A stretch of 64,000 nucleotides of DNA, from the NCBI GenBank assembly GCA_964413015.1, contig CAYPQZ010000006.1, positions 74,415 through 138,414 of the forward strand. Reading direction: 5' to 3'. The notes under the pieces are model-generated. The model searched no databases. It was not told the DNA's origin and worked only from the letters and a program-made list of their open reading frames with translations. Made by a program: the position numbers and the translations under genes. Source of the stretch: an uncultured Candidatus Saccharibacteria bacterium. Lineage in GTDB: Bacteria > Patescibacteriota > Minisyncoccia > Portnoybacterales > UBA2143. This document shows positions 1 to 64,000 of the stretch, one piece after another; positions within the stretch are counted from its first letter, which is position 1; every line of letters begins with the position of its first letter.

Positions 1-787
1 CAAACTGTTCAGTCCTAGGACTAAAGTTATTTTCACTTTTCATTGCCGGGACTATTTTCATCAAAAATGGAGCGGTTTTGCCCGGTTTTCTTTGAAATTA
101 GGCGAGTTTGTCGGCTGTTATTTAGCCGACGAGGTCATCCCAGTTTCTTCAGAAATCCAGGCGTATGTAGAGCGTAAATATAACCGCCGGGCTAACTTTA
201 TTCCTCATGGGGTCGTTCAGGAAAAATATGTTCCGGCTAAAATTATTAAGCAATGGAGTCTGGCTCAAGGCAATTATCTTTTAGTTGTTAGCCGATTGAT
301 TAAACATAAAGGCATTCATTATTTAATAGACGCTTTTAAAAAAATTAAGACAGATAAAAAGTTGGTAATTGTCGGCCCTTGTTTTTACACTCAGTCCTAT
401 GAACAAAAGCTCAAGGAGATGTCTGAAAAAGATGATCGGATTATCTTCTTGGGCGCTCAACAAGGCAAGGCCCTGAAAGAGCTTTACAGCAATGCATATT
501 TCTTCATTAATCCTTCGGAGCAGGAAGGGCTTCCTTTTACGGTTTTGGAAGCAGCCAGTTTTGGAATAGCGCTTTTGCTTTCAGATATTGCGATTCACCA
601 GAAGATGTTTGGAAAGCTGCCTTTTTTATTTAGGAATAAAAGCATTCGGGACTTAAAAGAAAAAATGGAGTTTCTTTTAGAAAATAGGCAGTTGGTTTCT
701 AAGACTAGCCGGGAATTTAAGAATTATGCTAAAGAAAACTATAACTGGAACAGAGTTGTGGACAGGACAATTTTGAGATACGCTTAG
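1..787 (+). CDS. Glycosyltransferase family 1 (C-terminal part; gene continues upstream of the window)
   Basis: The frame is open from position 2 with no stop codon. The EQEGLPFTVLEAASFG motif is typical of the GT1/GT4 C-terminal domain. Confidence 0.6.
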   Translation, partial: KLFSPRTKVIFTFHCRDYFHQKWSGFARFSLKLGEFVGCYLADEVIPVSSEIQAYVERKYNRRANFIPHGVVQEKYVPAKIIKQWSLAQGNYLLVVSRLIKHKGIHYLIDAFKKIKTDKKLVIVGPCFYTQSYEQKLKEMSEKDDRIIFLGAQQGKALKELYSNAYFFINPSEQEGLPFTVLEAASFGIALLLSDIAIHQKMFGKLPFLFRNKSIRDLKEKMEFLLENRQLVSKTSREFKNYAKENYNWNRVVDRTILRYA

Positions 788-806
788 GTTGTGGTAGAAT
801 TAAAAA

Positions 807-1610
807 ATGCATAGAAATCATATTACCCAGTCAGTCGTCCTGGGGTTGACTACTTTTGTAGCCACTTTGGCTTGGATTGGCCTAAGGAATGTTTTGTTTG
901 AAAAAAGCAATTGGATTCTGCCAAGTATTGGATTTTTAATTCTGCTCACTTTTTTGGGGCTCAGCTGGTTAATTACAAAATCAAGGGCGGTTTTATTAAC
1001 CAACTTGGCAATTGCCTTAATCTGTTTTTTCTTGTCTTTTGGATTTAATTTTGAATATTTAATTATCGTCGTCGTTTCTTTTCTACTTTTCGTTTTCGGG
1101 TCTTGCCAGGCGATTAATGAAAAAAAAGACAGGGTCAAAATTAAAGTTAAGCGGATTTTTAAAAGGGGATTGCCGATGGTTTTAACTGGTTTGTGTTTGT
1201 TAATCGCTGCCGCCTACTATTTTTCGCCCTTAGCTCTGCAAGGAGAAAACGAAATTGAAATTCCCCGTTCTTGGTTTGATAAAATTATTGTCCCGGCGCT
1301 TAATATTTTCGGAGAGCAGACCGACAATTCTTTAATGATGGATAGCCAGCTTAAGAGTCAATTGGAAAACCAGCTTAAGGATGATCTTTATCAGACGGTT
1401 AATCAAGAAATTAACCGGCACAGCCAATCGTATCGGCAGTATTTTTCTCTCGGTTTGGCAATTGGTTTTTTCTTTGCTTTGAGGACCATAGGAATTGTTT
1501 TCGGCTGGCTGGTTATTCTATTAAGCTGGTTAGTCTTCAGGATTTTAGTTTTTTCGGGGGCTGTAAAAATACAAGAAAAAGCGGTTTTAAAAGAGGTTAT
1601 TGAGTTGTAG
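807..1610 (+). CDS. Polytopic membrane protein, hypothetical
   Basis: 267-aa ORF with several hydrophobic helices. No recognisable catalytic motif. Confidence 0.45.
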   Translation: MHRNHITQSVVLGLTTFVATLAWIGLRNVLFEKSNWILPSIGFLILLTFLGLSWLITKSRAVLLTNLAIALICFFLSFGFNFEYLIIVVVSFLLFVFGSCQAINEKKDRVKIKVKRIFKRGLPMVLTGLCLLIAAAYYFSPLALQGENEIEIPRSWFDKIIVPALNIFGEQTDNSLMMDSQLKSQLENQLKDDLYQTVNQEINRHSQSYRQYFSLGLAIGFFFALRTIGIVFGWLVILLSWLVFRILVFSGAVKIQEKAVLKEVIEL

Positions 1611-1616
1611 TTGAAA

Positions 1617-1674
1617 AAGGACAGTCCTTAAAATTACGTCCTTTGCAAAGGACGTAATTTTAAGGACTGTCCTT
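1617..1674. repeat. Family-A hairpin repeat (perfect 58-bp palindrome aaggacagtccttaaaattacgtccttt|gcaaaggacgtaattttaaggactgtcctt)
   Basis: Perfect inverted repeat read directly from the sequence. It is related to more than 10 other copies in the window. Confidence 0.9.
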
Positions 1675-1685
1675 TGATTAATTAT

Positions 1686-2768
1686 ATGAAAGATTACTAC
1701 GAAATTTTAGGCGTTTCTCGGAATGCCACCGAGCAGGAAATAAAGAAGAACTATAGAAAATTAGCCCTTAAATATCATCCTGACCGGGCGCCTCAAGACA
1801 AAAAAAAAGAATACGAAGAGAAATTTAAGGAAGTCAGCCAGGCCTATCGGGCGCTTTCTGACAAAGAAAAAAGAGCTCAGTATGACCAGTTTGGCCAGAC
1901 ATTTGAAAATGGCCAAGGGTCTTCTTTCGGACAGCAGGATTTTCGTTCTTTCCATGAGGCCTTTGGCGGACAGGACATTTTTGAAGATTTAGGTTTTGGC
2001 CGGATTTTTGAAGAAATGTTCGGCTTTGGGCGCGGAACTGAAACTGGTTCAAATGTCCACTATGGCCAGGATATATCTTTGGATATAGAAATTGATTTGG
2101 AAGATTCTTTTCACGGCGCGGAACAGAAGATAGAATTACGCAAGCTAATTATCTGTCCGAAGTGCCAAGGCAAAGGCGGGCAGTCATTGAAAAAATGTCC
2201 GGTCTGTCAGGGGAGCGGTTATGAGCAGATAAACAGCCGGAGTTTGTTCGGTCTTTTTATTCAGCAACGGCCTTGCTCTAATTGCCATGGCCGGGGAGAA
2301 GTTCCGGAAAAGACTTGTCCGGAGTGCCGCGGACAGGGAAGAATTAAACAGGCCCAGAAAATAAAAATAACCGTTCCGTCGGGAATTGACGACGGGCAGG
2401 TTTTAAAACTTTCCGGGTATGGGAATGCCGGTCTTTATGGCGGTCCGGCCGGCGATTTATTCGTTAATATCCATTTGCGGCCGCACAAGCATTTCCAACG
2501 GCAAGGTGATAACTTGCTCCTCAATTTAGAAATTAGCTTTGCTCAAGCAGCTTTAGGTGATAAAATAGAAATACCTTTGTTAGACGGAAAAGCTAATTTG
2601 AAGATTCCGGCTGGCATTCAGCCCGGAGAAATGATAAAATTAAAAGATAAAGGAATGCCTAGTTTGTACGGACGGGGACAGGGCGATTTAATTATTAAGA
2701 TTCAGGTCAAGGTTCCTAAAAAATTATCCCGTAAGCAGAAGAAGATTATTGGGGAATTAAATGGATAG
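1686..2768 (+). CDS. dnaJ: Molecular chaperone DnaJ
   Basis: J-domain YYEILGV...YHPD, a Gly/Phe-rich linker, and four CxxCxGxG zinc-finger repeats. The start is set at MKDYYEIL (ATG at 1686); the track ORF begins at a TTG at 1674. Confidence 0.9.
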
Positions 2769-2836
2769 TCGCAAAAGCTTCGAAAATAAATTTTGACAAG
2801 GGCAACCCAATAAGAACAGTCTTTTAATCTATATAA

Positions 2837-3379
2837 ATGGCGATTCGCGATTTTTTAACTAATTTTCATATTGGCGCGGCTTCGGGATGGGATTTGTTTA
2901 TTGTCCTGATTTTTTTGATTGCCGTTTTAGTTTACGGATTTTTTCTGGGACGCAACCGGATGATAATCCTTCTTTTAAGCAGCTATTTTTCTTTGGCGAT
3001 TGTTGAAGTTCTGCCTTGGGAGAGAATCAGTTCTTTATCCTGGTTGGGAGTCGGTTCCGAACCTTCATCTTCTTTGAAAATTCTTATCTTTGCGGGAATT
3101 ATTCTGTTGTTCTACTTTTTAATCCCTCGCTCTATACTCAGCTCAACCCTGAGAATCAGAAACCGAGGAGAGGCCTCCTGGCTGCAATTATTCATCCTAA
3201 GCATTGTTCAGGTCGGTTTGCTGGCAATGGTTATCTTTTCATTTTTGCCGTCCCAACCATTAGGGAATCTTAGCTATTGGATAAAAAAGGCCTTTGTAGA
3301 TCCGGAAGCCCGTTTCGTCTGGATTGCTCTTCCGATTCTGGTCATGGTTTTGATGCGCCGGAGGAAGAAACCGGAATAG
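2837..3379 (+). CDS. Membrane protein, hypothetical (CvpA-like?)
   Basis: 180 aa with four or more TM helices and a basic C-terminus. Confidence 0.4.
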   Translation: MAIRDFLTNFHIGAASGWDLFIVLIFLIAVLVYGFFLGRNRMIILLLSSYFSLAIVEVLPWERISSLSWLGVGSEPSSSLKILIFAGIILLFYFLIPRSILSSTLRIRNRGEASWLQLFILSIVQVGLLAMVIFSFLPSQPLGNLSYWIKKAFVDPEARFVWIALPILVMVLMRRRKKPE

Positions 3380-3429
3380 TTCGGTCTTTTAGCTTGATTT
3401 TTGCGGTAAATATTGTAGAATAAAAACGC

Positions 3430-3500
3430 GGGGGTATAGCTCAGGGGCAGAGCAGAAGGCTTTTAACCTTTTGACGGGGGTTCGATTCCCTCTACCCCTA
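3430..3500 (+). tRNA. tRNA-Lys (anticodon UUU)
   Basis: Cloverleaf: acceptor GGGGGTA/TACCCCT, D-arm GCTC-AGGGGCA-GAGC, anticodon arm GAAGG-CUUUUAA-CCTTT, T-arm GGGGG-TTCGATT-CCCTC. CCA is not encoded. Confidence 0.75.
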
Positions 3501-3582
3501 CTGGCAAGGCTGGTCTATTAAAGGCCGGTTTTTTTTATTAACAATTGATTGTTTTAGCGGTTTTTGTTAGAATGTTGACAAG

Positions 3583-4998
3583 ATGAAAAGAATTTTATCG
3601 TTTAAAACAATTGAAAAGAAAGGCGAGGAAGTTAAATTAAGCGGCTGGGTTCATTCGCGGCGCGACCACAGCCAGATTATTTTCATTGACTTGCGCGATA
3701 GAGGCGGATTGGTCCAGTTGGTTTTTCTCCCCGATAACCAAGAATGCTATAAATTAGCCGATTCTTTAAGGGGCGAATGGGTAATTGAAGTAATTGGCCA
3801 AGTCAAACAGCGGCCCAGAGGAATGGTTAATGAAAAAATTCCTACCGGAGAAGTAGAGGTGGAAATTAAAACCTTAAAGGTGCTTAATAAGGCCAAAACG
3901 CCGCCTTTTGAAATTGCCGAAGAGCCGGGTAAGGGCAAGAAAGGAGTTAATGAAGAGCTTCGGCTGGAATACCGTTATTTGGATTTAAGGCGGCAGAAAA
4001 TGAGAAGGAATTTATTTGTCCGCCATAAAGTCATTAAGTTAATTAGGGATTTTATGGATAAAAAGGGATTTGTTGAGGTGGAAACGCCTATTTTGACTAA
4101 ATCAACTCCGGAAGGCGCCAGAGACTTCTTAGTCCCCAGCCGTCTGCATTTGGGAGAATTTTACGCTTTGCCGCAAGCCCCCCAGCAATTGAAACAGCTT
4201 TTAATGGTTGCCGGGTTGGAAAAGTATTTTCAGGTTGCCCGCTGTTTCAGGGACGAAGATTTAAGGGGCGACCGCCAGCCGGAATTCACCCAGCTGGATA
4301 TAGAGATGTCTTTTGTCAAACAATCAAATATCTTGAAATTAGTTGAGAAAATGATTATTAAAATCATTAAGGAACTGATTTATGTTGATATAAAATTGTC
4401 AAAAAAGTTTACTTTTAACCCGTTTTTACGACTTGACTACCAGGAAGCCATCAAAAAATATAATACTGATAAGCCGGATTTGCGGAAGAACAAAAAAGAC
4501 CCGAACGAATTAGCATTTGTCTGGGTTTTAAACTGGCCTCTTTTTGAGTGGAACAACGATGAAAAAAGATACGATCCCTGCCACCATGTTTTTACGGCTC
4601 CTCAAGAAAAAGATTTGCCTCTATTGGATAAAAATCCTTTGAAAGTTCGTTCTCGGCAGTATGACTTGGTCCTTAACGGAGGCGAAGTTGGCGGAGGAAG
4701 CATCAGGGTTCACCAGGCGGATATTCAGAAAAAAATATTCAAACTGGTCGGCTTGCAGGAAGAAGAAATCAATGAAAAGTTCGGCCATTTACTGAAGGCC
4801 TTTGCTTATGGAGCGCCGCCTCATGGAGGAATTGCCTTAGGCCTAGATCGTTTTTTAATGACCCTACTTAACGAAAAAAGCATTCGGGAAGTAATTGCTT
4901 TTCCGAAGACAGGCGACGCCCAAGATTTAATCATGAAAGCTCCCAGCAAGGTCAGCCAAGGACAGCTCAAGGAATTAGGCATTAAGTTTGAGTCATAA
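3583..4998 (+). CDS. aspS: Aspartyl-tRNA synthetase, compact bacterial type
   Basis: N-terminal OB-fold, class II motifs FRDEDLRGDRQPEFTQLDIEMSF, the QAPQQLKQLLM (QSPQ-like) motif, and GGGSIRVH / GAPPHGGIALGLDR. Only 471 aa, with a strongly shortened insertion (GAD) domain. Confidence 0.9.
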   Translation: MKRILSFKTIEKKGEEVKLSGWVHSRRDHSQIIFIDLRDRGGLVQLVFLPDNQECYKLADSLRGEWVIEVIGQVKQRPRGMVNEKIPTGEVEVEIKTLKVLNKAKTPPFEIAEEPGKGKKGVNEELRLEYRYLDLRRQKMRRNLFVRHKVIKLIRDFMDKKGFVEVETPILTKSTPEGARDFLVPSRLHLGEFYALPQAPQQLKQLLMVAGLEKYFQVARCFRDEDLRGDRQPEFTQLDIEMSFVKQSNILKLVEKMIIKIIKELIYVDIKLSKKFTFNPFLRLDYQEAIKKYNTDKPDLRKNKKDPNELAFVWVLNWPLFEWNNDEKRYDPCHHVFTAPQEKDLPLLDKNPLKVRSRQYDLVLNGGEVGGGSIRVHQADIQKKIFKLVGLQEEEINEKFGHLLKAFAYGAPPHGGIALGLDRFLMTLLNEKSIREVIAFPKTGDAQDLIMKAPSKVSQGQLKELGIKFES

Positions 4999-5007
4999 GA
5001 GACTAAA

Positions 5008-5934
5008 ATGTTAGTTAAATTTTTAATAACCATTTCGGTCATTTTTAATCCGGTATCTTTTCTTGTCGGGCAATTGTCAGCTCCTAAAATTCCAGTTGAT
5101 TTCTCGGGGGCGTCGTTAATCAATTGCGCTTCTATTACAGCGGCATCTTCTCAAAATAATCCTAATTTTTTGCCCATTCGTAATTGGGATATAGCCGAAC
5201 CGGAAACTGAAACCAAAGCGGCTCTAATTTTCAACAAAAACAAGAATAAGATTCTTTATCAAAAAAACATTCATCAGGTCTTGCCAATTGCCAGCTTGAC
5301 TAAATTAATGACTGCCCTGATAGTTTTGGAGAATTTTGAGATTGACAAGGTGGTTTCTATTTCCAAGGAAGCGGTTGCTGGTTACGGCGACCAGGGAGGC
5401 TTGGAAGTTAAAGAAAAACTTTCTATTGGAGACCTGCTTCATGCTTTGTTGATGGAATCCAGTAATGATGCGGCAATTGCTTTGGCGGAAGCCGTTGAAG
5501 AAAAGAAAAGTGTCAATTTTGTTAGCCTAATGAATCAAAAGACGCAGGAATTAGGCCTGAAAAATACTTATTATGCCGACCCCAGCGGGTACGAGCCAAC
5601 GAACGTTTCAACTGCCGAAGAAATTGTCAAGCTGATTGAATACAGCTTTAATTATCCTTTTATCTGGGAGGTTTTTAAGATACCAAGCATCAGGCTATCA
5701 TCAGTTGACGGTTTAACAAATCATTATTGGGTGAATACCGATAAAATGTTAAACCGTTTGCCGGGAGTTATCGGCGGGAAAACCGGCTATACTGATGAAG
5801 CTCAAGGTTGCCTGTTTTTAGTTATTGAACAGAAAAATTCAGGATATTTAATTAGCGTTGTTCTAGGGGCTCAAGAAAGATTTTTAGAAACAGAAAGATT
5901 AATTAATTGGGTTAAAAAAGCATACATTTGGTAA
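5008..5934 (+). CDS. D-alanyl-D-alanine carboxypeptidase (S11, PBP5/6-like)
   Basis: SxxK (ASLTKLMT), SxN (ESSNDA) and KTG (GGKTGYT) motifs, plus an N-terminal signal/anchor. Confidence 0.8.
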   Translation: MLVKFLITISVIFNPVSFLVGQLSAPKIPVDFSGASLINCASITAASSQNNPNFLPIRNWDIAEPETETKAALIFNKNKNKILYQKNIHQVLPIASLTKLMTALIVLENFEIDKVVSISKEAVAGYGDQGGLEVKEKLSIGDLLHALLMESSNDAAIALAEAVEEKKSVNFVSLMNQKTQELGLKNTYYADPSGYEPTNVSTAEEIVKLIEYSFNYPFIWEVFKIPSIRLSSVDGLTNHYWVNTDKMLNRLPGVIGGKTGYTDEAQGCLFLVIEQKNSGYLISVVLGAQERFLETERLINWVKKAYIW

Positions 5935-5996
5935 AAATCAAAAGTCAAATCGATAAAAGACAGTCTTTTAAAGAAACTAATTTTTTAATTTAAAAC

Positions 5997-7043
5997 ATGC
6001 CTGATATTTTTTACGTCTCTCGGATTTTGGGATTAGGGGCAATTTCATTTATTGTCGCTTTGTTATGGACGCCTGCTCTAACCCATTTTCTTGATAAATA
6101 CCGTTTAGGGAAGCAGATTCGCTCTGAAGGAGCGCCTGTTTTTAATAAATTGCATCATAAAAAAGAAGGCACTCCGACTATGGGAGGCATTTTAATATGG
6201 GTGACCGTGCTTTTCCTGACTTTGCTTTTTTGGTGGCTGGGACAGGCAGGAGAAGGGACTATTTTGGAAAAGCTAAATTTTTTAACTCGTCAAGAAACGC
6301 TTTTGCCTCTGGGTGCCTTAGTGGCTTCTGCCATAGTTGGGCTCGGAGACGACTTGCTCGGCATTTTTAGAAAGGGAGCTAAGGCTGGCGGGTTAAAAGT
6401 AAGACATCGCCTTTTGGTATATACGATTCTTGCCGGATTCGGCGCCTGGTGGTTTTTCTGGAAACTGGAATGGGATTTAATCCATGTTCCTTTTGTCGGA
6501 GATTTTAATATCGGCTGGTGGTACATCGTTATTTTTGTTTTCATCCTGGTAGCTACTGCCCATTCGACTAATTTAACTGACGGATTAGACGGATTGGTTG
6601 GAGGAATCCTTTTAATTGCTTTTGCCGCTTTCGGAACAATCGCTTTTTCCCAAGGCAAAATGGATTTAGCCACTTTTTGCGGAGTGATTATTGGCGCCCT
6701 GCTGGCTTTTCTGTGGTTTAATATTTACCCGGCCCGTTTTTTTATGGGTGATACCGGCGCGATGTCTTTGGGAATCACTTTAGGAATTATTGCTATGCTG
6801 ACCAATACCTTTTTGCTGCTCCCTTTTATTGGCTTTATTCTGGTTATTGAATCAGGTTCAGTAATTATCCAGTTTTTTTCTAAGAGAATTAAAGGAAAGA
6901 AAGTTTTCTTATCTGCTCCGATTCACCATCATTTTGAAGCCAGAGGATGGCCGGAAACAAAAGTAACTATGCGTTTTTGGATTATGGGCGGAGTTATGGC
7001 AGTTATCGGCTTAATTTTAGTTTTTATTGAAAAAATTATCTAA
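5997..7043 (+). CDS. mraY: Phospho-N-acetylmuramoyl-pentapeptide transferase
   Basis: 10-TM protein with the NLTDGLDGL motif and the HHHFE motif. Confidence 0.92.
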   Translation: MPDIFYVSRILGLGAISFIVALLWTPALTHFLDKYRLGKQIRSEGAPVFNKLHHKKEGTPTMGGILIWVTVLFLTLLFWWLGQAGEGTILEKLNFLTRQETLLPLGALVASAIVGLGDDLLGIFRKGAKAGGLKVRHRLLVYTILAGFGAWWFFWKLEWDLIHVPFVGDFNIGWWYIVIFVFILVATAHSTNLTDGLDGLVGGILLIAFAAFGTIAFSQGKMDLATFCGVIIGALLAFLWFNIYPARFFMGDTGAMSLGITLGIIAMLTNTFLLLPFIGFILVIESGSVIIQFFSKRIKGKKVFLSAPIHHHFEARGWPETKVTMRFWIMGGVMAVIGLILVFIEKII

Positions 7044-7045
7044 GT

Positions 7046-8449
7046 ATGAAAATTAAAGATTTTAAAGACAAAAAAGTGACTATTATTGGCTTAGGACTGC
7101 ATGGCGGGGGAGTTGGCGCGGCTAAATTTTTCAGCCGGGCCAAAGCCAAAGTCCTGGTCACTGATTTAAAGACTAAAGATGAACTGGCTGAATCAATAGA
7201 AAAATTAAAGAAAGAACCGATTAAATATGTTTTGGGCCAGCACCGGTCAGAGGACTTTATTAATGCTGATTTAATTATCCAGAATCCGGGAGTTAGAGAT
7301 AAATCTAAATATTTGGAAATAGCCAGAGAAAACAATGTTCCGATTGAAACGGATATCGGTATATTTTTCGAGCTTTGTACGGTTCCGATTATCGGCGTTA
7401 CCGGAAGCCGAGGCAAGTCCACAACGAGCGTTTTAATAGCCAGGTTTCTTAAAAGGAGATATTCAGAAGTAATTTTGGCCGGAAATATACGCAGTTCGGC
7501 GCTGTTAAAGTTAAAGAAAATAGATAAAGACACTAAAGTCGTCTTGGAGCTTTCAAGTTGGCAGTTAGCCGGCTTAAAATCGCACAAAAAAAGTCCGGCT
7601 TACGCCGTGTTGACCAATCTCATGCCTGACCATTTAGACAGGTATAAGGATATGGAACAATATATCAGGGACAAAAGAAAAATTTTCCGGTGGCAGAAAT
7701 CAGATAATTATTTAGTCCTTAACTATGACGATAAACAAGTAAGAGAATTTAGCCAGGAAGCAAAGTCGAAAGTGTTCTATTTCAGCCAGAATAATCAATC
7801 GGCATCTGACTTCCAAGGAAGTTTTGTTAAAGACGATAAAATATATTTCAATTCTGAAGAAATCTGTTCTTTGGAGGAAATCCGGTTAAAAGGCAGGCAT
7901 AATCTTAGTAATGTTCTGGCGGCCGTAACGATGGCCAAAATTCATCGGGTGCCCAACAAATCTATCCAAAAAGTTTTAAGCAAATTTGAAGGCCTGGAAG
8001 GCCGTTTGGAGCTAATAGGCGTTGTTAGAGGAATAGAGTATATCAACGATACTACCTCGACTATTCCCGAGGCTTGTCTGGCCGCTTTAAGGACTTTCCC
8101 AAAGCGCAATATTATCCTGATTGCCGGCGGCAATGATAAAAATCTGGAATTTAAAGAGCTTGCCAGAGGGATTGTAAAAAGAGTTAAGGCCGTTATTTTG
8201 CTCAAAGGGAACGCTACTGACAAAATTAAGAAAGCGCTTGATGAAGAATTAAATTTAAATAACCAGTATCTAGAAATAATCGGACCCTTAGACAGCATGG
8301 AAGAAGCCGTTGCCAAAGCAACTGAACAAGCTGAAGAATTTGAAAGAAGCATTGTTTTACTTTCTCCGGCCAGCTCCAGTTTTAGCATGTTCAGGCATGA
8401 ATTTGAAAGAGGCGAGGCCTTTAATAAAGCAGTGTCTTCGTTAAAATGA
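7046..8449 (+). CDS. murD: UDP-N-acetylmuramoylalanine--D-glutamate ligase
   Basis: Mur ligase P-loop GVTGSRGKSTT and an N-terminal Rossmann GLGLHGGG. It lies between mraY and ftsW. Confidence 0.9.
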   Translation: MKIKDFKDKKVTIIGLGLHGGGVGAAKFFSRAKAKVLVTDLKTKDELAESIEKLKKEPIKYVLGQHRSEDFINADLIIQNPGVRDKSKYLEIARENNVPIETDIGIFFELCTVPIIGVTGSRGKSTTSVLIARFLKRRYSEVILAGNIRSSALLKLKKIDKDTKVVLELSSWQLAGLKSHKKSPAYAVLTNLMPDHLDRYKDMEQYIRDKRKIFRWQKSDNYLVLNYDDKQVREFSQEAKSKVFYFSQNNQSASDFQGSFVKDDKIYFNSEEICSLEEIRLKGRHNLSNVLAAVTMAKIHRVPNKSIQKVLSKFEGLEGRLELIGVVRGIEYINDTTSTIPEACLAALRTFPKRNIILIAGGNDKNLEFKELARGIVKRVKAVILLKGNATDKIKKALDEELNLNNQYLEIIGPLDSMEEAVAKATEQAEEFERSIVLLSPASSSFSMFRHEFERGEAFNKAVSSLK

Positions 8450-9558
8450 AGAACCATCAACCTGATTACATTTTTATCCTTGTTGTTTTTGCTTTAATTG
8501 CTTTCGGGTTGATTATACTTTTCAGCGCCTCGTCAGTTATTTCACATGAAAAGCTTAGCCAAAGCAACTATTTCCTAAAGCATCAGCTGTTTTACAGCCT
8601 GCCTTTGGCGTTGATTTTTTTTATTATCTGCCAGAGAATTAATTACCGATACTGGAAAAAAGTGGCTTTTCCTTTAATGGTCGTCTCGCTGATTTTACTG
8701 GCTTTGGTTTTTGTTCCTGGGATAGGCAGTGAAAGCGGAGCCAAAAGATGGATTTACTTAGGATTTTCAGTTCAGCCCTTTGAAGTTGTCAAACTAACTT
8801 TTATTATTTACTTAGCCGCTTTACTAAGCCGACTCCGGAAGGTTTCTGAAGCGAGTAAAGAAGATAACGCCCAAGCCATTAAAGAAAGTTTAGCCCCTTT
8901 TTTATTGGTTGCCGGGATTATCGGTCTGCTGGTTTCTTTCCAGCCTAATATGAGCGCTTTGGTAATGACCTCTTTAATTGCCGGCCTGCTCTACTTTCTT
9001 GCCGGCGCCAGGTTATCTTACTTAGCAGCTCTTTCAGGCTTGGCTTTAGCCGGATTTTTTGTTTTAATTAAAGTAGCTCCTTACAGGATGAAAAGATTGA
9101 CGGTTTTTCTCCATCCGGAATGGGATCCTCAAGGCATTGGTTATCAGATTAATCAGGCGCTTTTGGCTATTGGTTCAGGAGGACTCTTTGGATTGGGCTT
9201 TGGGCATAGTATCCAAAAATGGAAGTATCTTCCCGAAGTTATCGGCGATTCCATTTTTGCCATTGCCGCAGAAGAATTCGGTTTAATTGGCGCCGGCCTG
9301 ATAGTTTCATTTTTTGTTATTTTAGCTTGGCGAGGATTCAAAGTTGCTAAAAATTCTTCTGATAGATTTGGCTATCTTTTAGCCGGGGGAATTACCGGTT
9401 GGCTTTTTTTCCAGGCCATTATTAATATATCGGCTATTTCCGGATTAATCCCTTTAACTGGAATTCCTTTGCCTTTTATAAGTTATGGTGGAACTGCCCT
9501 GGTAATTTCGTCGGTCGGGGCAGGGATTTTGGTTAACATATCAAAATACACTAAGTAA
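8446..9558 (+). CDS. ftsW: SEDS-family peptidoglycan glycosyltransferase FtsW/RodA
   Basis: 10-TM SEDS architecture. It sits in the dcw cluster between murD and murG. Confidence 0.85.
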   Translation: MKNHQPDYIFILVVFALIAFGLIILFSASSVISHEKLSQSNYFLKHQLFYSLPLALIFFIICQRINYRYWKKVAFPLMVVSLILLALVFVPGIGSESGAKRWIYLGFSVQPFEVVKLTFIIYLAALLSRLRKVSEASKEDNAQAIKESLAPFLLVAGIIGLLVSFQPNMSALVMTSLIAGLLYFLAGARLSYLAALSGLALAGFFVLIKVAPYRMKRLTVFLHPEWDPQGIGYQINQALLAIGSGGLFGLGFGHSIQKWKYLPEVIGDSIFAIAAEEFGLIGAGLIVSFFVILAWRGFKVAKNSSDRFGYLLAGGITGWLFFQAIINISAISGLIPLTGIPLPFISYGGTALVISSVGAGILVNISKYTK

Positions 9559-9625
9559 ATTTTAATTTCTAAGTTTTAATTTTATAAATAAATCTTAAAT
9601 CTTAATTTTTAAACATATTGAAAGT

Positions 9626-10771
9626 ATGCGAATCTTATTCACTGGCGGCGGCACGGGAGGACATATTTTTCCCATAATCGCCGTAGCCAGACAATTGAAA
9701 AAAAATTATCAAGAATCAGTTGAGCCGATTGGACCGGGCAGAGAAACTATCTTAGAAATGTTTTTCTTGGGCTCTAACGGGTTCGCTAAAAATCTTTTGG
9801 AAAAAGAAGGAATTGAAGTCAGGATTATTTTATCCGGAAAATTTAGGCGCTATTTTTCGATTTACAATTTCCTAGACATGTTCAAGATTCCCATAGGCAT
9901 TTTGCAGTGTCTTTGGAGTCTCTATTTCCTAATGCCCGATGTTATTTTCAGCAAGGGTGGATATGGCAGCGTCCCGGTAGTACTAGTTGCCTGGCTTTAC
10001 CGAATTCCCGTTTTAACTCACGAGTCGGACGTTTTGCCAGGATTGGCCAATCGCTTAGCGGCTAGGTTGTCAAAAACAATTGCAGTTTCTTTTGCGGCGG
10101 CTAAAAAACATTTTCCTAATAATAAGACCGTTTTAATAGGTAATCCGATCCGTTCAGAAGTTGTCCAAATTTGCCTTTCTTTGGGCAAAGAAAGTAAAGA
10201 AAAAACCAGAAACATCTTTAAGATAATCAGCCAGAAACCAGTTATTTTGATTCTCGGCGGGAGTCAAGGAGCTGAGAAAATAAATGATTTAGTTATCAGC
10301 AGTTTGTTTAAGCTCCTGGAAAAATATGAGGTTATTCATCAGTGCGGAGAGAAAAATTATGATAGCATCATTAAAAAAATGGATCAATTGCCGGTCAGCT
10401 ATCACGTTTATCCTTTTTTAAGCGAAAAGCAAATATCCTTGGCTTATTACTTGTCAGATTTGATTGTTTCTCGGGCCGGAGCAGGCAGTATTTCCGAAAT
10501 TGCCGCCTGCGGCAAGCCAAGCATTCTAATTCCTTTGCCAAAATCGGCTTCCGGGCATCAAAGGGAGAACGCCTTTAACTATGCTAAGACAGGAGCAACG
10601 GTTATCCTGGAACATCTTAATTTAACCCCTCATCTTTTCATTAATGAAATTAATAAAATTCTGGATAATCCAGAATTGTCTCAGAAAATGTCTAATAACG
10701 CTAAAGAATTTTCCCGTCCGGAAGCGGCCCAGGAAATCGCACGGAAAATAGTGGAGATGGGGAGAATATGA
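9626..10771 (+). CDS. murG: Undecaprenyldiphospho-muramoylpentapeptide beta-N-acetylglucosaminyltransferase
   Basis: ILFTGGGTGGHIFP N-terminal motif and the GT28 fold. Confidence 0.9.
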   Translation: MRILFTGGGTGGHIFPIIAVARQLKKNYQESVEPIGPGRETILEMFFLGSNGFAKNLLEKEGIEVRIILSGKFRRYFSIYNFLDMFKIPIGILQCLWSLYFLMPDVIFSKGGYGSVPVVLVAWLYRIPVLTHESDVLPGLANRLAARLSKTIAVSFAAAKKHFPNNKTVLIGNPIRSEVVQICLSLGKESKEKTRNIFKIISQKPVILILGGSQGAEKINDLVISSLFKLLEKYEVIHQCGEKNYDSIIKKMDQLPVSYHVYPFLSEKQISLAYYLSDLIVSRAGAGSISEIAACGKPSILIPLPKSASGHQRENAFNYAKTGATVILEHLNLTPHLFINEINKILDNPELSQKMSNNAKEFSRPEAAQEIARKIVEMGRI

Positions 10772-12147
10772 ATAATAATAAACCAATCAGAGTTAGAATT
10801 GCGCCCAGTCCGACTGGCTTATTTCATATTGGCACGGCCCGGACTACGCTCTTCAATTATTTATTTGCTAAAAAGAACAATGGCAAATTTATTTTACGCA
10901 TTGAAGACACTGACAAAGAAAGATCAGAGGGAAAATACAAAAAAGACATTCTTGATAATCTAAAATGGCTGGGTCTGGAATGGGATGAAGAATACTGCCA
11001 GAGTGAGCGAATAGCTATTTATGAAAAATATCTTAAAAAACTTTTAGATTCCGGACAAGCATTTTATTGTTACCATACTAAAGAAGAACTGGATAAGGAA
11101 AAAAATAAGCAGATGGCTAATAAGGAAGCCCCGCGTCATATTTGCGATGGCCGGGGAGCTTCTTCAAAAGGGATTATTAGATTTAGATGCCCGGATAAGA
11201 AAATTACTTTTAATGATTTAATCAAAGGAGAATTAACGTTTGACGGAAATTTGCTAGGGGATATAAGCATTGCCAAAGATGAAAAAACGCCGCTTTATAA
11301 TTTTGCCGCTTCGGTGGATGACGCTGAAATGAAAATGAGCCATATCATTAGGGGCGAAGACCATATTTCCAATACGCCTAAACAGATTTTTATTCTTGAG
11401 GCGTTGGGATTAGATTGTCCTGAGTATGCTCATCTCCCTTTAACTCTGGGTCCCGATAAGACGAAATTAAGCAAGCGGCATGGAGTTGTTTCGGTAACCC
11501 GATATAGAAAAGAAGGATATTTGCCGGAGGCGCTGGTTAATTTTATAGCTTTTCTTGGTTGGCATCCGGGCAATGAAAAAGAGATTTTTTCTTTGAAAGA
11601 ATTAGAGCGGGAGTTCTCTATAGAAAGAATAAACAAGTCCAATGCAATCTTTAACATCAATAAGCTTGACTGGTATAATGGCCAATATATTCGGAAAATG
11701 GATTTGGATAAATTGACCGAATTATGCTTGCCTTATCTGTCCCAAGAAACTAATTTTGATTATGCTAAAAAAGTTGTTGCTTTAGAACAAGAAAGGTTAA
11801 AAAAGCTTTCTGAAATAGGGGAGTTAACTAAGTTTTTCTTTTTGGACAAGCTGGACTATCCAAAAGAGCTGCTAATTTGGAAGAAAATGACTTTAAAAGA
11901 GGTTAAAAACAACCTTGACATATTAGGTAAAGCATTGTCTAAAATAGATAAATTTGACCAAAATTCGTTTCAAGGTATTCTGATGCCTCTGGCTGAAAAA
12001 CATGGCTCTGGAGAGCTTCTGTGGCCTCTGAGAGTGGCTTTAACAGGCCAAAAGGCCTCTCCTGGTCCCTTTGAAATAATGGAAGTTTTGGGTAAAAAAA
12101 AGGTTCTTAAAAGAATAGAAGAAGCCATGGAATTAATTGAAATTTAA
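10768..12147 (+). CDS. gltX: Glutamyl-tRNA synthetase
   Basis: HIGH motif (PSPTGLFHIGTART) and KMSKS-like KLSKR. It shares an ATGA overlap with murG. Confidence 0.9.
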   Translation: MNNNKPIRVRIAPSPTGLFHIGTARTTLFNYLFAKKNNGKFILRIEDTDKERSEGKYKKDILDNLKWLGLEWDEEYCQSERIAIYEKYLKKLLDSGQAFYCYHTKEELDKEKNKQMANKEAPRHICDGRGASSKGIIRFRCPDKKITFNDLIKGELTFDGNLLGDISIAKDEKTPLYNFAASVDDAEMKMSHIIRGEDHISNTPKQIFILEALGLDCPEYAHLPLTLGPDKTKLSKRHGVVSVTRYRKEGYLPEALVNFIAFLGWHPGNEKEIFSLKELEREFSIERINKSNAIFNINKLDWYNGQYIRKMDLDKLTELCLPYLSQETNFDYAKKVVALEQERLKKLSEIGELTKFFFLDKLDYPKELLIWKKMTLKEVKNNLDILGKALSKIDKFDQNSFQGILMPLAEKHGSGELLWPLRVALTGQKASPGPFEIMEVLGKKKVLKRIEEAMELIEI

Positions 12148-12276
12148 GGATTTGATAAGAGGAAACAGATAAGGACTGTTTTTAAGGAAATTTAAGGGTT
12201 GTCATTGAGGATCACGTCCCTTTACAGAAGGCAAACTTGACAAGGACTGTCTTTATCATTGGCAATCCTTAACTTT
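12141..12276. repeat. Family-A modular repeat (partial copy)
   Basis: aatttaagga...gggttgtcattgaggatcacgtccc...aacttgacaaggactgtctttatca. The left end overlaps the gltX stop codon. Confidence 0.8.
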
Positions 12277-12278
12277 TT

Positions 12279-13559
12279 ATGAAATTCAGAATATATAAAT
12301 TTTTTTTAGTTATTTTTTTACTTTTCCCCTTAATAACTCAAGGCGGCTTGATTGATGATATTAATAAACAAATTGAAGAGCAAGAAGTCAAAAGAGCTGA
12401 ACTGGAAAGACAAGCTGCTGAATACCAGCAGGTGATTGAACAAAAAAAAGGAGAAATAAAGAGCTTGAGCAACCAAATCGCTATTTTTAACGCTCGGATA
12501 AATAAACTGCAGGTGGAAATAAATATTACTAAAGATGATATTGACCAAACAGAAATGGAAATCATATCTTTAGAATATGGCATAGTTCAGGCAGATAAGG
12601 ATATTCTTGAACAGAAAGATAATTTAGGAACGGTTATCCAGGCAATTGCCGAATTTGACCAGACCAGCCAGATGGAAATGATTTTATTCAGCGATGATTT
12701 TTCTGATTTTTTTAATCAATTGACCTATTTAGACAACCTTCAGAATGGAGTCAAGGAAAAGGTTGAAAGCTTGAGAGCGTTAAAACAATTGTTAAGCAAG
12801 GATAAAGAAAGCAAGGAAGAGAAGAAAGAACATTTACAAGGGCTAAAAGAGCAATTGGACAGCCAGAAATGGTCTTTAGCCAGTCAAAGAAGCTCCAAAG
12901 AAATTCTTTTGAACCAGACCCGAGGAGAGGAAGGCAAATATCAGCAGATGCTGGCTAATATTGAGGCGCAGAAGAAATCATTGTTGGGCGACATTAACCG
13001 GTTGCGCCAACAAAAAGCGGATGAATTGGCCCGTCTGGAGGAGCTTCAGGAGAAGCCGCCTTCAGGTTTCTGGGCCTCTTTGAGTTGGTACTATCGCCAG
13101 GACGATTCTCGGTGGACAGACACAACTATCGGTATCAGCGATTCCCAATTGGGGGATTACGGCTGCGCTATCAGCTCGGTGGCTATGATTTTTACTTATC
13201 ACGGAGAAACGATTACTCCAAAACAATTGGCTAAGGAGTCAATCTATTATTCCAGCCTGATTATTTGGCCAGACCGATGGGGAAGCCTGCGCAAAGTTTT
13301 AGGAACTTACCGAACGGCAGTTGACTGGTTCAGGATTGACCGGGAGCTGGGAGCCGGTTATCCGGTAATCGTCCGGGTTCAGGCGGACGGATACAGCGGA
13401 GCGCATTATGTAGTCGTCCATCATAAAACGGATGATGGCAGATATGTAGTCCATGACCCTTTATTCGGGGCAAATATATATTTATCTTCCAGCCGCGCCT
13501 TTATTGGCGAACTTTACGACACCAGTACCAGCATTAACCAAATGATTGTTTATCATTAA
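12279..13559 (+). CDS. PcsB/EnvC-like coiled-coil protein with C-terminal Peptidase_C39-like/CHAP-like cysteine peptidase domain
   Basis: Signal peptide and a ~230-aa coiled coil. The C-terminal domain has catalytic Cys in GCAISSVAMIF and His in GAHYVVVHH. The N-terminal domain is homologous to that of ORF 45582..46889 (shared FSDFFNQL(T/S)xL(D/E)N(L/V)Q). Confidence 0.6.
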   Translation: MKFRIYKFFLVIFLLFPLITQGGLIDDINKQIEEQEVKRAELERQAAEYQQVIEQKKGEIKSLSNQIAIFNARINKLQVEINITKDDIDQTEMEIISLEYGIVQADKDILEQKDNLGTVIQAIAEFDQTSQMEMILFSDDFSDFFNQLTYLDNLQNGVKEKVESLRALKQLLSKDKESKEEKKEHLQGLKEQLDSQKWSLASQRSSKEILLNQTRGEEGKYQQMLANIEAQKKSLLGDINRLRQQKADELARLEELQEKPPSGFWASLSWYYRQDDSRWTDTTIGISDSQLGDYGCAISSVAMIFTYHGETITPKQLAKESIYYSSLIIWPDRWGSLRKVLGTYRTAVDWFRIDRELGAGYPVIVRVQADGYSGAHYVVVHHKTDDGRYVVHDPLFGANIYLSSSRAFIGELYDTSTSINQMIVYH

Positions 13560-14250
13560 ATCTATGAAAGCGAATCCGGGGAAAAAATTAGTCCTTCAGA
13601 TAAACGGAGAAAAATACGCCCGCTATCCGATTAAGACTGAATTAATTACTCCGAATGACAGAAATTTCCCAAAAGTAATCAAAAAATACCTTGAGGGCAA
13701 ACTTAGAGCGGGGGATATTGTCTTTGTTGGCGAGAAGATTATTGCAATTATGCAGGGGAGAGCTTATCCGGTTAGCGAGATAAAGCCGAGTCCGATGGCT
13801 GCGTGGTTAAGCCGAAAAGTTTACAGGAATCCGGCCGGAATCGGTTTGGCATCTCCGGAAACAATGCAGTTAGCGATTGAGGAAATAGGGCTTTGGCGGA
13901 TTCTTCTGGCAGGTCTGGCCGCTTTAATAACCAAGCCGTTTGGAATTAGGGGAATTTTCTATCTGATTGCCGGCGAAAAAGCGCGCGGTATAGACGGTCC
14001 GGTCTCTTACGCAATTCCTCCTTACAATACTTACGCCAGCAAGATTCCTAAGAAGCCCGGGCAAGCGGCTGAACAAATCAGCCAGAAGATTAATTCGCCG
14101 GTGGCGATTGTTGACGCCAATGATTTAGGCGTCCGGATTCTTGGCGCCAGCCAGGGAATTGACAAAAAACTTTTACTCAAGGCCTTAAAAGACAATCCTT
14201 TGGGGCAGACAGATGAATCAACTCCAATTGGCGTTTTAAGAAAATTATGA
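13546..14250 (+). CDS. CofE-like (F420-0:gamma-glutamyl ligase family) domain protein, function unknown
   Basis: Weak pattern-level resemblance to the F420_ligase/CofE family. Translationally coupled by a 14-bp overlap to the upstream gene. Confidence 0.3.
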   Translation: MFIIKSMKANPGKKLVLQINGEKYARYPIKTELITPNDRNFPKVIKKYLEGKLRAGDIVFVGEKIIAIMQGRAYPVSEIKPSPMAAWLSRKVYRNPAGIGLASPETMQLAIEEIGLWRILLAGLAALITKPFGIRGIFYLIAGEKARGIDGPVSYAIPPYNTYASKIPKKPGQAAEQISQKINSPVAIVDANDLGVRILGASQGIDKKLLLKALKDNPLGQTDESTPIGVLRKL

Positions 14251-14666
14251 CTAAACCGAAAACTTTATTAATCCTGATTTTTATTTTAATAATTGTCGTT
14301 TATGCGTTTTTACAGAACAATGCCGATTTACTTTCTTTTAATAGAACTAGACAAATGATTAATCAGAAATTGATTAATCCGATGAAACAATTCTTAACAG
14401 ACAGAAACATTAAAGAAGAAAGTCAAGAATTTTTAGATAAAGCCGAAGAAACTGTTGAACAGAAACAGGAAGAATTAGTTGATAAAACGCAGGAAAAAGT
14501 TAAGCAAGAGATCAAAGATGGCGCTAAAAATTGGTTAGGCGGCAAATTAGAGCTTGTTAAAAAAGGCTTAACTCCCCTAAAAAACAAGCTTCAAGAGGGG
14601 AGATGCCAGTTAAGAGAACAGGTTAATAAATTAAAAAATTATTTAAGCGGCTGGTGGGAAGAATAA
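14247..14666 (+). CDS. Small membrane-anchored coiled-coil protein, hypothetical
   Basis: N-terminal TM helix followed by a charged coiled-coil region. ATGA overlap with the upstream gene. Confidence 0.4.
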   Translation: MTKPKTLLILIFILIIVVYAFLQNNADLLSFNRTRQMINQKLINPMKQFLTDRNIKEESQEFLDKAEETVEQKQEELVDKTQEKVKQEIKDGAKNWLGGKLELVKKGLTPLKNKLQEGRCQLREQVNKLKNYLSGWWEE

Positions 14667-14797
14667 AATAGACATACTTCTCTTTATAGGGGACAGGGAA
14701 TTATCCACAGGATAAGTTGACGGCTTTTAAGCCGTACCTTAAAATAGATATATAGTCGCATAATATACCTTAATACACATTTAATACATTAAAAAAT

Positions 14798-15739
14798 ATG
14801 GAAAAGAACCAAAAACCACTTCCTCAGCATTTAACTGATTTTCTGGACTGGTTGGACATTGAAAAAGGTTTATCTAATAAATCCCAGGAAAACTATTCCC
14901 GCTTCCTTAAGAAATTCATTGACTGGTTGGCAAAAAATAATCTAAGCGATTTAAAGCCTCACGAACTCTCCCCTGCCCATATTTGGGAATACCGAGTGTA
15001 TCTATCACGGCATTCCGAAAAACCTTTGAAAAAGACAACCCAGAACTATTACTTGATTGCTTTGAGGTCTTTTTTGAATTATTTTGCCAATCGAGATATA
15101 ATTTCCTTGCCTTCGGAGAAAGTCAAACTGGCCAAAAGCAAAGATGAGAAAAAGGTTCATTTCTTAAACCTAGAGCAAATAGAAAAACTTTTAGCGGCGC
15201 CGGATGTAAAGAGAATAAATGGATTAAGGGATCGGGTTATTCTAGAAGTTTTGTTTTCAACCGGATTGAGAATTGCCGAACTGGTTTCCCTTAACCGGGA
15301 CCAAATCAGGATTACTCCTTTGACCAAAGATTTAGAAATTGGTATTATCGGCAAAGGCAATCATAACCGAACAGTCTATTTCTCCGAAAGGACAGTTTAT
15401 TGGTTGAAAAAATATCTTGACCAAAGGGAAGACAAGGATAAAGCTCTGTTCGTTAATTATCAGGGCAGGAAAAACGCTACTCGGCGGCTGACTGACCGTT
15501 CCATTGAAAGGAATATAAAAAAATATTCTTTGCTAGCCGGGTTATCAGGCAACACCACCCCGCATACTCTTAGACATTCTTTTGCCACCGATTTGCTTTC
15601 TCAAGGTGTTGACTTGCGTTTAATTCAGGAATTCTTAGGACATCGGAATATTGCCACTACTCAGATTTACACCCACGTGACTAACAAACGTTTGAAGGAT
15701 ATCCATCGTAAATTTCACGGAGGTAAGAAATTAGAATAA
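14798..15739 (+). CDS. xerC: Tyrosine recombinase XerC/XerD family
   Basis: C-terminal catalytic motif HTLRHSFATDLLSQGVDLRLIQEFLGHRNIATTQIYTHV and an N-terminal core-binding domain. About 310 aa. Confidence 0.8.
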   Translation: MEKNQKPLPQHLTDFLDWLDIEKGLSNKSQENYSRFLKKFIDWLAKNNLSDLKPHELSPAHIWEYRVYLSRHSEKPLKKTTQNYYLIALRSFLNYFANRDIISLPSEKVKLAKSKDEKKVHFLNLEQIEKLLAAPDVKRINGLRDRVILEVLFSTGLRIAELVSLNRDQIRITPLTKDLEIGIIGKGNHNRTVYFSERTVYWLKKYLDQREDKDKALFVNYQGRKNATRRLTDRSIERNIKKYSLLAGLSGNTTPHTLRHSFATDLLSQGVDLRLIQEFLGHRNIATTQIYTHVTNKRLKDIHRKFHGGKKLE

Positions 15740-15743
15740 AAAT

Positions 15744-16883
15744 ATGCGCGTCTCTTATTCCGGGCTGGAAACCTTTGTTAACTGTCCGGCTAAATATAAG
15801 TTTCAATATGTAGAACGGATAAAAGTTCCCAAGTTAAAGGAAGCGATTTTCGGCACTTTAATTCATGAGTGTTTAAAGATGTTCCACGAACCGAGCCAGA
15901 CAGATTATGTCTCTGAGGAGAAATTGCTCAAATATTTTACGGAAAGATGGAACAGCGAGATTTACCAAGATAAACAGGAAGAGGCCTTTGCCTTCCATCA
16001 GGGAATTAAAATTCTTAAGGATTACTACTTACAAAATCAAAGCTCTGAATTTAATATTATTAATTTAGAGACACCTTTTGAAGCTCCTGTTTTGGATGGG
16101 GCGGAACTTCACCAAATTACCGGACGCATAGACCGGATTGACAAATTAGAAGACGGAACCTTTGAAATAATTGACTACAAAACGAGCAAGAAAATGCCTT
16201 CTCAAGAAGACGTTAATCAGAATTTCCAGTTAGCAATTTATTATCTGGGAGTTATTAATCGCTGGCCTTCTTTAAAAAAACAGAATCGTCCGGTTAAACT
16301 GTCTTTGTATTATTTAAGGCATGGGGAAAAGCTTTCCGCTTTTCAGAATGCTGAAAAAGTTAAGGAAACCAGGCAGAAAATTTTATCTATAATCGACCAA
16401 ATTAAAAAAAGCTCTTTTGAGCCAAGAATGAATTCGTTATGCGACTGGTGCTCCTATCAGCCCTACTGCCCTCTTTTTAAGCATAAGCATTTAATCCATC
16501 AGCCAACAGCCAATGATGAACAAATTAAGGACGTAATTAAGGAATATTTTGAAATCAAGGATAAACAAATGACAAATAACCGGCGTTCGGCTGAATTAAA
16601 AGAAATTATTAACCGGTACTGCGATGAGAATGAAATAGACAGAATTTTCGGAGAGATTGGCTATCTGACTCGTCTGCCCCAGCAAAGATTTTCCTATAAC
16701 TTTAACCAAGTTAAAGAAATCTTAGAGCCGCTTGGCAAATGGAATCAGGTTTTAACCATTGATAAAGTAAAATTCAAAAAAGTCATTGATTCGTTGCCGT
16801 ATGATATTAAAAGGCAGATTGACCAGACCAAAACTCTGGAAAAAGAATTCAAGGTTATAACGGTTAAGAAAATTAAGAAATAG
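15744..16883 (+). CDS. PD-(D/E)XK nuclease, Cas4/RecB-like with Fe-S Cys cluster
   Basis: N-terminal LETFVNCPAKYKF, GRIDRID...EIIDYKTSKK, QLAIYYL and C-terminal CDWCSYQPYC. No CRISPR is present in the window. Confidence 0.6.
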   Translation: MRVSYSGLETFVNCPAKYKFQYVERIKVPKLKEAIFGTLIHECLKMFHEPSQTDYVSEEKLLKYFTERWNSEIYQDKQEEAFAFHQGIKILKDYYLQNQSSEFNIINLETPFEAPVLDGAELHQITGRIDRIDKLEDGTFEIIDYKTSKKMPSQEDVNQNFQLAIYYLGVINRWPSLKKQNRPVKLSLYYLRHGEKLSAFQNAEKVKETRQKILSIIDQIKKSSFEPRMNSLCDWCSYQPYCPLFKHKHLIHQPTANDEQIKDVIKEYFEIKDKQMTNNRRSAELKEIINRYCDENEIDRIFGEIGYLTRLPQQRFSYNFNQVKEILEPLGKWNQVLTIDKVKFKKVIDSLPYDIKRQIDQTKTLEKEFKVITVKKIKK

Positions 16884-16912
16884 ATTTGAGACGTCCAACG
16901 TCTCAAATCCCA
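16884..16912. terminator. Bidirectional rho-independent terminator hairpin
   Basis: gatttgagacg-tccaa-cgtctcaaatc is a perfect 11-bp stem followed by a T/A run. It lies between convergent genes. Confidence 0.6.
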
Positions 16913-16915
16913 ATT

Positions 16916-17338
16916 TTAGTTGTTCGGTCTGTATTTTTCAAAATTGCCGCATGGGGCATAGCCGGCCGTCTGGGCTTCAGCTTCCGAATCAAACCAGATT
17001 TGGTTTTGAGGAGCAATTTTCTTAGCCCAAGGGCATTCGGGCCAATGGTATTTACTGCTGTTAACACTGCCAACAAGTTTCCCCTGCTCTTTCGTTGTGT
17101 CTTCAGTCGCATTTTCTCCAGAGTCAAATTTTGAGGCTTGAATAACTGAGGCCGAAGGATTTTGAATAACAATTGGCTTAATGTCTGCTTGAAGCGCGGT
17201 TAACCGGCCGGCGCCGAAACTGATTAAGGCGATTAAAATAATGCCGATGGTCAGAATAATATCCGACTCGTTATCCCCCGCCCATCGTTGAAGTTTTTTG
17301 GCATTTGGGTTGACGATCCTTTTTAAATCGGCTATCAT
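16916..17338 (-). CDS. Membrane-anchored protein with Ada-N-terminal-like Cys-rich (zinc-binding-like) domain
   Basis: One TM helix. The C-terminal [11 protein letters not shown]...[16 protein letters not shown] resembles the Ada Zn-binding fold (FCRPSC...SEALAAGFRPCKRC) but lacks the fourth Cys. Confidence 0.4.
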
Positions 17339-17344
17339 ATCTTT

Positions 17345-17617
17345 ATGAGTAAAACAAAATCGGCCGGATCAACTTCGCTCGGCCGTGATTCTCAACCAAA
17401 ATATCTTGGAGTCAAGTTATTTGGCGGTCAGCTGACCCAACCAGGCAGCATTATTGTTCGCCAACGAGGCACCAGGTTTTTGCCAGGCAAGAACGTCCGC
17501 CGGGGCAAAGACGACACCCTTTACGCTATAACTAAAGGAGTTGTTAAGTTTATTACCAAAAAAATTAAGCGCTTTGACGGTTCTCACAGAACCGCCAAAA
17601 TAGTTAATGTGGAATAA
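17345..17617 (+). CDS. rpmA: 50S ribosomal protein L27
   Basis: [19 protein letters not shown]...GKDDTLYA is the L27 signature. Confidence 0.9.
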
Positions 17618-17645
17618 ATAATTAAAAAGAATCTGAAGTAAGAAA

Positions 17646-17675
17646 AAAAGACCCCAAACGGGTCTTTTTTTTTAT
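17646..17675. terminator. Bidirectional rho-independent terminator
   Basis: aaagaccccaaacgggtcttttttttt lies between convergent rpmA and rplI. Confidence 0.7.
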
Positions 17676-17678
17676 TCC

Positions 17679-18182
17679 CTACTCTTCTTTTATTTCTTTT
17701 CTAGCGGGTTCTGCTTCTTCGATGACAATAATCTTGATTTTGGCTTCTAAATTATGAGGAAATTCCACCGTGGTTTCGTACTCTCCCAACTCTTTAATCG
17801 GCGCGTCTATTTTAATCTGTTCTTTTTTTATCTCAAAATTTTCCGGCAGGCCTTCAATAAAAGATATATTTTCTTTTAATTTTCCGGCAATTTGACCGGC
17901 GCCAACCGTTCCGAAAAGACCACCTTCTTTATTTGTCTTAACTGGTATTTCTATCTCCAGGCCATCTATCTGGCTGGCTATTTTCTGGAAAAGCCCCAGT
18001 TCTTTTTCGGCTTTTCCGGCGTCAATTCTTTCCTGCTCTTTTATTTTACTGATTTCCGATTTAGTTGCCAAAACAGCTATCTGTTTGGGAATCAAAAAGT
18101 TGCGGCCGTACCCGTCAGCCACTTTTTTAACTTCTCCTTTTTTCCCTAAATTTTCCAAGTCTTTAAGTAAAACTACTTGCAT
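17679..18182 (-). CDS. rplI: 50S ribosomal protein L9
   Basis: MQVVLLKDLENLGKKGEVKKVADGYGRNFLIPK. The start is taken at the internal Met of the track ORF. Confidence 0.85.
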   Translation of the reverse strand: MQVVLLKDLENLGKKGEVKKVADGYGRNFLIPKQIAVLATKSEISKIKEQERIDAGKAEKELGLFQKIASQIDGLEIEIPVKTNKEGGLFGTVGAGQIAGKLKENISFIEGLPENFEIKKEQIKIDAPIKELGEYETTVEFPHNLEAKIKIIVIEEAEPARKEIKEE

Positions 18183-18192
18183 ATTGGTAATC

Positions 18193-18468
18193 TTAATATT
18201 TAATAATAAAATTTTCAAATCGGCCGGTTGCTTTTTGCCATTTAATATCTATTTTATCAACCTTAGCTAGGATAGGTCCATTATAACACCATTCAATGAA
18301 TTGATTCAAGTCCTCTTCTTTGCCTTCGGCAACTATCTTAACCGTTCCGTCGTCCTGATTGCTGACCCAGCCGGTTAAACCTATTTTTTTAGCTTGTCTT
18401 CTGGTTGAGTCTCGAAAAAGCACACCCTGAACCCGTCCGTAAGCTTTAAGAGTTAATCTTTTATCCAT
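18193..18468 (-). CDS. acyP: Acylphosphatase
   Basis: VQGVLFR...GWV.N..DGTV motifs in a 91-aa protein. Confidence 0.8.
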   Translation of the reverse strand: MDKRLTLKAYGRVQGVLFRDSTRRQAKKIGLTGWVSNQDDGTVKIVAEGKEEDLNQFIEWCYNGPILAKVDKIDIKWQKATGRFENFIIKY

Positions 18469-19694
18469 TATTTTAACAATTCTACCGCTCTATCTAATTG
18501 GGGGTCGCGCATCTCATCAATGTCTTCTAAAGTCAGTTCCACTTCTTCATCTGGGACTATCCCCTCTTCGTTAATATCGGTTCCAGCCGGAGTCAGCCAT
18601 TTAGCCACTGTGATTTTAGCGCTAGAACCATTCCTTAATTTTTCAAGTTGCTGAACAGAGCCCTTACCAAAGCTGGTTTGCCCTACAATCTTTATCCCTT
18701 TAACATCCCTTAGGGCGCCGGCTAAAATTTCTGAAGCTGAAGCCGAACCTTCATTAATTAAAACAACTGTTGGCATATCTTCTAAGTAGCCATATCCCCG
18801 ACTGCGATGTTCGTTTTTATGGCTGTTGCCGTAATCTTCGGTGACCACCAGTTCTCCTTTATGAAGGAACCAACTGGATATGTCAACCGCTGCTTCCAAA
18901 TATCCTCCAGGGTTGTTACGAACATCTAAAATAATCCCTTTAGGGCTTTCTTGTAAGGCTTGCTGAATAGTTTCAGCAAATTGTTCAGTTGAGTTTTCAG
19001 TGAAATGATAGAATTGAATATAGGCAAGCCATTCATTATTTTTACCCAGCTCAATTTTTTCCATTTTAATAATGGGAATCTGGACAACGTCTCTGATAAT
19101 GGTAATTTCTTTAGCTTCAGCCCATTCGTCTCTGGCAACCAGCAGAGAGACTTCGGTTCCTCCCTCTCCTCTGATGAGCTCAACAGCCTGATCAAGTGTT
19201 AAATCAGCTGTCAAAGTGTCATTCACTTTTAATATTTTGTCTCCTGCTTTGATTCCGGCCTTCTTAGCCGGATTTCCTTCCAAGGGAGAAATGACTGTTA
19301 AAACTCCTTTGCGGATGCCGATTTCAGCGCCAATTCCTTCAAAACTTCCGCTCATGTCATCAAGAAAACGTTTGCTTGTATCCGGTTCCATGAAAATCGT
19401 ATAGGGATCGTCCAATGATTCAAATAATCCTTTAATTGCTCCATAAATCATTTCTTGATAATTAAGCGAAAGCCGATCGACATGTTTTTTCTCAAGAATG
19501 CGCCAGGCGTCCCAGAATAAACTGAAATCAGCTTCAGTCGGCTGTCCAACCTCTTTGTTGCTTAGTCTTTCAATTTTATCAATAGACGGCTGGTTAATCT
19601 GTCCAACAAAAAAACCAAAGCCGAAGACAATCAAAATAAGGATGGCCCAAGTTGGAATAAAAATATACTTTTTTATGTTCATGCTTTTCGCCAT
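18468..19694 (-). CDS. ctpA: Carboxyl-terminal processing protease (S41, CtpA-like)
   Basis: PDZ domain, RNNPGGYL and GSASASE motifs. The start is ATG 19694 or 19682 (an ATGA overlap with the upstream GT2); the track ORF starts at TTG 19700. Confidence 0.85.
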   Translation of the reverse strand: MAKSMNIKKYIFIPTWAILILIVFGFGFFVGQINQPSIDKIERLSNKEVGQPTEADFSLFWDAWRILEKKHVDRLSLNYQEMIYGAIKGLFESLDDPYTIFMEPDTSKRFLDDMSGSFEGIGAEIGIRKGVLTVISPLEGNPAKKAGIKAGDKILKVNDTLTADLTLDQAVELIRGEGGTEVSLLVARDEWAEAKEITIIRDVVQIPIIKMEKIELGKNNEWLAYIQFYHFTENSTEQFAETIQQALQESPKGIILDVRNNPGGYLEAAVDISSWFLHKGELVVTEDYGNSHKNEHRSRGYGYLEDMPTVVLINEGSASASEILAGALRDVKGIKIVGQTSFGKGSVQQLEKLRNGSSAKITVAKWLTPAGTDINEEGIVPDEEVELTLEDIDEMRDPQLDRAVELLK

Positions 19695-20467
19695 TTCCAA
19701 AAATACTTTATAGCGCTAATAATATGTATTCGGGTATATTTATTAAATAAAACATCTAAAGAACCTCCGAATTTCTTACTGATTCTGTAATAATAATGGA
19801 ACATTTTTGCTTTAGGCAGGCAAAAAATCTGATATCCTTTTTCCCAAAAGCGCCGGCACCAATCAGTATCTTCCAAGTACATAAAAAACCTTTCATCTAA
19901 CAGTCCGACTTTTTCCAGGGCTTGCCGGCGGATAAGCATAGACGATCCTTGCATCCAATCAACCGATTTTGGCTCCATTGAATCGCCGTTTTCCATTAAA
20001 AAATCGTTGAGTTTTCTTTTTCCCCAAGTTAATCTTTTTAAAAAAGTACGCCGGGCCAAGATTGCTCCAATGCTGGGAAAACGGAAACAAGAATGCTGGG
20101 GCTGATTGGCAAAAGTCATTAATTGCGGTCCGACAATTCCAGCCTGATTATTTTTCTCCATGAATTCAATTAACTGCTGGACAGAATTTTCAGTAATTAG
20201 GACATCGGCGTTAAGGATTAAAATATATTCTCCTTGCGAATTCTTAATCCCCGCATTAACAATTTTAGCATAGCCGACGTTTTTTGGGAAAGGAATAAGT
20301 TTGGCGCTGGGAAATTCTTCGTTAATCAGATTACTTATTAAGGGCTCTGACTGGCTATCAGCAATAATTACTTCATATTCAACAAGGCCAAGATTATCTC
20401 TAATTGATCTGAGGCAAAGCTTTAGCAGAATTGGGGTTCGGTGGTGAGTTATGATTATAGAAAGCAT
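19679..20467 (-). CDS. Glycosyltransferase family 2
   Basis: GT2 N-terminal fold with DxD-type motifs. About 260 aa. Confidence 0.7.
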   Translation of the reverse strand: MLSIIITHHRTPILLKLCLRSIRDNLGLVEYEVIIADSQSEPLISNLINEEFPSAKLIPFPKNVGYAKIVNAGIKNSQGEYILILNADVLITENSVQQLIEFMEKNNQAGIVGPQLMTFANQPQHSCFRFPSIGAILARRTFLKRLTWGKRKLNDFLMENGDSMEPKSVDWMQGSSMLIRRQALEKVGLLDERFFMYLEDTDWCRRFWEKGYQIFCLPKAKMFHYYYRISKKFGGSLDVLFNKYTRIHIISAIKYFWKWRKA

Positions 20468-20470
20468 TAT

Positions 20471-21502
20471 TTACAAGTCAAATATATTTTTACACGCATC
20501 TTGGATTTTTTCAAAATTGTCTTCTATTGGCAATAAAACGTATTCTTTGTTAATAAAAGTGTAATAAAGTAGTCCTCCGGGGGAAATATCAAAAATTCTC
20601 GTTTGGATGTTATCAATATCTAATTTCAAAGTTAGGCTAACAAGATTTTTAATCTCTCCCAGAGAAGCATCTGTCCTGAAGTGCTTGCCTAAAATATCCA
20701 GAAAATTATATATCTTAACCGGATTAGTCAACATCCCTAAAGAAAGGGCTTTTTCCTTAAGAGCTATTAAAACTTGCTGTTGACGGGACATCCGGTCAAA
20801 ATCATCGGTTGAATATCGGGAACGGACGTAATATAATGCAGTTTGCCCGTCTAGATAATTTTCTCCCTGTGATAAATGGAAAACCCATCTTTCTTCTCCG
20901 TCAATTTCTTTGATAAACCAATTCTCACTCTCTTCCCATCCCTCTTTGGACCATTGGAAGTTTTCCTCAAAAGGTGTGTTCAGATAGATAGAAATTCCGC
21001 CTAAAACGTCAACGGTTTTCTTAAGCGCTTCAAAATCAACTGCTACCGCGTAATCAATGTATAAATCAGTTATATAGGAAATTGTTTTTTTGGCGCATTC
21101 CAATCCTCCTTGGGCATAGGCAAAGTTAATTTTCTTTTTTTCTTCTAAGCACCAAAGACGGGCATAAAGGTCGCGAGGCAACGAAATCAAGGCGACCCGG
21201 CTGTCGCTTTTTCTGACGCTGAATAGGATTATTGCGTCGGAAAGAAGCTTCCCTTCTCCTGGATCATCAGGGCCCCTGATGCCTAAAAGAAGGATATTCA
21301 AGCGGTTATTATCTTTTTCCGGGAGGTCGGGCAGGTCTTCAGCAAGAGGCAAATTTTGGTTCGGGATATCTCTTTGGCCAATAACTTTACTAATCGTAAA
21401 ACCGGTCTTGAGGAAGAAAAGCGAAAATAGCCCGATTAAAAAAAGAGCTGTAATAAATATCCATAATTTTCTTTTCTTTTTCGGTTGAAATTCCTCTTCC
21501 AT
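20471..21502 (-). CDS. LytR-CpsA-Psr (LCP) family cell-wall polymer transferase
   Basis: N-terminal TM. LLLGIRGPDD...SDAIILFSV...LISLPRDLY is the LCP signature. Confidence 0.8.
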   Translation of the reverse strand: MEEEFQPKKKRKLWIFITALFLIGLFSLFFLKTGFTISKVIGQRDIPNQNLPLAEDLPDLPEKDNNRLNILLLGIRGPDDPGEGKLLSDAIILFSVRKSDSRVALISLPRDLYARLWCLEEKKKINFAYAQGGLECAKKTISYITDLYIDYAVAVDFEALKKTVDVLGGISIYLNTPFEENFQWSKEGWEESENWFIKEIDGEERWVFHLSQGENYLDGQTALYYVRSRYSTDDFDRMSRQQQVLIALKEKALSLGMLTNPVKIYNFLDILGKHFRTDASLGEIKNLVSLTLKLDIDNIQTRIFDISPGGLLYYTFINKEYVLLPIEDNFEKIQDACKNIFDL

Positions 21503-21506
21503 ATTT

Positions 21507-21742
21507 TTATTTAAGGATTGTCATTGAGGATTACGTCTCTTCGCCTTTGGCGAAGGGCGTGTCCGCCTGCCCGCCTCTGGAGGGAAAGGACGACTCCTTA
21601 AATTTTGACAAGGATAAACTGATAAGAACAGTCTTTAAAATGACGCCCTTGTGCTCAAGGGACATCATTTTAAGGACTGGCCTTATCATCATCTGTTCTT
21701 ATCGTATGACAATTCTTAAATTTTTAAAAGTCGACTGTTCTT
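21507..21742. repeat. Family-A modular repeat, full-length copy (L-module ... R hairpin)
   Basis: tttaaggattgtcattgaggattacgtc ... ccgcctctggagggaaaggacgactccttaaattttgacaagg ... ataagaacagtctttaaaatgacgcccttgtgctcaagggacatcattttaaggactggcctt. Confidence 0.85.
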
Positions 21743-22785
21743 TGCCCTTGCTTAAACCACCTTGACATTTCCTGAACACTTGCTTTCTTGTTAGCCATAA
21801 TTATTTTTCTCTTTTGCCAGGCCTTAGGCGTTTGTTTAAATAAATCTTTTATGGCTTTCCAAGTGAATCTCTCAAAAAGCAGAACGTAAAACCAAGAAGC
21901 TGTCTCTTTAATTAAAAACCAGGGCAAATGCTTTATTAAAATCCAAGCCTGCTCATTTTTAATCTGCATTAGACGTTGATTTTTAAATGCCAAATATTTG
22001 GCAAATTTGCCTATTTTTATCCTTTCTCGGATTATGGCTAAGTAATTTATAGAAGCGTTTTCTCCGGAACTTCTGTCATGCCAGGCAATTGATTTTGGCT
22101 GATAAATAATTTTCCATCCGTAAAGACGCATTCGCCAAGACAAATCAACATCTTCCTTGTACATAAAAAAATCTTCATCAAAATATTCTCCATTTATTTT
22201 AACATTCTCCAGAGCGGTTTTTCGGTAAAGCGGCGCTGCTCCGTCTGCCCCAAAGACTTTTGTTTTTTCTTCAAATTGACCTTCATCAATTTCTCCCTGC
22301 CCTCGGTTGATAATCCGCCTGTTTTTTAAAATGGCTAATCCGGCGCTATCAATAATATAAAAAATTTCCTGGTTTTTAACGTATCCCAAAGACGAATTAC
22401 CTAAGTTCCAACGAAGCAATTTTCCTTGAACCGCGCCTATCCGATTATCCTTTTCAAGAGCTTCTACCGCTTTTTTAACGAAATGCCTGTCTAAAAAAAC
22501 ATCTTGAGTGAGGCATAAAACATATTTCCCTCGACTAATTCTTATTCCCTGATTCTGGCCTCCGGCATATCCTAAATTCTTCTTGTTAAAAACTATTTTC
22601 AAGTCCGGTCGGTTTTCCTTGGCTAATTTCTCCAGATAGTTTTTTGATTCTCCAATAGAATTATTGTCAATAATAAGGATTTCTAAATCAGGGTATTCTT
22701 GGCTGAAAACCGAATTCAAACATTTATCAAGATATTTTTCTCCATTATGAGTCAGGAGATTTATTGAAACTAATGGGCGAAGCAT
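21724..22785 (-). CDS. Glycosyltransferase family 2
   Basis: INLLTHNGEKYLDKCLNSV...IIDNNS is a GT2 signature. The stop codon lies inside the repeat end. Confidence 0.7.
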   Translation of the reverse strand: MLRPLVSINLLTHNGEKYLDKCLNSVFSQEYPDLEILIIDNNSIGESKNYLEKLAKENRPDLKIVFNKKNLGYAGGQNQGIRISRGKYVLCLTQDVFLDRHFVKKAVEALEKDNRIGAVQGKLLRWNLGNSSLGYVKNQEIFYIIDSAGLAILKNRRIINRGQGEIDEGQFEEKTKVFGADGAAPLYRKTALENVKINGEYFDEDFFMYKEDVDLSWRMRLYGWKIIYQPKSIAWHDRSSGENASINYLAIIRERIKIGKFAKYLAFKNQRLMQIKNEQAWILIKHLPWFLIKETASWFYVLLFERFTWKAIKDLFKQTPKAWQKRKIIMANKKASVQEMSRWFKQGQRTVDF

Positions 22786-24334
22786 AGAGGAGGCCTATAA
22801 TAGCTACAAAAAATAAAAAAACCTTGTCATTAAAAAGCACTACATCAAATAAACTATAGCTAAAAATCCAGACTAAAGCAAGGACTAAAAACCCTGTCCA
22901 GCAGGATGACTTTTGTTTCCAGGCCTCTTTTAAAATCTGCCAGAAAATAACGGTTAGAACAATTAGCGCAAAAATGCCCATTTCAGCGGCAATATCTAGA
23001 TATAAGCTGTGGGCCGAGGAGCCTTTTTTAGCAAAAGATACATCTTCGTTAAGAACTAAAGAGTAGTTGCCGATGCCGACTCCCAATAAAGGTTTCATAA
23101 TTATTGAATCAGCTGTCCTCTGCCAAATTTCCAATCGGCTTTTAACCGATATTTCCAAAAAATCAATCATGCTTCGGGCTCTTTCAAAAAAGGACATATC
23201 AGCCATAGCATCTCTGCCCAGCTCAAGATACTGCGGCGCGAAAAGAATTGCCGAAGCGATTGGCATTAAAAGAAAGAAAATTACCAAAGAGCCAATAATC
23301 AGCTGGGTTTGGCGCCGGCGTTCTTGATTAAATCCGGCAGTAAAAAACGTTGTTCGGGAACGAATAGACGGAGACCAGTAAAAGAAAATGATGAATAAAT
23401 AGGCCGAGAGCGAAATTAAAGCGCTGGCCCAGGCTCCTCTTGAGCCAGAAAAGATTATTGCTGACAAACAGCTAATTAACAAAAGGTAGAAAATGATTGC
23501 TTTCTTCTTGTTCCCCCTAGGCCGCTTGAAAACAGCTGTTAGGATAAAGGGCAAACTTAAAATGCAGAAGAAAGCGAAGGAATGCGAATCAGGAAAAACA
23601 GAAAACATTCTTAAGGTGGGCAGTTGATATGAATAATAGGAAAACCAAGTGTTGGTGTATGATAAAAGATTGCTTAACTCTTGTCCGTAAAATACGTTAA
23701 TTACGTTTCTGTCCCAGAGGTACCAAAATTGGTGGAGGTTGATAAAAAATACCATAGCCAACTGCAAAAAACCGACTCCCAAGGTTATCCCTATAGCTGT
23801 CTTCAAAGCGCTAATAATTTTAGAAATAACTTTTTTGTTTCGGTAGGCCAGATTTCTAATAATAATGAACAAGAAAAGAATATTTACGATAAAGAGGATT
23901 TTCTTGATTCCAATGAATAAATTATCCGCGGCAATAAGAGATATAACTCCAATTAGAAAAAAAATTCCCGTTAAATATTCCATTTGGGAATGCCTGAATT
24001 TTTCTTTAATTTTCCATTTACCGAAACGGCCTTTAGTCAATTTGATTGATAAACCATGCTTAAAAAAAATGACCAAAAGAAGGACAGTTAACAAAATCCG
24101 CCAATTGGCCATTGAGTCAAAACTTTCCGTGATTGGTAAAGCGACAAATAAGGGAATTGAAGCAATAAAAACCCATAGGGAATCTTCCACCTTGCTGAAA
24201 ATAAAGTAAAAAACCATCAGGCCGGTTAAAAACAAACTGGCTTCCAAGGGCGCAACCTTAAAGACCATTAAAAAAATAACCGCTATCTCGGTTAGCAGAA
24301 TGATAAGATTTTTGCTATTTTCTTTTAGGCTCAT
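22745..24334 (-). CDS. O-antigen ligase/polymerase (Wzy/WaaL-like) polytopic membrane protein
   Basis: More than 10 TM helices and the GSRGAWASALISL motif of O-antigen-ligase-type proteins. Confidence 0.55.
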   Translation of the reverse strand: MSLKENSKNLIILLTEIAVIFLMVFKVAPLEASLFLTGLMVFYFIFSKVEDSLWVFIASIPLFVALPITESFDSMANWRILLTVLLLVIFFKHGLSIKLTKGRFGKWKIKEKFRHSQMEYLTGIFFLIGVISLIAADNLFIGIKKILFIVNILFLFIIIRNLAYRNKKVISKIISALKTAIGITLGVGFLQLAMVFFINLHQFWYLWDRNVINVFYGQELSNLLSYTNTWFSYYSYQLPTLRMFSVFPDSHSFAFFCILSLPFILTAVFKRPRGNKKKAIIFYLLLISCLSAIIFSGSRGAWASALISLSAYLFIIFFYWSPSIRSRTTFFTAGFNQERRRQTQLIIGSLVIFFLLMPIASAILFAPQYLELGRDAMADMSFFERARSMIDFLEISVKSRLEIWQRTADSIIMKPLLGVGIGNYSLVLNEDVSFAKKGSSAHSLYLDIAAEMGIFALIVLTVIFWQILKEAWKQKSSCWTGFLVLALVWIFSYSLFDVVLFNDKVFLFFVAIIGLLYASPISFNKSPDS

Positions 24335-24401
24335 TAATTTCTACTTACCCGTCTGAGGCGGGTTAAGCATTTATTAGCCGAATCAAAATTTAGATAAATG
24401 C

Positions 24402-25646
24402 TTAATACCCTTTTAATTTCTTTGACTTTTTATGCTGACGCATCCTTTCTAAGGCCTTGGCCTCAATCTGACGAATGCGTTCTCTTGTAACGCCAAATTC
24501 CTGTCCGACCTCTTCTAAAGTATGGGTTACTCCGTCTTTCAAGCCGAAACGCATTTCTAAAATCTTTTGTTCCCGGGGAGACAGATCAATCAAAATTTCT
24601 TTAAGGCGTTTTCTTAAAAGTTTTCTGGCCGCTATCTGGCTAGGAGAAATACTTTTTTTGTCTTCAACGAATTCTCCTAAAGTACTTTCTTCGTCTTTAT
24701 CGCTTATTGGAGATTCTAAAGAAACCGTGTCTTGGGAAATCTTAATAATTTGCCTTACTTTTTCAACACTTTCTTTCATTTCAACGGCAATTTCCTCAGG
24801 CAAAGGTTCCCGACCCAGATTCTGCGTAAGCAAACGCTTAAACTGGGTGTATTTACTAATAGTTTCTACCATATGAACCGGAATTCGGATAGTCCTGGCT
24901 TGATCAGCCAATGCCCGAGTAATTGCTTGCCTTATCCACCAAGTAGCGTAAGTAGAAAACTTGTATCCTCGATGATAATCAAATTTTTCTACTGCCTTAA
25001 AAAGACCGATATTCCCCTCTTGAATAAGGTCAAGCAAACTGAAGTTCCGGCTGCGGCCAATGTACCTTTTGGCAATGCTGACGACTAATCTTAAATTTGA
25101 TTGAGTCAGTTGCTGTCGGGCTTCCTCGTCGCCCTGCTCTATTTTCTTTGCTAATCTGACTTCGTCCTGAGCGTTTAATAAAGGGATTCGTCCAATTTCC
25201 CGTAAATACATTTGGACATTGTCAAATGATTCCATAGCAAGATTCAATTTCTTATCTTTTTTTCGGCTTCCGTCTTTAGTTAAAGCTTCGTCCAAAAATT
25301 CAGCAGACTCAACTATTTCAATATTGTTTTCTTTTAATTTTTCATAGGCTTCTTCCAATCCATTGATATCATCCTCTATCCGGGGAGCTATTTGGAGAAG
25401 TTCTACTTCAGTAATAAATCCCCTTTCTCTGCCCCGGCTGATTAATTCTTGAATCTTTTTTTTGTCTATTAATTTTCTTTTTCTTCTGGGCGCCTGCTTT
25501 TTTACGGGAGCTTCTTTCTTTCTAGAAACGGGTTTTTTTCGAGAGACCGGTTTTCTTGCTGAAACAGCTCTCTTTCTAGGAGCGGTTTTCCCCTTAGGCG
25601 CAGGTTTTTTTACCGCTTTCTTGGTTGTTATTTTTGATTTAGTCAT
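24402..25646 (-). CDS. rpoD: RNA polymerase sigma factor RpoD (sigma-70)
   Basis: Regions 2-4 are present ([45 protein letters not shown]), with a basic N-terminal extension. Confidence 0.92.
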
Positions 25647-27418
25647 ATTAAACTTATTTGTTTAGTCAATTTATTAAATTCTTTAGTCAGTTTTTTAAGA
25701 GCAGGATTATCCCTTTTCCCTTCGGCTTCTTGAATATCCATGTTCAATTTATTTAATTTTTCCTGGAAGTAGCGTTTTTTAAGTTCCTTGAAACAGAATG
25801 TAATTTCTTTTTTAGGATTAAACTCTTCAATTATTTCTTTCTGGGCTTCAGCGCCAAAAACAAGGGAATCTATTTTATCCGCTAAATCTAAAGGTAAATC
25901 TTTTTTAAAACTGTTTAGATTAATCTTTTTATTCCGGTTTTTTTTCAAGCAGTCGAATATTTTTTCTAAATTCGGATCAGCGAATAAAGAATAAGTTTGT
26001 TTTCGGCATTCTCTCAAAGCTTCCGGACAAGACAGAGCCAGTCCTAATGTATATTCTTCAAGATTTGTTTTTTGTTTCGGCGGTTCACGGTCATTTACTT
26101 GCGAGAAATCATTAAATGCAACCTTTATTTTATCAATATCTTCTATTAGAGCCGCTTCATTAACTCTCAATTTAGCGGCTATTTTTTGCAGCCAGTGAAA
26201 TTGTTCTACTTTGTTAGGGATTTTTTTAATAATTGGTAAAAGAGTTTGAGATATTATTTTCTTTCCTTCAACAGTTGAGGCGTCATTTTTAGAAAATGCG
26301 CTGGTTATATGAAATTCGATTAAATTTTGCGCTTTTTGAATAGCTTTAGGCCAGACAGAAGCATTTTTTTGGAAGCAGTCAGCTGGGTCCTGATTATCGG
26401 CTAAGCTGATAATTTTGAGATTAAAGCCGAATTGAAGGGCTAAACCGGCTCCTCGTTTGGTCGCTATTTCTCCGGCAGCATCCATATCAAAAGCCATAGC
26501 TAAATTGTCTGTATAACGTTTGATTGTTTTAAGCTGTTCTTCAGTTAAGGCGGTGCCTGAAGAAGCGATTAAATTTTTAAAACCGGTCTGGTGTCCCATA
26601 ATAACATCGGTTTGGCCTTCAACTAAAACACAGAGATTGTCTTGCCTGATATTCAACTTGGCCTTTTCCAGACCATACAAGACGCGGCTTTTATCATAAA
26701 TTAAGGTGTTCGGAATATTGACATACTTCCCCATTCGTTCGTCAGGATTCTCGGGATTTTCTCTTCCGGTGAATCCAATAATCATTCCATTAACATCTTT
26801 TATGGGGAAAATAATTCGGTCTCTAAATCTGTCATAGTATTTGTTTTGGCTAGTGTTTTTTTCACTCTTAACAGCTAAGCCGGTTTTAACAATTTCGCTT
26901 TCCGGATAACCCCGCTTGGTTAAGAAATCAATTAAGGAACTCCATTGATTAGGAGCGTAACCAATTTGCCATTCTTCAATTGTTTTTACTTTTAGTCCCC
27001 GCTTGGATAAATACTTCTTTATCCCCCGGCCAGCTTGGCTTTCTAATTGCCTGGCAAAAAAAAGAGCTGCTAAATGACAGATTTCATACAATTCGGCCCG
27101 TTCGGTTTTCAACTTGGCGGAAACAGCCGGGTCAAGTTTTTTTAATTCTACGCCGGCCCGTTGGGCCAAAATACGTAAAGCATCGCCAAATTCCACATTC
27201 TCAATCTCCATAATAAAGTCAAAAATACTGCCGCCTTTGCCACAGCCAAAACAGCGCCACAATTGCCTTTCCGGAGAGACCATAAAAGAGGGTGTCTTTT
27301 CCGAATGAAAAGGACATCTGGCCCGGTAATTCCGGCCGGCTTTTTGAAGCTTAAGGTAGCCCCCAATTAACTCAACAATATCTAATTTAGATTTTATCTC
27401 GTCTACCGGCGATGTCAT
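25643..27418 (-). CDS. dnaG: DNA primase
   Basis: Zinc ribbon [11 protein letters not shown]...CFGCGKGG and a TOPRIM domain. 4-bp overlap with rpoD. Confidence 0.92.
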
Positions 27419-27536
27419 TCTTCTTTTTTATTAAACCTAACCCTATTTTTATTCTGCCCCTTTAATATTTTATCAACCATATCAATTGGCAGAGAGGACA
27501 CTTGCCGTACTGGCAAACGAACCCGCAATAATAATG

Positions 27537-27622
27537 CGGAGAGTGCGAGATTCGAACTCGCGTGGGCTTTTAAACCCGCTTGCTTTCCAAGCAAGTGCCA
27601 TAGGCCTCTAGGCGAACTCTCC
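27537..27622 (-). tRNA. tRNA-Ser (anticodon GGA), long variable arm
   Basis: rc: GGAGAGT...CTTGC-TTGGAAA-GCAAG, variable arm CGGGTTTAAAAGCCCAC, T-arm GCGAG-TTCGAAT-CTCGC, ACTCTCC-G. Confidence 0.85.
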
Positions 27623-27658
27623 ATTATATTTTTTTATTGCTTGAAAATAACCCCATAG

Positions 27659-28591
27659 CTATACCTCCATTCCCCGGAGGGCCTTAACTCGTTCCTCAAC
27701 CGGCGGATGGGTGCTGAATAATTTAGAAACTTTTTTGCCTTTAAACGGACTGTTAATATACAGGTGCGCGGTGGCTTTGTTGGCGATTTTCAAAGGAGTT
27801 TGGTCGGCTGATATTTTTTCCAAAGCCCGGGCTAATCCTTCCGGATAGCGGGTCAACAAGGCGCCGCTGGCGTCAGCCAGAAATTCCCGCTTGCGGGAAA
27901 TGGATAATTGAATTAAAGAAGCGATGAAAGGAGACAAAATTGCCAGAGCAAAGCTGATTAAAATCATAATGCCGGCAAATTGCCCGCCTCCTCGATTATC
28001 GCTTTTGCTTCTCCCAAAAACGCTCCATCGCACAAACCAGTCAGAAAGCAGAACCACCATACCTACTAAAACTACTACCACGGTTTGCAAAAGAATATCT
28101 CGGTTTCCAATATGGCTTAATTCATGAGCTAGGACGCCTTCTAATTCCGAACGGTCCAGTTTTCCCAAAAGTCCGCGAGTTACCGCAATAACCGCGTGTT
28201 CCGGATTCCGGCCGGTGGCAAAAGCATTTGGCGCCATTTCGTCAATAATGTATATTTTGGGCAAAGGCAGGCCGGCAGTAATGCATAAATTTTCTACCAA
28301 ACGGTACAGCTCAGGATTATCTTTTTTTTCAACCTTCTTGGCCTTGCTCATTTTAAGAACAATTTTGTCTGAATACCAATAAGAAATAAAACTCATTAAA
28401 GAGCTGAAAGCCACGGCTATTATTAGAATAAGCGGACTTTCAAATTGATAAGAAAAAACCCAGCCCAGTCCGATAATGAAAATAAGAAAAATAGAAATTA
28501 ACAGCCACGTCTTACGGATATTTGAATCTTTGTGAGTGTATAAAGTAGGCATGCGAGTAAAGGAAGCCCTCAAAAATTTAAGGATTGTCAT
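27659..28591 (-). CDS. htpX: Zinc metalloprotease HtpX (M48)
   Basis: HELSHIGNRD HExxH motif and TM helices. The first 7 codons (MTILKFL) are encoded by the family-A repeat end. An alternative start is M14. Confidence 0.85.
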   Translation of the reverse strand: MTILKFLRASFTRMPTLYTHKDSNIRKTWLLISIFLIFIIGLGWVFSYQFESPLILIIAVAFSSLMSFISYWYSDKIVLKMSKAKKVEKKDNPELYRLVENLCITAGLPLPKIYIIDEMAPNAFATGRNPEHAVIAVTRGLLGKLDRSELEGVLAHELSHIGNRDILLQTVVVVLVGMVVLLSDWFVRWSVFGRSKSDNRGGGQFAGIMILISFALAILSPFIASLIQLSISRKREFLADASGALLTRYPEGLARALEKISADQTPLKIANKATAHLYINSPFKGKKVSKLFSTHPPVEERVKALRGMEV

Positions 28592-28800
28592 TGAGAGCAG
28601 TGAACTTCCGCCGAAGGCGGAAAGTTACGCTCGCCTGTCCGCCTCTGGAGGGAAAGGACGATTCTTAAATTTTGACAAGCTTCCATGATAAGAACAGTCT
28701 TTAAAATGACGCTCTTGTTCAAGGGACATCATTTTAAGAATTGTCCTTATCATCAGCGTATTCCAAGGGACATTATTTTGAGAACTATCCTTATCGTCAA
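28573..28800. repeat. Family-A modular repeat, full-length copy
   Basis: aatttaaggattgtcattgag...ccgcctctggagggaaaggacgattcttaaattttgacaag...ataagaacagtctttaaaatgacgctcttgttcaagggacatcattttaagaattgtcctt. Confidence 0.85.
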
Positions 28801-28832
28801 GGCACATTCTCCTGTAACGAGACCGATTAGAT

Positions 28833-29408
28833 CTAAAACTCCACTTTGATCGGTTCTCGGGCCGCCTCTTCTTCAACCTCAAAGAAATCTTTTTTGTTAA
28901 AACCAAACATTCCAGCGATTAAATTGTTAGGAAAGGTTTCAGTCTTAATATTGAAATCTCTGACATTGCCGTTGTAAAACCGACGGGCCGCTTGAATTTT
29001 GTTTTCCGTATCGCTCAATTCTCTCTGCAATTCCAGAAAATTCTGGTTGGCCTTTAGATCAGGATAATTCTCTGCTACCGCGAAAAGAGACTTTAAGGCG
29101 CCGGACAACATATTTTCGGCTTTGCCATGTTCTTCTACTGTTTGAGCTCCCATAGCCGCAGTTCTGGCTTGAGTAACTTTTTCAAAAAGCTCTCGTTCGT
29201 GCTTAGCATAACCCTTAACTGTTTCAACTAAATTAGGAATCAAATTATAGCGCCTTTTGAGCTGGATATCTATATCTGACCAGGCTTCATCAGTCCGATT
29301 TCTTAATTTAATTAAGCTATTATAAACAGCAATTAGCCAAAAGATTAAAATAGCGGTTACGCCGATTAAAATCCATAAAAAACGCCCCATATTTTTGTCC
29401 TGAAACAA
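28833..29408 (-). CDS. lemA: LemA family protein
   Basis: N-terminal TM and the LemA-like [40 protein letters not shown]. Confidence 0.8.
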
Positions 29409-29518
29409 ATTTTTTAGTTTTTAAATTAAAAACCCAAATAAATTTATTTCAAGTATTATAAAGTTGATTTTCCTTTATTATATCATTCCCGAAACGATTT
29501 TGCAAATACGAAAACAAA

Positions 29519-29580
29519 AAAGGACAGTCCTTAAAATTGTACTCCTTGGAATAAGGATGTAATTTTAAAGACTGTCCTTT
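29519..29580. repeat. Family-A hairpin repeat (imperfect variant)
   Basis: aaggacagtccttaaaattgtactccttggaataaggatgtaattttaaagactgtcctt. Confidence 0.8.
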
Positions 29581-29600
29581 AATTATTTAATTTATTCCAA

Positions 29601-31285
<1,685 letters not shown>

Positions 31286-31317
31286 GTATATTAGCAATTC
31301 ATTTGCATTTTGTAGCC

Positions 31318-31593
31318 TTATTCTAATATTGCCAAGATATCCTCTTCTCGGGCAATTAAATATTCTTTATTGTCTATTTTAATCTCATTGGGCCCGTATT
31401 TGGTAAAAAGCACTTTATCGCCTTTTTTAACGCCCATTGGTTTATTCGGCCGTCCAGGGCCGACTTCAATAACCCGTCCCTGTTCAGGCTTTTCTTTATC
31501 GGCCGTATCAGGCAGAATAATTCCTGATTCGGTCTTGTCTTCAATTGAAATTGGTTCAATAAGAACCCGGTCGGCTAATGGTTTTATATTCAT
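31318..31593 (-). CDS. groS: Co-chaperonin GroES
   Basis: [14 protein letters not shown]...GIILPD. The start is at the internal Met of the track ORF. Confidence 0.9.
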
Positions 31594-31698
31594 AGAATAG
31601 TCAACAAAAAAAGCAATAAAAGCAAACAAGAAATCTGTTTATCATCTATTACTTTCTGTTTCTCTTTTATTTTATCTTAATAAAAATTATTTAAACCG

Positions 31699-31873
31699 TC
31701 AACCCAGTAGAAGAATTTTGAAACAAATTTTAACAAAGTTAAAATTTAAATTAAAAATATTCAAAATTTCTCTACTGGGTCAACCCAGAAGAAGAATTTT
31801 GAAATAAATTTTAACAAAGTTAAAATTTAAATTAAAAATATTCAAAATTTCTCTACTGGGTCAACCCAGAATC
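31699..31873. repeat. Family-B element, tandem 81-bp direct repeat x2.15 (cccagtag variant); each unit is a ~20-bp inverted-repeat hairpin
   Basis: Units 31699..31779 and 31780..31860 plus a partial third, of the form tcaacccagtagaagaattttgaaa...ttcaaaatttctctactggg. Confidence 0.85.
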
Positions 31874-32803
31874 TTTTTCATGGGCCAATTCATCTAATCC
31901 TAACATCTCCATCTTCTGATTATATCTTTCTAAAGTTTCTTTTTCCGGCGAATCTGGATGGAACTCCAATTGCTGGTCATTAAAAATTACCCGTCCGCCA
32001 GCCCGATAAGTCAGCGGATCTTTCCTTATCCGTTGTGCCTGAAACTTCCTTAAAAGAAATTCTACTCCATCTCCTATTTTATTGTCAAGTATAAACTCTC
32101 TGGATTTTCTAAAAAAGGAAAAAAGAAAATGACTTTTGATTGTTTTTAAAAATCCTTTTTGGCCAATTGGATAAAAAGCCAAATAATCTTTAATCCATTG
32201 ATTAGCCCGTTGAAATTTTTTATCTAAATCTGGCTCGGCCTGCCAAACCGGAATTAAATGAGCATAAGTTTGAGCATTATACAGGCTGAAAAGAGGAATC
32301 CCTAAGGATTGGGTGGTGATATAGTGATTTAGGCAGAATCGATTTTCGGTCAGTTGGCCGTGCCTCCGCCGGCCGAGCAAATGGATAAACAAAGTTGTCA
32401 AAGCCCGGCAGGTCCAAATGCGACCGGCGCGGGTAACGATTAACAAATCTATGTCCGATTCTTTCCTTGGATTATTCATAGCCAAAGAGCCGCTTAACAT
32501 GACCAAACGGATAAAAGGAATATTTTGAATCAGCTTTATTGTCCAGCGCGCTTTTTTCCAGCGCTGGTCAGCCAGTTTCTGTCTTTCAATTCTTTGATCA
32601 GCTAAGCGGCTCTGGCCTTTTAAAAAATAGAAGCCGTTTTTTTGCTCTATTCCAGGATGATTTTCTAAAGCATCCAAGATTCTCTTTAATTTTATCGGCT
32701 GACATCTGGTTAGATATCTAAAAACCTCCCAGCCAGTCAAAGGCCGTTCCAAAACATCATAATAAGCCAAAGTAGCTAAAATTGATTTTTCCAAGTCAGC
32801 CAT
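31853..32803 (-). CDS. Nucleotidyltransferase-fold protein, hypothetical
   Basis: GS-x10-DIDLLIV is a minimal nucleotidyltransferase motif. The last 6 codons and the stop are supplied by the tandem repeat. Confidence 0.45.
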   Translation of the reverse strand: MADLEKSILATLAYYDVLERPLTGWEVFRYLTRCQPIKLKRILDALENHPGIEQKNGFYFLKGQSRLADQRIERQKLADQRWKKARWTIKLIQNIPFIRLVMLSGSLAMNNPRKESDIDLLIVTRAGRIWTCRALTTLFIHLLGRRRHGQLTENRFCLNHYITTQSLGIPLFSLYNAQTYAHLIPVWQAEPDLDKKFQRANQWIKDYLAFYPIGQKGFLKTIKSHFLFSFFRKSREFILDNKIGDGVEFLLRKFQAQRIRKDPLTYRAGGRVIFNDQQLEFHPDSPEKETLERYNQKMEMLGLDELAHEKDSGLTQ

Positions 32804-32839
32804 ATTATAAAAATTTAAGAATTGTTATTAAAGCCATTA

Positions 32840-32900
32840 AAGGACAGTCCTTAAAATGATGTTCCTTAAGCACAAAGACGTCATTTTAAAGACTGTTCTT
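32840..32900. repeat. Family-A hairpin repeat
   Basis: aaaggacagtccttaaaatgatgttccttaagcacaaagacgtcattttaaagactgttctt. Confidence 0.8.
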
Positions 32901-32980
32901 CAATCAATTATACTCCATTCCCTCCAAATAAAAAAGGACGCTGGTCCTTTTGATTCAGAACTAACGCCCTATTACTTTTT

Positions 32981-33223
32981 TTAATCAGTTTTAACGATAT
33001 TTTCGATATTGTCTACTGTCCAAATTTCAAGCCTTTCTCGATTTTTCCCTCCAGAATATTCTCCAGGTAAAATTACGATCAATTCTACAGTATCGCTTGC
33101 TGCAGAAACCCGGCCGATTACTGCCAAAAATCCATCCTGCGTTTTATCTTTAGGATGGACAAACTTCGTTTCGCCTAATGACTTTTCAAGTTTCTTTCTA
33201 ATATCCATGCGTACCCTCCTCAT
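32981..33223 (-). CDS. Hypothetical small protein
   Basis: 80-aa ORF in an operon position. No recognisable motif. Confidence 0.3.
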   Translation of the reverse strand: MRRVRMDIRKKLEKSLGETKFVHPKDKTQDGFLAVIGRVSAASDTVELIVILPGEYSGGKNRERLEIWTVDNIENIVKTD

Positions 33224-33239
33224 CCTTAATATTTAAAAT

Positions 33240-33497
33240 TTAAAGTTCTGTTCTTAACCCCAGAGCAATGGCTTTGGCGATTCGGGTGCTGACCATTGAT
33301 TCTTTGCTGGGAATTACTTTTATGCCTTTCAAGTCAGTCAATTTAATTTTACCCTTTTTAAAGAATTTGTCAATCTCTGGAATCAAAGTTTCGCTTAATT
33401 GATAAAGGCCGGACCATTGGTGGCTGGCTATCTTTTTATTGCCCTGTTTTAGAATCAAACAAGGCTGTCTTTTTGATAAGTTAATAGTTAGGATCAT
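33240..33497 (-). CDS. TsaB/YeaZ-like N-terminal fragment-sized protein (85 aa)
   Basis: MILTIN...IKVIPSKESMVSTRIAKAIALGL resembles the TsaB N-terminal half. Confidence 0.35.
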   Translation of the reverse strand: MILTINLSKRQPCLILKQGNKKIASHQWSGLYQLSETLIPEIDKFFKKGKIKLTDLKGIKVIPSKESMVSTRIAKAIALGLRTEL

Positions 33498-33504
33498 TTT
33501 AACA

Positions 33505-33605
33505 AATACGGTTCTTAAATTTTGATAAGGATAAGCAGATAAGGACAGTCTTTAAAATGATATCCCTTGAGCACAAGGGCGTCATTTTAAAGACTGTCCT
33601 TTAAC
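33505..33605. repeat. Family-A repeat (R-hairpin with partial spacer)
   Basis: cttaaattttgataagg...ataaggacagtctttaaaatgatatcccttgagcacaagggcgtcattttaaagactgtcctt. Confidence 0.85.
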
Positions 33606-33884
33606 CATTGCCTCAAAAACTTTATTTCTCTGTTTGAATCCTTTTACTAACTTAATATTTCCAACAGGGATTTTGAAATATTCAGCCAAAACCTTTGCAA
33701 CCGCCCGGTTGGCCTGTCCTTGGATCGGCCTTTCCTTGACCCAAACCTCAAAACTGTTTTCGCCTTTTTTTATTATTTGCTCCTGACCTGCTTGAGGGAA
33801 AACTTTTACTTTTATCAGCATAGTGTTTTCGTGCCTTAAAATTAGACGGCGTTCGGTAACTAGGCCGTCCCTTGCGTCCGCCAA
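33582..33884 (-). CDS. DUF167/YggU family protein
   Basis: The KVKV.P.A....I...G...EVWV...P..G.AN.A........F family pattern is present. The last 8 codons and the stop are encoded inside the family-A hairpin. Confidence 0.55.
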   Translation of the reverse strand: MADARDGLVTERRLILRHENTMLIKVKVFPQAGQEQIIKKGENSFEVWVKERPIQGQANRAVAKVLAEYFKIPVGNIKLVKGFKQRNKVFEAMVKGQSLK

Positions 33885-33886
33885 TT

Positions 33887-35077
33887 TTAGCGTAATTCTT
33901 CATTTGCCTTCTCTAAGAAATAGCTCCTTTTTTTGAAAAAATATTTAGCCCGTTTTATAATCGTTTGTTCAACTTCAGGATGAGTCAAATGCCCATTATC
34001 AATAAAAAACTGGGAAACTCGGCCGAAATAAAGGCATCCTAAAGCATCAATCAAAAGAGATTTCTTATTAAATTCTGGATAAGCGTAAATAAAATCATAG
34101 ACGATTTCAGTCCAGAGCTTTAAGCCAATTTCATTTTTTTTGACCCGACGGATTTTTCTTAATCTTTTAATCACTGGCTGGCTGGCGACCTGTTTAATTA
34201 TCGGCCAGAAACGGTCCAAATTGCTCCAGAAGATTTTTCTGTATGATTCGTTATTAAGTGAAGCGCTGGACAGAACTGGCAACTGAGCATCTCCTTTTAT
34301 CTCAACATTATTAATTTTAGCGCCTTCTTTAATTCGGTCAACATTTTTAGAAAGCATCTTAAAAAGAGTTCCGGCCACTTGAGAAAACATTGGTCCTAAT
34401 TTAGGATTGGACAAATTATGGATTTTAGAGCCCAAATTAACCTGGCAAACCTTGGAATTACTGAAAAAAGCCGTTAAGCTCATAAAAATATCTATACCGA
34501 ATTGATAAGTAGTTCGGCTCCATTTTTTCTTAAGCCAGATTTCAGACATTTTGGAGGAAAAAGCAAAATCGCCGCCGATGGGCTGACGAATATCCCATCC
34601 TAAAAGTCCATAGATTAAAGGATAAACCAAGTGATTAGTTATGGTTGCGTCAGTTTTATGACGTGAATAATAAGGAGCAATGAAATCATATCCTTCAAAA
34701 ACCGGCTTAGCCATTTTATTAACCCAGTCCGGCCGAATGCTTTTTAAGTCAGCGTCCAATACCAAACCTGTCTTGGCGCCAAGTTTCTCCATCATAAAAA
34801 AAAGGTTATGAAAATTATAACCTTTTCCTTTAATGTTTTTATCGGTACTGATATAAATTCTGGGCGTATTCACTTTAGCTTCAAAAAATGCCTGCTTAGT
34901 CCCATCAGGAGAATTGTTGTCTACATTGATAATAACTCTTTTTTTATCAGGGAAATATTTTTCTAATCCTTGGCTCGCCTGCTCCGCTACAAAACCGATA
35001 GTTTCTGCTTCGTTATATGAGGGGATCCCAACTATTATTTCCGCTTGTTTAATTTTTTTTGGATTGTCGATTATCAT
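33887..35077 (-). CDS. Glycosyltransferase family 2-like protein
   Basis: N-terminal IVGIPSYNEAETI and a DxD-type region. About 390 aa. Confidence 0.55.
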   Translation of the reverse strand: MIIDNPKKIKQAEIIVGIPSYNEAETIGFVAEQASQGLEKYFPDKKRVIINVDNNSPDGTKQAFFEAKVNTPRIYISTDKNIKGKGYNFHNLFFMMEKLGAKTGLVLDADLKSIRPDWVNKMAKPVFEGYDFIAPYYSRHKTDATITNHLVYPLIYGLLGWDIRQPIGGDFAFSSKMSEIWLKKKWSRTTYQFGIDIFMSLTAFFSNSKVCQVNLGSKIHNLSNPKLGPMFSQVAGTLFKMLSKNVDRIKEGAKINNVEIKGDAQLPVLSSASLNNESYRKIFWSNLDRFWPIIKQVASQPVIKRLRKIRRVKKNEIGLKLWTEIVYDFIYAYPEFNKKSLLIDALGCLYFGRVSQFFIDNGHLTHPEVEQTIIKRAKYFFKKRSYFLEKANEELR

Positions 35078-35279
35078 TTAGGTTATTCTGAGGTTCTTTG
35101 GGAATAATGATTGCAGCCGTAAGATACGCAATCACTCCAGGGAAAAATCCCGTAAAAACAGTAAGTAAAACTAAAAGCAAACGCAAGATGACTGGATCAA
35201 CGCCAGTGTAATCACCTAATCCGCCCATCACACCTGCTAAAATTTTGTTTTGCTCACTGCGATAAAGTTTTTTATCCAT
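35049..35279 (-). CDS. PspC-domain membrane protein
   Basis: KILAGVMGGLGDYTGVDPVILRLLLVLLTVF is a PspC domain. Confidence 0.6.
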   Translation of the reverse strand: MDKKLYRSEQNKILAGVMGGLGDYTGVDPVILRLLLVLLTVFTGFFPGVIAYLTAAIIIPKEPQNNLNDNRQSKKN

Positions 35280-35385
35280 AATGGTTAATTAAGTAATCAT
35301 CCTTAAACCGATATAGAACAGTCCTTAAATTTCCTTAAGGACTATTCTTATTTGTTTATGGCAATCCTTAAATTTTTCAAAGATT

Positions 35386-35715
35386 TTATTTATGAAATCC
35401 TTCTGTATTTATTTCTGCCCAACTGTCTTCGGCTTCGCTCCATTTATAGGCGTTGAGTTTGTAACTTTTTTCATCCTGGCTGTAAATGTATTCTACTTTT
35501 GTTTCAGAACCAATTCTTCCCGAATAAATGGTTTTTTTGTCTAAGACAACTGGCCGGGTAATAAATTCAAGTTTGGTCTTGCCTAAGGGCCCTTTAAATA
35601 CAATGGTTTCCGTGTCCGTTCCACCCTGCTCGTCAGAATGTTCTTTTTGATGTTCTCTCACTTCAAAATTATCCTTAATATCGCCTACTAAATTTTCCCA
35701 TTTTTCCGGTAGCAT
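35386..35715 (-). CDS. Hypothetical protein
   Basis: 109-aa ORF with no recognisable motif. Confidence 0.3.
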   Translation of the reverse strand: MLPEKWENLVGDIKDNFEVREHQKEHSDEQGGTDTETIVFKGPLGKTKLEFITRPVVLDKKTIYSGRIGSETKVEYIYSQDEKSYKLNAYKWSEAEDSWAEINTEGFHK

Positions 35716-35725
35716 AAATCTATAA

Positions 35726-36493
35726 TTAATATTTGGAATCCGAATTTAAGACTGAACTACGTTCTTTAGAATAATTACAATAATCGCAATCCGGATTAGG
35801 AGCAGGAATTTTACTGCTCATTAAACACTCGTGCGCCTTAATAATCGTATCTTCTACCCAGGAATCATTTCCCTGATAAGGTAATATTTCAACATCAAAT
35901 TCTAGTTTTCCATCAAAGGCCCCTTTGTCTGTTTTGCCATTCGCGTAGACAAAATAGCCAGTATTGGAAACTTTAAAGTTGTTTTTACGAAAAAGCCATT
36001 GATAAATTTCCATCTGCCTTTTATACCCTTTTTGCCAGTCGGCGTCAATGCTTATCTGGGCGTTTTTAGCCGTTGATTTGTAATCAACGATGATTAACTC
36101 CTTGTTCGGATTAATCCAAATATCATCAATCGCTCCAAAAATAAGCAGATTGGTTGGTTCATGTAAAAATTGAATACCGACAAAAGTATTCCGCCAATCA
36201 TTTATTTTTTCGTGTTGAAAAGGAATAGCGTCAATTTTATAATGTTTCATCATCGGATGGGTTTCGCCTTTAGCGCGATGGATATCAAATTCTTTTTTAA
36301 ACAGAGTGTCAACCGCTGAATTAAGCGTATAAGGAAACATTGGCGGTCGGTCAATTCCCAGCCGGCGGTCTAAATAAAAACAGCGCGGACAATTCAAAAA
36401 CAAGTCAATTCTAGAACGGCTTAATTTAAAAATCTCTTTGGAGTTTGGATTAAAAATACCGTAGGCGCGTCTTGGTTTGTAATAGTCAGACAT
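35726..36493 (-). CDS. PD-(D/E)XK nuclease, Cas4-like with 4-Cys cluster
   Basis: CPRCFYL at the N-terminus, IIVDYKST, QMEIYQWL and C-terminal CDYCNY. Confidence 0.55.
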   Translation of the reverse strand: MSDYYKPRRAYGIFNPNSKEIFKLSRSRIDLFLNCPRCFYLDRRLGIDRPPMFPYTLNSAVDTLFKKEFDIHRAKGETHPMMKHYKIDAIPFQHEKINDWRNTFVGIQFLHEPTNLLIFGAIDDIWINPNKELIIVDYKSTAKNAQISIDADWQKGYKRQMEIYQWLFRKNNFKVSNTGYFVYANGKTDKGAFDGKLEFDVEILPYQGNDSWVEDTIIKAHECLMSSKIPAPNPDCDYCNYSKERSSVLNSDSKY

Positions 36494-36495
36494 AA

Positions 36496-37089
36496 TTAAT
36501 TTTCAAAGATTTTATTTAAAAGTTTGTTCCGGCCCTGCTTTGTCTTGGCAGAGTAAGGAAGAACATCTTTACTGTCTGTTTTGTCTTGAATCATCTTCAA
36601 CTGCTTGCTTAATTCTCTGTTTTTAAGCTTGTCAAATTTATTTGCTATTATTATAACCGGATGCTGATTTTTTTTCAATAAATCCAGCATTTCCATATCA
36701 AACTCGGTCGGTCCGACTTTAGCATCAATAATTAGGATTACTTTTTTAAACTTAACTCCTGAACGGAATAAATACCAGATTATCAGTTTTCTGATTTTTT
36801 CTTTTCTTTTAAAATCAACTTTAACAAATCCGTAACCGGGCAAATCAACAAAATACAACTTCTTATTTATTAAAAAGAAGTTTATCTGTTTTGTTTTCCC
36901 CGGCACGGAACCGGTCTTGACTAATTTTTCCCTTTTGACCAGTGAATTTATCACACTTGACTTGCCGACATTAGAACGGCCGACAAAAACAATCTGTGCT
37001 TTAGTATCTTCCAATATTTTATCAGTTCCAATGATTCCTTTAACAAACTCTGCCGATTTAATTTCAGTCTCAGTTTCTCTTTTTCCCAT
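36496..37089 (-). CDS. engB: Ribosome biogenesis GTP-binding protein YihA/EngB
   Basis: GRSNVGKSS P-loop with G2-G4 motifs. The start is taken at MGKRETE, with ATG at 37089. Confidence 0.85.
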   Translation of the reverse strand: MGKRETETEIKSAEFVKGIIGTDKILEDTKAQIVFVGRSNVGKSSVINSLVKREKLVKTGSVPGKTKQINFFLINKKLYFVDLPGYGFVKVDFKRKEKIRKLIIWYLFRSGVKFKKVILIIDAKVGPTEFDMEMLDLLKKNQHPVIIIANKFDKLKNRELSKQLKMIQDKTDSKDVLPYSAKTKQGRNKLLNKIFEN

Positions 37090-37149
37090 GCTTCTATTAT
37101 AACGACAAGCTCTTATCTTGGCAATCATTTAAAAATATCAATCTGGAAA

Positions 37150-37208
37150 TAAAAAACCCCTGCGGTATGCGATTAACAGTCACATTTATATAATTAAATC
37201 CGCAGGGG
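37150..37208 (-). terminator. Putative terminator for the small minus-strand gene
   Basis: A 9-bp stem cccctgcgg/ccgcagggg is followed on the minus strand by UUUUUUAUUU. The loop is large. Confidence 0.4.
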
Positions 37209-37316
37209 TTAAGTTATGATGGAGGAGGTTTCGTTAGCGCTAAAATAAGCTCGGAGAAAAGGGTTTGCCTATTTATGGCGGCTAGACGAATCTCCCCCAT
37301 CAGTTAAGTTGTGTCT

Positions 37317-37487
37317 TTATTTTATAACAAGGCCTTGGGTCTTGTCAAGGATTTTATCACGGCGGCCTGAATTTGAAAATAGACCGCTTCTTGCCAAGGA
37401 TTTCATTAATCTTCCTTTTTTTTGCCTCCTTGCAAGCATTAAAGTGTATCCCCTAAGTTTTCCCTTCGGATGCCCTTTCGATCTCAT
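37317..37487 (-). CDS. Unannotated small basic protein (56 aa), possibly ribosomal-like
   Basis: A perfect SD GGAGG lies 5 nt upstream of the ATG (minus: tagggaggatatcATG). Translation: MRSKGHPKGKLRGYTLMLARRQKKGRLMKSLARSGLFSNSGRRDKILDKTQGLVIK. It is below the 60-aa ORF cutoff. Confidence 0.45.
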   Translation of the reverse strand: MRSKGHPKGKLRGYTLMLARRQKKGRLMKSLARSGLFSNSGRRDKILDKTQGLVIK

Positions 37488-37575
37488 GATATCCTCCCTA
37501 TCTTAAATTAAAAGAATAAAATAAAAATAACATTTATATTTAAGAATGTCAAGGTTCTGCGTTTTGTTTATTAAA

Positions 37576-38400
37576 TTATCTATTCAATCCGATAAAAGGG
37601 CTGGCTTGTCCCCAGTATTCCGGAACCTGTCCGTTCCATTTCTCTATCCAGCGCAATTCAACCACCTGCGCGTTAGCCCGCAAGGCTTGCGCTTCAATCT
37701 GAATGGCCTGCGCTTTGCCCCGGGCTTCGGCAATTCTCTGCTCTGCTTCAATTTTTATTCTTTGCAAGTCTCTATCTGCTTTAAGCTTTAACTGTTCCGC
37801 CTTAACTTTTGCTTCAATAGCTTCATTAAAAGTTGCTGAAAAATCAAAATCAATAATGTTGAATTCGTCAACTACAATAAAATTTTCTAATAATCTTTTT
37901 GCAAGATTTGATTTAATCTGATCTTTAACGGTTTCTCTTTTGGTAATTAACTCTTCAGCAGTAAATTTGGCTGTTTCCGCTTTAACTGATTCCTGAATAG
38001 CAGGAGCAATAATTCTGGCATTATAATTCTTTCCTACTTCCTGCCAAACCTTATTAACTGACTCGGGATCTAAATGATAATTCAGGGCAATTTTTGAAGT
38101 AACTATCTGTAAATCCTTGGAAGAAGCGCTAGCCGGAATTTCGTCTTTTTGAATTTTAACATCCATTTTAACAACTTTTTGGACAAAAGGAATTTTCATA
38201 TAGAGGCCTTCACTAAAAACTTTGTCTTTAACTGCTCCGAATTGAAGCAAAACTCCGCGTTCTCCTGCACCAACAGTTCCAAAAGCGCCTAAAAGAAGTA
38301 TTAAAACGAAAAAACCAATAATTATGCGAGAAAAAAGCTTTTTTCCTTCAACCCCTTTTATATTTTTTATTTTCTCATTTATTTCAACAATTCTGTTCAT
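37576..38400 (-). CDS. SPFH/band-7 (prohibitin/HflC-like) protein
   Basis: N-terminal TM, an SPFH domain and a C-terminal coiled coil. Confidence 0.8.
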   Translation of the reverse strand: MNRIVEINEKIKNIKGVEGKKLFSRIIIGFFVLILLLGAFGTVGAGERGVLLQFGAVKDKVFSEGLYMKIPFVQKVVKMDVKIQKDEIPASASSKDLQIVTSKIALNYHLDPESVNKVWQEVGKNYNARIIAPAIQESVKAETAKFTAEELITKRETVKDQIKSNLAKRLLENFIVVDEFNIIDFDFSATFNEAIEAKVKAEQLKLKADRDLQRIKIEAEQRIAEARGKAQAIQIEAQALRANAQVVELRWIEKWNGQVPEYWGQASPFIGLNR

Positions 38401-38414
38401 ATTTATTTCTCTTT

Positions 38415-38987
38415 TTAACTTTTACTTTTATCGACCTTTTGTTTTATTCTACCAATAAAAGCTTTCTTTGGGAACCTCTTTTTAATAAAAAACCTCCAGG
38501 GTAAATTAGCCGACTGGCCGGCATAGTCCACGCCAATTCTTTTGCCTGAAAGTATTTTCGGTTTAAATCCCTTGTCCTCCACCCATAAAGTATCTCTGGT
38601 TAAATCAATCCCGTTGTGTTTTTGCTTAGCAATCTTGAATTCCCGACAAAGTTTTCCTGGCCCGTCGGCCAGCGGATAATCCAGCGCTCTGATAAGAACT
38701 GCCGACGGATAACCTTTATAACCGGTCACTATATTCAAGCAATGGTAAATTCCGTAAATAAGGTAAACGTAAGCGTGGCCGCCCAGTTCAAACATAACCC
38801 TGTTTCTTTCGGTCATGCCCTTAGCCGCATGGCAGGCCAAATCGTCAAATCCTTCATAGGCCTCAGTTTCAATAATCGAAGCCCGGTAAATTTTGCCTTG
38901 ATAGCGATGAACTAAATCCTTGCCAATTAAGTCACGAGCCACCTTTAGGGTTGGCCTTAAATAAAAATCGCGTTTAACTTTCATCAC
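38415..38987 (-). CDS. mpg: DNA-3-methyladenine glycosylase (AAG/Mpg family)
   Basis: RPTLKVARDLIGKDLV...IIETEAYEG...HA..G.T.RN..MF..GGHAYVYL.YG is the Mpg signature. Confidence 0.85.
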   Translation of the reverse strand: MMKVKRDFYLRPTLKVARDLIGKDLVHRYQGKIYRASIIETEAYEGFDDLACHAAKGMTERNRVMFELGGHAYVYLIYGIYHCLNIVTGYKGYPSAVLIRALDYPLADGPGKLCREFKIAKQKHNGIDLTRDTLWVEDKGFKPKILSGKRIGVDYAGQSANLPWRFFIKKRFPKKAFIGRIKQKVDKSKS

Positions 38988-39050
38988 ATTATTATAACAG
39001 ATATCAAAAAAATTACTAAAAATTCCTTCTGGTTTTTATCCCCGAAGATA

Positions 39051-39060
39051 TGCTATAATT
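39051..39060 (+). promoter_or_regulatory. Extended -10 promoter element TGcTATAAT
   Basis: tgctataat lies 5 nt upstream of the ATG at 39066, which implies a leaderless transcript. Confidence 0.4.
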
Positions 39061-39065
39061 AAAAC

Positions 39066-39209
39066 ATGAAGGATAATTTGGAACAAATCGAAGAGAAAAT
39101 AAACAAAAAGTCAAAAAAACGGGAAAAAAAGAAAAAGCCCAAAATGAAAGTTTCAGGCAAGAGTGTTTTTAAATTAAGAGATGCGATGAGGAAACCAAAA
39201 AGGAGATAG
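39066..39209 (+). CDS. Small lysine-rich protein (47 aa), hypothetical, likely leaderless
   Basis: MKDNLEQIEEKINKKSKKREKKKKPKMKVSGKSVFKLRDAMRKPKRR. It follows the extended -10 directly and is the first gene of the plus-strand block. Confidence 0.35.
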   Translation: MKDNLEQIEEKINKKSKKREKKKKPKMKVSGKSVFKLRDAMRKPKRR

Positions 39210-39318
39210 TTGAAGAACGGCCTTCAAAAATTTAAGGACTGTCCTTTAACGGCTTTAATAGCAATCCTTAAATTTTTAATGCTTGACTGGGTTTTAGTTA
39301 TGTGATAACCTTTAAGCA

Positions 39319-39672
39319 ATGATGAAATTTATCGTCCAGATTTTTGTAAATGCCGTGGCTATTTTTTTAGCTAATTATTTAGTCCCCGGCTTTGTTTTTA
39401 AAGGCGATATTTTAACTCTATTTGTCGCCGGACTAATTTTAGGTCTGATTAACGTTATTCTAAGGCCTGTCCTGCGCTTTATTTCAACTCCTTTTATTAT
39501 TTTCAGCTTAGGTCTTTTCTTAATTATCATCAATATAGGACTTCTGTGGTTGCTGGAATATTTAGTTGATGAATTGACTATTACCGGAGCTTGGTCATAT
39601 TTTTGGGGAGTTATGATAATTAGCGTTGTTAATCTGGTCTTCGGCACCGGCCGGAAAAAGAGGAAGGACTAA
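39319..39672 (+). CDS. Phage-holin-4_2/DUF360 family membrane protein
   Basis: Four TM helices with a pattern typical of PF04020. Confidence 0.5.
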   Translation: MMKFIVQIFVNAVAIFLANYLVPGFVFKGDILTLFVAGLILGLINVILRPVLRFISTPFIIFSLGLFLIIINIGLLWLLEYLVDELTITGAWSYFWGVMIISVVNLVFGTGRKKRKD

Positions 39673-39890
39673 TGCAGTATTTTCTAACTATCTTTCAAAT
39701 TTTTATTTCTATAGGCCTGATTGTCGTCATCTTGCTTCAACGACGTGGAGCCGGCGGCTCAGGCATTTTTGGCGCTGGCGGAGAAAGCAGTTATTACACC
39801 AAGAGAGGCTTTGAAAAAATTCTTTTTATTAGCAGCATCGTGCTGGCCGGTTTATTTATTGTAACCGCCTTTTTAAATCTTTTAATTTAA
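39672..39890 (+). CDS. secG: Preprotein translocase subunit SecG
   Basis: Two TM helices, with LLQ..GAGG..FGAG in the first helix region. Confidence 0.8.
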   Translation: MQYFLTIFQIFISIGLIVVILLQRRGAGGSGIFGAGGESSYYTKRGFEKILFISSIVLAGLFIVTAFLNLLI

Positions 39891-39935
39891 TCTTCTATTC
39901 GTACTCAAATAGACAAATTAATATCCTTTTTTAAG

Positions 39936-41642
39936 GTGGGAAAATGGCCGACTGGCAAACAATGGACACGTTTTTTTAAAATTCTCACTTTTCGGGAACG
40001 CTGGATAGTCAGAAGCTTGATTTTTATCATTCTTGGCTCCTGTTTAACGTTGCTGATTCTCTTTTATCTTGAGAACACAATTATTGAACCTAGGATAGGC
40101 GGCGAATATCGGGAAGGCATTTTTGGTCAGCCAAGATATATTAACCCAGTCTTATCCCAGACGAACGATACTGACCGCGATCTGGTCCAGCTGATTTACT
40201 CAAGTTTGTTCAAATACGACAACCAAGGCAACCTTATCACCGACTTGGCCGAAAGATATGAAATCGGAGAAGAAGGTCTAGTTTACACTGTTTTTTTGAA
40301 AGAAAACGTTTATTGGCATAACGGAGAAAAATTTTCAGCTGATGATGTCATTTTTACCATTAAAACCATTCAGGACCCCGAATACAACAGTCCGCTAAGA
40401 AATATTTGGTTAGGAGTGGAAATTGAAAAAATTGATGAATTTACTGTTTCTTTTAAATTAAGCAGTATTTACGCTAATTTTCTCCACAATTTAACTGTTG
40501 GAATTTTGCCTAAGCATCTTTGGGCCGGTATTTCCGGACAGAATTTTCCTTTAGCGGTCTACAACCTCAAACCCATCGGTTCTGGTCCCTACAAATTCGA
40601 GGAATTTGCTAAAAATGAAGAAGGGCAAATTGAATCAATGGAATTAACTTACAACGAAAACTTTTATCTGTTATTTAAAGACAGGATCCAAGGCCCGTTT
40701 ATTAAAAAAATTATCTTTAAATTTTACAACAGTCAAGAATCGTTAACTAAAGCTTATCAACAAAGACAAATTGATGGATTGAGTTCTTTATCAACGTCCA
40801 ATCAGTCAAAAATCAGAAATAACCTTACCATTTACGAAATTAAGATGCCCATCTACTATGCTGTTTTCTTCAATCAGAATAAAAGCAAAGCTCTGGCTGA
40901 CAAGACTGTTCGAATGGCTTTAGCTTATGCAATTAATAAGGAAAAAATAATTGACGAAGTTCTTAACGGCAAAGGAACTCGGGTTGATTCACCTTTGCTG
41001 CCAAACTGGCCTAATTGCGCTTTGGAAACAAATATTTACGAGTTTGCCTTAGAGCACGCCCAGAATATTTTAGAAGCTGAGGGCTGGGTGGATTCGGACA
41101 ACGATAATATCAGAGAAAAGGAAGAAACCAAGCTTGAAATAGAAATGTTGGTTACTGATTGGTCTGAAATAAGAAGGACCGCTGAATTAATCAGAGAACA
41201 ATGGGAGAAAATCGGGGTTAAAATCAATTTAAAAATAGTTGAAGCGTCCGTTATTCAAAAGGATTATATCCGGCCTCGGGAATACCAAGCTCTTCTTTTC
41301 GGAGAAATTCTCGGCGCTGACCCGGACCCGTTCGCCTTTTGGCATTCCTCGCAAAAAAAAGACCCGGGCCTAAATCTATCCCTCTATCAAAACAAAGAAG
41401 TTGACAAACTGCTCCAAGATGCCCGGCAAACACTTGACCAGACCGTCCGCCAGGAAAAATACGCCGAATTTCAGAAGCTGTTGATTGAAGATATTCCCTG
41501 CATTTTTCTCTACAGCCCTAGCTACATTTACCCGGTTAATAAAAAAGTAAAAGGGATTTCCATAGAAAAAATGACTGAACCATCCCAAAGATTTTCTCAA
41601 GTAGAAAATTGGTACATCAAAACAAAAAGAATCTGGAAATAA
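39936..41642 (+). CDS. ABC transporter substrate-binding protein, family 5 (peptide/nickel)
   Basis: N-terminal anchor and an SBP_bac_5 fold with OppA/DppA-like patterns. Confidence 0.8.
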   Translation: MGKWPTGKQWTRFFKILTFRERWIVRSLIFIILGSCLTLLILFYLENTIIEPRIGGEYREGIFGQPRYINPVLSQTNDTDRDLVQLIYSSLFKYDNQGNLITDLAERYEIGEEGLVYTVFLKENVYWHNGEKFSADDVIFTIKTIQDPEYNSPLRNIWLGVEIEKIDEFTVSFKLSSIYANFLHNLTVGILPKHLWAGISGQNFPLAVYNLKPIGSGPYKFEEFAKNEEGQIESMELTYNENFYLLFKDRIQGPFIKKIIFKFYNSQESLTKAYQQRQIDGLSSLSTSNQSKIRNNLTIYEIKMPIYYAVFFNQNKSKALADKTVRMALAYAINKEKIIDEVLNGKGTRVDSPLLPNWPNCALETNIYEFALEHAQNILEAEGWVDSDNDNIREKEETKLEIEMLVTDWSEIRRTAELIREQWEKIGVKINLKIVEASVIQKDYIRPREYQALLFGEILGADPDPFAFWHSSQKKDPGLNLSLYQNKEVDKLLQDARQTLDQTVRQEKYAEFQKLLIEDIPCIFLYSPSYIYPVNKKVKGISIEKMTEPSQRFSQVENWYIKTKRIWK

Positions 41643-41644
41643 TT

Positions 41645-42361
41645 ATGAATCTAGAAAAAATTAAGCCGAATATCCGTTATCTGCTGGATATGAAAAAACT
41701 TCTTTTTGACCAGCCTTGGGCTGAAACAGCCCCCGATTTAGAGCTTTACTATATGTACCGTGACTTAGCAGAGAACGAGAAAGACAGAGAAGTCATAGCT
41801 AAAAATGGATTAAGATATGACATTACAGTAATGCCCTTTATTATGTTGGGCCGGGAATACAACAAAACAGCCGGTCATGATCATCCGTTGGTTCCTAAAA
41901 CCAATTTAACCTATCCAGAAATTTATGAAATTTTAGAAGGAGAAGCTGTTTTCCTTTTTCAGGATTCTCATGGAGACGAAATCAAGGATGTTTACGCGAT
42001 TCAGGCTAAAAAAAACGACAAAGTCATTGTTCCGCCTAATTACGAACATTTGATGATAAACATTTCCGTAGAAAAGCTAAAAACCGCCAATTGGGTTTGT
42101 CGGGAATTTGAATTCAATATTTACAAACCCTTCAGACAAAAACACGGATTTTGTTATTTTGCCCTTAAGAATGGCTCGCAGGAAATAGAATGGGTTAAAA
42201 ACAAAAATTATAGCTCAATTCCTGATTTAAGATTTTTAGAGCCGAATCAATGGTTGGAAAGGTTCAATATAGATGCCAAGAAAGACCTCTACTCCCTAAT
42301 TGAGAACTTAAAAAAACTGGATTTTCTTAAGAATCCGGAAATGCTCAAGGATTTAAAATAA
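41645..42361 (+). CDS. Cupin-type glucose-6-phosphate isomerase (cPGI-like)
   Basis: Cupin with TAGHDHP...PEIYEILEGEA..L.Q as in archaeal cPGI. The start is taken at MNLEKIKP, right after the upstream stop. Confidence 0.5.
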   Translation: MNLEKIKPNIRYLLDMKKLLFDQPWAETAPDLELYYMYRDLAENEKDREVIAKNGLRYDITVMPFIMLGREYNKTAGHDHPLVPKTNLTYPEIYEILEGEAVFLFQDSHGDEIKDVYAIQAKKNDKVIVPPNYEHLMINISVEKLKTANWVCREFEFNIYKPFRQKHGFCYFALKNGSQEIEWVKNKNYSSIPDLRFLEPNQWLERFNIDAKKDLYSLIENLKKLDFLKNPEMLKDLK

Positions 42362-42402
42362 AAAAGCCCTTAGATTTACTCCAAATAGGGCTTTAATGAA
42401 AA

Positions 42403-42651
42403 TTATTCTTTAGCATCGCCGCCTATATTTATAGGCTCATAGGCGACTATTTTATATGCTCCTTTATCCTTGTCGGTAACTGCAAATATCTTTGGTATTG
42501 TTTTTCGGTTGGCTCCCTTAATATTATACAACCTTATTTCTGCAGTCGGGCTATCTTTGCGAAGAAGCATAAAAGAAGAATCAAGCTCTTCAATTTCTCC
42601 TTCCTGGAAATAAATATTATTGATCTTAAGTTCAGTAATTGGATTTTTCAT
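42403..42651 (-). CDS. Hypothetical small protein
   Basis: 82-aa ORF with no recognisable motif. Confidence 0.3.
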   Translation of the reverse strand: MKNPITELKINNIYFQEGEIEELDSSFMLLRKDSPTAEIRLYNIKGANRKTIPKIFAVTDKDKGAYKIVAYEPINIGGDAKE

Positions 42652-42728
42652 TTTTCTTCTCCTCTAAGATTTAAATTTAAAGAACTAAATATAATCTACT
42701 CTATAATTTTTAATTAATCAAGGGCGAG

Positions 42729-42856
42729 CCCCGTAGAGAAATTTTGAAACATTCGCCTAGGCGAATAATAAACGGGGTAAAAAATAAGTACACGAATAAA
42801 AAGAGTTCCGAATAATTAAAAATTAGTGAATTTAAATTCAAAATTCTTCTACGGGG
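42729..42856. repeat. Family-B element (TIR ccccgtagagaaattttgaa ... ttcaaaattcttctacgggg)
   Basis: About 128 bp. The right TIR overlaps the first 3 nt of tRNA-Leu. gggcgag is found on both flanks. Confidence 0.8.
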
Positions 42857-42936
42857 CGAGTGGTGAAATGGCAAACACGCTAGCTTCAGGAGCTAGTGGA
42901 GGCAACTCCTTGCGGGTTCAAATCCCGCCTCGCCCA
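42854..42936 (+). tRNA. tRNA-Leu (anticodon CAG), long variable arm
   Basis: Acceptor GGGCGAG/CTCGCCC, anticodon arm CTAGC-TTCAGGA-GCTAG, variable arm TGGAGGCAACTCCTT, T-arm GCGGG-TTCAAAT-CCCGC. Confidence 0.85.
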
Positions 42937-43011
42937 CGCGTTTTTTATCCAAAACTTGTTTTGGGTATAAAAAACAGTGTCCGCCTCTGTCGGACTATAA
43001 ACAGCAACTTT

Positions 43012-44685
43012 ATGACAACAACACAAAATCTAAAAATTATCCCCTTGGGAGGTTTGGAAGAAGTCGGCCGGAATATGACAGTTTTTGAATATGGCCAGGA
43101 CATCATCATTGTTGATATGGGCCTACAGTTTCCCGGAGAAGCTATGCCCGGCATTGACTACATTATTCCCAATACCGCCTATCTTAAGGATAAGAAAGAT
43201 AAAATCCGCGGGGTAATTATTACCCACGGGCACTATGACCACATCGGAGCGATCCCCCATTCTATAGGACGTTTAGGCAATCCGCCTATTTACGCAACTG
43301 CCTTAACCAAAGGGATAATTCTCAAAAGACAGGACGATTTCCCTGACGCGCCGAAATTAGATATCCACCAAATTGAAAAGACTGACAAAATAAAGCTGGG
43401 TTGTTTTAACATTGAATTTTTTCATGTTAATCATAATATCCCCGGCGGAGTTGGCTTGGTTATTGGAACTCCAATCGGGAAAATTGTCCATACTGGAGAT
43501 TTTAAATTTGACCACAGTCCGATTGGCGATGAACCGGCTGACATTTCGCGCATTAGCGAAATATCTAATAGCGGTATCTTGGCTTTAATGTCTGACAGCT
43601 GTAATGCTGAAAAACCAGGCCATTCTATTTCCGAGAAAGATATTCAGGATAATCTGGAAAAAATATTCAAAGAATCATCCGGCCGAATTATTATCGCTAC
43701 CTTTGCTTCTTTAATAAGCCGAATTCAGGAAGTAATCAATCTGGCTGAGAAATACGGCCGGAAAGTAGCCATTGATGGATACAGTATGAAAATGAACACC
43801 CAGATCGCCAAAAAATTGGGATATATTAAAACTGAAAAAGGAACTTTGATAAAAATAAGCCAAGTAGACAATTACCCTAACAAGGAAATAGTCATTCTGT
43901 GCACCGGCGCTCAAGGCGAAGGAAACGCCGTACTAATGAGAATCGTTAATAAAGAGCACCGTCATGTTCAAATTAAGAAAGGCGATGTAGCAGTTTTCTC
44001 ATCATCAGTTGTTCCAGGCAACGAAAGGACGGTCCAAAATCTTAAAGATATTATCTGGAGGCAGGGCGCCCGGGTTTATCATTATCAAATGATGGACATT
44101 CATGCCGGTGGACATGCCCAGGCGGAAGACCTTAAAATGATGATTAACCTAGTCAGGCCTAAATTCTTCATTCCGGTCCACGGCAGCTACTATATGCTTA
44201 AACTGCACGGAGAAATAGCTGAAAGCGTAGGTATTAGCGAAAAGAATATTATTATTGCCGGCAATGGCAACGTTATTTCCGCCAATAAGGATACGCTTAA
44301 GTTGACTGACGAAAAAGTTCCGGCTAACTATGTTATGGTTGACGGATTAGGAGTCGGCGACGTCGGCCAAGTTGTTTTGCGCGACCGGCAGACAATGGCC
44401 GAAGAAGGCATGTTTGTGATTATTGCCACTATTGACAGCAAAACCGGCAAAGTCCAAGGAGAACCCGATATTATTTCCCGCGGCTTTGTCTATTTAAGAG
44501 AATCGAAAGAGCTTCTTTATCAAACAAGAGAAAAAGTCAAAAAGATTGTTGAACAGGCGTCTTCAGACGAGCATACGGTAAACTGGAGTTATGTTAAGGA
44601 TAATATACGTGACAAAATTGGACAATTCCTTTATACTAAAACACAGAGAAGGCCTATGGTCTTACCGGTAGTAATTGAAATTTAG
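43012..44685 (+). CDS. rnj: Ribonuclease J
   Basis: Metallo-beta-lactamase HGHYDH, beta-CASP and C-terminal domains. The start is taken at MTTTQNLKIIPLGG. The track ORF N-terminal extension overlaps the tRNA and is rejected. Confidence 0.9.
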   Translation: MTTTQNLKIIPLGGLEEVGRNMTVFEYGQDIIIVDMGLQFPGEAMPGIDYIIPNTAYLKDKKDKIRGVIITHGHYDHIGAIPHSIGRLGNPPIYATALTKGIILKRQDDFPDAPKLDIHQIEKTDKIKLGCFNIEFFHVNHNIPGGVGLVIGTPIGKIVHTGDFKFDHSPIGDEPADISRISEISNSGILALMSDSCNAEKPGHSISEKDIQDNLEKIFKESSGRIIIATFASLISRIQEVINLAEKYGRKVAIDGYSMKMNTQIAKKLGYIKTEKGTLIKISQVDNYPNKEIVILCTGAQGEGNAVLMRIVNKEHRHVQIKKGDVAVFSSSVVPGNERTVQNLKDIIWRQGARVYHYQMMDIHAGGHAQAEDLKMMINLVRPKFFIPVHGSYYMLKLHGEIAESVGISEKNIIIAGNGNVISANKDTLKLTDEKVPANYVMVDGLGVGDVGQVVLRDRQTMAEEGMFVIIATIDSKTGKVQGEPDIISRGFVYLRESKELLYQTREKVKKIVEQASSDEHTVNWSYVKDNIRDKIGQFLYTKTQRRPMVLPVVIEI

Positions 44686-44706
44686 TTCTTTATTAAAACT
44701 GAATAT

Positions 44707-45387
44707 ATGGAGGGAAAGGTCGAAAATAATCCACAAAGAAAGGAAATATCTATGTTAGACAAAAAAGAAAAAGGTGGAGAATCCCCATTAGACAGCGGCC
44801 CCCAATTTAGCTTTGAGGATAAAAATAGCAAAGGATGGATTAAGCGATACGGCAGTTCAGTTATTCTACCAGTAATCGCCCTTTTAATTTTAGCCGGCGG
44901 CATATATTTGTACGCTAATCAGAAAAGCCGGGACGAGTCGTTTTTACCGTCATCAGAACAAGAGCTTACGGCTGACCTGCAGGGGGAAATAGACGCTTTG
45001 AATCAAGAGATGGAACAGAATGGGCAAATTACCCAATTAGAATCAGAAGAAGAGTTAGATAACCAAGTTATTGAAATTATTCCGGCCGGACGTAAAGAAA
45101 ACGATTCAATTGTGGAAAAAGCGGTTGCCGGAAACGGGGTAACTCATTTAGCCCGTCGAGCACTTAAAGATTACCTTAATGATAAACCTCAAGAGATGAC
45201 CAATGAGCATAAGATCTATATTGAGGATTATCTTAAAGACGAGATTGGTTCTCATCCGCTGAATATTGGAGATGAAATCGCCTTTTCCGAAGATTTGATA
45301 AAAGAAGCCATTGACGCTTCTATGCAATTAACTCCGGAACAACTAAAGAATCTTGAAAAATACAGCGCTTTAGTTGTCTCTTGGTAA
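44707..45387 (+). CDS. Hypothetical membrane-anchored protein
   Basis: Single TM helix followed by an acidic region. A rho-independent terminator lies at 45424..45452. Confidence 0.35.
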   Translation: MEGKVENNPQRKEISMLDKKEKGGESPLDSGPQFSFEDKNSKGWIKRYGSSVILPVIALLILAGGIYLYANQKSRDESFLPSSEQELTADLQGEIDALNQEMEQNGQITQLESEEELDNQVIEIIPAGRKENDSIVEKAVAGNGVTHLARRALKDYLNDKPQEMTNEHKIYIEDYLKDEIGSHPLNIGDEIAFSEDLIKEAIDASMQLTPEQLKNLEKYSALVVSW

Positions 45388-45462
45388 AATCTCAGTTCTT
45401 TATTTTAATTAATCTAAAAATCATAAAAGTCCCGGACGAACGGGGCTTTTATGATTAAAAAA

Positions 45463-45580
45463 AAGACAGTCCTTAAAATGATGTCCCTTGAGCACAAAGG
45501 CGTCATTTTAAAGACTGTCCTTATCAGTTTCCCCTTGTCAAAATTTAAATCCTTAAATTTTTAAACTGTCCTTTAACTAA
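45463..45580. repeat. Family-A repeat (R-hairpin plus spacer and short end module)
   Basis: gacagtccttaaaatgatgtcccttgagcacaaaggcgtcattttaaagactgtcctt...ccccttgtcaaaatttaaatccttaaatttttaaactgtccttt. Confidence 0.85.
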
Positions 45581-45581
45581 C

Positions 45582-46889
45582 TTAATCGAAGTACTGCTCT
45601 TGGAAATTGGCGGTTAATTGGATTACGTAATCAGTCACCTTGCTGTATACCCAGCGGCTGTAATATCCGCCGCCTAAGTATTTAGCATAAGCAGTTCTTT
45701 CTCCTATTTCATTCTTCTGGGTAGCTCCGCCATTAGCTAATTTAATAGCCGCCGCCATAAAAGCATCCTGATGATTCCAAGGGCTAGGAGGATTATGCCC
45801 GGTTAAAGAAGCTACTTGGTCTCGATAGGCTAACCAGGTAGTCGGCATAAATTGGGCTATTCCCATGGCTCCGCCGCAACCATACCAAGGTTCAGCCGAA
45901 ACTGGCTGTGAGTCAGGATTAATCCCCAATTCATGGCAAATCTGCAAAAAAGCGGTTTTTTCCTTCTCGGCCCTAGTAAGATAGCCTAGGCTCTGGTAAC
46001 ACTGGTACATATCTTTCTTCCAATTGCCAGTCCCAACATTAAGGCCTAAACGCGATTCAGCCTCTAAAACTCCCAATAGAAAAGCCGGCCTAATGCCGGT
46101 TTTAGATGCAGCCAAAACAGCATACTGGATGGCTTCATCTTTATCAGCTAAAAATGAAATCTGTTCGGCGATATTCAGAATTGCGCTTTCAGCATTTTTA
46201 ATTAATTGCTGGAATCGATACTCTTCACCTTTGGTCTGTTCTAATAAATCTTCTTTTTGCCATTGTTTGTTTTCGACGGTTCTTTTTTGAATTAATTGAA
46301 GCGATTTTAGACGATTTTGCTCTTCTCTTTCGCTTTCCAGTTCGTCTCTTTTATCTTTAAATTCACTTTTTAACTCATGGACATAAACTAAAATGCCCTG
46401 GGTTTGCTCTTGGACGTTTTCCAAAGCGCTGAGCTGGTTAAAAAAATCAGAAAATTTATCGTTTCTTAAAGCCATTTCTAAAAGAGTATACTGGTCGTAC
46501 AAAGCGACCATCCGGATATATTCAGCTAAAAGATCTTTTTTTTGGTCTATCTGCTTGTTTAATTCATTAATCTCAACATCTATTTCTTGAATATTAAAAG
46601 TGCTTTGCTGAATAACCAAATCTAGCTGCCTGGCCTCAATCTGAATTTGGCTAATTTGGTCCTCCAAAATCTCAATTTCATTTGAAAGAGTCCTTTCTTT
46701 ATGTTTGTTTTCCTGAATTTTCTGCTGGTACTGATTAATTTCCTGTTGTTTTTGCTTAATTTGATTTTCTAAATCCTCCTTAATTTCATCAAAATTAGCA
46801 GCTTGGGTGATAAAAGGAGCTGAGAGAAGAATTAATAGTAAAATAGTTATTGAACAAAGATTATAGCCAGTTTTTATCTTCTGGTTCAT
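45582..46889 (-). CDS. PcsB/EnvC-like coiled-coil protein with C-terminal lytic transglycosylase (SLT) domain
   Basis: Signal peptide and a coiled coil homologous to that of 12279..13559. The SLT motifs are LEAESRLG and MGIAQFMPTTW. Confidence 0.65.
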   Translation of the reverse strand: MNQKIKTGYNLCSITILLLILLSAPFITQAANFDEIKEDLENQIKQKQQEINQYQQKIQENKHKERTLSNEIEILEDQISQIQIEARQLDLVIQQSTFNIQEIDVEINELNKQIDQKKDLLAEYIRMVALYDQYTLLEMALRNDKFSDFFNQLSALENVQEQTQGILVYVHELKSEFKDKRDELESEREEQNRLKSLQLIQKRTVENKQWQKEDLLEQTKGEEYRFQQLIKNAESAILNIAEQISFLADKDEAIQYAVLAASKTGIRPAFLLGVLEAESRLGLNVGTGNWKKDMYQCYQSLGYLTRAEKEKTAFLQICHELGINPDSQPVSAEPWYGCGGAMGIAQFMPTTWLAYRDQVASLTGHNPPSPWNHQDAFMAAAIKLANGGATQKNEIGERTAYAKYLGGGYYSRWVYSKVTDYVIQLTANFQEQYFD

Positions 46890-46894
46890 TTTTT

Positions 46895-47608
46895 TTATTC
46901 TTCTTTCCCGATGCCTTCAGGTTGGGGCCTCGATTTTAGATCGGGGCTTTCTTCGTCTCTGGCCTCTTCCCTCTTTTCCTCCTCAACCTGTTCAATTTCT
47001 TCAACCGGCGCCTCTTCAAGTTCTTCCAATTCAGCCTTGGTTCTAGGCGGAACAACCGAAGCAACTACTTCTTTATCTTCGGCTGTTATTTCTGCTCTTG
47101 CCGGAATCTTTAAATCTTTAACATAGATGTTGTCGTCAAAGGTTTTTAAACAAGAAATATCCACTTCAATTTCTCGAGGCAAATCCAGCGGCAAGGCTTT
47201 TACTTCAATTGAGTTAAAGTTCTTAATCAACACGCCGCCTTCACGGTCAACTGCCAACGATTTACCATTAAAAACTAGAGGAACTTCCGTAGTAATCGGT
47301 TCATCCATTTTAACCTGGTAAAAATCAACGTGGATAATTTTGTCGCTAACCGGATCTTTATCAAGGCTGTGAATTAAAACTATCCTTTCTTTTTTGCCTG
47401 CTGTAGATTCTCCTCTCTCCAGATCAAGCTTGATTAAAGCGCTTTCCCCGGCTTTTTGATAAACTTTTTTAAAATCTTTTTGTTTTATCGATAAAAGCAA
47501 GTTTTTCACTTTATGCCCATACAAAATAGCCGGAATTATGCCTTGCTTCCGAATTTGCTTATTCTGACGGCCGGTCGCTGACCGCAACTGAGCTAATAGT
47601 TCTAACAT
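46895..47608 (-). CDS. rplY: 50S ribosomal protein L25 / general stress protein Ctc
   Basis: LRSATGRQNKQIRKQGIIPAILYG, with an acidic C-terminal extension. Confidence 0.85.
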   Translation of the reverse strand: MLELLAQLRSATGRQNKQIRKQGIIPAILYGHKVKNLLLSIKQKDFKKVYQKAGESALIKLDLERGESTAGKKERIVLIHSLDKDPVSDKIIHVDFYQVKMDEPITTEVPLVFNGKSLAVDREGGVLIKNFNSIEVKALPLDLPREIEVDISCLKTFDDNIYVKDLKIPARAEITAEDKEVVASVVPPRTKAELEELEEAPVEEIEQVEEEKREEARDEESPDLKSRPQPEGIGKEE

Positions 47609-47659
47609 ATTGACTATTCTAACTAAAAAACCACCTCGGGTCAAGGATTCAGCATAATT

Positions 47660-47826
47660 AAAGGACAGTCCTTAAAATGATGTCCCTTGAGCACAAGGGC
47701 GTCATTTTAAAGACTGTCCTTATCTGCTCCCCTTTGTCAAAATTTAAGGAGTCGTCCTTTCAAACACGCCCTTCGCAATTCTGCAAAGGGACGTGACTCT
47801 CAATGACAATCCTTAAATTTTTTAAT
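47660..47826. repeat. Family-A modular repeat, full copy in inverted orientation (R hairpin ... L-module)
   Basis: aaggacagtccttaaaatgatgtcccttgagcacaagggcgtcattttaaagactgtcctt...tcaaaatttaaggagtcgtcctttc...gacgtgactctcaatgacaatccttaaatttt. Confidence 0.85.
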
Positions 47827-47831
47827 GAACC

Positions 47832-48020
47832 TTACTCTTCCTTCTCAATCGCCTGAACTGGACAGATGTCTATAGCTTCTTGGACGCATTGGTCGTCTGC
47901 ATCTTCTTTCCCCTCTTTAATATGCGCTTTATTTTCGTTATCCATTTCAAAAACATCCGGGCAAACAGCTGTACAGCTGCCACAACCAAGACATTTTTCT
48001 TTGTCTATTTTTATACTCAT
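47832..48020 (-). CDS. 4Fe-4S ferredoxin (single-cluster type)
   Basis: CLGCGSCTAVCP...C pattern in a 62-aa protein. Confidence 0.7.
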   Translation of the reverse strand: MSIKIDKEKCLGCGSCTAVCPDVFEMDNENKAHIKEGKEDADDQCVQEAIDICPVQAIEKEE

Positions 48021-48022
48021 AC

Positions 48023-48158
48023 ACCGTAGAAGAATTTTGAATTTTAATCAATAACATTGATTAATAATCTAAGATTCTTCCTTATTTAATTATTCCTATA
48101 TACCCCGTTTTATTAAATTAAATATTTAATTTAATTATTTCAAAATTTCTCTACGGGG
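48023..48158. repeat. Family-B element (TIR caccgtagaagaattttgaa ... ttcaaaatttctctacgggg) with TCATA direct repeats on both flanks
   Basis: It fills the entire fdx-fba intergenic region. The left TCATA (48017..48021) carries the fdx start codon and the right TCATA (48159..48163) carries the fba stop codon. Confidence 0.85.
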
Positions 48159-49025
48159 TCATAATCTGTTATTGCTTTTAAATAATTTAATTTTTTCTTC
48201 AACGACCTTTTGGACCGTTTCGACTACCGACGGCATTATTTTATAAGGAGTAGTCTGTTTGGGATTCTCCTTTAGAAATTTCCTGAGCGCCTTGGCATAA
48301 GCAAGACGCAATTCCGTATTTACATTAATTTTAACGATTCCCGATTCAACAGCTTTCTGAATATCGTCTTCCGGAGTACCAGAGCCTCCATGAAGAACTA
48401 AAAAGACTTCTTTGCCTAAAACGCTATTGATTTCTTTTAGACGGTCTATGAAAAGATGAGGGTTGCCGGAAATATCATTCTTCTTAATAATTCCATGGAT
48501 ATTGCCAATAGCTATTGCTAAGCTTGTCACTCCTGTATTTTTAATAAATTCCTTGGCCTGCTTCGGCTTTGTCAAATCCTCTTCTTTGATTTCCATTGAT
48601 TCTTGCAAAGACGAACTGCCCCTTAAATAACCAATTTCACCTTCAACGTTTTGAATCCCTTTCCCCTTAGCTAAATTAACCACTTTCTTGGTCATCTTTA
48701 TGTTTTCCTCAAAGCTTAATTCTGAGCCGTCAAACTGGACAGAATCGTATCCGCTTTCAACCGCTTTTTGAATAATCTCCCATGACTTGCCGTGATCCAG
48801 ATGTAAAAAGATTGGCAAGCCGGTTTCTTTTTTGTAAACATTAATTAAAGCTCTAATCTGTCTTACTCCAATAAAATTACTTTCCCCTTGGGAAGTAGCG
48901 ACAATAACCGGACTTTCTAATTTTTGAGCAGCCTGAACAATCGCTTTCACTTGCTCTAAATTAGAGACATTAAAAGCCCCGATGGCATAATGATTAGTTT
49001 GCGCTTTTTTGAATACGTCTAACAT
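48159..49025 (-). CDS. fba: Fructose-bisphosphate aldolase class II
   Basis: Class II FBA pattern with HLDHG and VLHGGSG. Confidence 0.9.
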   Translation of the reverse strand: MLDVFKKAQTNHYAIGAFNVSNLEQVKAIVQAAQKLESPVIVATSQGESNFIGVRQIRALINVYKKETGLPIFLHLDHGKSWEIIQKAVESGYDSVQFDGSELSFEENIKMTKKVVNLAKGKGIQNVEGEIGYLRGSSSLQESMEIKEEDLTKPKQAKEFIKNTGVTSLAIAIGNIHGIIKKNDISGNPHLFIDRLKEINSVLGKEVFLVLHGGSGTPEDDIQKAVESGIVKINVNTELRLAYAKALRKFLKENPKQTTPYKIMPSVVETVQKVVEEKIKLFKSNNRL

Positions 49026-49033
49026 ATTTTTGA

Positions 49034-50299
49034 CTATTTGGGGACTGTTCCCAAAGTAACATAACCTTTATCTAAATTTTCCATCAGAGTTTTATCCAAC
49101 ATTTTTTCTCCCGCATATTCAATAAAAATTTTATTCCAAAGCGCTTCCGGCTGATGGTAAAGATACCTGTAATTAAAGTCCTTTTGATGAAGAAGTGAAA
49201 TCCCGTTATCAAATAAATCGAAACTGATTAAAGACTCTTGCCCGGAAGCATCAGAAAAATATTCGGCCAGAACATCTGAACCACGCCAAAAATCAAATCC
49301 CGAGTCAGGAAACTTTTGACTGAATTTATCAATACAGACAGCCGCTCTAGTATAATGCCAGGCCTCCGGACTGATATGGGGTTCGGCCAGCCTGGGATCG
49401 TCAGGATTCTTTTTGTCTAAATAGGCCGGCATCATCCGCCAACTCATTTTATTGCTATTAGGCAAGGGCATGTCGCTAACTTGGACTTTCAAAGCTTCGG
49501 TCATTTTATGAACAAAATCCCTTTCCTGGCTGTATTTTTCAAAAAGACGAGCGTGCCAGTCAACTTCGTAAGTATAGTGAAGTGTCATAAAAAAGTAATA
49601 TAGAGATTCATTAGGACGATCTTTAATCACCGGAATAATAAAAACAACGCCGACTTCCTTCAAATGGCTCATGTGATGGAATTTCTTTTCTAAAAATTCT
49701 TGCCCTTTGCCTGACCATCTTTTTGGCAAAACCATTATTCTAATCGGCCTTTTTTCAAAATCATCCTTTGTTAAATAAGTGTAGGCCTTAAAAAAAACCT
49801 TGTTCAGCCAATCGCCGTCTTCAACAAAACGCAAGGCGCAAAAAAGTTCAAAAACATCTTCTTTGTCTAGCATTTCATCAATCTTGTCTTCGTATCCCAG
49901 AATTCCCATAATTTTTTTAGGCGGGTTCAATCTGAACAATTCTTTAAGTTTCTCTTCTTTAATAAAAAAATCCGATAGATTACCAGTTAAATCTTTTATG
50001 GCGCTGATAAAATCCCGACAATCATCCGGATCGGAAAGATTAAACTGATTAAAATGGTTAAAAAGAAACTGGTTATTTTGCTTAGCTTTCTCAATTAAAG
50101 ATTGATAAATATCTTCAGCTTTTGAATTCCTGTCTAATCCTAAAATGGCCAATTTCTGGTCAATTTTAGAGTCATTCTCCTGAACAATTTTTTCAATTAT
50201 ATCCCTTTTGCCGAAAATTTCAGACATTTTATTTTCCAGATTCAAAATAACTTCTTCAGGAGCCCCCAATATTTTAGCTAATTTAGTAACTGGATTCAT
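49034..50299 (-). CDS. Hypothetical protein (421 aa) embedded in the glycolysis/PPP operon
   Basis: No motif I can assign. It is conserved-looking and sits between the pfkB kinase and fba. The start is taken at MNPVTK, directly after the pfkB stop. Confidence 0.4.
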   Translation of the reverse strand: MNPVTKLAKILGAPEEVILNLENKMSEIFGKRDIIEKIVQENDSKIDQKLAILGLDRNSKAEDIYQSLIEKAKQNNQFLFNHFNQFNLSDPDDCRDFISAIKDLTGNLSDFFIKEEKLKELFRLNPPKKIMGILGYEDKIDEMLDKEDVFELFCALRFVEDGDWLNKVFFKAYTYLTKDDFEKRPIRIMVLPKRWSGKGQEFLEKKFHHMSHLKEVGVVFIIPVIKDRPNESLYYFFMTLHYTYEVDWHARLFEKYSQERDFVHKMTEALKVQVSDMPLPNSNKMSWRMMPAYLDKKNPDDPRLAEPHISPEAWHYTRAAVCIDKFSQKFPDSGFDFWRGSDVLAEYFSDASGQESLISFDLFDNGISLLHQKDFNYRYLYHQPEALWNKIFIEYAGEKMLDKTLMENLDKGYVTLGTVPK

Positions 50300-51279
50300 A
50301 ATATTTCCACTTCCACCTTCTCCCATTCTCCCCATTCGCCTTTTTTAAGCAATCCGTTAGTCGCTCCCATTTTTTGTAAACAGGCAGTGGCATTAGCGGT
50401 GCCTAATTGGATAGCATGAGTAATATCGCCTTTGTCAATATATCCGGAGACAAAAGCGGCGCCGAAAGAATCACCGGCGCCAGTCCGATCGACCAGACCG
50501 GATTCCGGAATCCCGGCCGAATATAAGTTTTTACCGTCCGAAACGGTCACTCCGAGAGGGCCTTTATTCATAACCACAATTCCCTCAACCCATTCATCTA
50601 ATTTCTGAAAAATTTCTTTTTCTTTTTTAAAATCAATTCCAGTTAATTTAGACGATTCTTCCTGGTTAAGGATTAAAATATCAAGCTTATTAAGCACCGA
50701 CTTAAGGATTTCAGTATGCTCCGGCGTTTTAACGCTTCCTGCTGGATTAGAGGCTATTTTAATCCCGTTTTTCTTGCCAAAATCAACTAAAGGAACTAAC
50801 ATTTGATGGCTTTTATTAGATAAGGAAGAAACATAAAACCAGTCAGCTTTAAGTTCATCAAAAGGGATATCTTTCTCGGTTAATTCATGGCAAGCTCCAT
50901 ATTTTTCCAAGATGCTCCGGCCTTGGTCAGGCGCTGAGAGAATTACTGAAAAAGCGGTCGGAAACTTGTCTGATTCGACTAACAAATCAAGGCAAACTTG
51001 GTGTTGTCCCAATTCTTTTTTTACTTCCTGACCAAAAACATCCCGGCCAATCATGCCGTAATAGGCAGTTTTTAATCCCTGCTCGGCAAAACTGACCGCG
51101 CTGTTGGTCCCGCAGCCTCCCATAGTAAAAAGCACATCATCCATGTGCATTTTTGAGCCTAAAGGGATACAAAGTCCTTTCTTAGTGAAAAATTTTTCAT
51201 CCTCAACTATTTCTAACTTCCGGCTGCTCATGAAAATATCCAGAGTTGCCGAACCGAAAGTGATGATGTCGTAATTCAT
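50296..51279 (-). CDS. PfkB-family carbohydrate kinase (ribokinase/minor PFK-like)
   Basis: N-terminal GG di-glycine region and C-terminal GAGDSFGAAF. Confidence 0.75.
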   Translation of the reverse strand: MNYDIITFGSATLDIFMSSRKLEIVEDEKFFTKKGLCIPLGSKMHMDDVLFTMGGCGTNSAVSFAEQGLKTAYYGMIGRDVFGQEVKKELGQHQVCLDLLVESDKFPTAFSVILSAPDQGRSILEKYGACHELTEKDIPFDELKADWFYVSSLSNKSHQMLVPLVDFGKKNGIKIASNPAGSVKTPEHTEILKSVLNKLDILILNQEESSKLTGIDFKKEKEIFQKLDEWVEGIVVMNKGPLGVTVSDGKNLYSAGIPESGLVDRTGAGDSFGAAFVSGYIDKGDITHAIQLGTANATACLQKMGATNGLLKKGEWGEWEKVEVEIL

Positions 51280-51342
51280 AGCTTACACGAATCTTAAAAA
51301 TTTAAGGATTGTTATTAAAAACCATTAAGGGACTGTCCTTTA

Positions 51343-52311
51343 TCATTTCCTCTTGATGACTTTTAGAACTGCTTCTTTAATATCTTTTGCCACTAAACCG
51401 AATTCTTTCATTAGCTCATCCGGCTCGCCGGATTCGCCAAAGCGGTTCTGAATGCCAATCATTTCAATAGGCACCGGTTCATTTTTAGCTAAAACTTCCG
51501 CTACTGCGCTGCCTAAGCCACCCATTACCTGATGGTCTTCGCCAGTGACAATTGCTCCGGTCTGTTCAGCCGCTTTAATAATTTCCTCTTCGTCAATCGG
51601 CTTAATCGTATGATTGTTAATCACCCGCACATCAATTCCTTGTTTAGACAAACTCTCAGCGGCTAACAAAGCTTCATAGACAATCGGTCCACAGGCAATT
51701 ATGCTGACATCTCGCCCTTTTCGTAAAACTTCTGCCTGCCCGATTTTAAAAGGTGTCTTAGAAGTAGTAAAAATAGGCGTGGCTTCCCTAGCAAATCTTA
51801 AATAAACCGGTCCCTCTATTTTGCCTGCGGCCACAGTTGCTTTCTGCGTTTCAACAGCATCACAGGGAGCCAATACAGTCATATTCGGCAAACAGCGAGT
51901 AATCGCTATATCCTCTAATCCCTGATGAGTGGCTCCATCTGCGCCAACTGAAACCCCGGCATGGGCGCCGGTCATTTTCACATTGACGTTGTTATAGGCA
52001 ACAGATATTCTGATTTGGTCCCAGTTGCGTCCGGGGCAAAAAACGGAATAAGTTGAAACAAAAGGAATTTTGCCGGTGAGCGCTAATCCGGCCGCTACGC
52101 CAATCATATTTTGCTCGGCAATCCCACATTGAACAAATCTTTCCGGGAATTCATCACGGAACCAGTTACAGCGGGTTGAACCAGTTAAATCAGCTCCTAA
52201 AACAATTATGTTTTTATTCTCTTTAGCCAGTTCAACCAACCCTAAACCATAGCCGTCACGAGTCGGCTTTTTTTCTAACTTGCTTTTATTGTATAAATTT
52301 TTTGCTAGCAT
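51343..52311 (-). CDS. tktB: Transketolase, C-terminal subunit (pyrimidine-binding plus C-terminal domains)
   Basis: Pyrimidine-binding and C-terminal domain patterns. Split-gene arrangement. Confidence 0.85.
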   Translation of the reverse strand: MLAKNLYNKSKLEKKPTRDGYGLGLVELAKENKNIIVLGADLTGSTRCNWFRDEFPERFVQCGIAEQNMIGVAAGLALTGKIPFVSTYSVFCPGRNWDQIRISVAYNNVNVKMTGAHAGVSVGADGATHQGLEDIAITRCLPNMTVLAPCDAVETQKATVAAGKIEGPVYLRFAREATPIFTTSKTPFKIGQAEVLRKGRDVSIIACGPIVYEALLAAESLSKQGIDVRVINNHTIKPIDEEEIIKAAEQTGAIVTGEDHQVMGGLGSAVAEVLAKNEPVPIEMIGIQNRFGESGEPDELMKEFGLVAKDIKEAVLKVIKRK

Positions 52312-52335
52312 GTTTTAAAATGATATCTTTTAACG

Positions 52336-52505
52336 ATAAGGACATTCCTTAAAATGATGTCCCTTGAGCACAAGGGCGTCATTTTAAAGACTGTTCTTAT
52401 CAGTTTGTCTTATCTGTTTCCCCTTGTCAAAATTTAAGGAGTCGTCCTTTCCCTCCGGAGGCAGACATATGACAATCCTTAAATTTTTCAAAACTGTCCT
52501 TTAAC
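52336..52505. repeat. Family-A modular repeat, full copy (inverted orientation) between the two tkt halves
   Basis: aaggacattccttaaaatgatgtcccttgagcacaagggcgtcattttaaagactgttctt...ccccttgtcaaaatttaaggagtcgtcctttccctccggagg...atgacaatccttaaatttttcaaaactgtccttt. Confidence 0.85.
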
Positions 52506-52518
52506 TCAAAAAGCAAAA

Positions 52519-53367
52519 TCACTCGCTTTCGCTTTCAATCCGTCCACCCAATGTTCTTAATTCACTTAAGGCCTCCTGGGCCTGCTTTTTGTCAGGCACC
52601 TTGCCATGCCAGGAATACTGCCATTTAATGAAATCAACTCCCTTGCCGGGTATAGTATGGGCAATAATTAAACTTGGTTTTTCAAAAATCGCTTTTGACT
52701 TATGACAGGCATCAATAATCTCTTCTATATTGTGTCCGTCCACATCCATAACGTGCCAGCCAAAAGCTTCGTATTTTTCCTTTAATGGCTCCAAAGGCAT
52801 AACATCTTCGGTATAACCGTCAATCTGAATATTGTTTCGGTCCATAATCTGAGTGATGTTAAAAAGTTTGTATTTACCGGCAAACATAGCTGCCTCCCAC
52901 ATTGAACCCTCGTCATGCTCTCCATCTGAAGTCAAGGCCCAAACCCAATTATCTTTCTTATCAAGTTTAGCAAAGTTATAGGCCATACCGCAGGCAATTT
53001 GCAATCCCTGGGCCAAGGAGCCTCCGGAAGTTTCTATACCGGGCACGCCCTGCCGACAAGGATGGCCCTGCAGAATGCTGCCCAGTTTGCGCAGGGTTTT
53101 AAGCTCTTTTTTATCAAAATAACCAGCATGTGCCAGAACAGCATACCAAACTGGACAAATATGGGCATTAGAAATCACCACGTAATCACGCTCCGACCAA
53201 TTCGGTTTTTTAGAATTGTATTTAATTACTCCTCCGAAATACAAGGCAGTCAGAACATCAGCCATGCCTAAAGAGCCGGCTGAATGACCCGACTTGGCTT
53301 CAGTCAGCATATCAATCAAATCTTTTCTAATATCGTTGGCTTTTTTTTCTAATTCTTTAGTATCCAT
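52519..53367 (-). CDS. tktA: Transketolase, N-terminal subunit (TPP-binding)
   Basis: GH.G..LG and the TPP-binding GDG...EG motifs. Confidence 0.85.
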   Translation of the reverse strand: MDTKELEKKANDIRKDLIDMLTEAKSGHSAGSLGMADVLTALYFGGVIKYNSKKPNWSERDYVVISNAHICPVWYAVLAHAGYFDKKELKTLRKLGSILQGHPCRQGVPGIETSGGSLAQGLQIACGMAYNFAKLDKKDNWVWALTSDGEHDEGSMWEAAMFAGKYKLFNITQIMDRNNIQIDGYTEDVMPLEPLKEKYEAFGWHVMDVDGHNIEEIIDACHKSKAIFEKPSLIIAHTIPGKGVDFIKWQYSWHGKVPDKKQAQEALSELRTLGGRIESESE

Positions 53368-53417
53368 ATATTAAAATGGCTAAATCGTCAAAAGTTGTTT
53401 TCTTGATATTTTTTTGT

Positions 53418-54050
53418 TTAATGACATATTTTTAAATCTTCAATTGCTTTTCTAGGATTGTCGCTTTTAAAAATTGCGCTGCCGCTAGCTAAAAGATTGG
53501 CCCCGGCCCGGATAACCAACGGAGCGGTTTTTGGGTTTATGCCCCCATCCACTTCTATATTAACATCTTTATACTTCTTTCGCAATTGCTTAATTTTCCC
53601 CAGAGTTTCTTCTATCAAATCTTGGCCTCCCTGGCCGGGATTGACTGTCATAACTAAAACCAAATCAAGGTCTTGGATAAAGTTATCCACTGTTTCTATC
53701 GGCGTTTCTGGACTAATCGCCAAGCCGAATTCCAGGCCGGCTTGTTTAATCTTTTTTATTATTTCTTTGTGCTGGTTCGTTGATTCATAATGGATAATAA
53801 TTCGCTCAACTCCAGAATCAATCCACTGGTCAACTTCTTCTTCAGGATTCCGGACCATTAAATGAACCTCTATATTCAAATCGGTTTCCAAATCTTTTAA
53901 CTCAATCGGATCGCCCCAAGTTTGATTATTTACAAAATGACCGTCCATTACGTCTAACTGTACCCAATCAACATATGGCTCTACTTTCTTTATTCTGGAC
54001 TTCAACTCCTCAAAGCTTTCAACCATGATAACAGGGATAATCTGAATCAT
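53418..54050 (-). CDS. rpe: Ribulose-phosphate 3-epimerase
   Basis: LDVMDGHFV, MTVNPGQGGQ and VDGGIN. Confidence 0.9.
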   Translation of the reverse strand: MIQIIPVIMVESFEELKSRIKKVEPYVDWVQLDVMDGHFVNNQTWGDPIELKDLETDLNIEVHLMVRNPEEEVDQWIDSGVERIIIHYESTNQHKEIIKKIKQAGLEFGLAISPETPIETVDNFIQDLDLVLVMTVNPGQGGQDLIEETLGKIKQLRKKYKDVNIEVDGGINPKTAPLVIRAGANLLASGSAIFKSDNPRKAIEDLKICH

Positions 54051-54484
54051 TGTTCCATTTCCTCTATTTTATTTAATCTTCTAACATGTCTTTCATCGCC
54101 GCTAAATTCTGTTTTTATCCAGATCCGGACAATTTTCTTGGCAGTCTCTGAATCCACTATTTTACTCCCCAGACAAAGTACATTGGCATTATTATGTTCC
54201 CTTGACTGTAAAGCGGTAAAATCATCCCAGCAAACGGCTGCCCGGACTCCTTTCATTTTATTAGCCGCCATGGCCATGCCAAATCCAGTAGCGCAAATTA
54301 AAATCCCTTGCCCGTTATTTTCAACTGTTTTTTCAGCTACTGCTGAAGCAAAATCAGGATAGTCATCCTCCAATTCCAACTTTTTATTCCCTAAATCTTC
54401 ATATTCATGCCCTAATTCCTCAAGATATTTCTTGAGTTCTTCCTTTAGATTAAAACCGGCATGGTCAGCGCCTAAATAAATCAT
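54047..54484 (-). CDS. rpiB: Ribose-5-phosphate isomerase B
   Basis: MIYLGADHAGF..K and CATGFGMAMAANK. Confidence 0.9.
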   Translation of the reverse strand: MIYLGADHAGFNLKEELKKYLEELGHEYEDLGNKKLELEDDYPDFASAVAEKTVENNGQGILICATGFGMAMAANKMKGVRAAVCWDDFTALQSREHNNANVLCLGSKIVDSETAKKIVRIWIKTEFSGDERHVRRLNKIEEMEQ

Positions 54485-54485
54485 A

Positions 54486-54621
54486 CCCCGTAGAAGAATT
54501 TTGAATTCTAATCAATTTTATCGATTAGCAATCTAAAAAATTTTCACTTAATTATTTATAGAACGCCCCGTTTTATTAAATTAAATCAAAGATTTAATTG
54601 TTTCAAAATTTCTCTACGGGG
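54486..54621. repeat. Family-B element (TIR ccccgtagaagaattttgaa ... ttcaaaatttctctacgggg) with TCATA direct repeats on both flanks
   Basis: It fills the rpiB-gap intergenic region. The left TCATA (54481..54485) contains the rpiB start and the right TCATA (54622..54626) contains the gap stop. Confidence 0.85.
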
Positions 54622-55602
54622 TCATAGTTTTTTCCCAATAAACTCTGCAAATTCAGCCAAGCGGCAGGCGTATCCATATTCATTATCATACCAGGCCAAA
54701 ACCTTAACCAATTTTTTCTCTTGAACCATGGTTGAAGCCGCATCAACAATTGCGGAGAAAGAACTCCCTTTGTAATCAACCGAAACTAATGGACTTTCTT
54801 CAACTCTTAAAATCCCTTTTAAATTATCCTGTTCTGAGGCCTTTTTAAAAGCAATGTTAATTCCTTCAACATCCGTTTCTTTTTTAACTTTAGCTACAAA
54901 ATCAACCAACGAAACAACCGGGGTAGGAACCCTTATGGCCAAACCGTGAATTTTGCCTTTTAGTTCAGGGATTGTTTTTATTACAGCAATTGCTGCTCCA
55001 GTAGTCGTCGGGACCATTGACAGGGCCGCTGAACGAGCCCGGCGCAAATCCTTTCGATGAGGAGAATCCAAAAGCTTCTGGTCATTGGTATAACTATGGA
55101 TCGCAGTCATTAAACCGGACTCTATCTCGAATTCCTGATGAAGAATATTGGCTATAGGAGCCAGACAATTAGTCGTACATGACGCCATAGAGACAATATT
55201 ATCTTTTTCAGGGTTATAATTTTCTTGGTTAACGCCTAAAACAAAATGAGGCATAGCCTCACTTTTAGAAGGAGCTGAAATAATAACTTTTTTAGCTCCA
55301 GCTGATAAATGTTTTTGGGCATCTTCTATTTTGGTAAACAGGCCGGTGCATTCCAGGACCACATCCACTTCCATTTTCCCCCACGGCAGCTTAGCCGGAT
55401 CTTTTTCAGCTAAAACTTTATCTTCCGGTAAAGGATTCTCATATTTTCCGTAAACCGAATCATATTTTAATAGATGAGCCAAAGTTTTGGCGTCGGTTAA
55501 ATCATTAATCGCGACTATCTCTAAATTCGGATGTTTGTCCAGAATCCTACGAAAAACTGGCCGGCCAATTCGGCCAAACCCATTAATTGCGATTTTAATC
55601 AT
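54622..55602 (-). CDS. gap: Glyceraldehyde-3-phosphate dehydrogenase
   Basis: INGFGRIGR and ASCTTNCLAP. Confidence 0.95.
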   Translation of the reverse strand: MIKIAINGFGRIGRPVFRRILDKHPNLEIVAINDLTDAKTLAHLLKYDSVYGKYENPLPEDKVLAEKDPAKLPWGKMEVDVVLECTGLFTKIEDAQKHLSAGAKKVIISAPSKSEAMPHFVLGVNQENYNPEKDNIVSMASCTTNCLAPIANILHQEFEIESGLMTAIHSYTNDQKLLDSPHRKDLRRARSAALSMVPTTTGAAIAVIKTIPELKGKIHGLAIRVPTPVVSLVDFVAKVKKETDVEGINIAFKKASEQDNLKGILRVEESPLVSVDYKGSSFSAIVDAASTMVQEKKLVKVLAWYDNEYGYACRLAEFAEFIGKKL

Positions 55603-55606
55603 AAAT

Positions 55607-55645
55607 TTCTACGAATTACGAATTTATTACGAATATACGAATTTT
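55607..55645 (-). promoter_or_regulatory. 39-bp ATTCGTA-heptad array immediately 5' of gap (identical to the groEL copy)
   Basis: Identical 39-mer to 31247..31285. More degenerate tacgaat/gcgaata motifs lie further upstream (55646..55720). Confidence 0.6.
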
Positions 55646-55721
55646 ATTTTAATATATTCGCAACCCATTTATATTTCATAGCCATTTTGGTATATCCGCA
55701 AGTCATTCGTATTCCCTAGTT

Positions 55722-55982
55722 TTATTCTTTAATATTTAAAAGTTGACAGATTCTTGCCCGGTCAAAACCAACAATAATTTCTCCGTTTATTTCAATAACC
55801 GGAACGCCCATCTGGCCGGACCGCTGGACCATTTCTTCACCCGCCCTGATGTCCTCGGCTACATTAATATCCTCATACTGTAAACCGTGTTCATCTAGGA
55901 AGGCCTTTAAAGTATAGCAATAAGCGCAGGAGGGCGCTGAAAAGACACGGATATAGTGATTTGTTTTTCCTTCTTGAGCCAT
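55722..55982 (-). CDS. Glutaredoxin-like (NrdH/Grx) thioredoxin-fold protein
   Basis: CAYC active site in an 86-aa protein. Confidence 0.6.
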   Translation of the reverse strand: MAQEGKTNHYIRVFSAPSCAYCYTLKAFLDEHGLQYEDINVAEDIRAGEEMVQRSGQMGVPVIEINGEIIVGFDRARICQLLNIKE

Positions 55983-55988
55983 TCTTAA

Positions 55989-56897
55989 TTAAGATAAATA
56001 TTCAGAAGCGCTTATAGCCGCTTTAGCTCCTTCGCCGGCTGCAATAATAATTTGTTTATGGAAAACATCGGTGACATCACCGGCTGCGAAAATTCCCGGA
56101 CAGGAAGTCATGTTTCTAAAATCTGTTTTAATTTCTCCTTCTTTATTTAATTCTACCACACTTTTAACAAAATTAGAAATAGGGACTGAGCCGATTTCTA
56201 TATAAACTCCTTCAACGGACATTTTTTTCTCTTCTTGAGAAATCTTATCACGATAGACTAAGCCGGTTACAAACTTATTCCCCTGAATTTTTTCAACCTG
56301 AACATTAAATAATATTTTAATATTTGAAGCGGCTTTAATTTTTTCCTGTTCAACTTTATCAATCCTTAGTTTTGGATTCAAAGCCAAAAGATAAATTTCC
56401 GAAGCGTATTCAGAAGTTTCCAAAGCTGCTTCAGCTGCGGCGTTGCCGCCGCCAATTACAGCTACTTTTTTATTAGCAAAAAGAGGCGCGTCGCAGGTAG
56501 CACAAAAGCTGACCCCTTTGCCAATAAACTCTTCTTCACCCGGCACACCCAATTTTTTGGGGCCCTTGCCGCTGGCAATAATTAAAGATTTTCCCTGATG
56601 CTTGTCCCCGTTAACAGATATAACCTCAAATTCTAAGCCTGCCTTTTTAACTTCCTTGATTTCTTGGTTCTCTTTAATCTCTAAATCAAATTTTTTCAGG
56701 TGGGTAATAAATTTATGGACTAATTCCGCGCCCGAGATAGAATTAAAACCCAAATAATTTTCTATTCGGGCCGCTTCGTTCATCTGGCCTCCCCATTCCT
56801 TGACCAGTAAAAGGAGATTTAATTTTTTTCGGGCTGCGTAGATGCCGGCGCTTAAAGCCGCCGGTCCGCCGCCGATAATGATAATATCGTAAATCAC
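55989..56897 (-). CDS. trxB: Thioredoxin-disulfide reductase
   Basis: GGGPA FAD motif, CATC redox-active disulfide, and NAD(P)-binding GGGNAA. Confidence 0.9.
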   Translation of the reverse strand: MIYDIIIIGGGPAALSAGIYAARKKLNLLLLVKEWGGQMNEAARIENYLGFNSISGAELVHKFITHLKKFDLEIKENQEIKEVKKAGLEFEVISVNGDKHQGKSLIIASGKGPKKLGVPGEEEFIGKGVSFCATCDAPLFANKKVAVIGGGNAAAEAALETSEYASEIYLLALNPKLRIDKVEQEKIKAASNIKILFNVQVEKIQGNKFVTGLVYRDKISQEEKKMSVEGVYIEIGSVPISNFVKSVVELNKEGEIKTDFRNMTSCPGIFAAGDVTDVFHKQIIIAAGEGAKAAISASEYLS

Positions 56898-58264
56898 TTT
56901 TCTAATTTTAACAGGGCGTCTTGGGCCGCCGCGATTAAGGGATAAACCGTCGGGGCTGAAGTCAGCAACGGATGACTGGCTATCTGCCAGGTATTAAAAT
57001 CATAAAGTGTCGCCTGGTGCTGAATTGCCATGGCTACTGCATTAATCATTTCACCAACGCTAACTGGCCCCATAATTTCTCCTCCAAGCAGCAATCCTTC
57101 TGAAGATTTGGAAAAAATTAATTTAACCCCTATTAACTCAGCGCCGGGCAATTTTCCAGGATGACGATTGAGCGCTTTGGCTTCGCCAATCACATATTCA
57201 AACTTCTCTTCTTTAGCTCTAGTTTCAGTTAAGCCGGCAGCCGCCAAAGTTAAGCCGTTAAGATAGGTTGAAAAAACTCCCAAAGTTCCTTTGTTTTCCC
57301 GAATTAATTTTATATGGTACAAGTTGCTGGCGGCAATTCTGGCTTCACTGGCCGCCACCGAAGCCAGCATGACTGGAATATTCTTGCCAGTTATGAAATC
57401 CCTGGTTTGAGCGCAATCGCCGATAGCCAGAATATCCGGCTGACTGGTTTTCATATATTCATCAACCCAAATGCCTCCTTTTTCTTCAACTTTTATTCCG
57501 GCTTCTTGGGCTAGCTTAATATTCGGCCGGGCGCCAATTGATAAAATTACTAAATCAGCCGGGATTTTCTTGCCGTCAGCCAATTCTAAATATTCTACTT
57601 TGTCCTGTCCGCTAACTTCTTTTATTTTTACGCCGGCATATATATCAATGCTTTTGTCTTTTAGCCTTTCTTCGGCTGCCTTTGCGAATTCCTCGTCAAA
57701 ATTAGTCAGCAGACAATGTTCCATCATTTCAAAAATACTAACTTTCAAGTTTTTTAGGCTGCTCAATTCTTCGGCCAATTCCACCCCGATAAAACCGCCA
57801 CCGATAATAGCAATGTTTTTTGCATTTTTAGCCGCTTCTCTTAATTTCTCTAAATACTCGTGATCCTTTTTTACCTGCCAAACGCCCGACTTATCTAATC
57901 CGGGGATAGGGACTAAATGCGATTCAGAGCCCAAGGCCAAAACCAGTTTATCATATTGGTAAACATTTTTATCTTTCAGAATGACCGTTTTCTTTTCCGA
58001 ATCAAGCTTAATCGCTTCGCCCGTAATTAAATCAACCTGATTGTCAATCAAGGACTGGCTGGACATTATATTATCCTCAACTGAATTTAACCGGTCAAAA
58101 ATATATGGGATGCCGCAGGGAATTACCTCTTTCTCTTCTTTCCTAACTAAACTGACCTTTTTGTCAGGATAATTTTTTCTGGTTGTCACAGCAGCCACTA
58201 TACCGGCTGGCCCGCCGCCAATAATTAAAATATCTGTTTTATTCATATAGCTATATATTATCAC
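56894..58264 (-). CDS. FAD-dependent pyridine nucleotide-disulfide oxidoreductase, NADH oxidase/CoA-disulfide reductase family
   Basis: A single redox Cys in VIPCGIPYIF (Nox/CoADR-type), two Rossmann motifs and a dimerisation domain. ATGA overlap with trxB. Confidence 0.7.
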   Translation of the reverse strand: MIIYSYMNKTDILIIGGGPAGIVAAVTTRKNYPDKKVSLVRKEEKEVIPCGIPYIFDRLNSVEDNIMSSQSLIDNQVDLITGEAIKLDSEKKTVILKDKNVYQYDKLVLALGSESHLVPIPGLDKSGVWQVKKDHEYLEKLREAAKNAKNIAIIGGGFIGVELAEELSSLKNLKVSIFEMMEHCLLTNFDEEFAKAAEERLKDKSIDIYAGVKIKEVSGQDKVEYLELADGKKIPADLVILSIGARPNIKLAQEAGIKVEEKGGIWVDEYMKTSQPDILAIGDCAQTRDFITGKNIPVMLASVAASEARIAASNLYHIKLIRENKGTLGVFSTYLNGLTLAAAGLTETRAKEEKFEYVIGEAKALNRHPGKLPGAELIGVKLIFSKSSEGLLLGGEIMGPVSVGEMINAVAMAIQHQATLYDFNTWQIASHPLLTSAPTVYPLIAAAQDALLKLEK

Positions 58265-58319
58265 AAAAATTTAAAAAAACAAAAAATCCTGACTGTTATT
58301 ATTTTTTTAAATCTTACAA

Positions 58320-58628
58320 TCAGGATTCTTTTAACCGCTGGGTTAATTCTTCTTCGGTTTTGTTGTTTATTTTCGCTAATTTGACATCGCGCTTATCTTT
58401 CCCTTTTTCTATTTCTATATACAAGAGACCATGCAGTTTTTTATAACTGGCTTCTGGCAAAAAGCCTATTATTTTGCCTTTGTTTTCAAGCTTTCGGAGA
58501 AGACGCTTAATTTTCTCTTCCGTAATTATTTTTTTTACAGGAAGAAATTCTGTTTCTGACCCAAAAAATTCTTCTATTGCTTTCACAATTATTTTTTTAT
58601 CCTGATCTTTCAGCAAACCGTTGCCCAC
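58320..58628 (-). CDS. Hypothetical protein
   Basis: 102-aa ORF with no recognisable motif. Confidence 0.3.
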   Translation of the reverse strand: MGNGLLKDQDKKIIVKAIEEFFGSETEFLPVKKIITEEKIKRLLRKLENKGKIIGFLPEASYKKLHGLLYIEIEKGKDKRDVKLAKINNKTEEELTQRLKES

Positions 58629-58662
58629 AATGCATCACCCCCTTTATTGTTATATAAAAGGA

Positions 58663-59343
58663 CTAATTGTTAAGCTTTTCTTCGATGATTTTTTCAAAGC
58701 TGTCATACGTCAGAGCGCCAACAACTTTCTGTCCGTTAATTAAGAAAGTTGGCGTTCCCTCAACACCATCTTCATTGGATTTCAAAAACCATCCTCTGAC
58801 AACTTCTTCGTGCTCGCCTGAATCAAAACACTGATTAAATTTATCCTGATTTAGCTCCAAATCCCCAGCTGCTTTTTTTAACGAATCAACTACCATAGTT
58901 TCCGCTTCTTCAGCAGAGCTTGCTTGGTTTATTTGCTCAAGAATTTCGTTAATATGCTCAAAAAGATATTCATCAAATTCCCAAAAACCCTTTTGATCTC
59001 CGGCGCAAAGAACCGCTATGCCCAGAATTGAAGGAGAAACGATCCGATGAACAAACTTAACTTGCCCTTCTTTAACGTACTTATCAATAATCAAAGGTAG
59101 AGTTTCTGAATGGAATTTAGCGCAGTATCCACACAAATGACTGGAGTATTCAATAATATCTACTGGCGCGTCTTTGTCGCCTAAAATAAATTCGTCGGTT
59201 AATTCAACCGGAGAATCGCTGGTAGCGTCAGTAATTGAAGCTGTCTGGTTATCAACTGGTTGTTTTCCCCAATTGGCATACCAAACAATACCCGCTAAAA
59301 CTAAAATTGCTCCAAAACCTAAAATGTATGTTTTTTTATTCAT
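58663..59343 (-). CDS. DsbA-like thiol:disulfide oxidoreductase, membrane-anchored
   Basis: CGYC active site in a thioredoxin fold with an N-terminal anchor. The start is taken at MNKKTYI. Confidence 0.65.
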   Translation of the reverse strand: MNKKTYILGFGAILVLAGIVWYANWGKQPVDNQTASITDATSDSPVELTDEFILGDKDAPVDIIEYSSHLCGYCAKFHSETLPLIIDKYVKEGQVKFVHRIVSPSILGIAVLCAGDQKGFWEFDEYLFEHINEILEQINQASSAEEAETMVVDSLKKAAGDLELNQDKFNQCFDSGEHEEVVRGWFLKSNEDGVEGTPTFLINGQKVVGALTYDSFEKIIEEKLNN

Positions 59344-59478
59344 GCCCCGTAGAAGAACTTTGACATTCACCTTAAATATCAAAATCTTAATTAATGTTTT
59401 TAATTTATTCTGTGTTTATACACCCCGTATGTCTATTTATTCGCCTTGGGCGAATGAGTCAAAGTTTCTCTACGGGGC
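59344..59478. repeat. Family-B element (TIR gccccgtagaagaactttga ... tcaaagtttctctacggggc)
   Basis: Lies between the dsbA-like start and the mtaD-like stop. The internal palindrome ttcgccttgggcgaa is shared with the 42729 copy. Confidence 0.8.
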
Positions 59479-59502
59479 AGGCACTTTAACCTAACATCTT
59501 TT

Positions 59503-60795
59503 TTAAAAAATAGCAAACTTTTTAGCTTGGTCTAAAACTTTATCCTGATTGACTCTTTCTATTTCCCTGTTTTCCATAAACACTCGGCCGTTAATAATCG
59601 CTGTTTCTACATCACTGCCTTTAGCTGAATAAACTAAATGAGAAATGACATTATGGCAAGGTGCCAAATGCGGATTTTTAAAATCAAGAACAATTAAATC
59701 AGCCTGTTTGCCCTTTTCTAAAGAGCCGATTTCTTTTTCTAAATTCAAGGCTCTGGCTCCATTAATGGTCGCCATATCTAAAACTGTTTGTGCATCAGCT
59801 ACTGTCGGATTTAACTGATTAACTTTGTGCAATAAGGCGGCGGTTTTCATTTCTTCAAACATATCCAAGCTATTATTGGAACAGGCGCTATCGGTGCCTA
59901 AGCTGATATTGATTCCGGCCTTAAGCATTTCCGTCAAAGGCATAGTTCCGGAAGCCAGCTTCATATTGGAAATCGGACAATGAGCCACCGAGGCGCCGGA
60001 CTGGGCTAAAATTTTAATTTCCTTTTTATTCAGCCAGCAGCAATGGACTAATAAGGTTTTATCATCCAGAATTCCTGCCTTAAATAAAACTTCAATTGGC
60101 CGCTTTTTGTATTTTTTCAGACAATAATCCACTTCCCCTTTAGTTTCAGACAAATGAGTCATTAAAAGCAAATTGTTTCCTTTAGAGATTTCTTTGCACT
60201 GTTGATAAGTTTTTAAAGAGGTTGTCTGAAACATATGCGGCGCTAAAGCAACACTAAGAATATCCCCTTTAGTGGACCGGATCATTTTTTTAGCCTGTTC
60301 CAGCGCTTCCAAAGGGCTTTTGAAAGCAAAAGTCGGCAAATCAAGTGCCGCGCATCCCAAAATTCCCCGCATGCCAATTTCGCGAACTGCTTTAGCTACT
60401 TGATCCTCATAGTAATAAAAATCAGTGAAGCAAGTCGTTCCTGATTTAATCATTTCCAGTATAGCCAGTAAAGAACCTACATAAACATGATGGGGCGTAA
60501 ATTGTGATTCAGCCGGATAAATATGCTTAAGCCACCATTTTTCCAAAGATAAGTCGTCAGCATATCCCCTCAATAAAGTCATTGCCAGATGGCCATGGGT
60601 ATTAATCAGACCAGGCATAACTATTTTCCCTTGACCATCAATTACTTTTTTGGCCTGTCTGGCATATTTTTTTTCTATGGTTTTACTCTGGCCAATATCT
60701 TTAATTTTATCGCGCTCAATAAAAAGCCCAGCATTTTCAACAATCCGCCGTTTATTATCTTGAGTAACTAAAGTGGCATTTTTAATCAAAATCAT
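59503..60795 (-). CDS. Amidohydrolase, MTA/SAH deaminase (MtaD)-like
   Basis: PGLINTHGHLAMTLLRG metal-binding HxH and the fold pattern of the SsnA/MtaD/guanine deaminase family. Confidence 0.7.
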   Translation of the reverse strand: MILIKNATLVTQDNKRRIVENAGLFIERDKIKDIGQSKTIEKKYARQAKKVIDGQGKIVMPGLINTHGHLAMTLLRGYADDLSLEKWWLKHIYPAESQFTPHHVYVGSLLAILEMIKSGTTCFTDFYYYEDQVAKAVREIGMRGILGCAALDLPTFAFKSPLEALEQAKKMIRSTKGDILSVALAPHMFQTTSLKTYQQCKEISKGNNLLLMTHLSETKGEVDYCLKKYKKRPIEVLFKAGILDDKTLLVHCCWLNKKEIKILAQSGASVAHCPISNMKLASGTMPLTEMLKAGINISLGTDSACSNNSLDMFEEMKTAALLHKVNQLNPTVADAQTVLDMATINGARALNLEKEIGSLEKGKQADLIVLDFKNPHLAPCHNVISHLVYSAKGSDVETAIINGRVFMENREIERVNQDKVLDQAKKFAIF

Positions 60796-61409
60796 ATTTT
60801 ACAAATTGGTCTAAAACTTTTGCGATGGATTTCTGAAGGACCGAATTTTTTTAATTTTTCAAAATGAAGCTTGGTCCCATATCCTTTATGTTCCATAAAT
60901 CCATACTGGGGATATTTCTTATTCAGCCGGCACATTAACTTGTCTCGGCTTACTTTAGCAATTATAGAAGCCAGAGAAACAGTCATAATTTTTTCATCGC
61001 CTTTAACTATTGACTGCTGTTCAATATTTAGATTACTTAAAGTTCTGTTGCCATCTAAAAAAAGAAAATCCGGAGAGCAATTTAGCTTTTTAATACAGCG
61101 CCGCCAGGTTAATTCGGTCGCTTTCAAAATATTAATCCGGTCAATTGTTTTTGGCCAAACAAAGCTGACTTTCCATTTAATACCCGATTCCTGTTTAATT
61201 GCCTCAAATATTTCTTCTCTCTGTTTTTCAGAAAGCTGTTTGGAATCTTTAATTTTTAATCCCCTAAAACTAGGCAAATCATCTTTATCAATTAAAACAG
61301 CCGCCCCGGCTACCGGACCGGCTAAAGGCCCCCTCCCGGCTTCGTCAACTCCGGCAATTAACCGGTAGCCCTGCTTGAAAAGAGATTTTTCTTGAAATGA
61401 AAAAGCCAC
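60792..61409 (-). CDS. rnhB: Ribonuclease HII
   Basis: IAGVDEAGRGPLAGPV. Confidence 0.9.
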   Translation of the reverse strand: MAFSFQEKSLFKQGYRLIAGVDEAGRGPLAGPVAGAAVLIDKDDLPSFRGLKIKDSKQLSEKQREEIFEAIKQESGIKWKVSFVWPKTIDRINILKATELTWRRCIKKLNCSPDFLFLDGNRTLSNLNIEQQSIVKGDEKIMTVSLASIIAKVSRDKLMCRLNKKYPQYGFMEHKGYGTKLHFEKLKKFGPSEIHRKSFRPICKI

Positions 61410-61439
61410 AAAATTAAGATGATTAAAGGATAGCCAATT

Positions 61440-61665
61440 AAAGGACAGTCCTTAAAATGATGTCCCTTGGGATAAGGACTATGATAAGGACAGTCCTTAA
61501 AATGATGTCCCTTGAGCACAAGGGCGTCATTTTAAAGACTGTTCTTATCAGTTTCCCTTTATCAAAATTTAAGGAGTCGTCCTTTCCCTCCAGAGACGGG
61601 CAGGCGGACACGCCCTTTGCCTTCTGTAAAGGGCGTGATCCTCAATGACAATCCTTAAATTTTTC
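61440..61665. repeat. Family-A modular repeat, full copy with duplicated half-hairpin (inverted orientation)
   Basis: aaggacagtccttaaaatgatgtcccttgg... then a full hairpin, then ...tcaaaatttaaggagtcgtcctttccctccagagacggg...gggcgtgatcctcaatgacaatccttaaattttt. Confidence 0.85.
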
Positions 61666-61692
61666 GTCTTCAAGCAAAAGGCCTATACATTT

Positions 61693-62652
61693 CTACTTAA
61701 CTAAATTAGGCGGGGTTTGGCTTTCTAAAGCTGCAATAACATTATTGGCAGCCATTTCAGCCATTTTGTCTCTAGTCCCTAAAGTTGCTGAAGCTATATG
61801 AGGCGTTAAAACAACATTTTCTAAATCGGTTAAACCAGGCGCCAATTCCGGCTCATTCTCAAAAACATCTAAAGCCGCTCCGGCAATTTTCTTTTCTTTT
61901 AATACTTCTACCAAAGCCACTTCATCAATAATTGGACCACGGGAAGTATTGATTAAATAGGCGCTCGGTTTCATTAGAGCTAACTTTTCCGCGCTGATTA
62001 AATGGCGAGTTTCGTCTGTCAAAGCGGTATGCAAACTCACAAAATCTGATTCTTTTAATAAATCGTCTAATTCCCGGTATTTCATGCCAAATTTTTCTTC
62101 TAATTCCTGATTGCGTTTAAGGTCGTAATAAATAATTTTAACATTGAAACCATTCTGCATCCGTTGAGCCACCGCTGAACCAATTCTCCCTAATCCAATA
62201 ATTCCCAGCGTTTTCCCTTGAATATCAGCTCCTAAAAGCATTTTAGGACCCCAAGCTTTATATTTGCCAGCCCTGACAAACTGATCTGCTTCAACGATTC
62301 TTTCGGCAATAGAAAAAAGAAAAGCAATTGTATGTTCAGCCACCGCTTCAGTTAAAACGCCCGGCGTATTAGTTACCAGAATCTCTCTCTTTTTAGCTTC
62401 AGCCACATCAATATTGTTATAACCAACCGCGTAATTGGCAATAATTTTTAACTGTTCCCCAGCCGCTTCCATAACTTCTCCATCTATCTTTTCAGTTAAA
62501 ACCGACAAAATCGCCTCAACTCCTTTAACTTTTTCCAATAATTCTTCTCTGGAGATTTCCCCTTCCGGGCCAACTTCAACTTCCCAGTTTTTATCTTTTA
62601 ACATTTTGATTCCTTTTTCAGGAATTTGACGAGTAATAAATACTTTTGGCAT
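61693..62652 (-). CDS. D-isomer-specific 2-hydroxyacid dehydrogenase (glyoxylate/hydroxypyruvate reductase-like)
   Basis: GIIGLGRIGSAVAQRM Rossmann motif and a catalytic R..E..H pattern. Confidence 0.8.
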   Translation of the reverse strand: MPKVFITRQIPEKGIKMLKDKNWEVEVGPEGEISREELLEKVKGVEAILSVLTEKIDGEVMEAAGEQLKIIANYAVGYNNIDVAEAKKREILVTNTPGVLTEAVAEHTIAFLFSIAERIVEADQFVRAGKYKAWGPKMLLGADIQGKTLGIIGLGRIGSAVAQRMQNGFNVKIIYYDLKRNQELEEKFGMKYRELDDLLKESDFVSLHTALTDETRHLISAEKLALMKPSAYLINTSRGPIIDEVALVEVLKEKKIAGAALDVFENEPELAPGLTDLENVVLTPHIASATLGTRDKMAEMAANNVIAALESQTPPNLVK

Positions 62653-62677
62653 AAATCTCCTTTCTTTTAATTATTAA

Positions 62678-64000
62678 TTATTTTTTGCTTCTTATAGGCA
62701 GTTTAAAATAGAAAGCACTGCCTTTGTTTTTACCTTCGGACTCAACCCAAATTTTCCCTTTATGCGCGTCAATTAGTTTGGCGGCTAAATACAGACCCAA
62801 GCCAACGCCTTCAGTATTCATCTTGCCGACTTCTTTGCCACGGGAAAACCTTTCAAAAAGAGTAACTTTTTCTTCTTCAGAAACGCCAATTCCCGTATCT
62901 TGAACACTGAAAACAAGTTTGCCTTTTTTCTCCTTAACTCTGACAGTTATTCCTCCTTTTTTAGTATAATGAATCGCGTTATCAATCAAATTCTGGATTA
63001 TCTGCCTGATTTTCAATGAATCAACCTTAACTTTAGGCAACGACTTTTTAGGTTTTAAATATTTTAGATAGAGTCCTTTCTTGTCGGCCAGTTGACTGAA
63101 TTCCTTAACCACGCTTTCGGCTAAATCGCCTAAATCCAACTTTTTCAAATCAAATTCCAAACGGCCTGATTCAATTCGGGAAACAGTCAGCAAATCCTCA
63201 ACTAATTTAATCAGCCGTTCATTACTTAGATATATTTTTTCTAATTGCTTTTCCTGTTCCTGATTAACTTTTCCCCAATCGCCTTCGAGCATCATGGAAA
63301 CATATCCCTTAATAATGCTTAAGGGAGTCCTTAATTGGTGAGAAGCTAGGGAAATAAATTCTGATTTGGCTTTGTCTAACTGTTCTAAGCGAATATTTGC
63401 TTCTCTTAAGTTTTTGGTCTGGCGATCAACTTCTTTTTGAAGCGTTTTGGAAAAATCCTTCATTTCTTCATAAAGCCGGGCGTTTTCCACCGCAATCGCC
63501 GCCTGAGCAGCGATTGTTTCCAAAACTTTGATATCTTCATTGGTAAACATGTCCCCTGATTTCTTGGGCTGCAAAAGAAACAAACCAACCAATCTTTCTT
63601 TAAGCAATAAAGGAATGGCTAAAGCTGTTTCCAGCTTTTCCATTTCTTTGATTAAAGAAACGCCTTGGACAATTCTATTTTCTTCGGCTTTTCTTCTTTT
63701 CAATTCTTCTAAGACCAAGGATTCCTTATTAATTCTGAAATATCCGATTAACTTTGATAAGGGGTTTTTCTCTGACTCTATTTTCAAATCGCCTTTATTT
63801 AAAGAAACTCCTTTAATCGCTTTCTGGGCTTTTTGCAAGGTTTTAACCTGCCGCAAGGGCTCGTCTAAAACGATGACTTCCATTTTACTGACTCTTAAGG
63901 ACTGGACAATTCGCTTTTTCAAGAAATCAATAACCTTGTTTAAATCAAGGGTCTGCGACAGGAAATCAGAAACATCGGCTACTAATTCCTGGGGACGGTA
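62678..64000 (-). CDS. Sensor histidine kinase with GAF domain (N-terminus beyond window end)
   Basis: H-box LASHQLRTPL, HATPase_c N/G1/G2 motifs. The reading frame stays open upstream to position 64000 (..LVADVSDFLSQTLDLNKVIDFLKK..). Confidence 0.8.
   Translation of the reverse strand, partial: YRPQELVADVSDFLSQTLDLNKVIDFLKKRIVQSLRVSKMEVIVLDEPLRQVKTLQKAQKAIKGVSLNKGDLKIESEKNPLSKLIGYFRINKESLVLEELKRRKAEENRIVQGVSLIKEMEKLETALAIPLLLKERLVGLFLLQPKKSGDMFTNEDIKVLETIAAQAAIAVENARLYEEMKDFSKTLQKEVDRQTKNLREANIRLEQLDKAKSEFISLASHQLRTPLSIIKGYVSMMLEGDWGKVNQEQEKQLEKIYLSNERLIKLVEDLLTVSRIESGRLEFDLKKLDLGDLAESVVKEFSQLADKKGLYLKYLKPKKSLPKVKVDSLKIRQIIQNLIDNAIHYTKKGGITVRVKEKKGKLVFSVQDTGIGVSEEEKVTLFERFSRGKEVGKMNTEGVGLGLYLAAKLIDAHKGKIWVESEGKNKGSAFYFKLPIRSKK

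Follow-up and report, generated by a model that had tools for sequence, protein, structure and literature searches.

A MITE at the gap/rpiB overlap of a CPR bacterium and its putative GIY-YIG mobility nuclease

The window considered here, the whole stretch of 64,000 nucleotides that was analyzed, carries the genes gap and rpiB side by side on the minus strand. They are separated by a 136-nt element (54486-54621) that is bounded by 20-nt terminal inverted repeats (TIRs) and has TCATA on either flank (Table 1). The junction reads ...AAATCATA / CCCCGTAGAAGAATTTTGAA ... TTCAAAATTTCTCTACGGGG / TCATAGTT..., with the bars marking the element borders. The sequence and the open reading frames agree with the initial annotation, which had placed the rpiB ATG in the left of two identical TCATA flanks and the gap TGA in the right one. 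The two ends are complementary at 18 of 20 positions, and the pairing is preserved in other copies by compensatory changes. The element is non-coding, with no contained ORF of at least 40 aa in the ORF list.

Table 1. Features of the gap/rpiB junction, the element and its relatives in the window.
Feature	Position	Strand	Description
rpiB	54047..54484	-	Host gene; ATG inside left TCATA; ORF list and NCBIfam RpiB, E 6e-57
TSD copy 1	54481..54485	-	TCATA on plus strand, TATGA on minus strand; holds rpiB start codon (54484..54482)
TIR CCCCGTAGAAGAATTTTGAA	54486..54505		Downstream end in minus-strand transcription, UUCAAAAUUCUUCUACGGGG; 1 nt before rpiB AUG
Internal hairpin 2, CTAATCAAT TTT ATCGATTAG	54508..54528		Varies among copies
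Internal third copy of CCCCGT end motif	54566..54571		ACGGGG on minus strand; nearly invariant in the ~130-nt subfamily
Internal hairpin 1, AATTAAATC AAA GATTTAATT	54579..54599		Position kept, stem sequence varies between copies
TIR TTCAAAATTTCTCTACGGGG	54602..54621		Conserved dinucleotide swap relative to the other end, GAGAAA versus GAAGAA
TSD copy 2	54622..54626	-	5-bp duplication; holds gap stop codon TGA (54624..54622)
gap (type I GAPDH)	54622..55602	-	Host gene; TGA inside right TCATA; NCBIfam E 3e-123
Family TIR ends			CCCCGTAGAGAAATTTTGA / TCAAAATTCTTCTACGGGG
Two 77-nt tandem copies	31703-31779, 31784-31860		TCAA/TTGA flanks on -35 box, promoter-like site upstream of groES
Sister copy	42729..42856		Opposite orientation; flanks CGAG/CGAG; terminal GGG rebuilds tRNA-Leu 5' end (42854-42937)
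Sister copy	48022..48158		Flanks TCATA/TCATA; between fba (class II aldolase) stop and start of small ferredoxin gene
Sister copy	59345..59477		At ATG of thioredoxin-like lipoprotein gene; plus-strand flanks CATG and CAGG

The history of the junction can be read from relatives in which the site is empty. In L168-L171, where RpiB is 84-85% identical and the gene order grx-gap-rpiB-rpe-tktN is kept, the junction holds a single CTATGATT and the two genes overlap in the four bases ATGA. These relatives read GGAAAAAAACTATGATTTATTTAGG where the window reads GGGAAAAAACTATGA, the 136 nt and TATGATTTATTTAGG, i.e. TATGA, element and TATGA again. Since there is one TATGA in the relatives and two in the window, the element is a genuine insertion that duplicated 5 bp of its target (target-site duplication, TSD), and the empty site excludes a chance match. 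A second empty/filled pair comes from a copy at the rplI start of L032, which has a TATG duplication; the orthologous site in the window, near 18180, is empty. Thus, the early suspicion that the repeated flanks go beyond chance is borne out: they are real duplications, single in L168-L171, and there are duplications at many further copies as well as two empty sites.

Because gap takes its stop codon from one copy of TATGA and rpiB its start codon from the other, neither gene is damaged. The element inserted into the four-base overlap; in our reading, staggered cuts 5 nt apart opened the target at TATGA, and filling of the gaps followed. The insertion might influence the expression of gap and rpiB. 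The concern that it strips rpiB of a Shine-Dalgarno sequence is weakened by the start contexts in these genomes, which show no Shine-Dalgarno signal.

Related copies lie elsewhere in the window, where the TIR motif occurs 10 times at up to three mismatches, as against 0.02 expected from shuffles. A search of the 64 kb with nhmmer and the family profile finds six copies, four of them long and two short and in tandem. An internal CCCCGTTTTATTAAATTAAAT stretch and hairpins are common to the 48022 and 54486 copies, as the initial annotation (which gave 48023 for the former) had it. The unequal flanks of the 59345-59477 copy would fit a duplication in which a single position has since decayed, and the gene upstream of the tandem pair ends at a TAG inside a TIR.

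Beyond the window, searches of genome contigs, nearly all of them from CPR MAGs, recovered 77 elements in about two dozen CPR/Patescibacteria genomes. The duplication is TATG in 27 of these and TATGA in six, followed by TTGA, CGAG, CTTTG, TAA and others; matching flanks are thus also found at copies outside TATG (CGAG, TTGA, CTTTG, TCCA). The length of the duplication ranges from 3 to 6 bp across the family, which implies a cut less precise than in classical transposases. (T)ATG(A) sites are clearly preferred, and the target preference for ATGA-type junctions that had been proposed from the window alone is supported by these counts. TATG flanks most copies, and the majority of these have a host gene that starts at the right-hand ATG. 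In 38 of the 77 elements an ORF of 60 codons or more begins at the junction ATG, and 31/77 are also start-like (at most 15 in-frame codons upstream), compared with 9% of 3805 control TATG sites. This association could result largely from purifying selection rather than from the insertion machinery; the copies that survive in compact genomes would be those in which the duplication rebuilds a start codon, a -35 box or a tRNA end.

The feature at gap/rpiB is a MITE, a non-autonomous mobile element, and it belongs to a large family of ultra-small CPR elements that has apparently not been described before. In searches confined to the open full-text literature we met neither TIR-bounded GIY-YIG elements nor Patescibacteria MITEs. 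Viral contigs yielded only 13 unpaired single TIR matches, which we read as chance, and no sign of phage carriage. Unpaired TIR matches in CPR genomes were followed up for distant partners or transposases and trace to truncation at a contig end, a decayed partner, a solo end or chance.

The family also includes full-length members, which reach only about 280-350 bp. Copies of 296-351 nt have the same TIRs and a single ORF, whose product is a Slx1/UPF0213-type GIY-YIG nuclease of 87-92 residues. Nuclease-bearing copies with identical ends occur at L015, L048, L064 and L078, and in frameshifted form at L013. The ORF proteins match the Pfam GIY-YIG family (PF01541) with E values of 3e-15 to 3e-20. 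Residues Y5, Y16, G18, R26, H30 and E62 are invariant in an alignment of nine sequences (A1); in an alignment of 48 (A4), Y5, Y16, G18 and E62 remain invariant, with R26 and H30 present in at least 90% of the sequences. The AlphaFold model (pLDDT 86.5) has the GIY-YIG alpha/beta fold, and its top PDB matches are UPF0213 BH0048 and Slx1, with a probability of 1.0. The protein is a bare domain with no extra domain. No GIY-YIG gene is found in the 64-kb window, and the key fact, a nuclease gene in longer copies bounded by these ends, was not visible to the initial annotation.

A full-length and a miniature copy from the same MAG, L048 and L008, have in common a 20-nt 5' end and an ungapped 3' block of 69 nt, which is the classic relationship of a deletion derivative to its parent. 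A metagenome scan, for which the profile was built from four close sequences, confirmed 457 relatives, and 80 loci were kept. Most of these have TIRs, which fall into several co-varying subfamilies, each with its own nuclease variant, and about half have clean duplications of 3-6 bp, most often with a host ATG at the right junction. The label 'GIY-YIG nuclease family protein' is the sole annotation of 2437 protein clusters. We rejected in-frame fusion to the duplicated host ATG as a general rule for the nuclease ORFs, since the in-frame count, 10-12 of 31, is at chance level; the fusion holds for seven of the eight ORFs without an ATG of their own. The physical link between TIRs and ORF is equally expected if the nuclease ORF is merely a passenger.

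Taken with the common ends, the full-length copies lead us to propose that the MITE at the gap/rpiB overlap is probably moved in trans by their GIY-YIG protein as a putative mobility nuclease. The enzyme from a full-length copy elsewhere in the genome would recognize the TIRs, possibly as a hairpin or cruciform, and make the cuts that move full-length and miniature copies alike. Branched DNA of the hairpin or cruciform kind is the substrate of Slx1-type enzymes. Against the proposal weigh the missing GIY-YIG gene in the window and the varying length of the duplications. GIY-YIG enzymes are, moreover, hydrolytic nucleases that are not known to have a strand-transfer or joining activity; integration would need host ligation or repair. 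We infer both the role of the nuclease as mobility enzyme and this joining chemistry.

Could a conventional transposase of the DDE or a similar type, encoded elsewhere, move the MITE instead, with the GIY-YIG ORF as a passenger or selfish hitch-hiker? TIRs with short duplications are the classical DDE signature, a joining activity is, as just mentioned, not known for GIY-YIG nucleases, and many genomes hold miniature copies only. However, at the 86 genome loci and 80 metagenome loci, the TIR pairs enclose only a GIY-YIG ORF or non-coding DNA, with no DDE or other recognized transposase between these ends, and every ORF-bearing copy carries the GIY-YIG gene alone. The ORF fills the space from TIR to TIR almost to the base, and in most copies its stop codon lies 15-23 nt from the right end. 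The pairing of a separate nuclease variant with each of several TIR subfamilies, and a 3-6 bp range of duplication lengths that is unusual for DDE enzymes, likewise argue against a passenger, and we regard a conventional transposase as unlikely.

The initial annotation had suggested that the interior is possibly a small RNA or a protein-binding site, and more generally the element might be, or have become, a structured RNA or regulatory site of use to the host, such as an intercistronic hairpin that controls the translation of rpiB or the stability of the mRNA. The element transcribed with its flanks folds at -41.4 kcal/mol (z -5.6), and the base of the stem brings the gap stop beside the rpiB start. 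The internal hairpins are too variable in length for alignment, and we therefore counted hairpins separately against shuffles: of 45 copies, 73% retain a hairpin directly inside one TIR, compared with 9% of shuffles, and its stem takes many different sequences. This constant position with a changing stem is a real structural feature. Four of the five window loci also have the element in the same orientation relative to a co-oriented upstream gene, and all five do so relative to the gene or tRNA downstream. The bias in orientation is explained by orientation-specific insertion at the asymmetric TATG, relative to which the family inserts in a fixed direction.

Against a host function, close relatives with an intact ATGA overlap have no element at the junction, and copies are dispersed at unrelated genes. 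A multiple alignment of 24 copies recovered only the TIR stem as a consensus structure. What the interior keeps is the position of the hairpin next to one TIR; its sequence is shared only by close copies. With Rfam 15, only three tRNAs in the whole window pass the gathering threshold, and in the element region nothing beyond noise appears even at E<=10 (best E 1.3, with 17.8 bits where the gathering score is 122). A scan of the element for promoters and terminators gave one weak promoter-like match, compared with 1.4 expected from shuffles, and no terminator inside. None of these tests lends support to a small RNA or protein-binding site, and we consider a host-functional element very improbable.

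IS200/IS605 elements and their PATE/REP derivatives resemble the present family in being very small and hairpin-dependent and in inserting beside a short specific motif. They have no TIRs and no duplication and use an HUH transposase, whereas here a duplication is demonstrated by the empty site. A REP/BIME-like or IS200/IS605-type palindromic repeat, spread as single-stranded DNA by an HUH/RAYT enzyme and with flanks that are the target motif only, would fit the abundance of hairpins and the GTAG tetranucleotide in the ends, which is reported to mark many REP families (PMC3733652), but it is scarcely tenable: TATGA is duplicated and not simply recognized, the non-TATG copies have matching flanks too, single-strand HUH elements are established to leave no duplication, and on casual inspection no RAYT or TnpA gene was noticed beside any copy.

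The closest parallels in form are the bacterial MITEs, among them Correia/NEMIS of Neisseria, RUP of Streptococcus pneumoniae and MITEAba12. Like the elements described here, these are non-coding sequences of ~80-170 nt with TIRs and a short duplication, dispersed in many copies at gene boundaries, with strong hairpin potential when transcribed, and derived by deletion from a longer element with the same ends. They are partnered by IS elements that encode a DDE transposase; the duplication made by Correia is TA. In contrast, the only partner found here encodes a GIY-YIG nuclease, TATG at start codons is the preferred target, the duplications are of 3-6 bp, and the hosts are CPR bacteria.

In sequence and fold the partner protein best matches UPF0213 EF2693 and BH0048, and Slx1, and has the GIY-YIG catalytic residues of the Slx1/UPF0213 group (YhbQ-like, COG2827). 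We know of no TIR-bounded or mobile member of that group, which consists of chromosomal repair or structure-specific nucleases. Slx1 carries a RING/PHD domain and needs Slx4; the element's protein, in contrast, is a bare domain of ~87 residues. The GIY-YIG homing endonuclease genes (I-TevI, phage Seg proteins) are likewise selfish DNA with a GIY-YIG nuclease as sole gene. Homing enzymes have a separate DNA-binding domain and a single long site, and their genes spread by double-strand-break repair into the cognate allele, with neither TIRs nor duplications. The family described here differs on each count, with no extra domain, hundreds of different genes as sites, and both TIRs and duplications, and I-TevI is only a weak structural match to the nuclease model.

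The mobile Penelope-like retroelements are reported to open their target with a GIY-YIG nuclease and to leave short duplications of variable length (PMC8557442). Those elements are eukaryotic, kilobases long, and move through RNA and reverse transcriptase, whereas the present ones are TIR-bounded DNA elements without a reverse transcriptase. In the same organisms, insertions in CPR rRNA genes have been reported to encode GIY-YIG proteins, to be themselves 'not similar to either intron' and to lie at scattered, non-conserved sites (PMC11270868). These insertions may be members of the same family, although that report does not describe TIRs, duplications, miniature derivatives or insertion at start codons.

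It is quite possible, and we put this forward tentatively, that the family to which the gap/rpiB copy belongs (family B) is the miniature form of an undescribed class of bacterial mobile element, self-contained units of ~0.3 kb whose sole gene is a bare GIY-YIG nuclease of the Slx1/UPF0213 type. No smaller transposon-like element that carries a gene would then be known. The units would move with TIRs and 3-6-bp duplications and come to rest at start codons, -35 boxes and tRNA ends, in such a way that the host's signal is restored from the duplicated bases. The nuclease of some subfamilies, lacking a start codon of its own, would be read from the duplicated host ATG and would stop a few bases before the rebuilt host ATG or overlap it, and so ride on the translation of the host gene.

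If the GIY-YIG protein is indeed the mobility enzyme, a hydrolytic nuclease of ~90 residues could drive a transposon-like spread with TIRs and duplications. A transposon class with a GIY-YIG mobility enzyme is a possible novelty; if true, it would enlarge the known set of transposon classes in prokaryotes and bring down the minimum size of a mobile element that carries a gene. It would also account for thousands of genes labeled 'GIY-YIG nuclease family protein' and for many of the intergenic hairpin repeats in CPR genomes. For gene calling, starts directly after CTACGGGG and short ORFs that run through TIRs are element junctions to be recognized as such. More generally, the finding implies that compact genomes tolerate mobile DNA where its duplication regenerates a start codon, a stop codon, a -35 box or a tRNA end.

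The element between gap and rpiB interrupts a gene order (glutaredoxin-like, gap, rpiB, rpe and the N-terminal half of a split transketolase, by NCBIfam) that is the same, grx-gap-rpiB-rpe-tktN, in loci L168-L171 from other genomes, whose RpiB is 84-85% identical to that of the window. In those loci gap and rpiB overlap as ATGA and the junction reads GGAAAAAAACTATGATTTATTTAGG, whereas in the window it reads GGGAAAAAACTATGA, the 136 nt, and TATGATTTATTTAGG. The single TATGA of the relatives is present twice in the window with the element between, which marks an insertion that duplicated 5 bp of its target site. The insertion entered the ATGA overlap, and the duplication keeps both reading frames intact. 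The initial annotation had placed TCATA on both sides of the element, the rpiB ATG in the left copy and the gap TGA in the right, and TCATA again around a sister copy; all of this is present in the sequence and the ORFs. Its reading of the arrangement as an insertion is borne out by the empty site in L168-L171 and by a second empty/filled pair at rplI, of the reverse kind: a related MAG, with about 70-72% nucleotide identity to the window in genes, carries a family-B copy and a TATG duplication at the rplI start codon, and the window has a single TATG and no element there, an unoccupied target. The window RpiB has a 100% identical counterpart in a MAG labelled 'Firmicutes bacterium ML8_F2', and among named organisms it is closest to Parcubacteria and Portnoybacteria. 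Despite the label, the source MAG's gene content (split transketolase included), missing Shine-Dalgarno signal and nearest relatives point to a Parcubacteria-like CPR genome.

Coordinates of the element, its neighbours, related copies and a second repeat family
Feature	Locus	Position	Strand	Remarks
Element	Window	54486-54621		136 nt; 5' start CCCCGTAGAAGAATTTTGAA, 3' end TTCAAAATTTCTCTACGGGG
TCATA direct flanks	Window	54481-54485, 54622-54626		Directly abut both element ends
rpiB	Window	54047-54484	minus	ATG inside left TCATA; NCBIfam RpiB
gap	Window	54622-55602	minus	TGA inside right TCATA; NCBIfam type I GAPDH
TIR dinucleotide swap	Window	54494-54499 vs 54608-54613		Example
Sister copy	Window	48022-48158		Between class II aldolase gene stop and small ferredoxin gene start
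Tandem copies	Window	31699-31872		Two 77-nt copies and beginning of a third; 81-nt period including TCAA/TTGA duplication
Copy 42729	Window	42729-42937		Copy (42729-42856) in 5' end of tRNA-Leu(CAG) (42854-42937); CGAG duplication
Empty rplI target	Window	about 18176-18182 (near 18180)	minus	Single TATG
Filled rplI target	L032	6918-7049		TATG duplication
Family-B-type copy	L034	3206-3280		Abuts 5' end of tRNA-Gly gene
Family-B-type copy	L062	351-428		Abuts 3' CCA end of tmRNA gene; TCCA duplication
GIY-YIG mini-element	L082	about 310-570	minus	Other TIR sequence
GIY-YIG mini-element	L022	2418-2890		Other TIR sequence
GIY-YIG mini-element	L024	4665-5113		Other TIR sequence
Family A site	Window	1617-1674
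Family A site	Window	21624-21684
Family A site	Window	28690-28748
Family A site	Window	29520-29579
Family A site	Window	32840-32900
Family A site	Window	33541-33601
Family A site	Window	45462-45522
Family A site	Window	47661-47721
Family A site	Window	52338-52398
Family A site	Window	61441-61546

At up to 3 mismatches the window contains the terminal inverted repeat (TIR) end motif 10 times, where shuffles predict 0.02, so the motif is no product of chance; a family-B profile search of the window recovers six copies, four of them long and two short and in tandem. An exact-pattern scan for family-B ends, with one genome per species, gave 86 loci. Paired ends are found almost only in Patescibacteria/CPR MAGs (Parcubacteria, Saccharibacteria, Magasanikiibacteriota, Minisyncoccales and Kazan), and the unpaired matches in other phyla are consistent with a rough estimate of about 35 chance matches. 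The 77 elements extracted, oriented with end CCCCGTAGAGAAATTTTGA first, fall into size classes of about 66-83, 103-170, 209-222 and 296-351 nt. Most have direct-repeat flanks, chiefly TATG (n=27), TATGA (n=6) and TTGA (n=4), with CGAG, CTTTG, TCCA, TAA, AAAG and others as single cases; copies with the window's TIR type have a fixed orientation relative to the TATG strand. The scan shows the element to be a member of a multi-copy family with a TATG preference and fixed orientation.

Of the 77 elements, 38 have a junction ATG that begins a reading frame of 60 codons or more, and in 31 of these no more than 15 in-frame codons lie upstream; of 3805 control TATG sites in the same loci, only 9% are start-like. 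Reconstructed targets reveal no specificity beyond TATG. Start contexts in family-B genomes are A/T-rich, with T at -1 in 54%, and lack a Shine-Dalgarno signal. TTGA-flanked copies sit on -35 boxes, with the -10 box 17 nt further. At the tandem pair, the upstream gene (31853-32803) stops at a TAG within the TIR, and the right-hand TTGA forms the -35 box in a promoter-like TTGACG-17-TAAGAT site upstream of groES. Three copies abut stable-RNA genes. In the window copy the first three G of the tRNA-Leu(CAG) acceptor stem are the element's terminal GGG, and the tRNA is intact according to ARAGORN and Rfam; the copies at tRNA-Gly and tmRNA ends make stable-RNA gene ends recurrent landing sites.

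The window also holds family A, unrelated to family B, a palindrome of about 61 nt (AAGGACAGTCCTTAAAATGAyGTCCCTTGAGCACAAGGGCGTCATTTTAAAGACTGTCCTT) at 11 or more intergenic sites, often with neighbouring modules TTGTCAAAATTTAAGGAGTCGTCCTTTCC and ATGACAATCCTTAAATTTTT, and present as well in the related MAG JAHJUH01.

The 296-351-nt copies contain a single ORF of 87-92 residues in the orientation of the host gene, which matches Pfam GIY-YIG with E-values of 3e-15 to 3e-20. All five active-site residues (two Tyr, Arg, His and Glu) are invariant in a 9-sequence alignment; across 48 sequences the two Tyr and Glu never vary, and at least 90% of the sequences keep Arg and His. Among solved sequences and folds, UPF0213 proteins and the structure-specific nuclease Slx1 come closest, and I-TevI matches more weakly. 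On this evidence the ORF is predicted to encode an intact GIY-YIG nuclease. Family-B ends are common to nuclease-bearing copies: in one MAG, a nuclease-bearing copy (L048) and a miniature (L008) have 20 nt in common at the 5' end and an ungapped block of 69 nt on the 3' side, which indicates that the miniature forms are deletion derivatives. No other gene is enclosed by a TIR pair among the loci examined, and the 64-kb window has no GIY-YIG gene.

A metagenome scan with the partner protein confirmed at least 457 relatives among at least 600 candidate stretches. In most of the 80 loci kept, TIRs from several related subfamilies (for example CCCCGTAGTAGAATTTCC, TCCCGTAGTAGAATTTTA, CCAGGTAGTGAAAATTCGAC and CCCGTTAGAG) tightly enclose the ORF. 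Roughly half of the 80 loci carry clean duplications of 3-6 bp, in most cases with a host ATG at the right junction; in TIRs of the TCCC...GGGA type, the final base supplies the A of this ATG. The distance from the nuclease stop to the right end is usually 15-23 nt; in the shortest subfamily the stop overlaps the rebuilt host ATG as ATGA. Of eight ORFs without an ATG of their own, seven share the frame of the duplicated host ATG (L022, L024, L082, L108, L126, L154, L157); as a general rule, in-frame fusion to the host ATG is rejected, its share being at chance level across all clean cases. In L082, L022 and L024 the reading frame begins at the duplicated host ATG and runs on across the TIR. 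The L082 nuclease ends at a TAG that lies within the right TIR and 6 nt ahead of the host ATG, and in L022 and L024 the nuclease element and a family-B miniature are adjacent inside one ATG duplication. Database proteins that start with MPRREIS..., the translated TIR, show this read-through as well. At least 2437 clusters make up the protein family, and their only names are 'GIY-YIG nuclease family protein' or the like.

We suggest that the nuclease would act in trans on the TIRs, whose hairpin or cruciform is a plausible substrate because the nuclease's closest structural relatives cut branched DNA. It would cut the target with a stagger, and host repair and ligation would finish insertion. 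A loose mechanism of this kind agrees better with the variable duplication length than a classical transpososome does.

Folding the element together with its flanks gives -41.4 kcal/mol for RNA (z -5.6) and -25 kcal/mol for DNA (z -5.8), and the fold is dominated by a TIR stem whose base brings the gap stop beside the rpiB start. This stem is the only consensus structure in 24 aligned copies, with compensatory changes at 3 pairs. A dinucleotide swap between the two ends (GAAGAA vs GAGAAA, about 9-11 nt from the tips), invariant in 24/24 copies, accounts for an invariant G.U and A.C position; other TIR subfamilies have an analogous swap, whose polarity relative to the ORF varies by subfamily. 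Just inside one TIR, 73% of 45 copies have a perfect stem of at least 6 bp, compared with 9% of shuffles, and at least 7 unrelated stem sequences occupy this position; the TIR-adjacent hairpin is a genuine conserved structure. The proposal of a small RNA made in the initial annotation is not supported: window and region scans give no Rfam match, and the element has no promoter or terminator signal. Since relatives lack the element at the same junction, an ancestral regulatory RNA of the gap/rpiB operon is excluded; later exaptation of the element as a host-functional RNA is possible.

The architecture is that of an ordinary MITE. A REP/IS200-type element is ruled out by the proven duplication, and a homing endonuclease gene by the missing DNA-binding domain, the many target sites, and the TIRs and duplications. 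Full-text searches yielded no description of TIR-bounded GIY-YIG elements; we call them undescribed provisionally, since subscription-only literature and ISfinder lay outside the search. The nearest item is PMC11270868, which reports that GIY-YIG-encoding insertions in CPR rRNA genes are like neither of the intron classes. Family B differs from described bacterial MITEs in the nature of the sole partner found, in targets centred on start codons, and in a duplication that rebuilds host signals. The strong bias towards real start codons may arise from target preference together with purifying selection, these genomes being very compact.
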